Shown: in pieces, positions 1 through 64,000 of the stretch | Layout: every line of letters starts with the position of its first letter | Position numbering within the stretch: position 1 is the first letter of the stretch | NCBI RefSeq assembly: GCF_058153355.1 | Contig: NZ_CM177019.1 | Direction: 5' to 3' (one strand) | Length of the DNA stretch: 64,000 nt | The notes under the pieces: generated by a model | Told to the model about the DNA's origin: nothing | Database searches by the model: none | The model's input: only the letters and a program-made list of their open reading frames with translations | Program-made: the position numbers and the translations under genes

Positions 1-24
1 TTTCGGTAAGCTGATTTTTTTCAT
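1..24 (-). CDS. fucI: L-fucose isomerase, first 8 codons only (gene runs off the window start)
   Basis: Reverse complement of 1-24 reads ATG AAA AAA ATC AGC TTA CCG AAA (MKKISLPK), the FucI N-terminus as I recall it, with GAGGAA Shine-Dalgarno upstream, directly downstream of fucP on the same strand. Confidence 0.5.
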
Positions 25-56
25 TACAGATTCCTCACTTTATTCGGAAAATATGT

Positions 57-1373
57 TCAGTTAGTTGCCGTTTGAGAACGGAAACGGGCAAAGATAAAGA
101 TGACCGCGAAGCAGAGTGCGGGGATCAGTTCGGCTGTGGGGATGTTGCCCGCCGCGTCACTGACAAAACCCATGACCGGAGTGACAATACCGCCGCCAAT
201 AATGGTCATAACGATGAAGGACGAGCCGTATTTGGTGTCCTGGCCGAGATTCTTTATGCCCAGCGAGAAGATTGTTGGGTACTGAATCGACATAAAGGCG
301 CTGCATAAAGTCAGGGCTATTAAACCCACATGACCGCCAGCGAAGGCTGAGATCAGGCACAGTGCCATAGCGATTAATGCGTAGGCTGCCAGGACTTTGT
401 GTGGTGCGAAGCGACTGATGAGCCAGGTGCCGGTGAAACGACCAATAAAGAAGCACACCATGGTTCCGGTTAAATAGTTAGCGGCAAAGCCTGCGGTCAT
501 ACCTGGAATTTCTTCTACAGCGTAGCGAATCAAATAGCTCCAGCAGGCCGTTTGCGCGCCGACGTAGCAGAATTGCGCTAATACTGCCCAGCGCCAGTGG
601 CGAATACGCGCCAGGCGAGAAAGCGATGCGGAGAACGATCCTTGTTTGGCGTCACTGTGATTATCACTCTGCAATGCCGGGAATTTCGTCAGCATGATCA
701 GCAGGGCGACCAGTAACACGATAGCCACGATGATCATATAAGGTGTCTGTACCGATAATACCAGGCTGTGTTTATACGCACTCAATTGCTCTGGTGACAT
801 TTTATCGAGAACGTCTTGCGATTGATGTGGCACGTTAGACAAAATAAGACTTTGCCCAAAGACAACCGCAATAATTGCGCCAAATGAGTTAAATGTTTGC
901 GCAAGATTTAAGCGAAAGTGACCGCTGCTTTCTGGTCCTAATACCGTAACGAAAGGGTTTGCGGCAGTTTCCAGACAACCTAATCCGGCTGCAATAATAA
1001 ATAGGCCAATTAAAAATAAGGTGTAGTTCATTATTTCTGCGGCGGGCCAGAATAATGCAGCGCCGAAGGCATATAAAAACAATCCGGTAATAATCCCTGC
1101 TTTATAACTGAGTTTTTTCATCAATATCCCGGCAGGGATTGGGATAATGAAATAACCAAAGTAAAAGGCCGATTGGATCAGACCTGCCTGAAAGTTTGTC
1201 AGCGTAAAAGCCTGCTGAAATTGAGGCAATAAAATGTCGTTAAGGTTATTGGCTACCGCCCAAAGAAAAAACAGTGAGCACAGCAGCGCGAATGGAATAA
1301 TGTAACTTCTGCTTTGCCCTGCATCTTTATCTACCGCACGGTAACTCTGCGTTTGTATTGATGTGTTTCCCAT
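57..1373 (-). CDS. fucP: L-fucose:H+ symporter (MFS)
   Basis: 438-aa ORF, polytopic membrane protein, sequence recognised as FucP; conserved position divergent from fucA. Confidence 0.95.
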   Translation of the reverse strand: MGNTSIQTQSYRAVDKDAGQSRSYIIPFALLCSLFFLWAVANNLNDILLPQFQQAFTLTNFQAGLIQSAFYFGYFIIPIPAGILMKKLSYKAGIITGLFLYAFGAALFWPAAEIMNYTLFLIGLFIIAAGLGCLETAANPFVTVLGPESSGHFRLNLAQTFNSFGAIIAVVFGQSLILSNVPHQSQDVLDKMSPEQLSAYKHSLVLSVQTPYMIIVAIVLLVALLIMLTKFPALQSDNHSDAKQGSFSASLSRLARIRHWRWAVLAQFCYVGAQTACWSYLIRYAVEEIPGMTAGFAANYLTGTMVCFFIGRFTGTWLISRFAPHKVLAAYALIAMALCLISAFAGGHVGLIALTLCSAFMSIQYPTIFSLGIKNLGQDTKYGSSFIVMTIIGGGIVTPVMGFVSDAAGNIPTAELIPALCFAVIFIFARFRSQTATN

Positions 1374-1919
1374 AGCATCCTCTTAGGTTCAGAAGCTTAA
1401 GCACGTAATCGGTTATGTTTTCAAAAGTGCAAAACCAGCGAGTTCGGGCTTCATATCAGTGAATATTTGCCTGTCTGAAATGAACTCATGGATTCATTTT
1501 CAAATAAAAAACGCTCTGTAATATGACGGCGGTCACACTTATTAGCTGGAAGGTGACTTTATGTGACTACCATCACTTTAATAATCGAAATTTCATGCCC
1601 GTTTCAGAAAATAAATCATAAAAAACACAAACCCGATGACCGTATTAATTGTTTGTGCCGAAAACGGGCATTTCTGGCGAGGGGGAATGGAAAAATGACC
1701 GTTTTGATAAATATTTTTAAGAGCGGTCATTTTTAATAGGGTTATAAAAAGAGAACTTGCAGTTATTTACTGTGATTAGTTGAACCAGGTCACAAAATAT
1801 AAGCTTGTGAATTTCTTTCTGGTTAATCAGGAAGAAGATGGTGGGTAATTAAACGGCTAATTCAATAGTGTGAAAGGAACAACATTATTGCCCTGTTTTG
1901 AATCAGAGAGAGGTAGCTA
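1374..1919. promoter_or_regulatory. divergent fucPIK / fucAO promoter region
   Basis: 546-bp AT-rich intergenic between divergently oriented fucP and fucA. In K-12 this interval carries FucR/CRP-dependent promoters; individual sites were not mapped here. Confidence 0.6.
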
Positions 1920-2567
1920 ATGGAACGAAATAAACTTGCTCGTCAGATTATTGACACTTGCCTGGAAATGACCCGCTTGGGACTGAACCAGGGGACAGCG
2001 GGTAACGTCAGTGTACGTTATCAGGATGGGATGCTGATTACGCCTACAGGTATTCCATATGAAAAACTGACGGAGTCGCATATTGTCTTTATTGATCGCA
2101 ACGGTAAACATGAGGAAGGAAAGCTCCCCTCAAGCGAATGGCGTTTCCATATGGCGGCCTATCAAAGCAGACCGGATGCCAACGCGGTTGTTCACAATCA
2201 TGCCGTTCATTGCACAGCAGTTTCTATTCTTAACCGACCAATCCCCGCTATTCACTACATGATTGCGGCGGCTGGCGGTAATTCTATTCCTTGCGCGCCT
2301 TATGCGACCTTTGGAACTCGGGAACTTTCTGAACATGTTGCGCTGGCTCTCAAAAACCGTAAGGCAACTTTGTTACAACATCATGGGCTTATCGCTTGTG
2401 AGGTGAATCTGGAGAAAGCGTTATGGCTGGCGCATGAGGTTGAAGTGCTGGCGCAGCTTTACCTGACGACCCTGGCGATTACGGACCCGGTGCCAGTGCT
2501 GAGCGATGAAGAGATTGCCGTAGTGCTGGAGAAATTCAAAACCTACGGGTTACGGATTGAAGAGTAA
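1920..2567 (+). CDS. fucA: L-fuculose-1-phosphate aldolase
   Basis: 215-aa ORF recognised as FucA (class II aldolase, HNHAVHCTA motif region). Confidence 0.95.
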   Translation: MERNKLARQIIDTCLEMTRLGLNQGTAGNVSVRYQDGMLITPTGIPYEKLTESHIVFIDRNGKHEEGKLPSSEWRFHMAAYQSRPDANAVVHNHAVHCTAVSILNRPIPAIHYMIAAAGGNSIPCAPYATFGTRELSEHVALALKNRKATLLQHHGLIACEVNLEKALWLAHEVEVLAQLYLTTLAITDPVPVLSDEEIAVVLEKFKTYGLRIEE

Positions 2568-2594
2568 TTTCGTAAAGCAAAAAGGAGCAGGATG

Positions 2595-3743
2595 ATGGCT
2601 AACAGAATGATTCTGAACGAAACGGCATGGTTTGGTCGGGGAGCTGTTGGGGCCTTAACTGATGAGGTGAAACGCCGTGGTTATCAGAAGGCACTGATCG
2701 TCACCGATAAAACGCTGGTGCAATGCGGCGTGGTGGCGAAAGTGACCGATAAGATGGATGCTGCAGGGCTGGCATGGGCGATTTACGATGGTGTAGTGCC
2801 CAACCCGACAATTACTGTCGTCAAAGAAGGGCTTGGTGTATTCCAGAGTAGCGGTGCGGATTACCTGATCGCTATTGGTGGTGGTTCTCCACAGGACACG
2901 TGTAAAGCGATTGGCATCATCAGCAACAACCCGGAATTCGCCGATGTGCGCAGTCTGGAAGGGCTTTCCCCGACCAATAAACCCAGTGTACCGATTCTGG
3001 CAATCCCCACCACAGCAGGCACTGCGGCAGAAGTGACCATTAACTATGTGATTACTGACGAAGAAAAACGACGCAAGTTCGTTTGTGTTGATCCGCATGA
3101 TATCCCGCAGGTGGCATTTATTGACGCTGACATGATGGATGGTATGCCGCCTGCGCTGAAAGCCGCGACGGGTGTCGATGCGCTCACTCATGCTATTGAG
3201 GGGTATATTACTCGTGGTGCGTGGGCGCTAACCGATGCGCTGCACATTAAAGCGATTGAAATTATTGCTGGGGCGCTACGAGGATCGGTTGCTGGTGATA
3301 AGGATGCCGGAGAAGAAATGGCGCTCGGGCAGTATGTTGCGGGTATGGGCTTCTCGAATGTTGGGTTAGGGTTGGTGCATGGTATGGCGCATCCACTGGG
3401 CGCGTTTTATAACACGCCACACGGTGTTGCGAACGCCATCCTGTTACCGCATGTCATGCGTTATAACGCCGAATTTACTGGCGAGAAGTACCGCGATATT
3501 GCGCGTGTAATGGGCGTAAAAGTGGAAGGTATGAGCCTGGAAGAGGCGCGTAATGCCGCTGTTGAAGCGGTGTTTGCTCTCAACCGTGATGTCGGTATTC
3601 CGCCACATTTGCGTGATGTTGGGGTACGCAAGGAAGACATTCCGGCACTGGCGCAGGCGGCACTGGATGATGTTTGTACCGGTGGCAACCCGCGTGAAGC
3701 AACGCTTGAGGATATTGTAGCGCTTTACCATACCGCCTGGTAA
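2595..3743 (+). CDS. fucO: lactaldehyde reductase (L-1,2-propanediol oxidoreductase, Fe-ADH family)
   Basis: ORF 2592-3743; start placed at the second Met (MANRMILNE...) to match the 382-aa FucO; GGGS motif of iron-containing alcohol dehydrogenases; RBS AGGAG upstream. Confidence 0.95.
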   Translation: MANRMILNETAWFGRGAVGALTDEVKRRGYQKALIVTDKTLVQCGVVAKVTDKMDAAGLAWAIYDGVVPNPTITVVKEGLGVFQSSGADYLIAIGGGSPQDTCKAIGIISNNPEFADVRSLEGLSPTNKPSVPILAIPTTAGTAAEVTINYVITDEEKRRKFVCVDPHDIPQVAFIDADMMDGMPPALKAATGVDALTHAIEGYITRGAWALTDALHIKAIEIIAGALRGSVAGDKDAGEEMALGQYVAGMGFSNVGLGLVHGMAHPLGAFYNTPHGVANAILLPHVMRYNAEFTGEKYRDIARVMGVKVEGMSLEEARNAAVEAVFALNRDVGIPPHLRDVGVRKEDIPALAQAALDDVCTGGNPREATLEDIVALYHTAW

Positions 3744-3761
3744 ATGCGCTGATGTGATAAT

Positions 3762-3791
3762 GCCGGATACGACGTTTGCGGCGTATCCGGC
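3762..3791. terminator. REP-like hairpin between convergent fucO and xni
   Basis: 10-bp perfect inverted repeat GCCGGATACG / CGTATCCGGC with a 10-nt loop, resembling REP palindromes; sits between two convergent stop codons. Confidence 0.5.
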
Positions 3792-3797
3792 ACGCCG

Positions 3798-4664
<867 letters not shown>

Positions 4665-6032
4665 TTAATCGCAGGCAACGATCTTCATCGCCAGGCCACC
4701 ACGAGAGGTTTCGCGGTACTTGGCATTCATATCTTTACCTGTTTCGTACATGGTTTCGATAACTTTATCGAGGCAGACACGAGGTTCGCTGGTACGGCGT
4801 AGCGCCATACGTGCAGCGTTCACCGCTTTTACTGCCGCAATGGCGTTACGCTCAATGCACGGTACCTGAACTTGTCCAGCAACCGGGTCACAAGTCAGAC
4901 CGAGGTTGTGTTCCATGGCGATTTCCGCCGCGATGCACACCTGCGCCGGGCTTGCGCCTAACAGTTCTGCCAGACCAGCTGCCGCCATAGAGCACGCCAC
5001 GCCAACTTCACCCTGGCAACCCACTTCGGCACCAGAAATCGAGGCGTTCATCTTATAAAGAGAACCAATCGCGCTTGCTACCAGCAGGTAACGAGCCAGT
5101 GAGTTAGCGTTCACTTCGCGGATAAACTTGTCGTAGTACGCCAGCACTGCCGGGATAATCCCGCACGCACCGTTAGTCGGCGCAGTCACCACGCGACCGC
5201 CCGCAGCGTTCTCTTCGTTCACTGCCAGCGCAAACATGTTGATCCAGTCAACAACTGCCATCGGATCAGTGGTGGTTTTATCCTGGCTAACCAGCATCCG
5301 GCGCAGTGCCGCAGCGCGGCGTGGAACGCGCAGTTTGCCTGGCAACACGCCTTCGGTGGCAATACCGCGCTCAATACCGCCACGCATTACTTCCCAGACG
5401 TTCGCCAGGTGCTGTTCCAGTTCTTCTTTGCTGTGCAGCGCCAGCTCGTTTTTCATCATCAGACCAGAGAGTGACAGCCCGGTCTCCTGACAATGTTTTT
5501 GAAGATCGGCAGCGGAACTGTACGGATAAGGAACTTCAACCGGTGCGCTATCCTGCTGGCCAAAATGTTCTTCATCAACGATAAAGCCACCGCCGATAGA
5601 GTAGTAAGTCTGGCTGTAAACGACTTTATCGCCCGCCAGCGCGGTAATGCGCATGCCGTTTTCATGCAGAGAAAGGTTATCGGCATGGAAGTTCATGCAC
5701 TGATCAACCGGGAACTCCACTTCGTGCTGACCGTTTGCCAACATCAGGCGACCATGAGTATTCACATCCTGAATAAAACCAGGGATGGAATCGATATCCA
5801 CGGTATCCGGCAGGTTACCCGCCAGACCCATAATTATGGCGATATCTGTGTGGTGGCCTTTACCGGTCAGAGAGAGCGAGCCGTACACGTCAACCACCAC
5901 GCGGGTCACGTCTTTAAGCAGGTTACGGGCAATCAGATCGTCGGTAAATTGCTTACCCGCTTTCATTGGTCCAACGGTATGAGAACTGGAAGGGCCAATG
6001 CCGATTTTGAAAATATCGAATACGCTAATCAT
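4665..6032 (-). CDS. sdaB: L-serine dehydratase 2
   Basis: 455-aa ORF recognised as SdaB (Fe-S L-serine deaminase). Confidence 0.95.
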   Translation of the reverse strand: MISVFDIFKIGIGPSSSHTVGPMKAGKQFTDDLIARNLLKDVTRVVVDVYGSLSLTGKGHHTDIAIIMGLAGNLPDTVDIDSIPGFIQDVNTHGRLMLANGQHEVEFPVDQCMNFHADNLSLHENGMRITALAGDKVVYSQTYYSIGGGFIVDEEHFGQQDSAPVEVPYPYSSAADLQKHCQETGLSLSGLMMKNELALHSKEELEQHLANVWEVMRGGIERGIATEGVLPGKLRVPRRAAALRRMLVSQDKTTTDPMAVVDWINMFALAVNEENAAGGRVVTAPTNGACGIIPAVLAYYDKFIREVNANSLARYLLVASAIGSLYKMNASISGAEVGCQGEVGVACSMAAAGLAELLGASPAQVCIAAEIAMEHNLGLTCDPVAGQVQVPCIERNAIAAVKAVNAARMALRRTSEPRVCLDKVIETMYETGKDMNAKYRETSRGGLAMKIVACD

Positions 6033-6089
6033 AGGAAATACATCGCGTTAAAACGGAGGAAGCGCCGCCCGAAAGCGGCGCGAAAGGAC

Positions 6090-7379
6090 TTAGCTGAACA
6101 GAGAGTAGAAGATTGCGGAGATTGCAATCAGACCCATCACGACAACGAATACGTTGCTGATGTGACCGCTGTACTTACGCATTGCCGGTACTTTCTGGAT
6201 TGCGTACATCGGCATCAGGAACAGGATCATCGCGATGATTGGGCCGCCCAGGGTTTCAATCATACCCAGGATGCTCGGGTTCAGGGTGGCAACAATCCAG
6301 GTCGTTACCAGCATGAACAGCGCAGTGATACGGTTCAGCTTGTTGATTTCGATAGACTTACCTTTACCACGCAGAGATTTAATCACCATACCGTTGAAGC
6401 CTTCACGTGCACCCAGGTAGTGGCCGAGGAAGGATTTGGTGATAGCGATAATCGCGATAATCGGAGCCATCCACGCGATGATCGGCGCGTTAAAGTGGTT
6501 AGCCAGGTAAGACAGAATAGAGATGTTCTGCTCTTTAGCCGCAGCCAGGTCTGCCGGAGTCAGGCTCAGTACGCAGCTGAAGACGAAGAACATTACGGTC
6601 AGCACCATCATGATGTGTGCGAATGCCAGGATCTTCGAGCATTTCTGTTCTGCCATATCGCCGTACTCTTCACGCTTCGCAACGGCGAAAGAAGAGATGA
6701 TCGGAGAGTGGTTGAACGAGAACACCATGACCGGAATCGCCAGCCACAGGGTCATCCACAGACCGTTGCCGGTTGCCGATGCAGTGTCCAGAGACAGCGT
6801 TTCCAGTGCTGCGCCGTTCCACTGAGGGATCAGGTACAGAGCCAGCAGCATCAGTACACCAACAAACGGGAATACCAGAATACTCATCGCCTTCACGATC
6901 ATCTGCTCACCGAAGCGAACAATGGTCATCATACCCACAATCAGGATCAGAGACAGAATCGCACGCGGCGGCGGCGTCATACCCAGCTGGTGAGACATGA
7001 AGCTTTCAACCGTGTTGGTGATTGCCACACTGTAAACCAGCAGGATCGGGTAGATAGCAAAGAAGTAGAGCAGGGTAATCAGTTTACCTGCACCAATACC
7101 AAAGTGTTCTTCTACAACCTCGGTGATGTCTTCGCCTGGGTTTTTACCAGACAGTACGAAGCGAGTCAGGCCGCGGTGAGCAAAAAACGTCATCGGGAAC
7201 GCAAGGATAGCCATGATGATCAGCGGGATCATACCGCCAACACCGGCGTTGATTGGCAGGAACAGCACGCCCGCGCCGATTGCCGTGCCGTAAAGGCCCA
7301 GCATCCACATGGTGTCTGTCTTGCGCCATGCACTACGTGAGTCTTTCGACACAATCGTGCTGGTTTGAGTCGTTTCCAT
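6090..7379 (-). CDS. sdaC: serine:H+ symporter
   Basis: ORF 6090-7382 (MMETTQT...); 429-aa polytopic transporter recognised as SdaC, upstream of sdaB on the same strand. Confidence 0.93.
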
Positions 7380-7935
7380 CAATTTCTCCTGGAGGAATGC
7401 AAATAATTCAGCTTTTAGCCAGTTCAGCCCGGGAAGGTGCCTGACCGTAAAAATGAAATCTGTCTATCGGCGATGGCTTAATCATTTTCCGCCGTAATAA
7501 TTTGAGGGCGGAAAGATACACACAAGTTATGTATCTATCAGTGATCTTGATCTCAAATACAATAATCTACTTGGAAGATAGATAATCTCAACGCTTTACT
7601 CTGTAAATCAAAAGTAAAAGAGAATTTAAGGGCAATATTTGCCCATTAAACGACATCTGACCTCTTCCGGGGCGCGCAATATATGTAGGTTGAGCTGAAA
7701 AAATCAATACTTTTAGTGAATAATGTGGATAATTTATTTTTCATAGCGATAAAATGTGGTTTGTGAAAACAGGGAAACGTTTGCGTTGCAATATAAATTG
7801 TATGACATATTAACTGTGATGATATTTATCGCGTGAGGATGGTAAGAAACATTTATATAACAAATGAAATGAATTGATGAGTAAGTAACCAAAAACGAGA
7901 AAACCCGGCAACAAACGTCACCGGGGAAGGGGAGA

Positions 7936-9300
7936 TTACGTGCAGATTTCGTAGCAAGGGATGTAGGCTGAGCCTGGCAACTTCATACGATGCTGGGCAA
8001 CAAAACCCTGTAGCAGGTCGTCCATACGACGCATAATCTCTTTATCGCCGTTGATTTTGTAAGGACCAAACTCTTCAATGGCGCGAATACCGACTTCTTT
8101 TACGTTACCCGCCACAATACCGGAGAACGCACGACGCAGATCAGCGGCCAAAACTTCTACTGGCTGATCCGGATACAGTTTCAGATTAGCCATGTTCTCG
8201 TGAGACGGCTCAAACGGCATTTGCAGATCGGGCGCAATGCGCATTGACCAGTTAAAGCTGTAGGCATCGCCCGTATCGCGACGGTTTTCTTTCACCAGCG
8301 GCATCGATTTTTTCATCTGACGAGCGACTTCAGCGGCGTCATCAATGATGATGCGATAATGGCGTCGCGCGTTTTCTCCCAGCGTATGCACGACAAACTC
8401 GTCCAGTACGCGGAAGTAGTCTGCGCTCTCTTTCGGGCCGGTGAGGATCAATGGTAAAACCTGATCTTTGTTGGCCGGGTTCATTAAAATTCCCAGCAAA
8501 TACAGCAACTCTTCTGCCGTACCCACACCGCCAGGGAAGATAATGATACCGTGAGCGATACGGACAAACGCTTCCAGACGTTTTTCGATATCTGGCATGA
8601 TGATCAATTCGTTGACCAGCGGGTTAGGCGGTTCAGCGGCGATAATCGACGGCTCTGTCATACCAATAAAACGACTGTCTTTGTAACGCTGCTGTGCGTG
8701 TCCGACCGCAGCACCTTTCATCGGCGCTTCCATCGCTCCCGGACCACAGCCGGTGCAGATATTCAGCTCACGCAGGCCCAGCTGATTCCCGACGCGACGG
8801 GCATACAAATACTCGTTTTCGTTAATTGAGTGCCCGCCCCAGCAGACCACCATATTTGGCGCTTCACCGACATGCAGTGCGCGAGCGTTACGCAAGATGG
8901 AAAAGACCAGGTTAGTGATGTGGACGGAGTTGTCGAGATTCAGGTTGGGAAAACGAACGGTGTTATGGATTTGCCCGTAAACGAAGAGAATGTCACGCAG
9001 AACCGCGAACAAGTTGGCCTGCAAAGCGCGGATAATACGCCCATCGACAAAAGCTTCTTCCGGGGGATTAATCAGTTCCAGCTTTACGCCGCGTTCACGG
9101 CGCAGGACGTTAATATCGAAATTTTCAAAACGAGACAGCAATTCTTTGCTGTTATCGGTCAAACTACCGGAGTTCAGTACGGCAAGTGAACAGTTGCGAA
9201 ACAGTTGATAGAGGTCGCTGCTGGCGGTGCGTTTAAGCATATCCACTTCCAGCTGCGACAACATATCCATGGAGCCAAGCGGGCTAATATGTGTAATCAA
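7936..9300 (-). CDS. ppnN: nucleotide 5'-monophosphate nucleosidase (LOG family)
   Basis: 454-aa ORF recognised as YgdH/PpnN; PGGxGTxxE LOG-family motif present ([10 protein letters not shown]). Confidence 0.9.
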
Positions 9301-9411
9301 GAAAAACTCCTTATGGGACGAATATCGTCATTCCCTTTGATTACAATAGCCCTGCCTGATGACCTTTCACAACCTTCTGCGTGAATCCAGCACGCAAAAT
9401 TGAGAAAAAAT

Positions 9412-10260
9412 TTATTGCCGAACCAGTCTTGTGGTCGATGGGACAAAATCGCTATTACTGCGCCACGGGTTAATGTCCAGACCGCCACGACGGGTATAAC
9501 GTGCGTAAACGCTCAATTTCTCTGGCTGGCAGAAGCGTAACAGGTCATTAAAGATGCGTTCCACGCACTGTTCATGGAACTCGTTGTGATGACGGAAAGA
9601 GACCAGGTAACGCAGCAGTTTTTCCCTGTCAATTTGGCGTCCGCGATACTGAATTTGGATCGAACCCCAATCTGGTTGATGGGTGATCAGGCAATTTGAT
9701 TTCAGCAGGTGGCTGACAAGCGTCTCTTCTACTACTTTTTCGCCACTGGTGGCATTCTCCAGATAGTCAGTAGTGAATTCATAGTTATCGATAGTGATAT
9801 CCTGGTTATCAATGCAAGTGCCATTGAAATGACCTATCGGTTGGCCTTCCAGTTCATCAAGGCGATATAACGCCACGCTAACATTACCCTGGGCGCAAGT
9901 GCTTAAGTCGCGCTCCAGCGTCTGGCGCACCTCATCCCAGTTATTAAAACGCGTCTGGTTAAAACTGTTGAGATAGAGCTTAAAACTCTTCGACTCAATC
10001 AGATTTGCGCTGGTGTAATCAAGTTCAACATGACCGACGGCGACCTGCGGCAAACCTTTCGCATTCAGCCAGGAAAGTTCATATAGCGTCCAGATATCCG
10101 TACCATGAAATGGCAGGTTATCCGCTTTCAGACCCAGCGGATCGCGATTCAGACTACGCGGAACGCCTTGTAGCAGGCTGGCGTCATAGGTATCCCGGTA
10201 ATCGGTTGATTTTCCAAGAGTCAGGCCCGCAAGTGCCTGATGGTTTGCATAAGAAGACAT
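9412..10260 (-). CDS. queF: NADPH-dependent 7-cyano-7-deazaguanine reductase
   Basis: 282-aa ORF recognised as two-domain QueF (YqcD). Confidence 0.92.
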
Positions 10261-10327
10261 GTTTCACCGTCATAAACCAGATAAACTAAACGACAAGTGT
10301 ATCTGGTTTAAGTGAAGAGAGAAATTA

Positions 10328-10873
10328 GTGGACGATTTGACCGCACAAGCCTTGAAAGATTTTACTGCACGCTACTGCGATGCGTGGCATGAAGAGCATA
10401 AAAGCTGGCCGTTAAGTGAGGAACTGTACGGCGTTCCTTCACCGTGCATTATTTCAACTACTGAAGATGCCGTATACTGGCAACCCCAGCCGTTTACCGG
10501 GGAACAAAATGTAAACGCGGTTGAACGCGCTTTTGATATTGTGATACAACCCACAATTCATACCTTTTATACGACTCAGTTTGCCGGGGATATGCACGCG
10601 CAGTTTGGCGATATCAAACTGACATTGCTGCAAACCTGGAGTGAAGACGACTTCCGTCGGGTGCAGGAAAATCTGATTGGTCATCTGGTGACTCAGAAAA
10701 GGCTAAAACTGCCGCCCACGCTATTTATCGCGACGCTGGAAGAAGAGTTAGAGGTCATCTCGGTGTGTAATCTCTCCGGTGAAGTGTGCAAAGAGACGCT
10801 GGGAACACGCAAACGGACGCATTTAGCCTCAAATCTTGCGGAATTCCTTAATCAACTTAAGCCTCTTCTGTAA
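10328..10873 (+). CDS. syd: SecY-interacting protein Syd
   Basis: 181-aa ORF recognised as Syd; conserved neighbour of csrB. Confidence 0.9.
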
Positions 10874-10892
10874 TCCAAATACCCCATCTTGT

Positions 10893-10910
10893 TGTGAGAG
10901 ATCTCTTACA
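10893..10910. promoter_or_regulatory. 18-bp near-palindrome TGTGAGAGATCTCTTACA, candidate UvrY (BarA/UvrY) box upstream of csrB
   Basis: Near-perfect inverted repeat about 175 bp upstream of the csrB 5' end; matches my recollection of the UvrY-binding site at csrB. Confidence 0.5.
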
Positions 10911-11083
10911 GACTCTGTAGGAGATCGCCAGGAAATAAGCGAATACTTAAAAAGATAAGAATCGTTATTTTCATTTAAAATCAATATATTGCTTGTTAAT
11001 TCTTAACTTTCATATGAAATTTTCCTTAAGGCATTGTCTGTAAGCGCCTTGTAAGACTTCGCGAAAAAGACGATTCTATCTTC

Positions 11084-11449
11084 GTCGACAGGGAGTCAGA
11101 CAACGAAGTGAACATCAGGATGATGACACTTCTGAAGGACACACCAGGAGGGTGTTTCAGGGAAAGGCTTCTGGATGAAGCGAAGAGGATGACGCAGGAC
11201 GCGTTAAAGGACACCTCCAGGATGGAGAATGAGAACCGGTCAGGATGATTCGGTGGGTCAGGAAGGCCAGGGACACTTCAGGATGAAGTATCACATCGGG
11301 GTGGTGTGAGCAGGAAGCAATAGTTCAGGATGAACTATTGGCCGCAAGGCCAGAGGAAAAGTTGTTAAGGATGAGCAGGGAGCAACAAAAGTAGCTGGAA
11401 TGCTGCGAAACGAACCGGGAGCACTGTGAATACAGTGCTCCCTTTTTTT
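11084..11449 (+). ncRNA. csrB: CsrB small RNA (CsrA-sequestering)
   Basis: Begins GTCGACAGGGAGTCAGACAACG; about 18-20 repeated CAGGA(U)G/AGGA motifs at roughly 15-25 nt intervals; ends in a GC hairpin GGGAGCACTGTGAATACAGTGCTCCC followed by T7 (11418-11449). Confidence 0.92.
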
Positions 11450-11494
11450 ATTCCTGCTATCCTTCGCGGCAGTTTTTCTTATTGAGGTTGCTTT

Positions 11495-11824
11495 ATGACC
11501 ACTCATGACCGCGTTCGTCTCCAGTTGCAGGCGCTTGAAGCGTTACTACGTGAACATCAGCACTGGCGAAACGATGAACCCCAGCCGCATCAATTTAACA
11601 GTACCCAACCGTTCTTTATGGACACCATGGAACCACTGGAGTGGTTGCAGTGGGTGCTGATCCCGCGAATGCACGATTTGTTAGATAACAACCAGCCGTT
11701 ACCGGGCGCTTTTGCCGTTGCACCCTATTATGAAATGGCGCTGGCGACGGACCACCCGCAACGCGCGCTTATTCTGGCTGAGCTGGAAAAACTGGATGCT
11801 CTTTTTGCGGATGATGCGAGCTAA
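11495..11824 (+). CDS. yqcC: DUF446-family protein YqcC
   Basis: 109-aa ORF, conserved position upstream of truC with overlapping stop/start. Confidence 0.85.
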   Translation: MTTHDRVRLQLQALEALLREHQHWRNDEPQPHQFNSTQPFFMDTMEPLEWLQWVLIPRMHDLLDNNQPLPGAFAVAPYYEMALATDHPQRALILAELEKLDALFADDAS

Positions 11825-12606
11825 TGCTGGAAATACTCTATCAGGATGAATGGCTGGTTGCGGTAAATAAACCCTCCGGCTGGCTGGTTCACCGCAGCTG
11901 GCTGGATCGCGACGAGAAAGTAGTGGTCATGCAAACCGTGCGTGACCAGATAGGCCAGCATGTTTTTACTGCTCATCGTCTGGACCGACCAACTTCTGGT
12001 GTGTTGTTGATGGGATTATCCGGCGAGGCCGGACGGCTGCTGGCACAACAGTTTGAACAGCACCAAATCCAGAAACGTTACCATGCGATTGTGCGCGGCT
12101 GGTTGATGGAAGAAGCAGTTCTGGATTATCCACTGGTGGAAGAACTGGACAAAATCGCTGATAAATTCGCCCGCGAAGATAAAGGTCCACAGCCAGCGGT
12201 GACACATTATCGCGGTCTGGCGACCGTAGAAATGCCTGTAGCGACCGGACGTTACCCGACTACGCGCTACGGTCTGGTGGAACTGGAGCCGAAAACAGGA
12301 CGCAAGCATCAGCTCCGTCGCCATCTTGCCCACTTGCGCCATCCGATTATTGGCGACAGCAAACATGGTGATTTACGTCAGAATCGTAGCGGTGTTGAAC
12401 ATTTTGGCCTTCAGCGGTTAATGCTGCATGCCAGTCAGTTGTCATTGACACATCCATTTACTGGCGAGCCGCTGACTATTCACGCGGGCCTGGACGACAC
12501 CTGGATGCAGGCGTTATCACAATTTGGCTGGCGTGGTCTGCTTCCTGAAAATGAAAGGGTTGAGTTCAGCGCGCCATCGGGTCAGGATGGAGAGATAAGT
12601 TCCTAA
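11824..12606 (+). CDS. truC: tRNA pseudouridine(65) synthase
   Basis: 260-aa ORF, RluA-family pseudouridine synthase motifs ([12 protein letters not shown]). Confidence 0.9.
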
Positions 12607-12623
12607 TCCAGGGAGAAAACGGT

Positions 12624-13073
12624 ATGGCGGAAATTGGTATTTTTGTGGGCACCATGTACGGAAATTCACTGTTAGTGGCGGAAGAAGCGGAAGCAATTCT
12701 GACCGCGCTGGGCCACAAAGTAACGGTATTTGAAGATCCTGAATTAAGTGACTGGCTGCCCTATCAGGATAAGTTCGTTCTGGTGGTTACGTCCACGACC
12801 GGGCAGGGCGACCTTCCTGATAGCATTGTGCCGCTCTTTCAGGGAATTAAAGATACCCTGGGCTTCCAGCCGAATCTGCGTTATGGCGTGATTGCGCTCG
12901 GCGACAGTAGTTATGTGAATTTCTGCAATGGCGGCAAACAGTTCGATGCCTTGTTGCAGGAACAGAGCGCTCAGCGAGTTGGCGAAATGCTGTTGATTGA
13001 CGCCAGTGATAACCCGGAACCGGAAACGGAATCAAATCCGTGGGTCGAACATTGGGGCACGCTGTTGTCCTGA
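12624..13073 (+). CDS. yqcA: flavodoxin-like protein
   Basis: 149-aa ORF, flavodoxin fold signature ([10 protein letters not shown]... [10 protein letters not shown]). Confidence 0.88.
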
Positions 13074-13492
13074 AAAATTGCCGTTTTAAGCAAACTGAAT
13101 CGAATCTTTTCAGGCAAATGCCAGTAAAAACTGCTTCATAGCGCGGATTTTTACTGGCGTTTGCCTGGAGTCAAGCGATCCATTTCATACTCTTCTTTAT
13201 TTCTTCGTTTTAATCCTTCCTTTCTTGTTCTTGTTTTCATTTCCGTGAAGTGGATTCCACCGTCCAGGGCTAATGCCAAAATCGGGCCTCATTGAACGCA
13301 TTAATGTTGTGTTGTTGCACGGTGAGCCGCTATGGCGCGCTTTTTATACTGTTATTGCCAGATATAAACACGCGCCGTATTCGGCGAACGACCTATAAAA
13401 ACGGCAAAAAATACCCTACGTCACCTCTGATTTCCTGGCGATGTCGCAGTCCAGAGTGAGCGTGGCTAACGCGAATTTTCAGGAGTGCAACA

Positions 13493-14845
13493 ATGAGTTC
13501 TTTAAGTCAGGCTGCGAGCAGTGTGGAAAAACGCACGAATGCTCGTTACTGGATAGTGGTGATGTTGTTTATCGTCACATCCTTCAACTACGGCGACCGC
13601 GCTACGCTCTCTATCGCCGGTTCGGAAATGGCCAAAGATATCGGCCTTGATCCTGTGGGAATGGGCTATGTGTTCTCTGCTTTCTCATGGGCTTATGTTA
13701 TCGGGCAGATCCCTGGTGGCTGGTTGCTGGACCGTTTTGGTTCAAAACGCGTCTACTTCTGGTCGATCTTTATCTGGTCGATGTTTACCTTGCTGCAAGG
13801 CTTCGTCGATATCTTTAGTGGATTCGGCATTATCGTTGCCCTGTTTACGCTGCGCTTCCTGGTCGGGCTTGCTGAAGCGCCATCTTTCCCCGGTAACAGT
13901 CGCATTGTAGCGGCCTGGTTTCCGGCGCAGGAAAGGGGAACTGCAGTGTCTATTTTTAACTCCGCCCAATACTTCGCAACAGTGATCTTCGCGCCGATTA
14001 TGGGCTGGCTGACTCATGAAGTGGGTTGGTCACATGTCTTCTTCTTCATGGGCGGTCTGGGCATTGTCATCAGCTTTATCTGGTTGAAAGTCATCCATGA
14101 GCCAAATCAACATCCGGGCGTAAATCAGAAAGAGCTGGAGTACATCGCCGCGGGTGGTGCGCTGATCAATATGGATCAGCAAAACACCAAAGTTAAAGTA
14201 CCGTTCAGCGTGAAGTGGGGGCAGATCAAACAGCTGCTCGGGTCACGGATGATGATCGGCGTTTATATCGGTCAGTACTGTATCAACGCCCTGACTTACT
14301 TCTTTATTACCTGGTTCCCGGTTTATCTGGTGCAGGCACGCGGGATGTCGATTCTGAAAGCGGGCTTTGTGGCTTCCGTTCCGGCGGTTTGCGGTTTTAT
14401 CGGCGGTGTGCTGGGTGGGATTATTTCCGACTGGCTGATGCGCCGCACGGGATCGCTGAACATTGCGCGTAAAACACCGATCGTAATGGGCATGTTGCTG
14501 TCGATGGTGATGGTGTTCTGCAACTACGTCAACGTTGAGTGGATGATCATCGGCTTTATGGCGCTGGCCTTCTTCGGTAAGGGCATCGGGGCGCTGGGTT
14601 GGGCAGTAATGGCAGATACCGCGCCAAAAGAGATCAGCGGTCTTTCCGGTGGCCTGTTCAATATGTTTGGTAACATTTCCGGTATCGTCACGCCAATCGC
14701 AATTGGTTATATCGTTGGCACGACTGGCTCCTTTAATGGGGCGCTGATTTATGTTGGTGTTCATGCCCTAATCGCGGTACTGAGCTACCTGGTGCTGGTG
14801 GGCGATATCAAGCGTATCGAGCTGAAACCTGTTGCGGGGCAATAA
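13493..14845 (+). CDS. gudP: glucarate/galactarate transporter (MFS)
   Basis: 450-aa MFS ORF; first gene of gudPXD. Confidence 0.92.
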
Positions 14846-14846
14846 G

Positions 14847-16187
14847 ATGGCGACACAATCCAGTCCTGTTATTACTGATATGAAAGTCATTCCGGTGGCC
14901 GGGCATGACAGCATGTTGCTTAATATTGGTGGGGCACATAACGCATATTTCACCCGCAATATTGTGGTACTCACCGATAACGCCGGGCATACCGGTATTG
15001 GTGAAGCGCCCGGCGGAGAGGTGATTTATCAGACACTGGTCGATGCTATTCCGATGGTGCTGGGCCAGGAGGTCGCACGCCTGAATAAAGTGGTTCAGCA
15101 GGTGCATAAAGGTAATCAGGCTGCCGATTTTGATACCTTCGGCAAAGGTGCCTGGACTTTTGAATTGCGCGTTAATGCCGTGGCGGCGCTGGAAGCCGCC
15201 TTGCTTGACCTGCTAGGTAAGGTGCTGAATGTTCCGGTCTGCGAACTGCTAGGGCCAGGCAAGCAACGTGACGCTATTACCGTCCTCGGTTATCTGTTTT
15301 ATATCGGTGATCGGACTAAAACCGATCTTCCTTATCTGGAAAATACGCCGGGCAACCATGAGTGGTATCAGTTGCGCCACCAAAAAGCGATGAACAGCGA
15401 AGCCGTTGTGCGTCTGGCGGAAGCCTCACAGGATCGCTATGGCTTTAAAGATTTCAAACTTAAGGGCGGCGTGTTACCTGGCGAGCAAGAAATCGACACT
15501 GTTCGTGCATTGAAGAAACGCTTCCCGGATGCGCGAATTACCGTTGATCCCAACGGTGCATGGCTGCTTGATGAAGCCATTTCTCTGTGCAAAGGGCTGA
15601 ATGATGTTCTCACCTATGCGGAAGACCCGTGCGGCGCTGAGCAGGGTTTCTCCGGACGTGAAGTGATGGCGGAGTTTCGACGGGCGACCGGATTGCCCGT
15701 CGCGACTAACATGATCGCCACCAACTGGCGCGAAATGGGCCATGCGGTGATGCTCAATGCGGTAGATATTCCACTTGCCGATCCGCATTTCTGGACGCTT
15801 TCCGGTGCAGTCCGCGTGGCGCAACTTTGCGACGACTGGGGGCTGACCTGGGGCTGCCATTCCAATAACCACTTTGATATCTCTCTGGCGATGTTTACCC
15901 ATGTGGGTGCGGCGGCACCGGGTAATCCTACCGCTATCGATACCCACTGGATTTGGCAGGAGGGAGATTGTCGCCTGACCAAAAATCCGCTGGAGATTAA
16001 AAACGGAAAAATTGCCGTTCCTGATGCGCCCGGTCTGGGCGTGGAACTGGACTGGGAGCAGGTACAAAAGGCGCATGAGGCCTATAAACGTCTGCCTGGC
16101 GGTGCGCGTAACGACGCGGGCCCGATGCAGTACCTGATCCCCGGCTGGACCTTTGACCGTAAACGTCCCGTTTTCGGCCGTCATTGA
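14847..16187 (+). CDS. gudX: glucarate dehydratase-related protein (enolase superfamily)
   Basis: ORF 14832-16187 trimmed to MATQSSPV...; paralogue of the following gudD (shared [20 protein letters not shown] blocks). Confidence 0.9.
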
Positions 16188-16207
16188 TTTTGAAAAAGGA
16201 CATAGAT

Positions 16208-17548
16208 ATGAGTTTTCAATTTACGACGCCTGTTGTTACTGAAATGCAGGTCATCCCGGTGGCGGGCCATGACAGTATGCTGATGAATCTGAGTGGTGCA
16301 CACGCACCGTTCTTCACGCGTAATATTGTGATTATCAAAGATAATTCTGGTCACACTGGCGTAGGGGAAATTCCCGGCGGCGAGAAAATCCGTAAAACGC
16401 TGGAAGATGCAATTCCGCTGGTGGTGGGTAAAACGCTGGGTGAATACAAAAACGTTCTGACGCTGGTGCGTAATACATTTGCCGATCGTGATGCCGGCGG
16501 GCGCGGTTTGCAGACATTTGATTTGCGGACCACTATTCATGTGGTTACTGGGATAGAAGCGGCAATGCTGGATCTGCTGGGGCAGCATCTGGGGGTTAAC
16601 GTGGCATCGCTGCTGGGCGATGGTCAACAGCGTAGCGAAGTCGAAATGCTCGGTTATCTGTTCTTCGTCGGTAATCGCAAAGCCACACCGCTGCCGTATC
16701 AAAGCCAGCCGGATGACTCATGCGACTGGTATCGCCTGCGTCACGAAGAAGCGATGACGTCGGATGCGGTGGTGCGCCTGGCGGAAGCGGCATATGAAAA
16801 ATATGGCTTCAACGATTTCAAACTGAAGGGCGGTGTACTGGCCGGAGAAGAAGAAGCCGAATCTATTGTGGCACTGGCGCAACGCTTCCCGCAGGCGCGT
16901 ATTACCCTCGATCCTAACGGTGCCTGGTCGCTGAACGAAGCGATTAAAATCGGTAAATACCTGAAAGGTTCGCTGGCTTATGCAGAAGATCCGTGTGGTG
17001 CGGAGCAAGGTTTCTCCGGGCGTGAAGTGATGGCAGAGTTCCGTCGCGCGACTGGCCTGCCGACCGCAACCAATATGATCGCCACCGACTGGCGGCAGAT
17101 GGGCCATACGCTCTCGTTACAATCCGTTGATATCCCGCTGGCGGATCCGCATTTCTGGACGATGCAAGGTTCGGTACGTGTGGCGCAAATGTGCCATGAA
17201 TTTGGCCTGACCTGGGGGTCACACTCTAACAACCACTTCGATATTTCCCTGGCGATGTTTACCCATGTAGCCGCTGCTGCACCGGGTAAAATTACTGCTA
17301 TTGATACGCACTGGATCTGGCAGGAAGGCAATCAGCGTCTGACCAAAGAACCGTTTGAGATCAAAGGCGGGCTGGTACAGGTGCCGCAAAAACCAGGATT
17401 GGGCGTAGAAATCGATATGGATCAGGTGATGAAAGCCCACGAGCTGTATCAGAAACACGGGCTTGGCGCGCGTGACGATGCAATGGGAATGCAGTATCTG
17501 ATTCCTGGCTGGACGTTCGATAACAAGCGTCCGTGCATGGTGCGTTAA
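16208..17548 (+). CDS. gudD: D-glucarate dehydratase
   Basis: ORF 16184-17548 trimmed to the Met at 16208 ([10 protein letters not shown]...); enolase-superfamily sequence. Confidence 0.92.
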
Positions 17549-17556
17549 GACAGAAA

Positions 17557-17590
17557 ACCAAAACCGGCTCTGTCAGGAGCCGGTTTTTAC
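17557..17590. terminator. bidirectional intrinsic terminator between gudD and barA
   Basis: AAAACCGGCTC-TGTCAG-GAGCCGGTTTTT hairpin flanked by A-run and T-run between convergent genes. Confidence 0.75.
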
Positions 17591-17605
17591 TGGATAACAT
17601 ATTTA

Positions 17606-20362
17606 TTACCCAAGAATTTTGCTGGCTTCGCGCGCTACATTATCCATCTCGTCCAACAGTTCCAGCAGCTCCGGCTCCAAATCTTCTTCTTTAGTACCGC
17701 TGCGTAGCTGTTGTTCGATCAGTTGGCAGAGATTCTTCATACGCGGCACACCGCTATAGCCGCAACTGCCATGCAGTTTATGAATCAAATCAACCAGGCC
17801 TTCCGGGTTTTCTCCAACCAGCTGTTCCTCAACTTTGTTGCGAACTTCAGGCAGGAAATCGAGTAACATTTGCAGCATATCGCGCGCTAAATCGGTTTTT
17901 CCTGCTGCCTGGCGTAGTGCCAGTTGCCAGTCGAGGGTCGCATTCGGGTTCACCACAATTTCATTGACTTCGGGGGTCACGACGCGAGAGGAAATACCGC
18001 TGCCAGGCTTGTAGCGCAACAGCAAATTATGCAATCGTTCTTCTTCAATCGGTTTCGCCAGATAATCGCTCATCCCTGCGCCAAGCAGCTTCTCTTTTTG
18101 CCCGGCCATTGCATGCGCCGTTACCGCGATAACCGGCGTTTGTTGCTGATGGGGGAGCTGGTGGATGAGTTCGCAGGCCCGAATACCGTCCATGTCCGGC
18201 ATTTGAATATCCATTAAGATCAAATCGAACGGCATCTGTTTCGCCCGTTCAACCGCCTGATGCCCGCTATCGCAAAGTTCCACATGTTGCACCATATCTT
18301 CCAGCAATGCGCCGATAAGTTTCAGGTTAGCGGGGTTGTCATCAATCGCCATGACTGTCATTGCCAGCTTACTTTCATCGGTTACAGGCAAAAGCGTGTT
18401 TTGTTTGTGATGACAAAATTCCGTCAGGGCAGGGAACAGGCGCGTAGGTGTTAATGGTTTCAGCAGACACGCGCCGATACCATCTTGCTTAAGTTTTTCA
18501 GCATTGACTTGTGCATGGCAAGGAAGTGCCAGCATCAGAAAATCGGTCATCGATACCGCTTTCGCTAATCGCTCATGTTGCATTGTTAGCGGCTCGCGGA
18601 AGGTCACCGCAATGCCTAATAACATCATGTCGTAATGCGCGGGAGGCAGCGCGGAGAACGTTGGGCTATAAACCACTTCCAGCGGCGTTTCACTTAAAAT
18701 ATCCAGCGTGCATTGCGCTGCTGCGGAGTTTGGTTCGACATAGGCCAGGCGCTTGCCGGCGAGGCACTGGGTGGATGGCCCTTCGATAATAATGTTCGGA
18801 TTCAGATCGAGATTAATGTGGAACCAGAAAGTTGAACCGCGATTCGGCTGGCTATGGAACGAAATATCGCCGCCCATTTCATTAACCAGTTTTTGTGTAA
18901 TCACCAGCCCCAGCCCGGTGCCACCATGACGGCGGGAAATACTGGCATCAGCCTGTCGGAAGGCCTGGAATAAGCGCGATTGATCGCGTTCAGGAATACC
19001 AATGCCGGTATCCCGAATCTGCACTTCAATCTGCACTTTGGTATTACTCAGCGCACGTTTTTCTACCAGAATATCAATGTTGCCATTCTCGGTGAATTTA
19101 ATTGCATTCCCTACCAGGTTAGTGATGATTTGCTGTAATCGCAGTGGGTCGCCAATTACGTTATCGGGCACGTCGCTCTTAATATTGAGCGTCAGTTCCA
19201 GCCCTTTATCGTGAGAAGAATGTGCCAGCAGGGTAACGACTTCATCCAGCGTGCTGCGTAGTGGGAATGGAATACTTTCCAGAATCAGCTTACCTGCTTC
19301 CAGTTTCGAGAAGTCGAGAACATCATTAATAATTGCCAGCAAATTATTTGCCGAACGTTCAATCGTATTCAGGTGGTCGCGCTGCGTTGGCGTTAATTCT
19401 GTTTTCAGCGTCAGGCGGGTAAAGCCAATAACGCCATTGAGCGGAGTTCGCAGCTCGTGGGACATATTTGCCAGAAACTCAGACTTAATCCGCGCCGCTT
19501 CCTGGGCACGTTTTTTCGCCAGATCCAACTCAACGTTCTGAATTTCCATCTGCTCCAGCGTTTCACGCAGATCGGACGTCGCCTGGTCGATATTGTGTTG
19601 CATCTCTTCGTGATAAGCAGCCAGCGACATTGCCATCGAGTTGATGCCATTTTTCAGCATATCCAGCTCGCCGAGCATAAATCCTTCCACTCGGCTGTCG
19701 AGTTGTCCGCGACGGATACGGTCGACGGTATTTACCATGTTGCGAATTGGACCGGTTACATCACGCATGAGTCGCCAGCCAAAAATAAGCGCAATACCGA
19801 TACAAAACAGCATCATCACGCTGGAAATAAAGATCTCTTTATATTGCTGCAAGCGAACCGATTTAAGATCCAGCTCAAGCGCAATATATCCCAACATATT
19901 TTGACTATTTTTGGCATCGCTACTGGGCGATTCGTCGGGGGAGTAACTCTCAGAAATAATCGGCGTGCGGAGGATCATAATATCGCCGTCACGAGTGACA
20001 GTGAGCTGGCGAGGAAACGGCACGTTGCTGCCGAGCTGCATTGATGAGGGATCAAGATGAAAATTGGAGGTGACAAAGAGTCGGTTATTTTCATCATAAA
20101 CCGAAATCGCGCGAACAATATCGGAATGGCGACGATGCAGCACGCTTATTAACTGACCGATAGATTCGCGATTTTGCAGGCTCATGCCATATTCAGTAGA
20201 AACTGCAAGCGGCTCAATAATGCTGGCTCCGGCATCTTCCAGTTGACGCTGCAAGTCGTTATAGCGATGCACAACGAAAAAGATACTCAGCAATAAACCA
20301 ATAAGGACGGTCGGTGCCAGGATCAGAATCATCATGCGTGCGCGCAGGCTGTAGTTGGTCAT
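17606..20362 (-). CDS. barA: hybrid sensor histidine kinase BarA
   Basis: 918-aa ORF with HAMP, HisKA ([11 protein letters not shown]), receiver and HPt regions. Confidence 0.95.
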
Positions 20363-20418
20363 GGAGTTCCGTTATGGGACAATTAAGGTCACACTGTTAA
20401 ATTGAGAAAGTCTCGCCA

Positions 20419-21720
20419 ATGGCGCAATTCTACTCTGCAAAACGACGCACGACGACGCGTCAGATCATAACTGTTTCAGTCAACGACCTCGACTCTTTTG
20501 GTCAGGGCGTGGCACGACATAACGGCAAAGCGTTATTTATTCCTGGATTATTGCCACAGGAAAACGCGGAAGTTACTGTTACTGAAGATAAAAAACAGTA
20601 CGCCCGCGCTAAAGTCGTGCGCCGGTTAAGCGATAGCCCGGAACGCGAAACGCCACGCTGCCCTCATTTTGGCGTATGCGGTGGCTGTCAGCAACAACAC
20701 GCCAGCGAGGATTTACAGCAGCGAAGCAAAAGTGCGGCACTCGCCCGATTAATGAAACACGAAGTCTCTGAAGTGATCGCCGATGTTCCCTGGGGCTATC
20801 GCCGTCGCGCGCGTTTAAGTTTGAACTACTTACCGAAAACACAGCAACTTCAGATGGGGTTTCGCAAAGCTGGCTCCAGTGACATTGTCGACGTTAAACA
20901 ATGCCCCATTTTAGTGCCCCAACTTGAAGCATTGCTGCCCAAAGTCAGGGCATGCCTGGGCAGCTTACAAGCTATGCGCCATCTTGGTCATGTTGAACTG
21001 GTACAAGCAACCAGCGGTACGCTGATGATTTTGCGCCATACCGCACCGCTAAGTTCGGCAGATCGCGAAAAACTGGAACGCTTTTCGCATTCTGAAGGCC
21101 TGGATCTGTATCTCGCCCCCGATAGTGAGATACTCGAAACCGTCTCTGGTGAGATGCCCTGGTATGACTCAAACGGGTTGCGCTTAACTTTTAGCCCGCG
21201 CGATTTTATTCAGGTCAATGCGGGTGTGAACCAAAAAATGGTAGCGCGTGCGTTGGAATGGCTGGATGTACAACCTGAAGATCGCGTACTGGATCTGTTC
21301 TGCGGTATGGGCAACTTTACACTGCCATTGGCGACACAAGCTGCCAGTGTGGTGGGTGTAGAAGGCGTTCCGGCGCTGGTTGAAAAAGGCCAGCAGAATG
21401 CGCGTCTTAATGGCTTACACAATGTGACGTTTTATCACGAAAATCTTGAAGAAGATGTCACAAAGCAGCCGTGGGCGAAAAACGGCTTCGATAAAGTGTT
21501 GCTGGACCCGGCGCGAGCAGGTGCCGCAGGTGTTATGCAGCAAATTATAAAACTGGAACCTATTCGTATAGTTTATGTATCCTGTAATCCTGCAACGCTG
21601 GCTCGGGATAGCGAAGCGTTATTAAAAGCAGGATATACCATTGCGCGACTGGCGATGCTGGATATGTTCCCACACACGGGACATCTGGAATCGATGGTAC
21701 TTTTCTCGCGCGTTAAATAG
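20419..21720 (+). CDS. rlmD: 23S rRNA (uracil1939-C5)-methyltransferase
   Basis: 433-aa ORF recognised as RlmD/RumA (TRAM domain, Fe-S Cys cluster, SAM-MTase). Confidence 0.92.
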
Positions 21721-21767
21721 TTACGATTTGCCGATTTCGGCAGGTCTGGTCCCTAAAGGAGAGGACG

Positions 21768-24002
21768 ATGGTTGCGGTAAGAAGTGCACATATCAATAAG
21801 GCTGGTGAATTTGATCCGGAAAAATGGATCGCAAGTCTGGGTATTACCAGCCAGAAGTCGTGTGAGTGCTTAGCCGAAACCTGGGCGTATTGTCTGCAAC
21901 AGACGCAGGGGCATCCGGATGCCAGTCTGTTATTGTGGCGTGGTGTTGAGATGGTGGAGATCCTCTCGACATTAAGTATGGACATTGACACGCTGCGGGC
22001 GGCGCTGCTGTTCCCTCTGGCGGATGCCAACGTAGTTAGCGAAGATGTGCTGCGTGAGAGCGTCGGTAAGTCGGTCGTTAACCTTATTCACGGCGTGCGT
22101 GATATGGCGGCGATCCGCCAGCTGAAAGCGACGCATACTGATTCTGTTTCCTCCGAACAGGTCGATAACGTTCGCCGGATGTTATTGGCGATGGTCGATG
22201 ATTTCCGCTGCGTGGTCATCAAACTGGCAGAGCGTATTGCTCATCTGCGCGAAGTAAAAGACGCGCCGGAAGATGAGCGCGTACTGGCGGCAAAAGAGTG
22301 CACCAATATCTACGCGCCGTTGGCGAACCGTCTTGGGATTGGGCAACTGAAATGGGAGCTGGAAGATTACTGCTTCCGTTATCTCCACCCGACCGAATAC
22401 AAACGCATCGCAAAACTGCTGCATGAACGCCGTCTCGATCGCGAACACTATATCGAAGAGTTTGTCGGCCATCTGCGCGCTGAGATGAAAGCTGAAGGCG
22501 TTAAAGCTGAAGTGTATGGCCGTCCGAAACACATCTACAGTATCTGGCGCAAAATGCAGAAAAAGAACCTCGCCTTCGATGAGCTGTTTGATGTGCGTGC
22601 GGTACGTATTGTCGCCGAGCGTTTACAGGATTGTTATGCCGCACTGGGGATAGTGCACACTCACTATCGCCACCTGCCGGATGAGTTCGATGATTACGTT
22701 GCGAACCCGAAACCGAACGGTTATCAGTCTATTCATACTGTGGTGCTGGGGCCGGGCGGTAAAACCGTTGAAATCCAAATCCGCACCAAACAGATGCATG
22801 AAGATGCAGAGTTAGGTGTTGCTGCGCACTGGAAATATAAAGAAGGCGCGGCAGCTGGCGGTGCACGTTCGGGACATGAAGACCGAATTGCCTGGCTGCG
22901 TAAACTGATTGCGTGGCAGGAAGAGATGGCTGATTCCGGCGAAATGCTCGACGAAGTACGCAGCCAGGTCTTTGACGACCGGGTGTATGTATTTACGCCG
23001 AAAGGTGATGTCGTTGATTTGCCTGCGGGATCAACGCCGCTGGACTTCGCTTACCACATCCACAGTGATGTCGGACACCGCTGCATCGGGGCAAAAATAG
23101 GCGGGCGCATTGTGCCGTTCACCTACCAGTTGCAGATGGGCGACCAGATTGAAATTATCACCCAGAAACAGCCGAACCCCAGCCGTGACTGGTTAAACCC
23201 AAACCTCGGTTACGTCACAACCAGCCGTGGGCGTTCGAAAATTCACGCCTGGTTCCGTAAACAGGACCGTGACAAAAACATTCTGGCAGGGCGGCAAATC
23301 CTTGACGACGAGCTGGAACATCTGGGGATCAGCCTGAAAGAAGCAGAAAAACATCTGCTGCCGCGTTACAACTTCAATGATGTCGACGAGTTGTTGGCAG
23401 CGATTGGTGGCGGGGATATCCGTCTCAATCAGATGGTGAACTTCCTGCAATCACAATTTAATAAACCGAGTGCCGAAGAGCAGGATGCCGCCGCGCTGAA
23501 GCAACTTCAGCAAAAAAGCTATACGCCACAAAACCGCAGTAAAGATAACGGTCGGGTGGTGGTTGAAGGTGTCGGCAACCTGATGCACCACATCGCGCGT
23601 TGCTGCCAGCCGATTCCTGGAGATGAGATTGTCGGCTTCATTACCCAGGGGCGCGGTATTTCAGTACACCGCGCCGATTGCGAACAATTGGCGGAACTGC
23701 GCTCCCATGCGCCAGAACGCATTGTTGACGCGGTATGGGGCGAGAGCTACTCCGCCGGATATTCGCTGGTGGTCCGCGTGGTGGCTAATGATCGTAGTGG
23801 GTTGTTACGTGATATCACGACCATTCTCGCCAACGAGAAAGTGAACGTGCTTGGCGTTGCCAGCCGTAGCGACACCAAACAGCAACTGGCGACCATCGAC
23901 ATGACCATTGAGATTTACAACCTGCAAGTGCTGGGCCGCGTGCTGGGTAAACTCAACCAGGTGCCGGATGTTATCGACGCGCGTCGGTTGCACGGGAGTT
24001 AG
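21768..24002 (+). CDS. relA: GTP pyrophosphokinase ((p)ppGpp synthetase I)
   Basis: 744-aa ORF recognised as RelA. Confidence 0.96.
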   Translation: MVAVRSAHINKAGEFDPEKWIASLGITSQKSCECLAETWAYCLQQTQGHPDASLLLWRGVEMVEILSTLSMDIDTLRAALLFPLADANVVSEDVLRESVGKSVVNLIHGVRDMAAIRQLKATHTDSVSSEQVDNVRRMLLAMVDDFRCVVIKLAERIAHLREVKDAPEDERVLAAKECTNIYAPLANRLGIGQLKWELEDYCFRYLHPTEYKRIAKLLHERRLDREHYIEEFVGHLRAEMKAEGVKAEVYGRPKHIYSIWRKMQKKNLAFDELFDVRAVRIVAERLQDCYAALGIVHTHYRHLPDEFDDYVANPKPNGYQSIHTVVLGPGGKTVEIQIRTKQMHEDAELGVAAHWKYKEGAAAGGARSGHEDRIAWLRKLIAWQEEMADSGEMLDEVRSQVFDDRVYVFTPKGDVVDLPAGSTPLDFAYHIHSDVGHRCIGAKIGGRIVPFTYQLQMGDQIEIITQKQPNPSRDWLNPNLGYVTTSRGRSKIHAWFRKQDRDKNILAGRQILDDELEHLGISLKEAEKHLLPRYNFNDVDELLAAIGGGDIRLNQMVNFLQSQFNKPSAEEQDAAALKQLQQKSYTPQNRSKDNGRVVVEGVGNLMHHIARCCQPIPGDEIVGFITQGRGISVHRADCEQLAELRSHAPERIVDAVWGESYSAGYSLVVRVVANDRSGLLRDITTILANEKVNVLGVASRSDTKQQLATIDMTIEIYNLQVLGRVLGKLNQVPDVIDARRLHGS

Positions 24003-24097
24003 TCTTACATAGCTGGATATGGCGTCAGCCGTATCCAGCGATATCTTTTACTCGAAGGTATTACACCTGACAGACCCGCAATTTTCAGGACATTCTA

Positions 24098-24889
24098 ATG
24101 AATCAAATCGACCGTTTGCTCACTATTATGCAGCGTCTTCGCGACCCGGAAAACGGCTGCCCGTGGGATAAAGAGCAGACATTTGCCACCATTGCACCTT
24201 ACACCCTTGAAGAAACCTACGAAGTGCTGGACGCCATCGCCCGTGAAGATTTTGACGATCTGCGCGGTGAGCTCGGCGATCTATTGTTTCAGGTGGTGTT
24301 TTACGCGCAAATGGCTCAGGAAGAAGGGCGCTTTGATTTTAATGATATCTGCGCCGCGATTAGCGATAAGCTAGAACGTCGCCATCCACATGTTTTTGCA
24401 GGCAGTTCTGCCGAAAACAGTAATGAAGTGCTTGCCCGTTGGGAGCAAATCAAAACCGAAGAGCGCGCGCAGAAAGCGCAGCATTCGGCGCTGGACGATA
24501 TTCCTCGTAGTTTACCGGCTTTAATGCGTGCGCAAAAAATCCAGAAACGTTGCGCCAACGTTGGCTTCGATTGGACGACGCTTGGTCCGGTAGTCGATAA
24601 AGTCTACGAAGAGATCGACGAGGTGATGTACGAGGCGCGGCAGGCTGTTGTCGACCAGGCTAAACTGGAGGAGGAAATGGGTGACCTGCTGTTTGCCACG
24701 GTCAACATGGCCCGCCATTTAGGGACAAAAGCAGAGATTGCACTACAAAAAGCCAATGAAAAATTCGAGCGCCGTTTTCGCGAAGTGGAGCGTATTGTTG
24801 CCGCGCGTGGACTGGAAATGACAGGTGTTGACCTCGAAACAATGGAAGAAGTCTGGCAACAGGTAAAACGGCAGGAAATTGATCTCTAA
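24098..24889 (+). CDS. mazG: nucleoside triphosphate pyrophosphohydrolase
   Basis: 263-aa ORF recognised as MazG; starts only 95 bp after the relA stop. Confidence 0.93.
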   Translation: MNQIDRLLTIMQRLRDPENGCPWDKEQTFATIAPYTLEETYEVLDAIAREDFDDLRGELGDLLFQVVFYAQMAQEEGRFDFNDICAAISDKLERRHPHVFAGSSAENSNEVLARWEQIKTEERAQKAQHSALDDIPRSLPALMRAQKIQKRCANVGFDWTTLGPVVDKVYEEIDEVMYEARQAVVDQAKLEEEMGDLLFATVNMARHLGTKAEIALQKANEKFERRFREVERIVAARGLEMTGVDLETMEEVWQQVKRQEIDL

Positions 24890-25101
24890 GGGAATTACGT
24901 GGTCAAGCGCGATTTGTGTCATTTTTTAAATGACAAGCGCTTGATTTGCGTCAAAAACATTTACCCCAAAGGGGCTATTTTCTCACTCCTGATTTCAATA
25001 GTGCGCTGGCGAAGAGGAGGGATAATGAAAGTTTGTGGCACAGGTCATGTTCGGGTATACTGCTTTCCCGTCCTGGTTATTCCATCGTCTTTTCAACCTA
25101 A

Positions 25102-26754
<1,653 letters not shown>

Positions 26755-26826
26755 GTAAAAAAGTTAGAACGGCAACGCGTACCCAGGGTACGCGTTGTTT
26801 GTCTGGAGTTTCAGTTTAACTAGTGA

Positions 26827-28140
<1,314 letters not shown>

Positions 28141-28167
28141 GTCTGACTTTATCTGATTTAAAAATGC

Positions 28168-28181
28168 CAGCCTTCGGGCTG
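28168..28181. repeat. IS4 target-site duplication, left copy
   Basis: CAGCCTTCGGGCTG immediately left of the IS4 left IR; identical copy at 29609-29622. Exact TSD length (12-14 bp) is ambiguous because the target is itself palindromic. Confidence 0.8.
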
Positions 28182-29608
28182 TAATGCCGATCAGTTAAGG
28201 ATCAGTTGACCGATCCAGTGGCTGTGTAAGAATCCGGAAACGCTCACTTGTTTCCGGATTTTTTTATGCACATTGGACAGGCTCTTGATCTGGTATCCCG
28301 TTACGATTCTCTGCGTAACCCACTGACTTCTCTGGGGGATTACCTCGACCCCGAACTCATCTCTCGTTGCCTTGCCGAATCAGGTACTGTAACGCTACGC
28401 AAGCGCCGTCTTCCCCTCGAAATGATGGTCTGGTGTATTGTTGGCATGGCGCTTGAGCGTAAAGAACCTCTTCACCAGATTGTGAATCGCCTGGACATCA
28501 TGCTGCCGGGCAATCGCCCCTTCGTTGCCCCCAGTGCCGTTATTCAGGCCCGCCAGCGCCTGGGAAGTGAGGCTGTCCGCCGCGTGTTCACGAAAACAGC
28601 GCAGCTCTGGCATAACGCCACGCCGCATCCGCACTGGTGCGGCCTGACCCTGCTGGCCATCGATGGTGTGTTCTGGCGCACACCGGATACACCAGAGAAC
28701 GATGCAGCCTTCCCCCGCCAGACACATGCCGGGAACCCGGCGCTCTACCCGCAGGTCAAAATGGTCTGCCAGATGGAACTGACCAGCCATCTGCTGACGG
28801 CTGCAGCCTTCGGCACGATGAAGAACAGCGAAAATGAGCTTGCTGAGCAACTTATAGAACAAACCGGCGATAACACTCTGACGTTAATGGATAAAGGTTA
28901 TTACTCACTGGGACTGTTAAATGCCTGGAGCCTGGCGGGAGAACACCGCCACTGGATGATACCTCTCAGAAAGGGAGCGCAATATGAAGAGATCAGAAAA
29001 CTGGGTAAAGGCGATCATCTGGTGAAGCTGAAAACCAGCCCGCAGGCACGAAAAAAGTGGCCGGGACTGGGAAATGAAGTGACAGCCCGCCTGCTGACCG
29101 TGACGCGCAAAGGAAAAGTCTGCCATCTGCTGACGTCGATGACGGACGCCATGCGCTTCCCCGGAGGAGAAATGGCGGATCTGTACAGTCATCGCTGGGA
29201 AATCGAACTGGGATACAGGGAGATAAAACAGACGATGCAACTGAGCAGGCTGACGCTGAGAAGTAAAAAGCCGGAGCTTGTGGAGCAAGAGCTGTGGGGT
29301 GTCTTACTGGCTTATAATCTGGTGAGATATCAGATGATTAAAATGGCGGAACATCTGAAAGGTTACTGGCCGAATCAACTGAGTTTCTCAGAATCATGCG
29401 GAATGGTGATGAGAATGCTGATGACATTGCAGGGCGCTTCACCGGGACGTATACCGGAGCTGATGCGCGATCTTGCAAGTATGGGACAACTTGTGAAATT
29501 ACCGACAAGAAGGGAAAGGGCCTTCCCGAGAGTGGTAAAGGAGAGGCCCTGGAAATACCCCACAGCCCCGAAAAAGAGCCAGTCAGTTGCTTAACTGACT
29601 GGCATTAC
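28182..29608 (+). mobile_element. IS4 insertion sequence, complete
   Basis: About 1427 bp, bounded by imperfect 18-bp terminal inverted repeats (TAATGCCGATCAGTTAAG at left; reverse complement of the right end is TAATGCCAGTCAGTTAAG) and carrying a single transposase ORF. Confidence 0.9.
28266..29594 (+). CDS. insG: IS4 transposase
   Basis: ORF 28248-29594 trimmed to [16 protein letters not shown]...; 442-aa DDE transposase recognised as IS4 InsG. Confidence 0.9.
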
Positions 29609-29622
29609 AGCCTTCGGGCTGG
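29609..29622. repeat. IS4 target-site duplication, right copy
   Basis: CAGCCTTCGGGCTG immediately right of the IS4 right IR; together with the flanks it reconstitutes an AAAAATGCCAGCC-TTCG-GGCTGGCATTTTT bidirectional terminator hairpin. Confidence 0.8.
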
Positions 29623-29639
29623 CATTTTTTATGGCTGAG

Positions 29640-30545
29640 TTACCAGCGACCGGAAGCACCGCCACCGCCAGAAGAACCGCCACCTCCGCTAAATCCGCCG
29701 CCACTTGAGCCGCCACCGGAAGAGGATGAAGAAGAACCTTTTCTTGAAGCTCTTTCTTTACCGAGCGTCTTGTATTTGGCTCGTAGCTTTTTATTAACGA
29801 TAAGCCAAAAGATAAGCAGCGCTACGATCGCAAAAGGCGTTAACATACCGCAGGCAACGATTAAATTCGTCCATGGTCCTGGCTCGGCAACATAGAGGAA
29901 TACCATCCCGTAAATTGCGGCAGTGAGAGTTATCCAGGGTAGATTCGACGGATCGGTAAAAACAACAAAATATGAAAGCACTGCCAGCAATATAAGTACA
30001 GCAAGCGAAAATGGGATAGGGGGATTGATACTGTAATAATTCCCCCTGCCTTCCGGTAATTCACCATTCATCAGAAGTGCGCCGATATTTTCGCTTGCCA
30101 GTGTTAACCCCCCCATCAGGTCATCACTTTTGAAAGCAGGGATTAATATGTCACGGATAATCTTTGCCGCTTGCAGGTCGGTAACCACCCCTTCCAGCCC
30201 ATAGCCGACTTCTATACGAACAGCATGATCTTCCCAGGCAACCAGAAGTAAAATGCCATCGTTTCGCTGCTTATCTCCCAGTTTCCAGCTATCAAAAACG
30301 CGTGTTGCATATTGTTCAATAGAATCGTCTCCGGTGGATGGCACTATTAATACGGCGACCTGTGCCCGTGTTTTTTGTGTAATATCCTGCAGCTGTTGTG
30401 TCAGTGATTGTTGTTCAGACGTGCTTAAGGTACCAGTAATATCGGTCACCTGTTGGCGCAGCTCCGGCACAGCAATTTGCTGGGCAAGCACAGGAAGGCA
30501 CCATAAAGTGAGTAGAAAAAGGATTATACGCATAACGATCACCAA
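29640..30545 (-). CDS. TPM-domain membrane protein (YgcG-like), paralogue 1
   Basis: 301-aa ORF: signal peptide (MRIILFLLTLWCLPVLAQQ), TPM-type domain (EQYATRVFDSWKLGDK...GILLLVAWEDHAVRIEVGYGLEG), C-terminal TM helices, Gly/Ser-rich tail ending GGGGASGRW. Real start probably the Met at about 30533. Confidence 0.85.
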   Translation of the reverse strand: MVIVMRIILFLLTLWCLPVLAQQIAVPELRQQVTDITGTLSTSEQQSLTQQLQDITQKTRAQVAVLIVPSTGDDSIEQYATRVFDSWKLGDKQRNDGILLLVAWEDHAVRIEVGYGLEGVVTDLQAAKIIRDILIPAFKSDDLMGGLTLASENIGALLMNGELPEGRGNYYSINPPIPFSLAVLILLAVLSYFVVFTDPSNLPWITLTAAIYGMVFLYVAEPGPWTNLIVACGMLTPFAIVALLIFWLIVNKKLRAKYKTLGKERASRKGSSSSSSGGGSSGGGFSGGGGSSGGGGASGRW

Positions 30546-31687
30546 CGGCCGGATGAACTGCCGCCTCCTGAAGAACCGCCGCCACCGCGGAAAGAATTTT
30601 TCGACGAAGAGCGAGAATGAGCATTACGATTCCCCGTTTTCCTGTTGCTTTTATGTCCTGATCCCAGTTTAAGATTGCCAGTAAATTTGGCCACAATGAT
30701 CAGCAGAACGATGCCTGCAATGGTTATTGGGCCGATAAAATGATCAATTAGCCCAATAATTGTTGAGATGAATGCTATATCTTTATTACTGGCGAACACC
30801 AGGCACCATCCCACAACAATTATCAGCAGCACGACAAACAATGAGTTTCGTTCGGATTGAGAAAACTGCTGAGTCGTCTTTTGTTTTTTCACTTTAGCGT
30901 TTTTATTTTGGGGGGCCAGCATCATAGGAAATGCGCGGCATATATTAAAAACTACCGCGAGACGCTGCCAGCAGATTGCTGCGAAAAATAAACTAAAACA
31001 AACGACCGATACCCGCCGAATGATGACATCGTCCTGAAAGGAGAAAAACCAGACCATAGGAGTAATCATCGATATCATCCATATGCCAGGCCCGGGACGG
31101 CTGGTAAATCGCCAGAGGACAACGATGGCAACGATCATCAGTAATGTCCAGGCAAGACATGGCAGCGAGCGTTGCGGATTAGCAAACAGATGATTGGCTA
31201 AAGCATCCAAAGGGCTAAGGTTCGCTTTGATATGGGTAAACTGTGCGATGCTTTCAATTCCCTGCGTTAACCCGGAGAAGAGATTATTTTTTTTGAATTC
31301 CGGTTGCATATGGTAATGAACAATTTGCGCAGCTTGTTCCGGTGGCAGCATCTCTTCCAGTCCATGCCCAATCTTCATTGACGCCAGCCCTTCCGGCCAA
31401 ACGACGAGAATTAAGATACCTTCGCCGTACCGCTTCTCTCCAACAGGTTTCCAGTGATATATCCCGTAGCTTTGCGAGGCTGCAAGTTTAATGTCTTTAC
31501 CCCCAGTGGTCGGCGTTACCAACACGGCCACCTGAAAGTGGTTTTGCTGCTCGAGAGTCTGTAATTGTTGATTTAAAGCAGTTTGTTCTTCTGTCGTTAA
31601 TGTCCCGGTTAAGTCAGTTACTGAAGGCAATTGTTCAGCGAATGCCTGGAAACCACATAGCATCAGAAGTAAGAGAAAAATACGCAT
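30539..31687 (-). CDS. TPM-domain membrane protein, paralogue 2 (extended polytopic membrane insert)
   Basis: 382-aa ORF: signal peptide, TPM-like N-domain (GILILVVWPEGLASMKIGHGLEE), about 4 hydrophobic segments, basic linker, tail GGGGSSGGGSSSGRW; overlaps paralogue 1 by 7 nt. Confidence 0.8.
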   Translation of the reverse strand: MRIFLLLLMLCGFQAFAEQLPSVTDLTGTLTTEEQTALNQQLQTLEQQNHFQVAVLVTPTTGGKDIKLAASQSYGIYHWKPVGEKRYGEGILILVVWPEGLASMKIGHGLEEMLPPEQAAQIVHYHMQPEFKKNNLFSGLTQGIESIAQFTHIKANLSPLDALANHLFANPQRSLPCLAWTLLMIVAIVVLWRFTSRPGPGIWMISMITPMVWFFSFQDDVIIRRVSVVCFSLFFAAICWQRLAVVFNICRAFPMMLAPQNKNAKVKKQKTTQQFSQSERNSLFVVLLIIVVGWCLVFASNKDIAFISTIIGLIDHFIGPITIAGIVLLIIVAKFTGNLKLGSGHKSNRKTGNRNAHSRSSSKNSFRGGGGSSGGGSSSGRW

Positions 31688-31701
31688 TTCAATTCCTTTT
31701 G

Positions 31702-32640
31702 TTACCAGCGCCCGGAGGCGCCACCGCCGCCAGATGAACCGCCGCCGCCGCTGAAATTATCATTGTCAAAAGAGGATGAAGAGGAAGATGACGACGATGA
31801 TGAAGAACGCCTGGAGGCCGAGTTACTTCTTTCGTAATGTGACGGTCGGTTGGCACTGCGCATCGAATCCCGAACCTTTTTGCCGAAGGGGGTAAAAGCG
31901 ATGGCGACAGCCAGGAACGGTGTGGCGAAGCAGAGTAATGTTGCGAGTACTCCCCAGCTTCCGCTGAAACCTGCTATAGGTAAAACAAAGGCCAGTACAA
32001 TAGCTGTGAAGCAAATTAGTCCCAGCGTTTTGACATATCCTCTGGCGGAAATAAAGGTCAGTACTATTGCCCAGACTAACAAAGCCCACCAACCGCTAAA
32101 GGGCAAAGGGTGATCGGTCGGTGTTATCGCTTCTAAATTATTCCCCGTCAGACGATTATCAATATCGCTTATTCCCTTTTGCAAGCCGCCAGCAAGGTCG
32201 CCATTTTTAAATGCCGGAATAATACTGTTGCGAATAATTTTCCCGGACTGCGCATCCGTAATAACGCCTTCCAGTCCGTAACCGATTTCAATACGCACGG
32301 TATGATCCTGCCAGGCGACTAACAGTAGAACGCCATCATCGCGGTCTTTATCACCCGGTTTCCAGCTATCGAATACCCGCGTAGCGTACTGCTCGATGGT
32401 TTCATCGCCCGTTGTTTCAACCACTAACACGACCAGTTGTGCGTGGCTTTTTTGCATCAGCTCTTTAATCTGATTGGTCAACGTATTTACTTCATCGTTC
32501 GTCAATTTGCCGGTTAAGTCATTCACATACCTGGGTGATTCAGGTACTGGAATTTGTATGGCAAACACAGATGAACAAAAGAAAGCCATAAGGAAGATAA
32601 AATTTCGCACAGGACTTCCTCGCTTAATGAGCATTAGCAT
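31702..32640 (-). CDS. TPM-domain membrane protein, paralogue 3
   Basis: 312-aa ORF: signal peptide, TPM domain (EQYATRVFDSWKPGDKDRDDGVLLLVAWQDHTVRIEIGYGLEG), TM helices, poly-Ser tract and tail GGGGSSGGGGASGRW; start overlaps the lemA stop by 17 nt. Confidence 0.85.
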   Translation of the reverse strand: MLMLIKRGSPVRNFIFLMAFFCSSVFAIQIPVPESPRYVNDLTGKLTNDEVNTLTNQIKELMQKSHAQLVVLVVETTGDETIEQYATRVFDSWKPGDKDRDDGVLLLVAWQDHTVRIEIGYGLEGVITDAQSGKIIRNSIIPAFKNGDLAGGLQKGISDIDNRLTGNNLEAITPTDHPLPFSGWWALLVWAIVLTFISARGYVKTLGLICFTAIVLAFVLPIAGFSGSWGVLATLLCFATPFLAVAIAFTPFGKKVRDSMRSANRPSHYERSNSASRRSSSSSSSSSSSSFDNDNFSGGGGSSGGGGASGRW

Positions 32641-33226
32641 TCTGGCTAAAATCTATTGTTGGGGTTTTACTCACAGCGGCGACATCATCCGGCAAATAAT
32701 TTTTCTTCGGTGTGTAATCCATGACTTTTGCGGTTAACACTGCGGGGAATTTGCGGATAGTGACATTATATTGTTCGATGGCTTTAATATATCTTCCTCG
32801 CGCAACGGCAATTCGATTTTCACTTCCTTCGAGCTGTACCATCAAATTTTGATAGAGTTCCTGGGCCTTTAGCTCAGGGTAACGTTCACTAATTATCGTT
32901 AACTGACCGAGAGTGCGAGACACCTGCGCCTGAGCTTGTTGCCAGGTTTGTAATTTTTGTTCATCTCCCGGAGTTTGCTGAAGAGCACTACTGGCGCGAT
33001 TAGCCTGACTACGTGCCAATGTTACGGCTTCCAGTACCTCTTGTTCATGGCTGGAATAACCTTTAATACTGGCGACAAGATTAGGAATAAGATCGGCGCG
33101 ACGTTGATATTGATTTAATACCTCAGACCAGGAAGCGTTAACCTGCTCATCATAGGTTTGAATATCGTTATATCCACAGCCTGATAAATTGAAAATAAAT
33201 ATAATTACGATGAATATTCTGAGCAT
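32624..33226 (-). CDS. LemA-family lipoprotein
   Basis: 200-aa ORF with lipoprotein signal (lipobox LSGC) and LemA-type sequence (RRADLIPNLVASIKGYSSHEQEVLEAVTLARS...); first gene of the four-gene minus-strand cluster. Confidence 0.85.
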   Translation of the reverse strand: MLRIFIVIIFIFNLSGCGYNDIQTYDEQVNASWSEVLNQYQRRADLIPNLVASIKGYSSHEQEVLEAVTLARSQANRASSALQQTPGDEQKLQTWQQAQAQVSRTLGQLTIISERYPELKAQELYQNLMVQLEGSENRIAVARGRYIKAIEQYNVTIRKFPAVLTAKVMDYTPKKNYLPDDVAAVSKTPTIDFSQNANAH

Positions 33227-33398
33227 GGTTAAATTCCTTTTAATTAATTTCTTAAAACATAATACGCCACTTCATTTTATTCTTTATGATCTAATCCACT
33301 TTTTGCCTTAAACCTGCCTGTAACAGAATGTTAATAAGACATGATTGTTGTGGCAGGATCTGCAATAATTAACAATTATCCACTTCACAGAGAATGCT

Positions 33399-34070
33399 AT
33401 GCAGTACCCGATTAACGAGATGTTCCAGACCCTGCAAGGTGAGGGTTACTTTACCGGCGTCCCCGCCATTTTTATTCGTTTACAGGGATGCCCGGTCGGC
33501 TGTGCCTGGTGCGACACCAAACACACCTGGGAAAAGCTTGAGGATCGGGAAGTCTCCCTTTTCAGCATTCTGGCGAAGACCAAAGAGAGTGATAAGTGGG
33601 GGGCGGCGAGCAGTGAAGATTTGCTGGCTGTCATTGGTCGTCAGGGATACACCGCGCGGCATGTGGTGATTACGGGTGGTGAGCCTTGCATTCATGATTT
33701 GCTGCCACTGACTGACCTGCTCGAAAAGAACGGTTTTAGCTGCCAGATCGAAACCAGCGGTACTCATGAAGTACGCTGCACGCCGAATACCTGGGTTACC
33801 GTATCGCCAAAGCTGAACATGCGCGGCGGCTATGAAGTGTTGTCACAGGCACTGGAGCGAGCCAACGAAATCAAGCATCCAGTGGGACGCGTACGTGATA
33901 TTGAAGCACTGGATGAACTATTGGCGACGCTGACCGATGATAAACCACGAGTCATTGCACTGCAGCCAATTAGCCAAAAGGATGATGCCACACGTTTGTG
34001 CATTGAAACTTGCATTGCGCGTAACTGGCGTTTGTCGATGCAAACACATAAATATTTAAATATTGCCTGA
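33399..34070 (+). CDS. queE: 7-carboxy-7-deazaguanine synthase (radical SAM)
   Basis: 223-aa ORF recognised as QueE/YgcF (CxxxCxxC-type motif GCPVGCAWCDT). Confidence 0.93.
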   Translation: MQYPINEMFQTLQGEGYFTGVPAIFIRLQGCPVGCAWCDTKHTWEKLEDREVSLFSILAKTKESDKWGAASSEDLLAVIGRQGYTARHVVITGGEPCIHDLLPLTDLLEKNGFSCQIETSGTHEVRCTPNTWVTVSPKLNMRGGYEVLSQALERANEIKHPVGRVRDIEALDELLATLTDDKPRVIALQPISQKDDATRLCIETCIARNWRLSMQTHKYLNIA

Positions 34071-34353
34071 CAGGTAATGTGAGTAGAGGTTGTGACGATT
34101 AAGCCTCTACTCTTACATCAATCTGTAAATGCCCCATTTTCTCCTCTCTTTGGTCCGACTCCGCAATTTCGTATATTTTTCAATAGTGTTAATGTTTTGT
34201 CCAAGTAAAAATTACCAGACATTCGGAGGTTTTTAACTAACATTTATAGTGGGTAAATTGGTGGGATACGCTTAACCTTAAAAAATCAATATAAACAATA
34301 GGTTATGATTGGTGTTTGTCTTATCGGATGAACTAATTTAAATGGAGTACTAA

Positions 34354-34617
34354 ATGGCTACTTTAATGGAAAAAGATTCTCTCCTGAATGGCGTAAGTCA
34401 AAATATTGCATTTTTATCAAATGTATCAGAAATGATTTACAAGTCCCAGAATGAAGAATTACAAAAGGAGATATATGAATTGGTGAGTTATAGAGACTAT
34501 TTATATTCAACAGGCCATGAACTCGTTGATTTCAAGGAAGGAGTATTGCGATTTCAGCAAGTTAGAAAAAAATACATGCAGGATCTAAAAGCGCTAGGTT
34601 ATCCCGCAACCAATTGA
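34354..34617 (+). CDS. hypothetical small protein (87 aa) in an AT-rich islet
   Basis: ORF with GGAG Shine-Dalgarno 7 nt upstream; surrounding 34071-34797 is far more AT-rich than the flanks; no family recognised. Confidence 0.45.
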   Translation: MATLMEKDSLLNGVSQNIAFLSNVSEMIYKSQNEELQKEIYELVSYRDYLYSTGHELVDFKEGVLRFQQVRKKYMQDLKALGYPATN

Positions 34618-34797
34618 TAAATATGTCTTTATATTAATTTTAGGATGTGGATAACCTGCTGAAATTTATATTAAAAATGAAATAAAAATATTAAATTCAT
34701 ATCATGCTTGCGTTTTGTTCTCGATAACGCGTAATTTTGTTGAATGCTTTCTCCTGTGAATGCAAAACCAGGCAGTTTCCCGCCCGGCCTTCCTCAC

Positions 34798-36282
34798 TTA
34801 CGCATTCGACCAGCTCTGGATCGAATCTTCATTCCCCAGCTCACCATGCATCACTTCATACGATTTTTTCAGGATCACATCAGTGTGTTTGGTTAGGTCT
34901 TTGAAAATGCCTTTATTCATCGCGTCGTAGCGTTTGGCGTTGCTCTCAACAGGCATAAAGATATCTTTCACGCGAACCATTTTGTCGACAGCCGTTGCGT
35001 AATCCGGGTATAGCCCCAGACCTACCGCCGTATTAATCGCTGCCCCCAGGCTTGCACAACCGTTAATGGCGTTACGTCGTGCCGGAAGGTTGAACACGTC
35101 GGCAAAAATTTGCATAAACAGATCGCTGTTCGAACCGCCGCCAGTAATGATCACATGTTTCGCAAAGTGATTCATTTCATGACACATATTGTCGTAATTG
35201 TTCTTCAGCGTCAGCGTCAGCGCCACGCTTTCCAGTATCGAACGATATATCCATGCGTAATCCATGCTGGAATCAAAGCCGATCATAATCCCGCGTTTGT
35301 ACGGTTCCCACGGATTGGTCAGCCAGTCCAGCACCGTCATCAGACCATTACAGCCAGGCGGCACACAACAAGCTTTTTTGTTGAGCAAATCTTCCGGTGA
35401 AAGATCCTGCGCCCTGGCATCCTGAATTAACGATTCGCCTAGCATGTCGCGCAGCCAACTCACCGTCCACATGCCTTTGCGAATACCGTAACCTTCATAC
35501 AGCAAGGTTTGCGGAATAGAAGACATAATCGGCCAGTACGCTACCGGATCTTTCGGCAGTACTTTGCCGTTCATCATCAACGCGATGTAAGTGCCAAGAG
35601 AAATTACCGCAGTTTCATCATCCAGTAACCCGGCTCCCAGTGCTTCTACCGGTTTATCACTGGTGGTACAAACAACCGGCAGCCCAGCCGGGAAATGTGT
35701 CGCCAGCGCGGCTTGTGGTGTGATATGCCCAAGAACAGTGCCCGGCATTTGCACATCAAAAAGCATCTGTTGGGGAATATTAAACTTCTCCATTACCGCG
35801 GTATCTTCGCTCCATGCCCAGGTCTTATAATCCACCGGCCACTGACCAAAATAGTTGGCGATATTGTCTTTAAACTCGCCGGTTAAACGGTGTGTCAGAT
35901 AACCTGAAAAAGAGGTGACATATGCCACATCAGGATTGGTGTGCTCGTAGGGACGTGTTACGCGTGCATCCTGCCAGCTAATCAACGGCGCAGCTGGCGT
36001 GCCATCGGCTTTCAATAACGCACGGCAGCAACGGATAGATCCCAGACCAATGCCGACAATATCTTCTTTATTCCCGGCAAACTGGCTCATCAAATCGTGA
36101 CCAGCAAAACATAATGATGCCCATAAATCATCGTCAGGATGTTCTGCGGTATCGGCATCTGGAGTGTGCATCGGTTGTAATAAGCCTTTGCCTTCGCAAA
36201 CCACGTTACCTTCCAGATCGTACATCACCACTTTTGTGCTCTGACTTCCGCCATCAATCCCTATGATGTATTTTTTCGACAT
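34798..36282 (-). CDS. ygcE: FGGY-family carbohydrate kinase
   Basis: 494-aa ORF, FGGY kinase N-terminus (IGIDGGSQSTKVVMYD). Confidence 0.88.
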   Translation of the reverse strand: MSKKYIIGIDGGSQSTKVVMYDLEGNVVCEGKGLLQPMHTPDADTAEHPDDDLWASLCFAGHDLMSQFAGNKEDIVGIGLGSIRCCRALLKADGTPAAPLISWQDARVTRPYEHTNPDVAYVTSFSGYLTHRLTGEFKDNIANYFGQWPVDYKTWAWSEDTAVMEKFNIPQQMLFDVQMPGTVLGHITPQAALATHFPAGLPVVCTTSDKPVEALGAGLLDDETAVISLGTYIALMMNGKVLPKDPVAYWPIMSSIPQTLLYEGYGIRKGMWTVSWLRDMLGESLIQDARAQDLSPEDLLNKKACCVPPGCNGLMTVLDWLTNPWEPYKRGIMIGFDSSMDYAWIYRSILESVALTLTLKNNYDNMCHEMNHFAKHVIITGGGSNSDLFMQIFADVFNLPARRNAINGCASLGAAINTAVGLGLYPDYATAVDKMVRVKDIFMPVESNAKRYDAMNKGIFKDLTKHTDVILKKSYEVMHGELGNEDSIQSWSNA

Positions 36283-36308
36283 GATTTTTCTCCTGTAATT
36301 TTCCTGGC

Positions 36309-37586
36309 TTACTTGCTGCTAGCCATTGCGGGGGCGCTATCAGCAGTACGAATTTTTTGGAACAGCAAAAAGGTAAAGACGATCACCATGGCAAGCGCCG
36401 CCATGCCCATCAGCCACATATTGCGGTAGGCTTCTGCCGCGGGCAGGGTGTCTTGCCAGTGGCCGATAATTGGGTAAACGAAGACATCCGGCAGAAATCC
36501 AATCACCGAACAAATACCTACCGTGGTGCCCATAATGTAAGACGGTGTTCTCGCTTCGCCGGGGCAGGCCCAGTACAGCCCGCGGGAGGCGTAGCAGGTG
36601 AATCCCAGTAGTAAAATCAGGCCAATCCCCATCGCGACCGATTGCGGGTTAGAGTTCGTGATGAGCAGGGCAGTTAACGCCAGCAGGCCGAGTACGGAAA
36701 GGATTTGGATCACGCGGGTAGGGGATTTCACTTTGCTGTAGGTGGTGATAATGCCACCAAGTGGGCCGCACAGTGCGCGGAAGATTTTGTTGATCACAAT
36801 CCCCATGTAGCTCGCCGCCACCAGCGACATGCCGTACATTTCGGTCAGATAGTTGGTGGAGTAACTCAGAATGGCGTAGATGGTGAAGACGCCAAAAATC
36901 ACCATGCTGCAGTACCATGTGGTGCTGATACGCAAAACGGCAAGGATGTCGCTAAGCTGGAATGACTGTTTTTCTTCGGTGTTGGTATTGCGCAGGTTGT
37001 TGTTATCGCTAACAAAAAACCAGCACAGAATCCCCAACAAGATGTAAACCACACTATAGATGATAATGACCGTTTTCAGGCTGGCGCTGTCATCCGGTGC
37101 AAAGCGAGAAAAGACCCACATGGTAAACACCGCCAGCGACATTACACCGACGCCGCGCAGCCCTTCCATCCAGCCCATAATTTTCCCCTGCTCGCTATGA
37201 TCGCCAAGCAACGATGCGGCTTTAATCGACACCGACCACAGCATTAAAATCGTCGTTATCGCAAAGGCGACCTGAATACAGAGCATTACCCACAGCGGTG
37301 GATACGTTGCCATTAACAGACCCAGCAATCCGGTAATGATCATCGCGGAAGTAATCATTTTGCGGTGTGAAAATTTATCGGCAATAACGCTGCTGGGGGC
37401 ATAAAGAATAATAGCCGCAATACCAAAGGTACTCATTATTAAACCTATCTCGGTATTGCTGAATCCCATAAATTTCGCCATGGGAATTTGATAAATATAA
37501 CGTAAATAAGCCAGGTCGAAACTAACGCCGCCGCTAAAACTAATTATCGCGAGGGTTATCCAACGGCGATATGAGTTGTGTTGCAT
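36309..37586 (-). CDS. yqcE: MFS transporter
   Basis: 425-aa polytopic ORF upstream of ygcE on the same strand. Confidence 0.88.
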   Translation of the reverse strand: MQHNSYRRWITLAIISFSGGVSFDLAYLRYIYQIPMAKFMGFSNTEIGLIMSTFGIAAIILYAPSSVIADKFSHRKMITSAMIITGLLGLLMATYPPLWVMLCIQVAFAITTILMLWSVSIKAASLLGDHSEQGKIMGWMEGLRGVGVMSLAVFTMWVFSRFAPDDSASLKTVIIIYSVVYILLGILCWFFVSDNNNLRNTNTEEKQSFQLSDILAVLRISTTWYCSMVIFGVFTIYAILSYSTNYLTEMYGMSLVAASYMGIVINKIFRALCGPLGGIITTYSKVKSPTRVIQILSVLGLLALTALLITNSNPQSVAMGIGLILLLGFTCYASRGLYWACPGEARTPSYIMGTTVGICSVIGFLPDVFVYPIIGHWQDTLPAAEAYRNMWLMGMAALAMVIVFTFLLFQKIRTADSAPAMASSK

Positions 37587-37610
37587 ATCGTATTCCCATT
37601 TGTAATAGAC

Positions 37611-37658
37611 AAAAAAAAGAGAAAAGTAAGCCGCCCTTTCAGGTGGATTACTTTTCTC
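37611..37658 (-). terminator. intrinsic-terminator-like hairpin plus U8 in the yqcE 5' leader (candidate attenuator)
   Basis: Minus-sense: GAGAAAAGTAA (18-nt loop) TTACTTTTCTC followed by TTTTTTTT, ending about 25 nt upstream of the yqcE ATG; no upstream same-strand gene for it to terminate. Confidence 0.5.
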
Positions 37659-37764
37659 AGGTCTCTAGTAATTGCAGTAAGAAATAACATGGAAAGCAGT
37701 GGTGTTGTGTGAGAGTAATCACGCTTCTGCTTTTTAAAATTATTTGACAATTCGAATATCACAC

Positions 37765-37780
37765 TGTGATTACGATCACA
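37765..37780. promoter_or_regulatory. CRP-type site TGTGA-N6-TCACA in the yqcE/ygcW divergent promoter region
   Basis: Perfect match to both CRP half-sites with 6-bp spacer (TGTGATTACGATCACA), overlapping a second palindrome ATCACACTGTGAT. Confidence 0.55.
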
Positions 37781-37833
37781 TTAGCGCTTATGCCCTTATG
37801 CTAAAAATTATCTCCAGTTACCAGAGATAATGA

Positions 37834-37880
37834 GAAAGGTAACTTCCCTCTCGCGGGGGAAGTTACCTTTCTTTTTTTTT
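37834..37880 (+). terminator. intrinsic-terminator-like hairpin plus T9 in the ygcW 5' leader (candidate attenuator)
   Basis: 15-bp perfect stem GAAAGGTAACTTCCC / GGGAAGTTACCTTTC with 8-nt loop, followed by TTTTTTTTT, 24 nt upstream of the ygcW ATG. Confidence 0.55.
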
Positions 37881-37904
37881 GCCTTACGGAAATTGGAGCT
37901 AACT

Positions 37905-38690
37905 ATGTCAATCGAATCTCTCAATGCGTTCTCAATGGATTTTTTCTCCCTGAAAGGTAAAACCGCAATTGTTACCGGCGGGAATAGCGGTTTAGGCCAG
38001 GCATTTGCCATGGCACTCGCAAAAGCAGGCGCAAATATCTTTATTCCAAGTTTCGTTAAAGATAATGGCGAAACAAAGGAAATGATTGAAAAACAGGGTG
38101 TTGAGGTGGACTTCATGCAGGTGGATATCACCGCAGAAGGCGCGCCGCAGAAGATAATTACCGCCTGTTGTGAACGTTTCGGCACCGTCGATATTCTGGT
38201 TAACAATGCCGGTATATGTAAGCTGAATAAGGTGCTGGATTTCGGTCGTGCCGACTGGGACCCGATGATTGACGTGAACCTGACCGCCGCATTCGAGTTA
38301 AGCTATGAAGCGGCAAAAATTATGATCCCGCAGAAAAGCGGTAAAATCATTAATATCTGTTCATTATTCTCTTACTTAGGTGGACAATGGTCACCTGCAT
38401 ATTCTGCCACTAAACATGCTCTTGCCGGATTCACCAAAGCTTATTGTGATGAACTAGGTCAATATAATATTCAGGTAAATGGTATTGCCCCTGGCTATTA
38501 TGCAACAGATATCACCCTGGCGACACGCAGTAATCCAGAAACCAATCAGCGCGTTCTTGATCATATTCCGGCAAACCGTTGGGGCGATACTCAGGATTTA
38601 ATGGGCGCAGCCGTATTCCTCGCAAGTCCGGCTTCAAATTATGTTAACGGGCATTTATTAGTGGTCGATGGCGGTTATTTAGTGCGCTAA
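37905..38690 (+). CDS. ygcW: short-chain dehydrogenase/reductase (KduD-like)
   Basis: ORF 37830-38690 trimmed to MSIESLNAF...; SDR motifs TGGNSGLG and YSATK; the track N-terminal extension would run through the leader hairpin. Confidence 0.88.
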   Translation: MSIESLNAFSMDFFSLKGKTAIVTGGNSGLGQAFAMALAKAGANIFIPSFVKDNGETKEMIEKQGVEVDFMQVDITAEGAPQKIITACCERFGTVDILVNNAGICKLNKVLDFGRADWDPMIDVNLTAAFELSYEAAKIMIPQKSGKIINICSLFSYLGGQWSPAYSATKHALAGFTKAYCDELGQYNIQVNGIAPGYYATDITLATRSNPETNQRVLDHIPANRWGDTQDLMGAAVFLASPASNYVNGHLLVVDGGYLVR

Positions 38691-38759
38691 TCCATAACGG
38701 TGGTTTCTGATTTCTTTTATTAATGACTATTCCATTTTTATTATCAGGAAGGAATTACT

Positions 38760-40214
38760 ATGTCTTTATCTCGCGCAGCGATTGTCGACCAGCTAAAGGA
38801 AATTGTTGGTGCAGATCGCGTAATTACCGATGAAACGGTATTGAAGAAAAACAGTATTGATCGTTTTCGTAAATTTCCGGATATTCATGGTATTTATACT
38901 TTGCCTATTCCGGCAGCGGTCGTAAAACTCGGTTCCACAGAGCAAGTGTCCCGTGTGCTGAATTTTATGAATGCACACAAAATTAACGGCGTACCACGTA
39001 CCGGTGCTTCCGCTACCGAAGGCGGGCTGGAAACTGTTGTGGAAAACTCGGTGGTGCTCGATGGCTCTGCAATGAATCAAATCATTAATATTGATATAGA
39101 GAATATGCAGGCCACGGCGCAATGTGGCGTTCCGTTGGAAGTGCTGGAAAACGCGTTGCGTGAAAAAGGCTATACCACGGGGCATTCTCCGCAGTCAAAA
39201 CCGTTGGCGCAGATGGGTGGGTTGGTAGCTACCCGCAGCATCGGGCAGTTCTCCACACTCTACGGCGCAATCGAGGATATGGTCGTTGGCCTGGAAGCAG
39301 TACTGGTTGATGGCACCGTGACACGCATTAAAAACGTGCCACGACGCGCGGCGGGCCCGGACATTCGTCACATCATCATCGGCAACGAAGGTGCATTGTG
39401 CTATATCACTGAAATAACAGTGAAAATATTTAAATTCACTCCCGAAAACAACCTCTTTTATGGCTATATCCTGGAAGACATGAAGACCGGCTTCAACATC
39501 CTGCGTGAAATCATGGTGGAAGGATATCGTCCGTCGATCGCTCGTTTGTATGACGCTGAAGATGGCACCCAACACTTCACCCATTTTGCCGACGGAAAAT
39601 GCGTGCTGATCTTTATGGCTGAAGGTAACCCTCGCATTGCGAAGGCGACGGGCGAAGGGATTGCAGAAATCGTGGCACGTTACCCGCAATGCCAGCGCGT
39701 GGACAGTAAGCTGATCGAAACCTGGTTTAACAACCTGAACTGGGGACCGGATAAAGTGGCTGCCGAACGTGTGCAGATCCTCAAAACCGGCAACATGGGC
39801 TTTACCACCGAAGTGTCCGGCTGCTGGAGTTGCATACACGAAATCTACGAAAGCGTTATTAACCGTATTCGTACCGAGTTCGCGCACGCCGACGACATCA
39901 CCATGCTGGGCGGTCACTCCTCTCATAGCTATCAGAACGGCACCAACATGTACTTCGTCTACGACTACAACGTTGTTGACTGTAAGCCGGAAGAGGAAAT
40001 CGACAAATACCACAATCCGCTCAACAAAATCATCTGCGAAGAAACCATTCGCCTCGGCGGTTCGATGGTACACCATCACGGTATCGGTAAACATCGTGTT
40101 CACTGGAGCAAACTGGAACACGGCAGCGCGTGGACATTGCTGGAAGGGCTGAAAAAACAGTTCGATCCTAACGGTATTATGAATACGGGTACTATCTATC
40201 CGATTGAAAAATAA
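38760..40214 (+). CDS. ygcU: FAD-linked oxidase (GlcD / alkyl-DHAP-synthase-like)
   Basis: 484-aa ORF with FAD-binding PCMH-type N-domain. Confidence 0.85.
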   Translation: MSLSRAAIVDQLKEIVGADRVITDETVLKKNSIDRFRKFPDIHGIYTLPIPAAVVKLGSTEQVSRVLNFMNAHKINGVPRTGASATEGGLETVVENSVVLDGSAMNQIINIDIENMQATAQCGVPLEVLENALREKGYTTGHSPQSKPLAQMGGLVATRSIGQFSTLYGAIEDMVVGLEAVLVDGTVTRIKNVPRRAAGPDIRHIIIGNEGALCYITEITVKIFKFTPENNLFYGYILEDMKTGFNILREIMVEGYRPSIARLYDAEDGTQHFTHFADGKCVLIFMAEGNPRIAKATGEGIAEIVARYPQCQRVDSKLIETWFNNLNWGPDKVAAERVQILKTGNMGFTTEVSGCWSCIHEIYESVINRIRTEFAHADDITMLGGHSSHSYQNGTNMYFVYDYNVVDCKPEEEIDKYHNPLNKIICEETIRLGGSMVHHHGIGKHRVHWSKLEHGSAWTLLEGLKKQFDPNGIMNTGTIYPIEK

Positions 40215-40307
40215 TGTGTCAGGCAGCGTTTCGCGATGACGGGGCGTTGTCTTTTCGGCTTCTCAACCGGGAAGCCGTTCTTATTACCGGACAATGAAGG
40301 GGTAAAG

Positions 40308-41645
40308 ATGAACACTTCACCGGTGCGAATGGATGATTTACCGCTTAACCGTTTTCACTGTCGAATTGCTGCGCTGACTTTCGGCGCACACCTGACCGAC
40401 GGTTATGTTCTCGGCGTCATTGGTTACGCCATAATTCAGCTTACTCCAGCCATGCAACTGACGCCGTTTATGGCGGGAATGATTGGTGGCTCGGCGCTAC
40501 TTGGCCTGTTTATCGGCAGCCTGGTTTTGGGGTGGATCTCCGACCATATCGGGCGGCAAAAAATCTTCACCTTCAGCTTTATGCTGATTACGCTCGCCTC
40601 GTTCCTGCAATTTTTTGCCACCACGCCAGAGCATCTTATTGGACTACGCATTTTGATCGGCATTGGTCTGGGAGGCGACTATTCAGTAGGTCACACCTTG
40701 CTGGCTGAATTTTCCCCGCGCCGCCATCGCGGTATTTTGCTAGGCGCTTTCAGCGTGGTGTGGACCGTAGGCTATGTGTTGGCAAGTCTTGCCGGACATC
40801 ACTTTATTAGCGAAAGCCCCGAAGCCTGGCGATGGTTACTTGCATCGGCGGCATTTCCTGCCCTGTTGATTACGTTGTTACGTTGGGGAACGCCAGAATC
40901 GCCACGCTGGCTACTGCGCCAGGGGCGTTTTGCAGAAGCTCACGCTATCGTGCATCGCTATTTTGGTCCCCATGTTTTACTGGGCGATGAAGTGGCAACG
41001 GCGACCCATAAACACATCAAAACCTTGTTCTCTTCGCGCTACTGGCGGCGCACGGCGTTTAACAGCGTCTTCTTTGTCTGCCTCGTAATCCCATGGTTTG
41101 TGATTTATACCTGGCTGCCAACTATCGCCCAGACTATTGGACTGGAAGATGCGCTGACTGCCAGCCTGATGCTTAATGCGTTGTTAATTGTGGGCGCGCT
41201 GCTGGGATTATTTCTGACGCACCTGCTGGCACATCGCAAATTTTTACTTGGCAGTTTTTTGTTGCTGGCGGCAACGCTGGTAGTGATGGCCTGTTTGCCT
41301 TCTGCCTGTTCATTAACGCTGCTGCTTTTTGTTCTCTTCAGTACCACCATTTCGGCAGTCAGTAATCTGGTGGGCATTTTGCCTGCGGAAAGTTTTCCTA
41401 CTGACATTCGCTCGCTGGGTGTCGGTTTTGCCACTGCCATGAGTCGGTTGGGGGCGGCGGTAAGTACTGGCCTGCTGCCGTGGGTGCTGGCGCAGTGGGG
41501 AATGCAAGTCACCTTATTGCTCCTGGCGGCAGTGTTGTTGGTTGGTTTTGTTGTGACCTGGCTATGGGCGCCAGAAACCAAAGCACTCCCGCTGGTGGCG
41601 GCGGGAAATGTAGGAGGTACTAATGAACATTCTGTTAGCATTTAA
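40308..41645 (+). CDS. ygcS: MFS sugar-type transporter
   Basis: ORF 40236-41645 trimmed to MNTSPVRMDD... with GAAGGGG Shine-Dalgarno; polytopic MFS. Confidence 0.85.
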   Translation: MNTSPVRMDDLPLNRFHCRIAALTFGAHLTDGYVLGVIGYAIIQLTPAMQLTPFMAGMIGGSALLGLFIGSLVLGWISDHIGRQKIFTFSFMLITLASFLQFFATTPEHLIGLRILIGIGLGGDYSVGHTLLAEFSPRRHRGILLGAFSVVWTVGYVLASLAGHHFISESPEAWRWLLASAAFPALLITLLRWGTPESPRWLLRQGRFAEAHAIVHRYFGPHVLLGDEVATATHKHIKTLFSSRYWRRTAFNSVFFVCLVIPWFVIYTWLPTIAQTIGLEDALTASLMLNALLIVGALLGLFLTHLLAHRKFLLGSFLLLAATLVVMACLPSACSLTLLLFVLFSTTISAVSNLVGILPAESFPTDIRSLGVGFATAMSRLGAAVSTGLLPWVLAQWGMQVTLLLLAAVLLVGFVVTWLWAPETKALPLVAAGNVGGTNEHSVSI

Positions 41646-42402
41646 AGCCGAACCAGATGCCGGAATGCTGGCAGAAAAAGAGTGGCAGGTGGCGGCTCAG
41701 GGTAATCGCGGACCGGATGTTTCGCTGCTGCGAAGTTTACTCGGTGCTGATGAACAGGCCGCTGCCGCGCTTCTGTTAGCGCAGAGAAAAAACGGTACGC
41801 CGATGTCTTTAACCGCGTTGAGCATGGGGGATGAACGGGCGTTGCACTGGCTGCGCTATCTTATGGCGTTGGGGTTTGAGAAGGCAGTATTGCTGGAGAC
41901 GGCGGCAGATCTGCGCTTTGCACCGGAATTTGTCGCCCGGCATATTGCCGAATGGCAGTGCCAGAATCCGCTGGATCTGATAATTACCGGCTGCCAGAGC
42001 AGCGAAGGGCAGAACGGGCAAACGCCATTTTTGCTGGCGGAAATGCTGACCTGGCCCTGTTTTACCCAGGTGGAGCGTTTTACTCTCGACGCACCGTTTA
42101 TCTCGCTCGAACAGCGTACTGAACATGGATTACGCTGTTGTCGGGTTCGCTTGCCTGCGGTGATTGCCGTGCGCCAGTGTGGCGAGGTGGCCTTGCCAGT
42201 ACCGGGAATGCGCCAGCGAATGGCTGCGGGGAAAGCTGAAATTATCCGCAAAACTGTTACTGCTGAATCGTCTGCGATGCAGTGCCGGCAACTGGAAAGG
42301 CCAGAGCAACGACGCGGTGCAACGCTTCTTGATGGACAAACGGTAGCAGAAAAAGCGCAAAAGCTATGGCAGGACTATTTACGCCAAAGGATGCAGCCAT
42401 GA
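41623..42402 (+). CDS. ygcR: electron-transfer flavoprotein beta-subunit-like (FixA-like)
   Basis: 259-aa ORF; ETF-beta-like; translationally coupled (ATGA overlap) with ygcQ. Confidence 0.85.
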   Translation: MNILLAFKAEPDAGMLAEKEWQVAAQGNRGPDVSLLRSLLGADEQAAAALLLAQRKNGTPMSLTALSMGDERALHWLRYLMALGFEKAVLLETAADLRFAPEFVARHIAEWQCQNPLDLIITGCQSSEGQNGQTPFLLAEMLTWPCFTQVERFTLDAPFISLEQRTEHGLRCCRVRLPAVIAVRQCGEVALPVPGMRQRMAAGKAEIIRKTVTAESSAMQCRQLERPEQRRGATLLDGQTVAEKAQKLWQDYLRQRMQP

Positions 42403-43259
42403 ATATCGCCATTGTGACAATAAATCAGGAACATGCCGCAATAGCGGGCTGGCTGGCGGAGCAGGATTTCAGCGGCAGCACATTAACGCACTGGCAAATC
42501 GAGCCGCAGCCGATGGTCGCGGAACAGGTGCTGGATGCGCTGGTAGAACAGTGGCAGCGAACGCCTGCGGACGTTGTTCTCTTTCCGCCGGGAACGTTTG
42601 GCGATGAACTGGCTACCCGCCTGTCCTGGCGTTTACATGGTGCCAGTATATGCCAGGTGACTTCATTAAATATTCCAACCGGAAGCGTACGCAAATCCCA
42701 CTGGGGAAATGCGCTAACGGCGACGCTGCAAACAGAAAAACGCCCGCTATGCTTCTCCCTGGCGCGTCAGGCGGGAGCAGATAAAAACGCCTCGTTGCCC
42801 CCGGGTATGCAGCAACTGAACATTGTCCCAGGTGCGCTTCCCGGCTGGCTGGTTAGCATAGTGAACCTGAAAAATGTTACCCGTGACCCATTAGCTGAGG
42901 CCAGACGGGTGCTGGTGGTGGGGCAGGGCGGAGAGGCAGATAACCAGGAAATCGCTATGCTGGCAGAAAAGCTGGGAGCCGAAGTGGGCTACAGTCGGGC
43001 GCGAGTAATGAACGGTGGCGTTGATGCCGAAAAAGTGATTGGTATTTCCGGACATCTGCTGGCACCTGAGGTGTGTATTGTTGTTGGCGCTTCCGGCGCA
43101 GCAGCGTTAATGGCGGGCGTCCGCAATAGCAAGTTTGTGGTGGCGATTAATCATGACGCCAGCGCGGCGGTATTTTCACAGGCAGATGTTGGCGTGGTTG
43201 ATGACTGGAAAGCGGTGCTGGAGGCACTGGTGACAACCATTCACGCAGATTGCCAATAA
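42399..43259 (+). CDS. ygcQ: electron-transfer flavoprotein alpha-subunit-like (FixB-like)
   Basis: ORF 42366-43259 trimmed to MNIAIVTINQ...; ETF-alpha-like. Confidence 0.85.
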   Translation: MNIAIVTINQEHAAIAGWLAEQDFSGSTLTHWQIEPQPMVAEQVLDALVEQWQRTPADVVLFPPGTFGDELATRLSWRLHGASICQVTSLNIPTGSVRKSHWGNALTATLQTEKRPLCFSLARQAGADKNASLPPGMQQLNIVPGALPGWLVSIVNLKNVTRDPLAEARRVLVVGQGGEADNQEIAMLAEKLGAEVGYSRARVMNGGVDAEKVIGISGHLLAPEVCIVVGASGAAALMAGVRNSKFVVAINHDASAAVFSQADVGVVDDWKAVLEALVTTIHADCQ

Positions 43260-43307
43260 CGTGCTGCCGGATGATCCTGCCTACGGTTCTGGGCTGGGGA
43301 CTTGTAA

Positions 43308-43342
43308 GCCTGATAAGACGCGTCAAGCGTCGTATCAGGCGC
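43308..43342. repeat. REP palindrome between convergent ygcQ and ygcP
   Basis: GCCTGATAAGACGCGTCAAGCGTCGTATCAGGCGC, typical enterobacterial REP sequence. Confidence 0.75.
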
Positions 43343-43405
43343 TGAATGTCGGATGTGGCGTGCAGCCTACAAATCACACAAATTCAATTCGTTACGATTA
43401 TCTCG

Positions 43406-43981
43406 TCAAAGCAATTTTTTCGCTAACGTCCAGACCCCGGTATTCGTGGTAGAAAGCGCCACTACACCGGCGTTAATCGCATTACGCGCATCTTCTTCAT
43501 CGCACACCAGCCCGCCAGCAATCAGCGGCTGGTGGATTTTCTCCGTTACCCAGCCCAGTACTTTAGGCATACAGCCTGGCAGAATTTCAATACAATCCGG
43601 GTTCGATTGCGCAACCTGTTTATCAATGTTGTGAAATGAAATCGAATCAACAATAAACAAGCGATGAATACAGAAAAAGCCTTCCGCTCTCGCCGCTTTT
43701 AGCATTGACGCTTTGGTACTGATAATGCCGTCCGCCTCGGTCACCAGTTTCAGAAACTGAATTACTACTTCTTTATTTGACGCGCCTTCCAGCAAATCGA
43801 CATGAATAAAAGCATATTTTCCGGCGTTCTTAATCTTTTTGACGATATGACTGATGGTGCAAATATTGCCGTATAACACGGAAATAAACTGGCATTCAGA
43901 ATCGATTGCCAACTGCAGGCTGGCATTATCTTTAACGGCAGCAATCACCGGATTCTGGCGGAGCAGGTGTAAGAGGGGCAT
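43406..43981 (-). CDS. ygcP: GlpP-like putative transcription antiterminator
   Basis: 191-aa ORF recognised as YgcP (glycerol-3-phosphate-responsive antiterminator family). Confidence 0.85.
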   Translation of the reverse strand: MPLLHLLRQNPVIAAVKDNASLQLAIDSECQFISVLYGNICTISHIVKKIKNAGKYAFIHVDLLEGASNKEVVIQFLKLVTEADGIISTKASMLKAARAEGFFCIHRLFIVDSISFHNIDKQVAQSNPDCIEILPGCMPKVLGWVTEKIHQPLIAGGLVCDEEDARNAINAGVVALSTTNTGVWTLAKKLL

Positions 43982-43997
43982 AAATTATCCTTATTAT

Positions 43998-44258
43998 TTA
44001 TCCAAAGCGGTAGGTGATGCCGAATCCGGAAGGCGGATAGCGCCACTGTTGTAGCGTTTTTTCATCGCACAGCAAACGGCAGGTGCCGCACTCCAGACAA
44101 TTACGATAATCAACGTGCAAATCACCTTCCGGTGTGAGCGAAAAAAGACCAGCCGGACAAGCGTTAATCAACCGTTCTGCCGTCTGGCGCTCAACGGAGT
44201 CAGCCGGAACAATATGTGGCGCATCAGCAGCGCGCCAGAGATTACGGGCTACAGACAT
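43998..44258 (-). CDS. ygcO: ferredoxin-like protein (FixX-like)
   Basis: ORF 43998-44294; Cys-rich (CLECGTCRLLC); start uncertain, placed at MSVARNLW. Confidence 0.75.
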   Translation of the reverse strand: MSVARNLWRAADAPHIVPADSVERQTAERLINACPAGLFSLTPEGDLHVDYRNCLECGTCRLLCDEKTLQQWRYPPSGFGITYRFG

Positions 44259-45520
44259 CGAATACTCCTGACAACATCGCCCGCCAGATGCCACAGGCCA
44301 TGACGACGTAAATGACGCCAGAGCAACTGGCGCAGCGGCGGAACAGGTTTATCACCTTGATCCCATAAATCACGGGAAATATCCTGCATTAACACAGGCC
44401 ACTTACGGTACCAGCCCGGGCGTTGCAAAAGCGCCGGAACATGCTGATAGCGCTGTAGAACATCCCACAGCAGGCTGCGCTCTACGTTGTAATGATAAAG
44501 CGGAAACAGATTTTGCGGCTCGCGGTGCTGGCAGGCGCTTATCAGCGTTTGTGCCGCCGCCTGCGCGCCAGTTAGCGCCATATCCATGCCGCGCACGGAA
44601 ATTCCGGTATTGACGCAACTGCGCAACGTATCGCCCACCAGCAGCCAGCCGTTACCGGCGTATTGCACCGGCATACTGTGCAGGCCACCTTCCGGCACCA
44701 GATGCGCGCCATACTCCAGCGATTCCGCGCTTTTGATAAGCTGGCGCACTGCCGGATGCGTTTTAAAGCGGGCCAGCAGCTCGCTTGCCGGAACACGACT
44801 TTGCGTAAGTGAAGAGAGCGGGCAAACAATCCCTAACGAGAGCGTTTGTTGATTAGTATAAAGAAATGCGCCGCCGGGTAAGTCATCACAGATTCCGCCG
44901 CTGAACAGCAACGCTGCGCCTTCGTTATTCTCCAGATGAAAACGTTCTTCAATAGCGGATGTTTCCAGTGAAAGAACTTCTTTGATCCCCAACGCCATCG
45001 CTTCGCCAGCAGGACGAGTCACTAACCCGTGACGCTCAGCCAGGACGCTGTTGGCACCTTCTGCCAGCACCACATAACGGGCGCGGAGAATATCGTCACC
45101 ACAAATAACGCCGCAAACTCTGCCGTTTTCTTCATACAGCGCATCTACCGTCGCACCAGGGATGCATTCGACACCTTCTTTTTCGGCTTCGGCAACCAGC
45201 CACGGATCGAACCGTGCACGTAATACGCTCCAGGATTCACCGCCGGGCTGTAAGCTGGAAAACGTCGTTGCGCCATCCGGCGTTAGCAGAGAAAGACTTT
45301 CGTGAGTGATGCGTCGTTCAAGAGGCGCGGTCAGGTGAAACTGAGGGAGGAGTTCCGCGAGCGCATGGGTGTATAAACGCCCGCCGGAAAGGTTTTTACT
45401 GCCGGGAATTTCAGCGCGTTCCAGTAACAGAACGGATAAACCTGCCCGCGCGCAGCGTAAAGCACAAGCGGTGCCTGCTATACCCGCACCAATAATAATA
45501 ATGTCGCAGTCGTCTTCCAT
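44249..45520 (-). CDS. ygcN: ETF-quinone oxidoreductase-like flavoprotein (FixC-like)
   Basis: ORF 44249-45550 trimmed to MEDDCDIIIIGAGIAG... (FAD dinucleotide-binding motif). Confidence 0.85.
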   Translation of the reverse strand: MEDDCDIIIIGAGIAGTACALRCARAGLSVLLLERAEIPGSKNLSGGRLYTHALAELLPQFHLTAPLERRITHESLSLLTPDGATTFSSLQPGGESWSVLRARFDPWLVAEAEKEGVECIPGATVDALYEENGRVCGVICGDDILRARYVVLAEGANSVLAERHGLVTRPAGEAMALGIKEVLSLETSAIEERFHLENNEGAALLFSGGICDDLPGGAFLYTNQQTLSLGIVCPLSSLTQSRVPASELLARFKTHPAVRQLIKSAESLEYGAHLVPEGGLHSMPVQYAGNGWLLVGDTLRSCVNTGISVRGMDMALTGAQAAAQTLISACQHREPQNLFPLYHYNVERSLLWDVLQRYQHVPALLQRPGWYRKWPVLMQDISRDLWDQGDKPVPPLRQLLWRHLRRHGLWHLAGDVVRSIRCL

Positions 45521-45597
45521 GTCATGCCCCAGATATCCAGAGCGCAACACCCTAACATAGCGTTACTTAAGGGAAATTGACCGCCGACACACTCTTA

Positions 45598-45963
45598 TCA
45601 TTCGCCGCGATAGATGCAACCTGCGGTGCAGGTTTCTTTCACCATAACCGCACTTAACAGCGGAACAACCGGTTTAACCTGATCCCAAATCCATTTTGCT
45701 AAAACCTCGCTGGTCGGGTTTTCCAGGCCAGGAATATCATTGAGATAATAGTGATCGAGGCGATCATAGGTTGGTTTAAATGCCGCTTTCAGTTCAGCGA
45801 AATCGATAATCCAGCCCGTATGCGGATCGACTTCCCCGGTAATTTCCAGTCGCACCATAAAGGAATGCCCATGCAGGCGACCACATTTATGTCCTTCCGG
45901 GACGTGTGGTAAGCGGTGAGCGGCTTCGAAGGTGAAATCTTTAAATAACGTGGTGGACATCAT
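45598..45963 (-). CDS. queD: 6-carboxy-5,6,7,8-tetrahydropterin synthase
   Basis: ORF 45598-46047 trimmed to [10 protein letters not shown]... (121 aa); PTPS-family motif [24 protein letters not shown]. Confidence 0.9.
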
Positions 45964-46278
45964 AATTTCTCTACATGACGATAAAACCGCCGTAGAGTAC
46001 CGGAAAGGCTGTTTTTTCGCATTATCTAAAACGACTTTGTTGCGCAAAATCGCTGATTTATCTTAATGATTGGCTAAATTCATTTGTTTTTCATTGGGTT
46101 GGTTAATCTGTTTTGTTGTTAAAGACTATTGCTAAAACAGGTTAGTCGATTTGGTTATTAGTTATCGCTATCCCGTCTTTAATCCACACCGTTCACCCCG
46201 TTAACCTTACCTTCTCTTCTGTTTTATGGGCGCTGACAGGGCGCAGAAACAGCTTTGCTTACTGGAACATAACGACGC

Positions 46279-48084
46279 ATGACGACACAGGTCCCACCTT
46301 CCGCGTTGCTTCCGTTGAACCCGGAGCAACTGGCACGCCTTCAGGCGGCCACGACCGATTTAACTCCCACCCAGCTTGCCTGGGTTTCTGGCTATTTCTG
46401 GGGCGTGCTCAACCAACAGCCTGCTGCGCTTACAGCGACGCCAGCGCCCGCCCCCGCCGCAGAAATGCCGGGTATAACTATTATCTCCGCTTCGCAAACC
46501 GGCAATGCGCGCCGGGTTGCTGAAACATTACGCGATGATTTATTAGCGGCAAAACTGAACGTTAAGCTGGTGAACGCGGGCGACTATAAATTCAAACAAA
46601 TCGCCAGCGAAAAACTGCTCATCGTGGTGACGTCAACGCAAGGTGAAGGGGAACCGCCGGAGGAGGCCGTCGCGCTGCATAAGTTCCTGTTCTCCAAAAA
46701 AGCGCCGAAGCTGGAAAACACCGCGTTTGCCGTGTTTAGTCTCGGCGATAGCTCTTATGAATTTTTCTGCCAGTCCGGGAAAGATTTCGATAGCAAGCTG
46801 GCGGAACTGGGCGGTGAACGCCTGCTCGACCGTGTCGATGCCGACGTTGAATACCAGGCCGCTGCCAGCGAGTGGCGCGCCCGCGTAGTAGATGCTCTTA
46901 AATCGCGTTCGCCTGTCGCGGCACCTTCGCAATCCGTCGCTACTGGCGCGGTAAATGAAATCCACACCAGCCCGTACAGCAAAGACGCGCCGCTGGTGGC
47001 GAGCCTCTCTGTTAACCAGAAAATTACTGGGCGTAACTCTGAAAAAGACGTTCGCCATATCGAAATTGACCTGGGCGACTCTGGCCTGCGTTACCAGCCT
47101 GGCGATGCGCTGTGCGTCTGGTATCAGAACGATCCGGCGCTGGTGAAAGAACTTGTCGAATTGCTGTGGCTGAAAGGCGATGAACCTGTCACCGTCGAGG
47201 GCAAAACGTTGCCTCTGAACGAGGCCCTACAGTGGCACTTCGAACTGACCGTCAACACCTCCAACATCGTTGAGAACTACGCCACGCTAACCCGCAGTGA
47301 AACGCTGCTGCCGCTGGTGGGCGATAAATCGAAGTTACAGCATTACGCCGCGACGACGCCGATTGTCGATATGGTGCGTTTCTCTCCGGCACAGCTTGAC
47401 GCTGAAGCCCTGATTAACTTGCTGCGCCCGCTGACGCCGCGCCTGTATTCCATCGCCTCCTCGCAGGCGGAAGTCGAGAACGAAGTACACGTCACCGTTG
47501 GTGTCGTTCGTTATGACATTGAAGGCCGCGCCCGTGCCGGTGGTGCCTCCAGCTTCCTCGCGGACCGTGTGGAAGAAGAGGGCGAAGTCCGCGTATTTAT
47601 CGAACATAACGACAACTTCCGCCTGCCCGCTAACCCGGAAACGCCGGTGATTATGATTGGCCCAGGCACCGGCATCGCGCCTTTCCGCGCCTTTATGCAG
47701 CAACGCGCCGCTGACGAAGCGCCGGGCAAAAACTGGCTGTTCTTCGGCAACCCACACTTTACCGAAGATTTCCTCTACCAGGTGGAGTGGCAGCGCTATG
47801 TCAAAGAGGGCGTGCTGACACGTATCGATCTTGCCTGGTCGCGCGATCAAAAAGAAAAAATTTACGTACAAGACAAACTGCGCGAACAGGGCGCAGAGCT
47901 GTGGCGCTGGATCAATGACGGTGCCCACATTTATGTCTGCGGCGACGCTAATCGCATGGCGAAAGACGTTGAACAGGCACTTCTGGAAGTGATTGCCGAA
48001 TTTGGTGGCATGGACACCGAAGCGGCGGATGAATTTTTAAGTGAGCTGCGCGTAGAGCGCCGTTATCAGCGAGATGTCTACTAA
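46279..48084 (+). CDS. cysJ: sulfite reductase (NADPH) flavoprotein alpha subunit
   Basis: 601-aa ORF recognised as CysJ (flavodoxin plus FAD/NADPH domains). Confidence 0.96.
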
Positions 48085-49796
48085 TGAACGAAAAACATCC
48101 AGGGCCTTTAGTGGTCGCAGGAAAACTGACAGACGCCGAGCGCATGAAGCTTGAAAGCAACTACCTGCGCGGCACCATTGCGGAAGATTTAAACGACGGT
48201 CTGACCGGCGGCTTTAAGGGCGATAACTTTCTGCTGATCCGCTTCCACGGCATGTATCAGCAGGATGACCGCGACATTCGCGCCGAACGTGCTGAACAGA
48301 AGCTGGAGCCGCGCCACGCGATGCTGCTGCGTTGTCGTCTGCCGGGTGGGGTGATTACCACTAAACAGTGGCAGGCGATCGATAAATTTGCCGGTGAAAA
48401 CACCATTTATGGCAGCATTCGCCTGACCAACCGCCAGACGTTCCAGTTCCACGGCATTCTGAAAAAGAACGTCAAACCGGTGCACCAGATGCTGCACTCG
48501 GTCGGTCTTGATGCGCTGGCGACTGCTAACGACATGAACCGTAACGTACTCTGCACCTCGAACCCTTACGAGTCGCAGCTGCACGCGGAAGCCTATGAAT
48601 GGGCGAAGAAAATCTCTGAACATCTGCTGCCGCGTACCCGCGCCTACGCGGAGATCTGGCTCGATCAGGAGAAAGTCGCCACCACCGATGAAGAACCGAT
48701 CCTCGGTCAGACCTACCTGCCGCGTAAATTCAAAACCACGGTAGTGATCCCACCGCAGAACGATATCGATCTGCACGCCAACGACATGAACTTTGTGGCG
48801 ATCGCGGAAAACGGCAAGCTGGTGGGCTTCAACCTGCTGGTGGGCGGTGGGCTTTCTATCGAACACGGCAACAAGAAAACCTACGCCCGCACGGCGAGCG
48901 AGTTTGGCTATCTGCCACTGGAGCATACGCTGGCGGTGGCGGAAGCGGTCGTTACCACTCAGCGTGACTGGGGTAATCGTACTGACCGTAAAAACGCCAA
49001 AACCAAATACACGCTGGAGCGCGTGGGGGTTGAGACGTTTAAAGCAGAAGTGGAACGTCGCGCGGGGATCAAATTTGAGCCGATCCGTCCATATGAATTT
49101 ACCGGGCGCGGCGATCGTATCGGCTGGGTAAAAGGGATCGACGACAAATGGCACCTGACGCTGTTTATCGAAAATGGCCGAATTCTTGATTATCAGGGGC
49201 GTCCGCTGAAAACCGGCCTGCTGGAGATCGCGAAGATCCACAAAGGTGATTTCCGCATTACGGCGAACCAGAATCTGATCATCGCCGGTGTACCGGAAAG
49301 CGAGAAAGCGAAGATTGAGAAGATCGCCAAAGAGAGCGGATTGATGAATGCCGTCACGCCGCAGCGCGAAAATTCAATGGCCTGCGTGTCATTCCCGACT
49401 TGCCCGTTGGCGATGGCGGAAGCGGAGCGTTTCCTGCCGTCGTTTATCGATAACATCGATAATTTAATGGCGAAACATGGTGTCAGCGATGAGCACATCG
49501 TGATGCGTGTAACAGGCTGCCCGAACGGTTGTGGTCGCGCGATGCTGGCGGAAGTGGGCCTGGTGGGTAAAGCGCCGGGTCGCTACAACCTGCATCTTGG
49601 TGGCAACCGCATTGGGACACGTATCCCACTGATGCATAAAGAAAACATCACCGAGCCGGAAATCCTGGCGACGCTTGATGAACTGATAGGGCGCTGGGCG
49701 AAAGAACGTGAAGCGGGTGAAGGCTTCGGCGACTTTACGGTGCGTGCGGGCATCATTCGCCCGGTGCTCGATCCGGCGCGTGATTTGTGGGATTAA
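48084..49796 (+). CDS. cysI: sulfite reductase hemoprotein beta subunit
   Basis: 570-aa ORF recognised as CysI; start overlaps the cysJ stop. Confidence 0.96.
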
Positions 49797-49816
49797 CCAT
49801 CAGTCCAGTCTTGTAG

Positions 49817-49848
49817 GCCTGATAAGACGCGTAAGCGTCGCATCAGGC
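49817..49848. repeat. REP palindrome between cysI and cysH
   Basis: GCCTGATAAGACGCGTAAGCGTCGCATCAGGC. Confidence 0.75.
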
Positions 49849-49869
49849 AAGGCAAACAGTGAGGAATCT

Positions 49870-50604
49870 ATGTCCAAACTCGATCTAAATGCCCTGAACG
49901 AACTGCCGAAGGTAGATCGCATTCTGGCGCTGGCGGAAACTAACGCCGAGCTTGAAAAACTGGATGCTGAAGGCCGCGTTGCCTGGGCGCTGGATAATCT
50001 GCCCGGTGAATATGTGCTTTCTTCCAGCTTCGGTATCCAGGCGGCGGTTAGCCTGCATCTGGTGAATCAGATTCGCCCGGATATTCCGGTGATCCTCACC
50101 GATACCGGTTATCTGTTTCCGGAAACCTACCGCTTTATTGACGAGTTAACGGACAAACTCAAGCTCAACCTGAAAGTGTACCGCGCTACCGAAAGCGCCG
50201 CCTGGCAGGAAGCACGCTACGGCAAACTGTGGGAGCAGGGCGTTGAAGGCATTGAAAAGTACAACGATATCAACAAAGTCGAACCGATGAACCGGGCGCT
50301 GAAAGAACTGAACGCACAAACGTGGTTTGCTGGCCTGCGCCGTGAACAATCCGGCAGCCGCGCTAATTTACCGGTGTTGGCAATTCAGCGTGGCGTATTT
50401 AAAGTGCTGCCGATTATCGACTGGGATAACCGAACTATTTATCAGTATCTGCAAAAACATGGCCTGAAATATCACCCATTATGGGACGAAGGATATTTAT
50501 CGGTTGGTGATACCCATACAACCCGTAAATGGGAACCTGGTATGGCGGAAGAAGAAACGCGTTTCTTTGGCTTAAAAAGGGAATGTGGGCTGCACGAAGG
50601 GTAA
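49870..50604 (+). CDS. cysH: phosphoadenosine phosphosulfate reductase
   Basis: ORF 49708-50604 trimmed to [10 protein letters not shown]... (244 aa) with GAGGAA Shine-Dalgarno. Confidence 0.95.
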
Positions 50605-50868
50605 ATATTGCCGGATAAAATAAACGCCTCTGTCAGAAATGATGGGGGCGTTTTTATTTTGCGAGCCGCATTCCGGCATTTAAACGTGAATATAGCAGGG
50701 GAAATCAACAGTTATAGAATGGCGTCGGGTGCTTGAGGCTGTCTGGTGTTGAGCATTCGCGAGGTTCCAGATGGACAAAAGCCCCAGGCGATATATCTAT
50801 CAACCTGAGGCTTACGTTCGAACCCAAACAATTCGAATGTTAGTCTCTTCTTTGCAGGGAGGCAAGAC

Positions 50869-51021
50869 ATGCTGACAAAATATGCCCTTGTGGCAATCAT
50901 CGTACTGTGTTGTACAGTACTGGGATTCACGCTGATGGTAGGCGACTCGTTGTGTGAGTTGAGTATCAGAGAACGTGGTATGGAGTTTAAGGCAGTTCTC
51001 GCTTACGAACCGAAGAAGTAG
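50869..51021 (+). CDS. hokX: Hok/Gef-family small membrane toxin (50 aa)
   Basis: Not in the ORF track (under 60 aa). Translation [50 protein letters not shown] shows the Hok pattern (N-terminal TM helix, conserved LCE...R..G..E..A...AYE). Followed by GC hairpin CGCGGGGGTAAAACCCCGCG and a T-run. Locus name from my recollection of hokX/sokX between cysH and cas3 in K-12. Confidence 0.7.
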
Positions 51022-51259
51022 CCACCACGCGGGGGTAAAACCCCGCGTATTGAATTGTGATGGTTTGGTCTCCTGCACCCTTTTTTTCATTTATATTGTT
51101 TTTGTGAATATTATGCCTGTGTTTATTATTTATATATATCACAGATGAAAATCATTGAATTATTCATAATGTAAATATTTTATTGAACGATATATATCAC
51201 AGATAATTTTTAATATATGCGTAAATATCCTTTAAGTTTTACTGAAGGATAAAAACATT

Positions 51260-52911
51260 GTGACTTTCTTTGATTTCTGGGGAAAAACCCGACGTGGCGA
51301 GAAAGAGGGTGGCGACGATTATCACCTTCTTTGCTGGCATTCGCTGGATGTAGCCGCGATAGGCTATTTAATGGTCAAAAACAACTGTTTCGGGCTGGCT
51401 GACTATTTTCGTCAATTAGGTTTCGCTGACACGGATCAGGCAGCACAATTTTTCGCCTGGTTGTTGTGCTGGCACGATACTGGAAAATTTGCCCGCTCAT
51501 TTCAGCAACTTTACCTGCACCCACAACTCAAGGTTCCGGAAGGCGCAAGAAAGAATTACGAAAAGATCTCTCATTCAACGCTGGGTTACTGGTTGTGGCA
51601 TCATTATTTAATTGAATGTGAAGAGTTGCTTCCTTCATCTTCACTCTCTTTGCGCAAACTTAAACGGGTAATAGATATGTGGATGCCCGTGACGACCGGG
51701 CATCATGGTCGGCCTCCTGACCGTATCGATGAACTGGACAACTTTCTACCTGAAGACAAAGCTGCCGCACGAGATTTTCTCCTTGAAATCAAGGTACTGT
51801 TTCCGCTCATCGAGATCCCTACATTCTGGGATGATGACGAGGGCGTTGAACTTATAAAACATCTTTCCTGGTATATATCTGCAACCGTCGTACTCGCAGA
51901 CTGGACGGGATCGTCAACGCGGTTTTTTCCACGCGTCGCACATGTAATGGATATTAAAGATTACTGGCAGAATGCTTTAGCTCAGGCTCAAAACGCATTA
52001 ACCGTCTTTCCTCCAAAAGCAGAAACCGCACCTTTCACTGGAATTAACACGCTGTTTCCTTTTATTGAGAACCCAACACCGTTACAGCAAAAGGTGCTGG
52101 ATCTGGATATCAGCCAGCCAGGACCGCAGTTGTTTATTCTGGAAGATGTGACTGGCGCAGGTAAAACAGAAGCGGCGCTTATCTTGGCGCACAGGTTGAT
52201 GTCTGCGGGGAAAGCACAGGGTTTGTTTTTTGGCCTGCCAACAATGGCAACGGCCAATGCCATGTACGATAGGCTGGTAAAAACCTAGCTTGCTTTCTAT
52301 TCGCCACAATCCCGCCCCAGCCTGGTGCTGGCACACAGCGCTCGTTCGCTAATGGATCGCTTTAACGCATCGCTGTGGTCTGGTGATTTTGTGGGGTCAG
52401 AAGAACCGGATGAACAAGCGTTCAGTCAGGGATGTGCGGCCTGGTTTGCTGACAGTAACAAGAAGGCGTTGCTGGCTGAAATTGGCGTCGGCACGCTGGA
52501 TCAGGCGATGATGGCGGTGATGCCGTTCAAACATAATAATCTGCGGCTTCTGGGGCTGAGTAACAAAATCCTGCTAGCCGATGAGATCCACGCCTGTGAC
52601 GCTTATATGTCGTGCATTCTTGAAGGGCTGATCGAGCGGCAGGCGCGTGGCGGAAACAGCGTTATTTTGCTTTCTGCTACGTTGTCTCAACAGCAGCGTG
52701 ACAAACTCGTCGCCGCCTTTGCGCGTGGTGCAGAGGGCCAGCAAGAAGCTCCGTTGCTGGAAAAAGATGATTATCCCTGGCTGACGCATGTCACGAAATC
52801 CGATGTGCATTCGCACCGGGTAGCGACGCGCAAAGACGTTGAGCGCAGCGTGAGTGTGGGTTGGCTTCATAGCGAACAAGAGTGTATTGCGCGTATCGAA
52901 TCGGCGGTAAG
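51260..52911 (+). pseudogene. cas3: cas3 remnant (type I-E HD nuclease/helicase), in-frame TAG at 52286-52288 and 3' truncated at about codon 550
   Basis: Track ORFs 51260-52288 and 52325-52936 are in the same frame, separated by one amber codon; HD motif region (LLCWHSLDVAAIGY...HDTGKF) and Walker A (DVTGAGKTEA) present; reading frame runs directly into CRISPR repeat 1. Confidence 0.85.
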
Positions 52912-53062
52912 GTGTTCCCCGCGCCAGCGGGGATAAACCGTCGACAATGGATAAGTTGACTTCAGGTCTGGGGAGTTCCCCGCGCTAGCGGGAATAAACC
53001 GTGCAGTACGCCTGATGACAAACCAAGCATCGGGAGTTCCCCCGCGTCAGCGGGGGAACTCC
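52912..53062 (+). CRISPR. orphan type I-E CRISPR mini-array (3 repeats, 2 spacers)
   Basis: Repeat 1 52912-52940 GTGTTCCCCGCGCCAGCGGGGATAAACCG; spacer 52941-52972; repeat 2 52973-53001 (2 mismatches); spacer 53002-53033; degenerate terminal repeat from 53034. Spacers are 32 bp; repeat matches the E. coli I-E consensus. Confidence 0.9.
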
Positions 53063-53083
53063 CAGCTCCCATTTTCAAACGCC

Positions 53084-54121
53084 TCATGACGCCTTCGCCA
53101 GTTCCTTCACTAGCGGTAGCATTATCCGCATAACGTCACGGCAGCGACGTTCTATTCTTCCAGGAAGCGCCTTATCAATATGCTGTTGATTATCAAGCCT
53201 TACATCATGCCAGCTATTTCCCGCCGGGAAGGCCGGTGTTTTTGCGCGTTGCTGATAACCATCCTTATTTCCAAGATTCCAGTTGGTCGCCTCCACCGAA
53301 AGTACCGCAATACCGGCTTTGTCGAAAACTTCTGCATCGTTACAACACCCAGTGCCTTTCGGATAGTTTTTATTCAAACCTGGATTTGTTGTCGCTGCAA
53401 TCCCATGATTATGCGCAATTGCCAGCGCTCGATCACGGGTTAATTTCCTGACAGCCTCTGGTGTATTTACACCACTATTAAAATACAATTTATCGCCAAC
53501 AATTAAGTTATCGAGATTAATCACCAGCAGCGTATTTTTCTTTTCAGTATCGCTCATGCGCTTGAGTAAATTCTCAGCGCCTAATTTCCCTTCTTCTTCT
53601 CCACTGGTTGCCACAAAACGAATACCATACTCGGTAGGCGTATTTTTCAGACGTTCAGCCAGTTCCAGCATGACACCTAAACCTGCGGCGTTATCATCCA
53701 TTCCTTGTAATGTCAGCCCGCCGAGATTGGCATCGGCGTCGGCATCGCTCAGTGGAGCGTACGTATCAAGATGCGCCATAATAATGATCTGCTGCGGCGC
53801 TTTGCCTTCATGAGCGGCAATCACCGTACTTCCCGTCACGTTGTGCCAGTTTTTGCGGTTATCGCGGGCGGTGTAAATATATCGGCTATTAAATGTCCGA
53901 ATATCACTGCGATAACCCATCTGTTGAAACTGTTGGCGAATATAATCGGCAGATAACATTTCTGCAGGAGTTCCGGTCATGCGTCCCGGAAAGAAAGTAG
54001 CAATATGTCGTGCCTGTGTATTAGCAAAATCACCAGGTTTAGGTGACGAGGCGTGTACGGGGAGAATAAAGCATACGCCGAGCGCCAGGGCAGCGGTACG
54101 GTGGCGCAATGCGGAAAACAT
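53084..54121 (-). CDS. iap: alkaline phosphatase isozyme conversion aminopeptidase
   Basis: 345-aa ORF with signal peptide, recognised as Iap (M28 peptidase). Confidence 0.92.
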   Translation of the reverse strand: MFSALRHRTAALALGVCFILPVHASSPKPGDFANTQARHIATFFPGRMTGTPAEMLSADYIRQQFQQMGYRSDIRTFNSRYIYTARDNRKNWHNVTGSTVIAAHEGKAPQQIIIMAHLDTYAPLSDADADANLGGLTLQGMDDNAAGLGVMLELAERLKNTPTEYGIRFVATSGEEEGKLGAENLLKRMSDTEKKNTLLVINLDNLIVGDKLYFNSGVNTPEAVRKLTRDRALAIAHNHGIAATTNPGLNKNYPKGTGCCNDAEVFDKAGIAVLSVEATNWNLGNKDGYQQRAKTPAFPAGNSWHDVRLDNQQHIDKALPGRIERRCRDVMRIMLPLVKELAKAS

Positions 54122-54372
54122 AGTGAGTCCTTAAATACCATGCAAATTTTTTTACCGCCATAGTATGAAACTGCCGCTGCGCTAAAACAATTTCAAATCT
54201 TCCTAAACGCCCGAAATCCGGTGCCTTAAGCACTTTTTGATATTAGCTTTGCCAAATCGTTATTCCGTTAAGGAACTACTCATTCTAATTGGTAATTTCA
54301 TTCGTTCTCTTACGCTCCCTATAGTCGAAACATCTGATGGCAAGAAAATAGCGGTATTGCAAAGGAACGGTT

Positions 54373-55281
54373 ATGGATCAAAAACGACTTACTCACCTGC
54401 GGCAACTGGAGGCGGAAAGCATCCACATTATTCGCGAGGTGGCGGCAGAATTCTCAAATCCGGTGATGCTCTACTCTATCGGTAAAGATTCCAGCGTCAT
54501 GCTGCATCTGGCGCGCAAGGCGTTTTATCCGGGTACGCTGCCTTTCCCTCTGCTGCATGTTGATACTGGCTGGAAATTCCGCGAGATGTATGAGTTTCGC
54601 GATCGTACGGCTAAAGCCTATGGCTGCGAGTTGCTGGTGCATAAAAACCCGGAAGGCGTGGCGATGGGGATTAATCCATTCGTACACGGCAGCGCAAAAC
54701 ATACCGATATTATGAAAACCGAAGGTTTGAAGCAGGCGTTGAACAAGTACGGTTTTGATGCCGCCTTCGGTGGCGCACGTCGTGACGAAGAGAAATCCCG
54801 CGCTAAAGAGCGTATCTACTCTTTCCGTGATCGCTTCCATCGCTGGGACCCGAAAAATCAGCGCCCGGAACTGTGGCACAACTACAACGGGCAAATTAAC
54901 AAAGGCGAAAGTATTCGTGTCTTCCCGCTCTCTAACTGGACCGAGCAGGATATCTGGCAATACATCTGGCTGGAAAATATTGACATTGTCCCACTGTATC
55001 TCGCCGCTGAACGTCCGGTTCTGGAACGCGACGGTATGTTGATGATGATTGATGACAACCGTATCGACCTGCAACCGGGCGAAGTGATTAAAAAACGGAT
55101 GGTGCGTTTCCGTACGCTGGGCTGCTGGCCGCTGACCGGCGCGGTGGAGTCAAATGCGCAAACACTGCCGGAAATCATCGAAGAGATGCTGGTTTCCACC
55201 ACTAGTGAACGTCAGGGGCGCGTGATTGACCGCGACCAGGCGGGATCCATGGAGCTGAAAAAACGTCAGGGGTATTTTTAA
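54373..55281 (+). CDS. cysD: sulfate adenylyltransferase subunit 2
   Basis: 302-aa ORF recognised as CysD. Confidence 0.96.
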
Positions 55282-55282
55282 G

Positions 55283-56710
55283 ATGAACACCGTACTTGCA
55301 CAACAAATCGCCAACGAAGGCGGCGTCGAAGCCTGGATGATTGCGCAACAACATAAAAGCCTGCTGCGTTTTCTGACCTGTGGTAGCGTCGATGACGGCA
55401 AAAGTACCCTGATTGGTCGCCTGCTGCACGATACCCGCCAAATCTACGAAGATCAGCTCTCATCACTGCATAACGACAGTAAACGTCACGGCACCCAGGG
55501 CGAAAAACTGGATCTGGCCCTGCTGGTGGACGGCCTGCAAGCTGAGCGTGAACAGGGCATCACCATTGATGTGGCTTACCGCTATTTCTCCACCGAGAAG
55601 CGTAAATTTATCATTGCCGACACTCCCGGGCACGAGCAGTACACCCGCAATATGGCGACTGGCGCATCGACATGCGAACTGGCGATCTTACTGATCGATG
55701 CCCGTAAAGGCGTGCTCGATCAAACCCGTCGTCACAGTTTTATCTCCACGCTGTTGGGTATCAAACATCTGGTCGTGGCGATCAACAAAATGGATCTGGT
55801 GGGTTACAGCGAAGAGACGTTCACCCGCATTCGTGAAGATTATCTGACCTTTGCCGGGCAGCTGCCGGGTAATCTGGATATCCGCTTTGTGCCGCTCTCC
55901 GCACTGGAAGGCGACAACGTGGCTTCGCAAAGTGAAAGTATGCCGTGGTACAGCGGTCCGACACTGCTCGAAGTGCTGGAAACCGTGGAAATCCAGCGAG
56001 TGGTGGATGCTCAGCCAATGCGCTTTCCGGTGCAGTACGTTAACCGCCCGAATCTCGATTTTCGTGGCTACGCCGGAACGCTGGCATCCGGTCGCGTGGA
56101 AGTCGGGCAACGTGTCAAAGTGCTGCCCTCTGGTGTGGAATCAAACGTCGCGCGGATCGTGACCTTTGATGGCGATCGCGAAGAAGCCTTTGCCGGAGAA
56201 GCGATCACCCTGGTGCTGACGGATGAGATCGACATCAGCCGTGGCGATCTGCTGCTGGCGGCAGACGAAGCGTTACCGGCAGTGCAGAGCGCGTCGGTGG
56301 ATGTGGTGTGGATGGCGGAACAGCCGCTTTCCCCTGGACAAAGCTACGACATCAAAATTGCCGGTAAGAAGACGCGTGCCCGTGTTGATAGTATTCGCTA
56401 TCAGGTTGATATTAATAACCTTACTCAACACGAAGTTGAAAATCTGCCGCTAAACGGCATTGGTTTGGTGGATCTCACTTTTGACGAGCCGCTGGTGTTA
56501 GATCGTTATCAGCAAAACCCGGTTACTGGTGGTCTGATTTTTATCGATCGCCTGAGCAATGTGACCGTGGGTGCCGGTATGGTGCACGAGCCAGTTAGCC
56601 AGGCTACTGCTGTGCCATCTGAATTCAGTGCATTCGAACTGGAATTGAATGCCCTGGTCCGTCGTCATTTCCCGCACTGGGGCGCTCGCGATTTACGGGG
56701 AGATAAATAA
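55283..56710 (+). CDS. cysN: sulfate adenylyltransferase subunit 1 (GTPase)
   Basis: 475-aa ORF; GTPase motifs ([21 protein letters not shown]). Confidence 0.96.
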
Positions 56711-57315
56711 TGGCGCTGCATGACGAAAACGTCGTCTGGCATAGCCATCCGGTCACAGTGCAACAACGCGAGCAACACCACGGTCATCGTGGTGTTGTGT
56801 TGTGGTTTACCGGCCTATCCGGGTCCGGTAAATCCACGGTCGCCGGGGCGCTGGAGGAGGCGTTACATAAACTTGGCGTCAGTACGTATTTGCTGGATGG
56901 CGACAACGTTCGCCACGGATTATGCAGCGATCTCGGTTTTAGTGATGCCGATCGTAAAGAAAATATCCGTCGCGTCGGTGAAGTGGCGAATTTAATGGTT
57001 GAAGCTGGACTGGTGGTGCTGACCGCGTTTATCTCGCCACACCGCGCCGAACGCCAGATGGTTCGCGAACGCGTAGGAGAAGGGCGTTTTATCGAAGTGT
57101 TTGTCGATACGCCGCTGGCGATTTGCGAGGCCCGCGATCCAAAAGGCTTATATAAGAAAGCACGTGCCGGTGAACTGCGTAACTTTACGGGAATAGATTC
57201 CGTTTACGAAGCACCTGAATCGGCAGAAATTCATCTCAATGGTGAACAATTAGTAACAAATTTGGTACAGCAATTATTAGATCTGTTGAGACAGAACGAT
57301 ATTATCAGATCCTGA
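56710..57315 (+). CDS. cysC: adenylyl-sulfate kinase
   Basis: 201-aa ORF; P-loop GLSGSGKST. Confidence 0.96.
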
Positions 57316-57364
57316 GACACCACCGGGTTTCCATGCCCGGTCCGTCAAAGTTACAGGATCAAAT

Positions 57365-57688
57365 ATGCGTAATAGCCATAACATTACACTAACAAATAAC
57401 GACAGCCTTACTGAGGATGAAGAAACCACATGGTCACTGCCAGGTGCTGTGGTCGGTTTTGTCTCCTGGTTATTTGCGCTGGCGATGCCGATGTTGATTT
57501 ATGGCTCTAACACGCTGTTCTTCTTTATCTACACCTGGCCTTTCTTTCTGGCACTGATGCCTGTCGCGGTGGTGGTGGGGATTGCACTGCATTCATTGAT
57601 GGACGGAAAGCTACGCTACAGTATTGTTTTCACCCTGGTGACAGTCGGCATTATGTTTGGCGCACTGTTTATGTGGCTACTGGGCTAA
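57365..57688 (+). CDS. ygbE: DUF3561 inner-membrane protein
   Basis: 107-aa hydrophobic ORF in conserved position. Confidence 0.8.
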   Translation: MRNSHNITLTNNDSLTEDEETTWSLPGAVVGFVSWLFALAMPMLIYGSNTLFFFIYTWPFFLALMPVAVVVGIALHSLMDGKLRYSIVFTLVTVGIMFGALFMWLLG

Positions 57689-57881
57689 TTTGTACTTTCC
57701 CGTCTCCTCTGTTCATAATTCAAACCGTAACGAATAATGAGATTATGTTCTGCACGCCCTGGGTATACGTAACAATGGACAAATGTGGTACATTTGCCCG
57801 CGTTGTCGCGGTATCCCCAACAGAGGATGTAGAGTCGTCTTCGGATGCATGGGATGAAGATGCCGTTTTTCAGGGGGCAGG

Positions 57882-58193
57882 ATGGGTAAACTAACGCTGC
57901 TGTTGCTGGCTATTCTGGTCTGGCTACAGTATTCGCTGTGGTTCGGTAAGAACGGTATACATGACTATACCCGCGTCAATGATGATGTGGCGGCACAGCA
58001 AGCTACAAACGCGAAACTTAAAGCGCGAAACGATCAACTTTTTGCCGAAATTGACGATCTCAATGGCGGCCAGGAGGCGCTCGAAGAGCGTGCGCGTAAT
58101 GAACTCAGCATGACCAGGCCGGGCGAAACTTTTTATCGTCTGGTGCCTGACGCGTCGAAACGCGCACAGTCTGCGGGGCAAAACACTCGATAA
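57882..58193 (+). CDS. ftsB: cell division protein FtsB
   Basis: 103-aa ORF, TM plus coiled coil, recognised as FtsB. Confidence 0.93.
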
Positions 58194-58211
58194 ATCAGCC
58201 CGGGAATTAAC

Positions 58212-58922
58212 ATGGCAACCACTCATTTGGATGTTTGCGCCGTGGTTCCGGCGGCCGGATTTGGCCGTCGAATGCAAACGGAATGTCCTAAGCAATATCT
58301 CTCAATCGGTAATCAAACCATTCTTGAACACTCGGTGCATGCGCTGCTGGCGCATCCCCGGGTGACTCGTGTCGTCATTGCCATAAGTCCTGGCGATAGC
58401 CGCTTTGCACAACTTCCTCTGGCGAATCATCCGCAAATCACCGTTGTAGATGGCGGTAATGAGCGTGCCGATTCCGTGCTGGCAGGTCTGAAAGCCGCTG
58501 ACGGCGCGCAGTGGGTATTGGTGCATGACGCCGCTCGTCCTTGTCTGCATCAGGATGACCTTGCGCGATTGTTGGCGTTGAGCGAAACCAGTCGCACAGG
58601 GGGGATCCTCGCCGCACCGGTGCGCGATACCATGAAACGTGCCGAACCTGGCAAAAATGCCATTGCTCATACCGTTGATCGCAACGGCTTATGGCACGCG
58701 CTGACGCCGCAATTTTTCCCTCGTGAGCTGTTACATGACTGTCTGACGCGCGCTTTAAATGAAGGTGCGACTATTACCGACGAAGCCTCGGCGCTGGAAT
58801 ATTGCGGATTCCATCCGCAGTTGGTCGAAGGCCGCGCGGATAACATTAAAGTCACGCGTCCGGAAGATTTGGCACTGGCCGAGTTTTACCTCACCCGAAC
58901 CATCCATCAGGAGAATACATAA
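58212..58922 (+). CDS. ispD: 2-C-methyl-D-erythritol 4-phosphate cytidylyltransferase
   Basis: 236-aa ORF recognised as IspD. Confidence 0.95.
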
Positions 58923-59401
58923 TGCGAATTGGACACGGTTTTGACGTACACGCCTTTGGCGGTGAAGGCCCAATTATCATTGGTGGCGTACGCATTCCTT
59001 ACGAAAAAGGGTTGCTGGCGCATTCTGATGGCGACGTGGCGTTACATGCACTGACCGATGCATTGCTTGGTGCAGCGGCGTTGGGGGATATCGGCAAGCT
59101 GTTCCCGGATACCGATCCATCATTTAAAGGGGCCGACAGCCGCGAATTGCTGCGCGAAGCCTGGCGTCGTATTCAGGCGAAGGGTTATACCCTTGGTAAC
59201 GTCGATGTCACTATCATCGCTCAGGCACCGAAGATGTTGCCGCATATTCCACAAATGCGCGTGTTTATTGCCGAAGATCTCGGCTGCCATATGGATGATG
59301 TTAACGTGAAAGCCACTACTACGGAAAAATTAGGATTTACCGGGCGTGGGGAAGGGATTGCCTGTGAAGCGGTGGCGCTACTCATTAAGGCAACAAAATG
59401 A
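58922..59401 (+). CDS. ispF: 2-C-methyl-D-erythritol 2,4-cyclodiphosphate synthase
   Basis: 159-aa ORF recognised as IspF ([12 protein letters not shown]...). Confidence 0.95.
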
Positions 59402-60427
59402 TTGAGTTTGATAATCTCACTTACCTCCACGGTAAACCGCAAGGTACCGGGCTGCTGAAAGCCAATCCGGAAGACTTTGTGGTGGTGGAAGATTTGGGCT
59501 TTGAGCCTGATGGTGAAGGTGAGCATATTCTGGTTAGAATCCTCAAAAACGGCTGTAATACCCGTTTTGTGGCGGATGCACTGGCGAAATTCCTGAAAAT
59601 TCATGCCCGTGAAGTCAGCTTCGCTGGGCAAAAAGACAAACATGCTGTTACGGAACAGTGGTTATGCGCTCGCGTGCCAGGCAAAGAGATGCCCGATCTC
59701 AGTGCTTTTCAACTGGAAGGTTGTCAGGTGCTGGAGTATGCGCGGCACAAGCGTAAGCTGCGTTTAGGGGCGCTGAAAGGTAACGCTTTTACCCTGGTAC
59801 TCCGCGAAGTGAGCAATCGTGATGACGTTGAACAACGTCTGATCGATATTTGCGTAAAAGGTGTACCGAACTACTTTGGTGCCCAACGTTTTGGTATTAG
59901 CGGCAGCAACTTGCAGGGTGCGCTGCGCTGGGCGCAAACCCATACTCCGGTGCGTGATCGCAATAAACGGAGTTTTTGGTTGTCGGCAGCCCGCAGTGCG
60001 TTGTTTAATCAGATTGTTGCTGAGCGCCTCAAAAAAGCAGACGTTAATCAAGTTGTTGACGGCGATGCGCTACAATTAGCCGGACGTGGTAGCTGGTTTG
60101 TTGCAACCACCGAAGAACTGGCGGAATTACAGCGTCGCGTCAACGATAAAGAGCTGATGATTACTGCTGCATTGCCGGGCAGTGGCGAATGGGGAACTCA
60201 GCGTGAAGCGCTGGCATTCGAACAAGCAGCTGTCGCCGAAGAAACTGAATTGCAAGCCTTACTGGTGCGCGAAAAAGTTGAAGCCGCGCGCAGAGCGATG
60301 CTGCTGTATCCGCAACAATTAAGCTGGAACTGGTGGGATGACGTCACCGTAGAAATCCGTTTCTGGCTTCCGGCAGGCAGTTTTGCGACCAGCGTTGTCA
60401 GGGAACTTATCAACACAACAGGTGATT

Positions 60428-60447
<20 letters not shown>
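59398..60447 (+). CDS. truD: tRNA pseudouridine(13) synthase
   Basis: 349-aa ORF recognised as TruD. Confidence 0.93.
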
Positions 60448-61809
<1,362 letters not shown>

Positions 61810-61948
61810 AACGTGAGGAAATACCTGGATTTTTCCTGGTTATTTTGCCGCAGGTCAGCGTATCGTGAACATCTTTTCCAGTGTTCAGTATGGTGCCTTG
61901 CACGGTAATTATGTCACTGGTTATTAACCAATTTTTCTTGGGGGATAA

Positions 61949-63088
61949 ATGAGCGCGGGAAGCCCAAAATTCACCGTTCGCCGCATTGCGGCTTTGTCAC
62001 TGGTTTCGCTATGGCTGGCAGGCTGTTCTGACACTTCAAATCCACCGGCACCGGTCAGCTCCGTTAATGGCAATGCGTCTGCAAACACCAATTCTGGTAT
62101 GTTGATTACGCCGCCGCCGAAAATGGGGACGACGTCTACAACGCAGCAACCGCAAATTCAGCCGGTACAGCAGCCACAAATTCAATCTGCACAACAACCG
62201 CAAATCCAGCCGGTGCAGCCAGTTGCTCAGCCGCCGGTACAGATGGAAAACGGACGCATCGTCTACAACCGTCAGTATGGGAACATTCCGAAAGGCAGTT
62301 ATAGCGGCAGTACATACACCGTGAAAAAAGGCGACACACTTTTCTATATCGCCTGGATTACTGGCAATGATTTCCGTGACCTTGCTCAGCGCAACAATAT
62401 TCAGGCACCATACGCGCTGAATGTAGGTCAGACCTTACAGGTGGGTAATGCTTCCGGTACGCCAATCACTGGTGGAAATGCCATTACCCAGGCCGATGCA
62501 GCAGAGCAAGGAGTTGTGATCAAGCCTGCACAAAATTCCACCGTTGCTGTTGCGTCGCAACCGACAATTACGTATTCTGAGTCTTCGGGTGAACAGAGTG
62601 CTAACAAAATGTTGCCGAACAACAAGCCAACTGGGACCACGGTCACAGCGCCTGTAACGGTACCAACAGCAAGCACAACCGAGCCGACTGTCAGCAGTAC
62701 ATCAACCAGTACGCCTATCTCCACCTGGCGCTGGCCGACTGAGGGCAAAGTGATCGAAACTTTTGGTGCTTCTGAGGGGGGCAACAAGGGGATTGATATC
62801 GCGGGCAGCAAAGGACAGGCAATTATCGCGACCGCAGATGGCCGCGTTGTTTATGCTGGTAACGCGCTGCGCGGCTACGGTAATCTGATTATCATCAAAC
62901 ATAATGATGATTACCTGAGTGCCTACGCCCATAACGACACAATGCTGGTCCGGGAACAACAAGAAGTGAAGGCGGGGCAAAAAATAGCGACTATGGGTAG
63001 CACCGGAACCAGTTCAACACGCTTGCATTTTGAAATTCGTTACAAGGGGAAATCCGTAAACCCGCTGCGCTATTTGCCGCAGCGATAA
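61949..63088 (+). CDS. nlpD: murein hydrolase activator lipoprotein NlpD (LysM + M23)
   Basis: 379-aa ORF; lipobox LAGC, Q/P-rich tandem repeats, LysM and degenerate M23 domain. Confidence 0.95.
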
Positions 63089-63150
63089 ATCGGCGGAACC
63101 AGGCTTTTGCTTGAATGTTCCGTCAAGGGATCACGGGTAGGAGCCACCTT

Positions 63151-64000
63151 ATGAGTCAGAATACGCTGAAAGTTCATGATTTAAATGAAGATGCGGAATT
63201 TGATGAGAACGGAGTTGAGGTTTTTGACGAAAAGGCCTTAGTAGAAGAGGAACCCAGTGATAACGATTTGGCCGAAGAGGAACTGTTATCGCAAGGGGCC
63301 ACACAGCGTGTGTTGGACGCGACTCAGCTTTACCTTGGTGAGATTGGTTATTCACCACTGTTAACGGCCGAAGAAGAAGTTTATTTTGCGCGTCGCGCAC
63401 TGCGAGGAGATGTTGCCTCCCGCCGCCGGATGATCGAGAGTAACTTACGTCTGGTGGTAAAAATTGCCCGCCGTTATGGCAATCGTGGTCTGGCTTTGCT
63501 GGATCTTATCGAAGAGGGCAACCTGGGGCTGATCCGCGCGGTAGAGAAGTTTGACCCGGAACGTGGTTTCCGCTTCTCAACATACGCAACCTGGTGGATT
63601 CGCCAGACGATCGAACGGGCGATTATGAACCAAACCCGTACTATTCGTTTGCCGATTCACATCGTAAAGGAGCTGAACGTTTACCTGCGAACCGCACGTG
63701 AGTTGTCCCATAAGCTGGACCACGAACCAAGTGCGGAAGAGATCGCAGAGCAGCTGGATAAGCCAGTTGATGACGTCAGCCGTATGCTTCGTCTTAACGA
63801 GCGCATTACCTCGGTAGACACCCCGCTGGGTGGAGATTCCGAAAAAGCGTTGCTGGACATCCTGGCCGATGAAAAAGAAAACGGCCCGGAAGATACCACG
63901 CAAGATGACGATATGAAACAAAGCATCGTCAAATGGCTGTTCGAACTGAACGCCAAACAGCGTGAAGTACTGGCACGTCGATTCGGTTTGCTGGGGTACG
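63151..64000 (+). CDS. rpoS: RNA polymerase sigma factor RpoS, 5' part (runs off the window end)
   Basis: Not in the ORF track (no stop inside the window). ATG at 63151 with GGAG upstream; translation [30 protein letters not shown]... matches RpoS; no premature stop within the 283 codons present. Confidence 0.93.

Follow-up and report, generated by a model that had tools for sequence, protein, structure and literature searches.

The nlpD gene occupies positions 61949-63088 on the plus strand of the window, which is the whole 64,000-nt stretch of DNA analysed, and encodes 379 aa when read from its ATG, as delimited by the ORF list, Pfam and NCBIfam. Among the ORFs of the window, surE (60383-61189) and pcm (61183-61809) precede it and rpoS follows, with its ATG at 63151; the gene order pcm-nlpD-rpoS agrees with the RefSeq annotation of matching loci. 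The initial annotation had called the gene nlpD, and this was upheld by the NCBIfam NlpD equivalog NF008123, which covered residues 4-379 with 677.9 bits against a cutoff of 311. A match annotated as nlpD was present in 5,421 of 5,426 complete E. coli genomes. The RefSeq/PGAP annotation begins nlpD homologues at a TTG (61994), 45 nt 3' of the ATG, which gives an NlpD of 364 instead of 379 aa and leaves a very short signal peptide; protein databases hold both the 364-aa and the 379-aa form. A minus-strand ORF of 67 aa (62136-62339), which overlaps the repeat described below, was without support and was regarded as spurious.

The nlpD of the window is a rare allele. Identity across the gene reached at least 99% in 17 of 5,421 complete genomes, most genomes being about 97.5% identical, and the exact NlpD of the window was found in 40 index blocks, compared with 82,111 for the K-12 protein.

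Several other features were observed elsewhere in the window. A 342-aa ORF (51260-52288) matched the Cas3 HD domain only, and a minimal CRISPR array followed it, with one exact copy of the E. coli repeat and one copy with two mismatches, 61 nt apart (52914-52940 and 52975-53001), and a further degenerate copy near 53035. The space between the preceding ORF of about 298 aa and a divergent 345-aa ORF (53084-54121) appears to leave no room for other cas genes, and the Cas3-like ORF together with the repeat region (52912-53062) looks like a remnant of a type I-E CRISPR-Cas system. A sok antitoxin RNA was matched by Rfam at 50727-50884 with 111.5 bits, above the gathering score of 59, pointing to a hok/sok-type toxin-antitoxin cassette beside the cas3 remnant. 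The small RNA CsrB was detected by Rfam at full length at 11093-11452 (377 bits).

The translation of nlpD begins with a lipoprotein signal ending in the lipobox LAGC (aa 23-26, 62015-62026), in which Cys26 is the lipid-anchor residue; A24, G25 and C26 were invariant in 46 homologues. Two folded domains follow, a LysM domain (aa 123-165, 62315-62443; Pfam PF01476, E = 2.6e-12) and a LytM/M23 domain (aa 279-372, 62783-63064; Pfam PF01551, E = 4.6e-33). Active M23 enzymes carry HxxxD and HxH motifs; NKGID and RLH stand in their place in NlpD, whose domain is thus a degenerate form. The LysM domain is the septal-targeting domain of NlpD, and the degenerate LytM domain is the amidase-activating one, through which NlpD activates the septal amidase AmiC (PMC5533458).

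Between Cys26 and LysM lies an N-terminal linker rich in Gln, Pro, Ser and Thr (aa 27-122, 62027-62314), a low-complexity segment that joins the lipid anchor to the first folded domain. Its 96 residues include 16 Q, 15 P, 11 S, 8 T and 8 N, and 76 of the 96 are polar or disorder-promoting. Both linkers of NlpD have been predicted to be disordered, by DISOPRED in the case of the N-terminal one, and Tsang et al. argue that, with linkers so long, anchoring in the outer membrane would not in itself be enough to hold NlpD away from peptidoglycan (PMC5533458). An AlphaFold2 model built from a 46-sequence alignment was uninformative on disorder, as its confidence was low throughout, including the M23 domain (mean pLDDT 35.7).

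The tandem array under study lies inside the linker of NlpD, as had been proposed for it, between the lipobox and LysM. Tandem Repeats Finder (TRF) detected one array at 62144-62219, with a period of 24, 3.2 copies, 69% matches and a score of 89. Two arrays in the window reached a score of at least 50, the nlpD array being one of them and the other consisting of two copies of a 15-nt unit (TCTGGTCGATCTTTA) at 13758-13787. The earlier claim of three 24-nt units encoding QQPQIQPV, QQPQIQSA and QQPQIQPV was borne out by TRF and by the reading frame: unit 1 (QQPQIQPV, CAGCAACCGCAAATTCAGCCGGTA) spans 62144-62167, unit 2 (QQPQIQSA, CAGCAGCCACAAATTCAATCTGCA) spans 62168-62191 and unit 3 (QQPQIQPV, CAACAACCGCAAATCCAGCCGGTG) spans 62192-62215, followed in the same frame by a degenerate unit 4 (QPVAQPPV, 62216-62239). 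The K-12 counterpart of unit 2 is QQPQIQAT. All units are on the plus strand, head-to-tail, codon-aligned and in frame with nlpD, and units 1-4 correspond to aa 66-97 of NlpD. The placement first given for the array, 62150-62225, captured this same array with limits 6-10 nt off the exact unit boundaries.

The peptide QQPQIQ occurred three times, and nowhere else, in a six-frame translation of the window. Self-similarity at a lag of 24 nt, scored over 48 nt, also reached its window-wide maximum here (33/48), whereas the maxima of 200 shuffled controls averaged 24.6 and never exceeded 29. The units had been described as near-identical, which is correct for the peptides but not for the DNA, where units 1 and 2 agree at 18 of 24 positions, units 1 and 3 at 21 and units 2 and 3 at 15. 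The longest exact run common to units 1 and 3 is an 11-nt identity, CAACCGCAAAT, present on the plus strand at 62147-62157 and 62195-62205; exact runs between adjacent units reach at most 8-9 nt.

Smaller repeats are embedded in the 3' part of the array. A 9-nt QPV micro-repeat is present in two copies on the plus strand at 62207-62224 (CAGCCGGTG CAGCCAGTT); in some backgrounds it is a perfect CAGCCAGTA x2, and it is found in one, two or three copies among strains. In common E. coli backgrounds, the 3' end of unit 4 and the next three bases (CAGCCGGTA+CAG) copy the junction between units 1 and 2, and this 12-nt identity is the junction of a 72-nt duplication found elsewhere. The window has GCCGCCGGTA at the 3' end of unit 4, so that its identity to the unit 1-unit 2 junction is shorter.

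The number of units was followed in a set of 5,426 complete E. coli genomes, 5,420 of which matched and were used for the length counts. The standard length was kept in about 98.6% of them, and a length variant of any kind was found in about 76 (about 1.4%). The span was exactly 201 nt in all of the best 60 matches to the window, and also in an evenly spaced sample of 60 rows, with the exception of one divergent allele. The variants comprised a 1-unit allele (-48 nt; about 62-64 genomes, 1.2%), a unique 5-unit allele (+48 nt; one genome, PapRG-04-4) and alleles with one QPV copy (-9 nt; seven genomes) or three QPV copies (+9 nt; four genomes). Neither 2-unit (-24 nt) nor 4-unit (+24 nt) alleles were found in any of the 5,426 complete genomes with synthetic queries, for which such alleles would have ranked at the top of the list. 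Thus, repeat number does vary between strains, as had been anticipated, with 1-, 3-, 5- and 7-unit alleles in existence, and the unit count is not identical in all E. coli genomes. With its in-frame 24-nt units and copy-number polymorphism, the array is a coding minisatellite (VNTR).

The total given for the 1-unit allele is partly indirect, as 17 genomes were listed by a junction query, two were confirmed separately and the remainder were deduced from alignment signatures. In this allele, 52 nt lie between the anchors AAAATGGGGACGACGTCTAC and CAGATGGAAAACGGACGC that bound the repeat segment. A 70-nt junction query (E <= 1e-16) listed 17 genomes, whereas the alignment signature of the allele, a partial coverage, was seen in 62-64 genomes in each of four other searches. 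The junction query undercounts because a K-12-type background mismatches it at query positions 22 and 46: in a local simulation, the 1-unit allele in a K-12-type SNP background (ACAGCG...CCAGTG) left no 28-nt megablast seed, and the same simulated allele reproduced every other search signature. The K-12-type 1-unit haplotype was indeed found in public assemblies, and E308 and HS-01 are complete E. coli genomes that carry it and are outside the 17 of the junction query. Other alleles were simulated for the approximately 46 partial-coverage genomes left unexplained (one unit with one or three QPV copies, a 72-nt deletion, and deletion of units 2+3 or 3+4) and were rejected, as their signatures did not fit the observed identity bands.

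Beyond the complete genomes, exact matches to the 363-aa product of the 1-unit allele (first met as P0009) were seen on at least 1,000 contigs, and 4,064 index blocks contained it, compared with 82,111 for the K-12 protein. The names attached to it in public assemblies are Shigella flexneri, S. dysenteriae, S. boydii and E. coli, so that an NlpD with one unit is tolerated and widespread in assemblies under Shigella and E. coli names. The allele occurs on at least three DNA haplotypes, and its 6-kb flanks differ by up to 43 SNPs, which fits recurrent deletion or recombination. Further alleles were rarer: a 360-aa protein with one unit and one QPV copy was found on seven contigs, a perfect 72-nt duplication of units 2-3-4 (5-unit, +72 nt; junction at CAGCCGGTACAG) in one assembly, and a 7-unit allele, also produced by a perfect 72-nt duplication, in one assembly of a lineage 91% identical to the window. 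In several of the genomes L020-L026, which carry a 1-unit nlpD and some of which are probably Shigella, the downstream rpoS was truncated or split, with products of 67, 307, 183, 298 and 29+277 aa instead of 330.

Alleles of the E. fergusonii type have three units. In Citrobacter, Salmonella, Enterobacter, Kosakonia and relatives, a single QxPQIQPV is followed by degenerate Q/P sequence, in a linker that measures 57-79 aa from the Cys to MEN, and the repeat region is missing from Yersinia NlpD (PMC2736372). This distribution across taxa indicates that Escherichia ancestrally had three units and that the allele with one unit is a derived deletion. Two related observations were made. The Citrobacter freundii-like protein P0047 (362 aa, representing a cluster of 284 members) lacks 13 residues between two QIQPV motifs when compared with P0030 and P0078 (375 and 381 aa), which makes Citrobacter a second genus with a length polymorphism of this repeat-mediated kind. 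In RM9387 (L001, NZ_CP009104.1), labelled E. coli, the 5' region of nlpD diverges strongly from that of other E. coli, and its linker (…STGIQQPQIQSV…) is one residue apart from that of proteins named E. fergusonii. The nlpD allele of the window shares the SA of its unit 2 with E. fergusonii-like alleles and may therefore be the older form or a recombinant.

The units were then compared among four lineages, namely the window, K-12, RM9387 (the E. fergusonii-like allele) and L007 (91% identical to the window). QQPQIQ was encoded by all 13 units, and the six variable sites in their 18-nt core were all synonymous third codon positions, while the last two residues of the unit varied (PV, SA, AT, SV or PI). 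As the hexapeptide was kept and the changes in its codons were synonymous, purifying selection has therefore acted on the peptide while the DNA copies drifted apart.

The location and composition of the repeat lead us to infer a spacer as its most likely function. The Gln/Pro repeats would form an extended, flexible spacer between the lipidated Cys26 and LysM, which would help the folded domains to reach septal peptidoglycan from the outer membrane. The hexapeptide and, in E. coli, the length of three copies are maintained by selection.

The junctions of the variant alleles bear on how the rare length changes are made. The hybrid unit of the 1-unit allele consists of the 5' part of unit 1 and the 3' part of unit 3, which therefore places a crossover inside the 11-nt CAACCGCAAAT identity. 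The hybrid unit of the 5-unit allele of PapRG-04-4 has the reciprocal composition (5' part of unit 3 and 3' part of unit 1), and both hybrids break within CAACCGCAAAT. Variant alleles in general break at identities of 9-12 nt, the 48- and 72-nt events taking place between non-adjacent units, and every allele differs in length by a whole number of codons (-48, +48, +72, +/-9 and -57 nt). In this reading, rare length alleles arise where non-adjacent units share a short exact identity, at which replication slips or recombination is unequal. The 11-nt identity of units 1 and 3 yields the loss (1 unit) or gain (5 units) of 48 nt, the 12-nt CAGCCGGTACAG the gain of 72 nt and the 9-nt QPV micro-repeat the changes of 9 nt in either direction. 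All variants remain in frame, with nlpD and the downstream rpoS promoter intact.

We therefore consider it highly probable that the array is an old, imperfect, in-frame minisatellite in the tether of NlpD, with a role as a spacer and with rare length alleles made at microhomologies.

The perfect conservation of QQPQIQ exceeds what a pure spacer needs, and the hexapeptide may also engage in a specific interaction. QQPQIQ could accordingly be read as a short linear motif that binds peptidoglycan, a component of the divisome or a partner in the outer membrane; its copy number (1, 3, 5 or 7) would then tune the recruitment or regulation of NlpD, and the segment would do more than serve as a passive spacer. 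In addition to the invariance of the hexapeptide in 13 units of four lineages with synonymous changes only, this reading draws on the conservation of PQIQPV and QPVxxQPVQ in Citrobacter, Salmonella and Enterobacter, and on the weak enrichment at midcell of a fusion with the N-terminal linker alone (PMC5533458). However, Yersinia NlpD does without the repeat region (PMC2736372), the other genera manage with a single copy, and alleles with one unit are frequent in assemblies named Shigella and account for about 1% of the complete E. coli genomes, so that a binding motif of this kind is unlikely. The stronger proposal that QQPQIQ is a selected linear motif whose copy number works as an adaptive dial on NlpD, with three copies held by selection in E. 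coli, appears more doubtful still. If it were true, the recurrent, Shigella-enriched 1-unit alleles and the rare 5- and 7-unit alleles would alter the reach or restraint of NlpD at septal peptidoglycan, and cell separation or envelope properties would shift in particular lineages.

The minisatellite with a spacer role and rare length changes was also weighed against a hypervariable site, in which slippage would change the unit number often, perhaps with relevance to the nearby rpoS promoter. Transcription of the main rpoS mRNA begins within nlpD, 567 nt 5' of the rpoS start codon (PMC10948607). Placed by this published distance, and with its hexamers (17-nt spacing) read by eye, the inferred promoter lies on the plus strand at 62550-62584, with a -35 TTGCGT (62550-62555), a -10 TATTCT (62573-62578) and a start near 62584; a sigma-70 consensus scan of 61800-63160 called no promoter. 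Unit 3 ends upstream of this promoter, about 334 nt short of the inferred -35 and about 369 nt short of the transcription start. The initial annotation had put the repeat just upstream of the rpoS promoter, which is right as to the side and loose as to the distance.

Frequent change is favoured by the existence of length variants and by the spread of the 1-unit allele over at least three haplotypes and over flanks up to 43 SNPs apart, a pattern compatible with recurrence. Against it, about 98.6% of the 5,420 genomes have the standard length and none has two or four units, adjacent units are identical at only 15-18 of 24 positions and share no exact run longer than 9 nt, and each variant differs by a multiple of 3 nt. 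The repeat is not part of the 567-nt rpoS leader, its end being about 334 nt upstream of the -35. Six E. coli strains with the 1-unit allele, taken from the junction search, had rpoS annotated intact and at full length. The description of the array as prone to slippage was not sustained in the usual sense of the term, as the exact identity between adjacent units is at most 8-9 nt; the changes observed were +/-48 and +72 nt between non-adjacent units or +/-9 nt in the QPV micro-repeat. A hypervariable site is thus largely refuted by the population counts and very improbable, and nothing suggests an effect of the repeat on rpoS. The array could finally be read as a nucleic-acid element, acting as a structure in the bicistronic nlpD-rpoS mRNA or as DNA sites to which proteins bind. 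This reading is motivated solely by the position of the array in an operon with an internal promoter and is slightly less credible still, since the RNA fold of 62120-62260 was no better than that of shuffled sequences (z = +0.93; 164 of 200 shuffles at least as good), the Rfam search of the window matched no family at the repeat, and the changes cluster at synonymous third positions, so that the peptide and not the DNA is conserved.

The repeat itself is an ordinary feature already known since 1994, when Ichikawa et al. (J Bacteriol 176:1630) reportedly named the 'unusual amino acid repeat sequences' of NlpD in their title; Lange & Hengge-Aronis (1994) is a further reference for the NlpD of E. 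coli K-12. It has also been described in PMC2736372. A literature search for polymorphism of the nlpD repeat or for the Shigella deletion returned no relevant report. The analysis adds, on a small scale, the allele census, with three units nearly fixed, no 2- or 4-unit alleles and a 48-nt deletion common in Shigella-named assemblies, together with the logic of the junctions and the purifying selection on the hexapeptide. The array could be used as a minor typing marker, and its alleles as natural linker-length variants in studies of the coupling between NlpD activation and outer-membrane constriction.

Compared with the NlpD of E. coli K-12, the window shares the surE-pcm-nlpD-rpoS context and three QQPQIQ units followed by QPVAQxPVQ, and differs in unit 2 (SA instead of AT), in the residues just before the repeat (TT instead of TA) and in unit 4 (QPP instead of QQP).

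Phase-variable simple-sequence contingency loci are found in Haemophilus, Neisseria and Campylobacter, typically with units of 1-9 nt. The nlpD array resembles them in being a tandem DNA repeat in the gene of a surface or envelope protein, with a copy number that differs by strain. However, contingency loci have many perfect short units, whereas nlpD has three imperfect units of 24 nt with a longest exact run of 11 nt; they vary frequently among close relatives, whereas about 1.4% of 5,420 genomes vary here; and they switch by frameshift or by a change in promoter spacing, whereas the alleles of nlpD change rarely and in frame, with the -35 about 334 nt away and no on/off switching or change in promoter spacing. 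The mutability of the array is therefore low, and its assignment to the contingency loci is not supported.

A comparison can also be made with disordered tethers that span the periplasm, for example the linker at the N terminus of the outer-membrane lipoprotein LpoB or the Pro-rich spacer in TonB. They share no sequence homology with NlpD, and the likeness is one of composition and position: in each case, a low-complexity, Pro-rich segment leads from a membrane anchor to a functional domain and presumably sets its reach in the periplasm.
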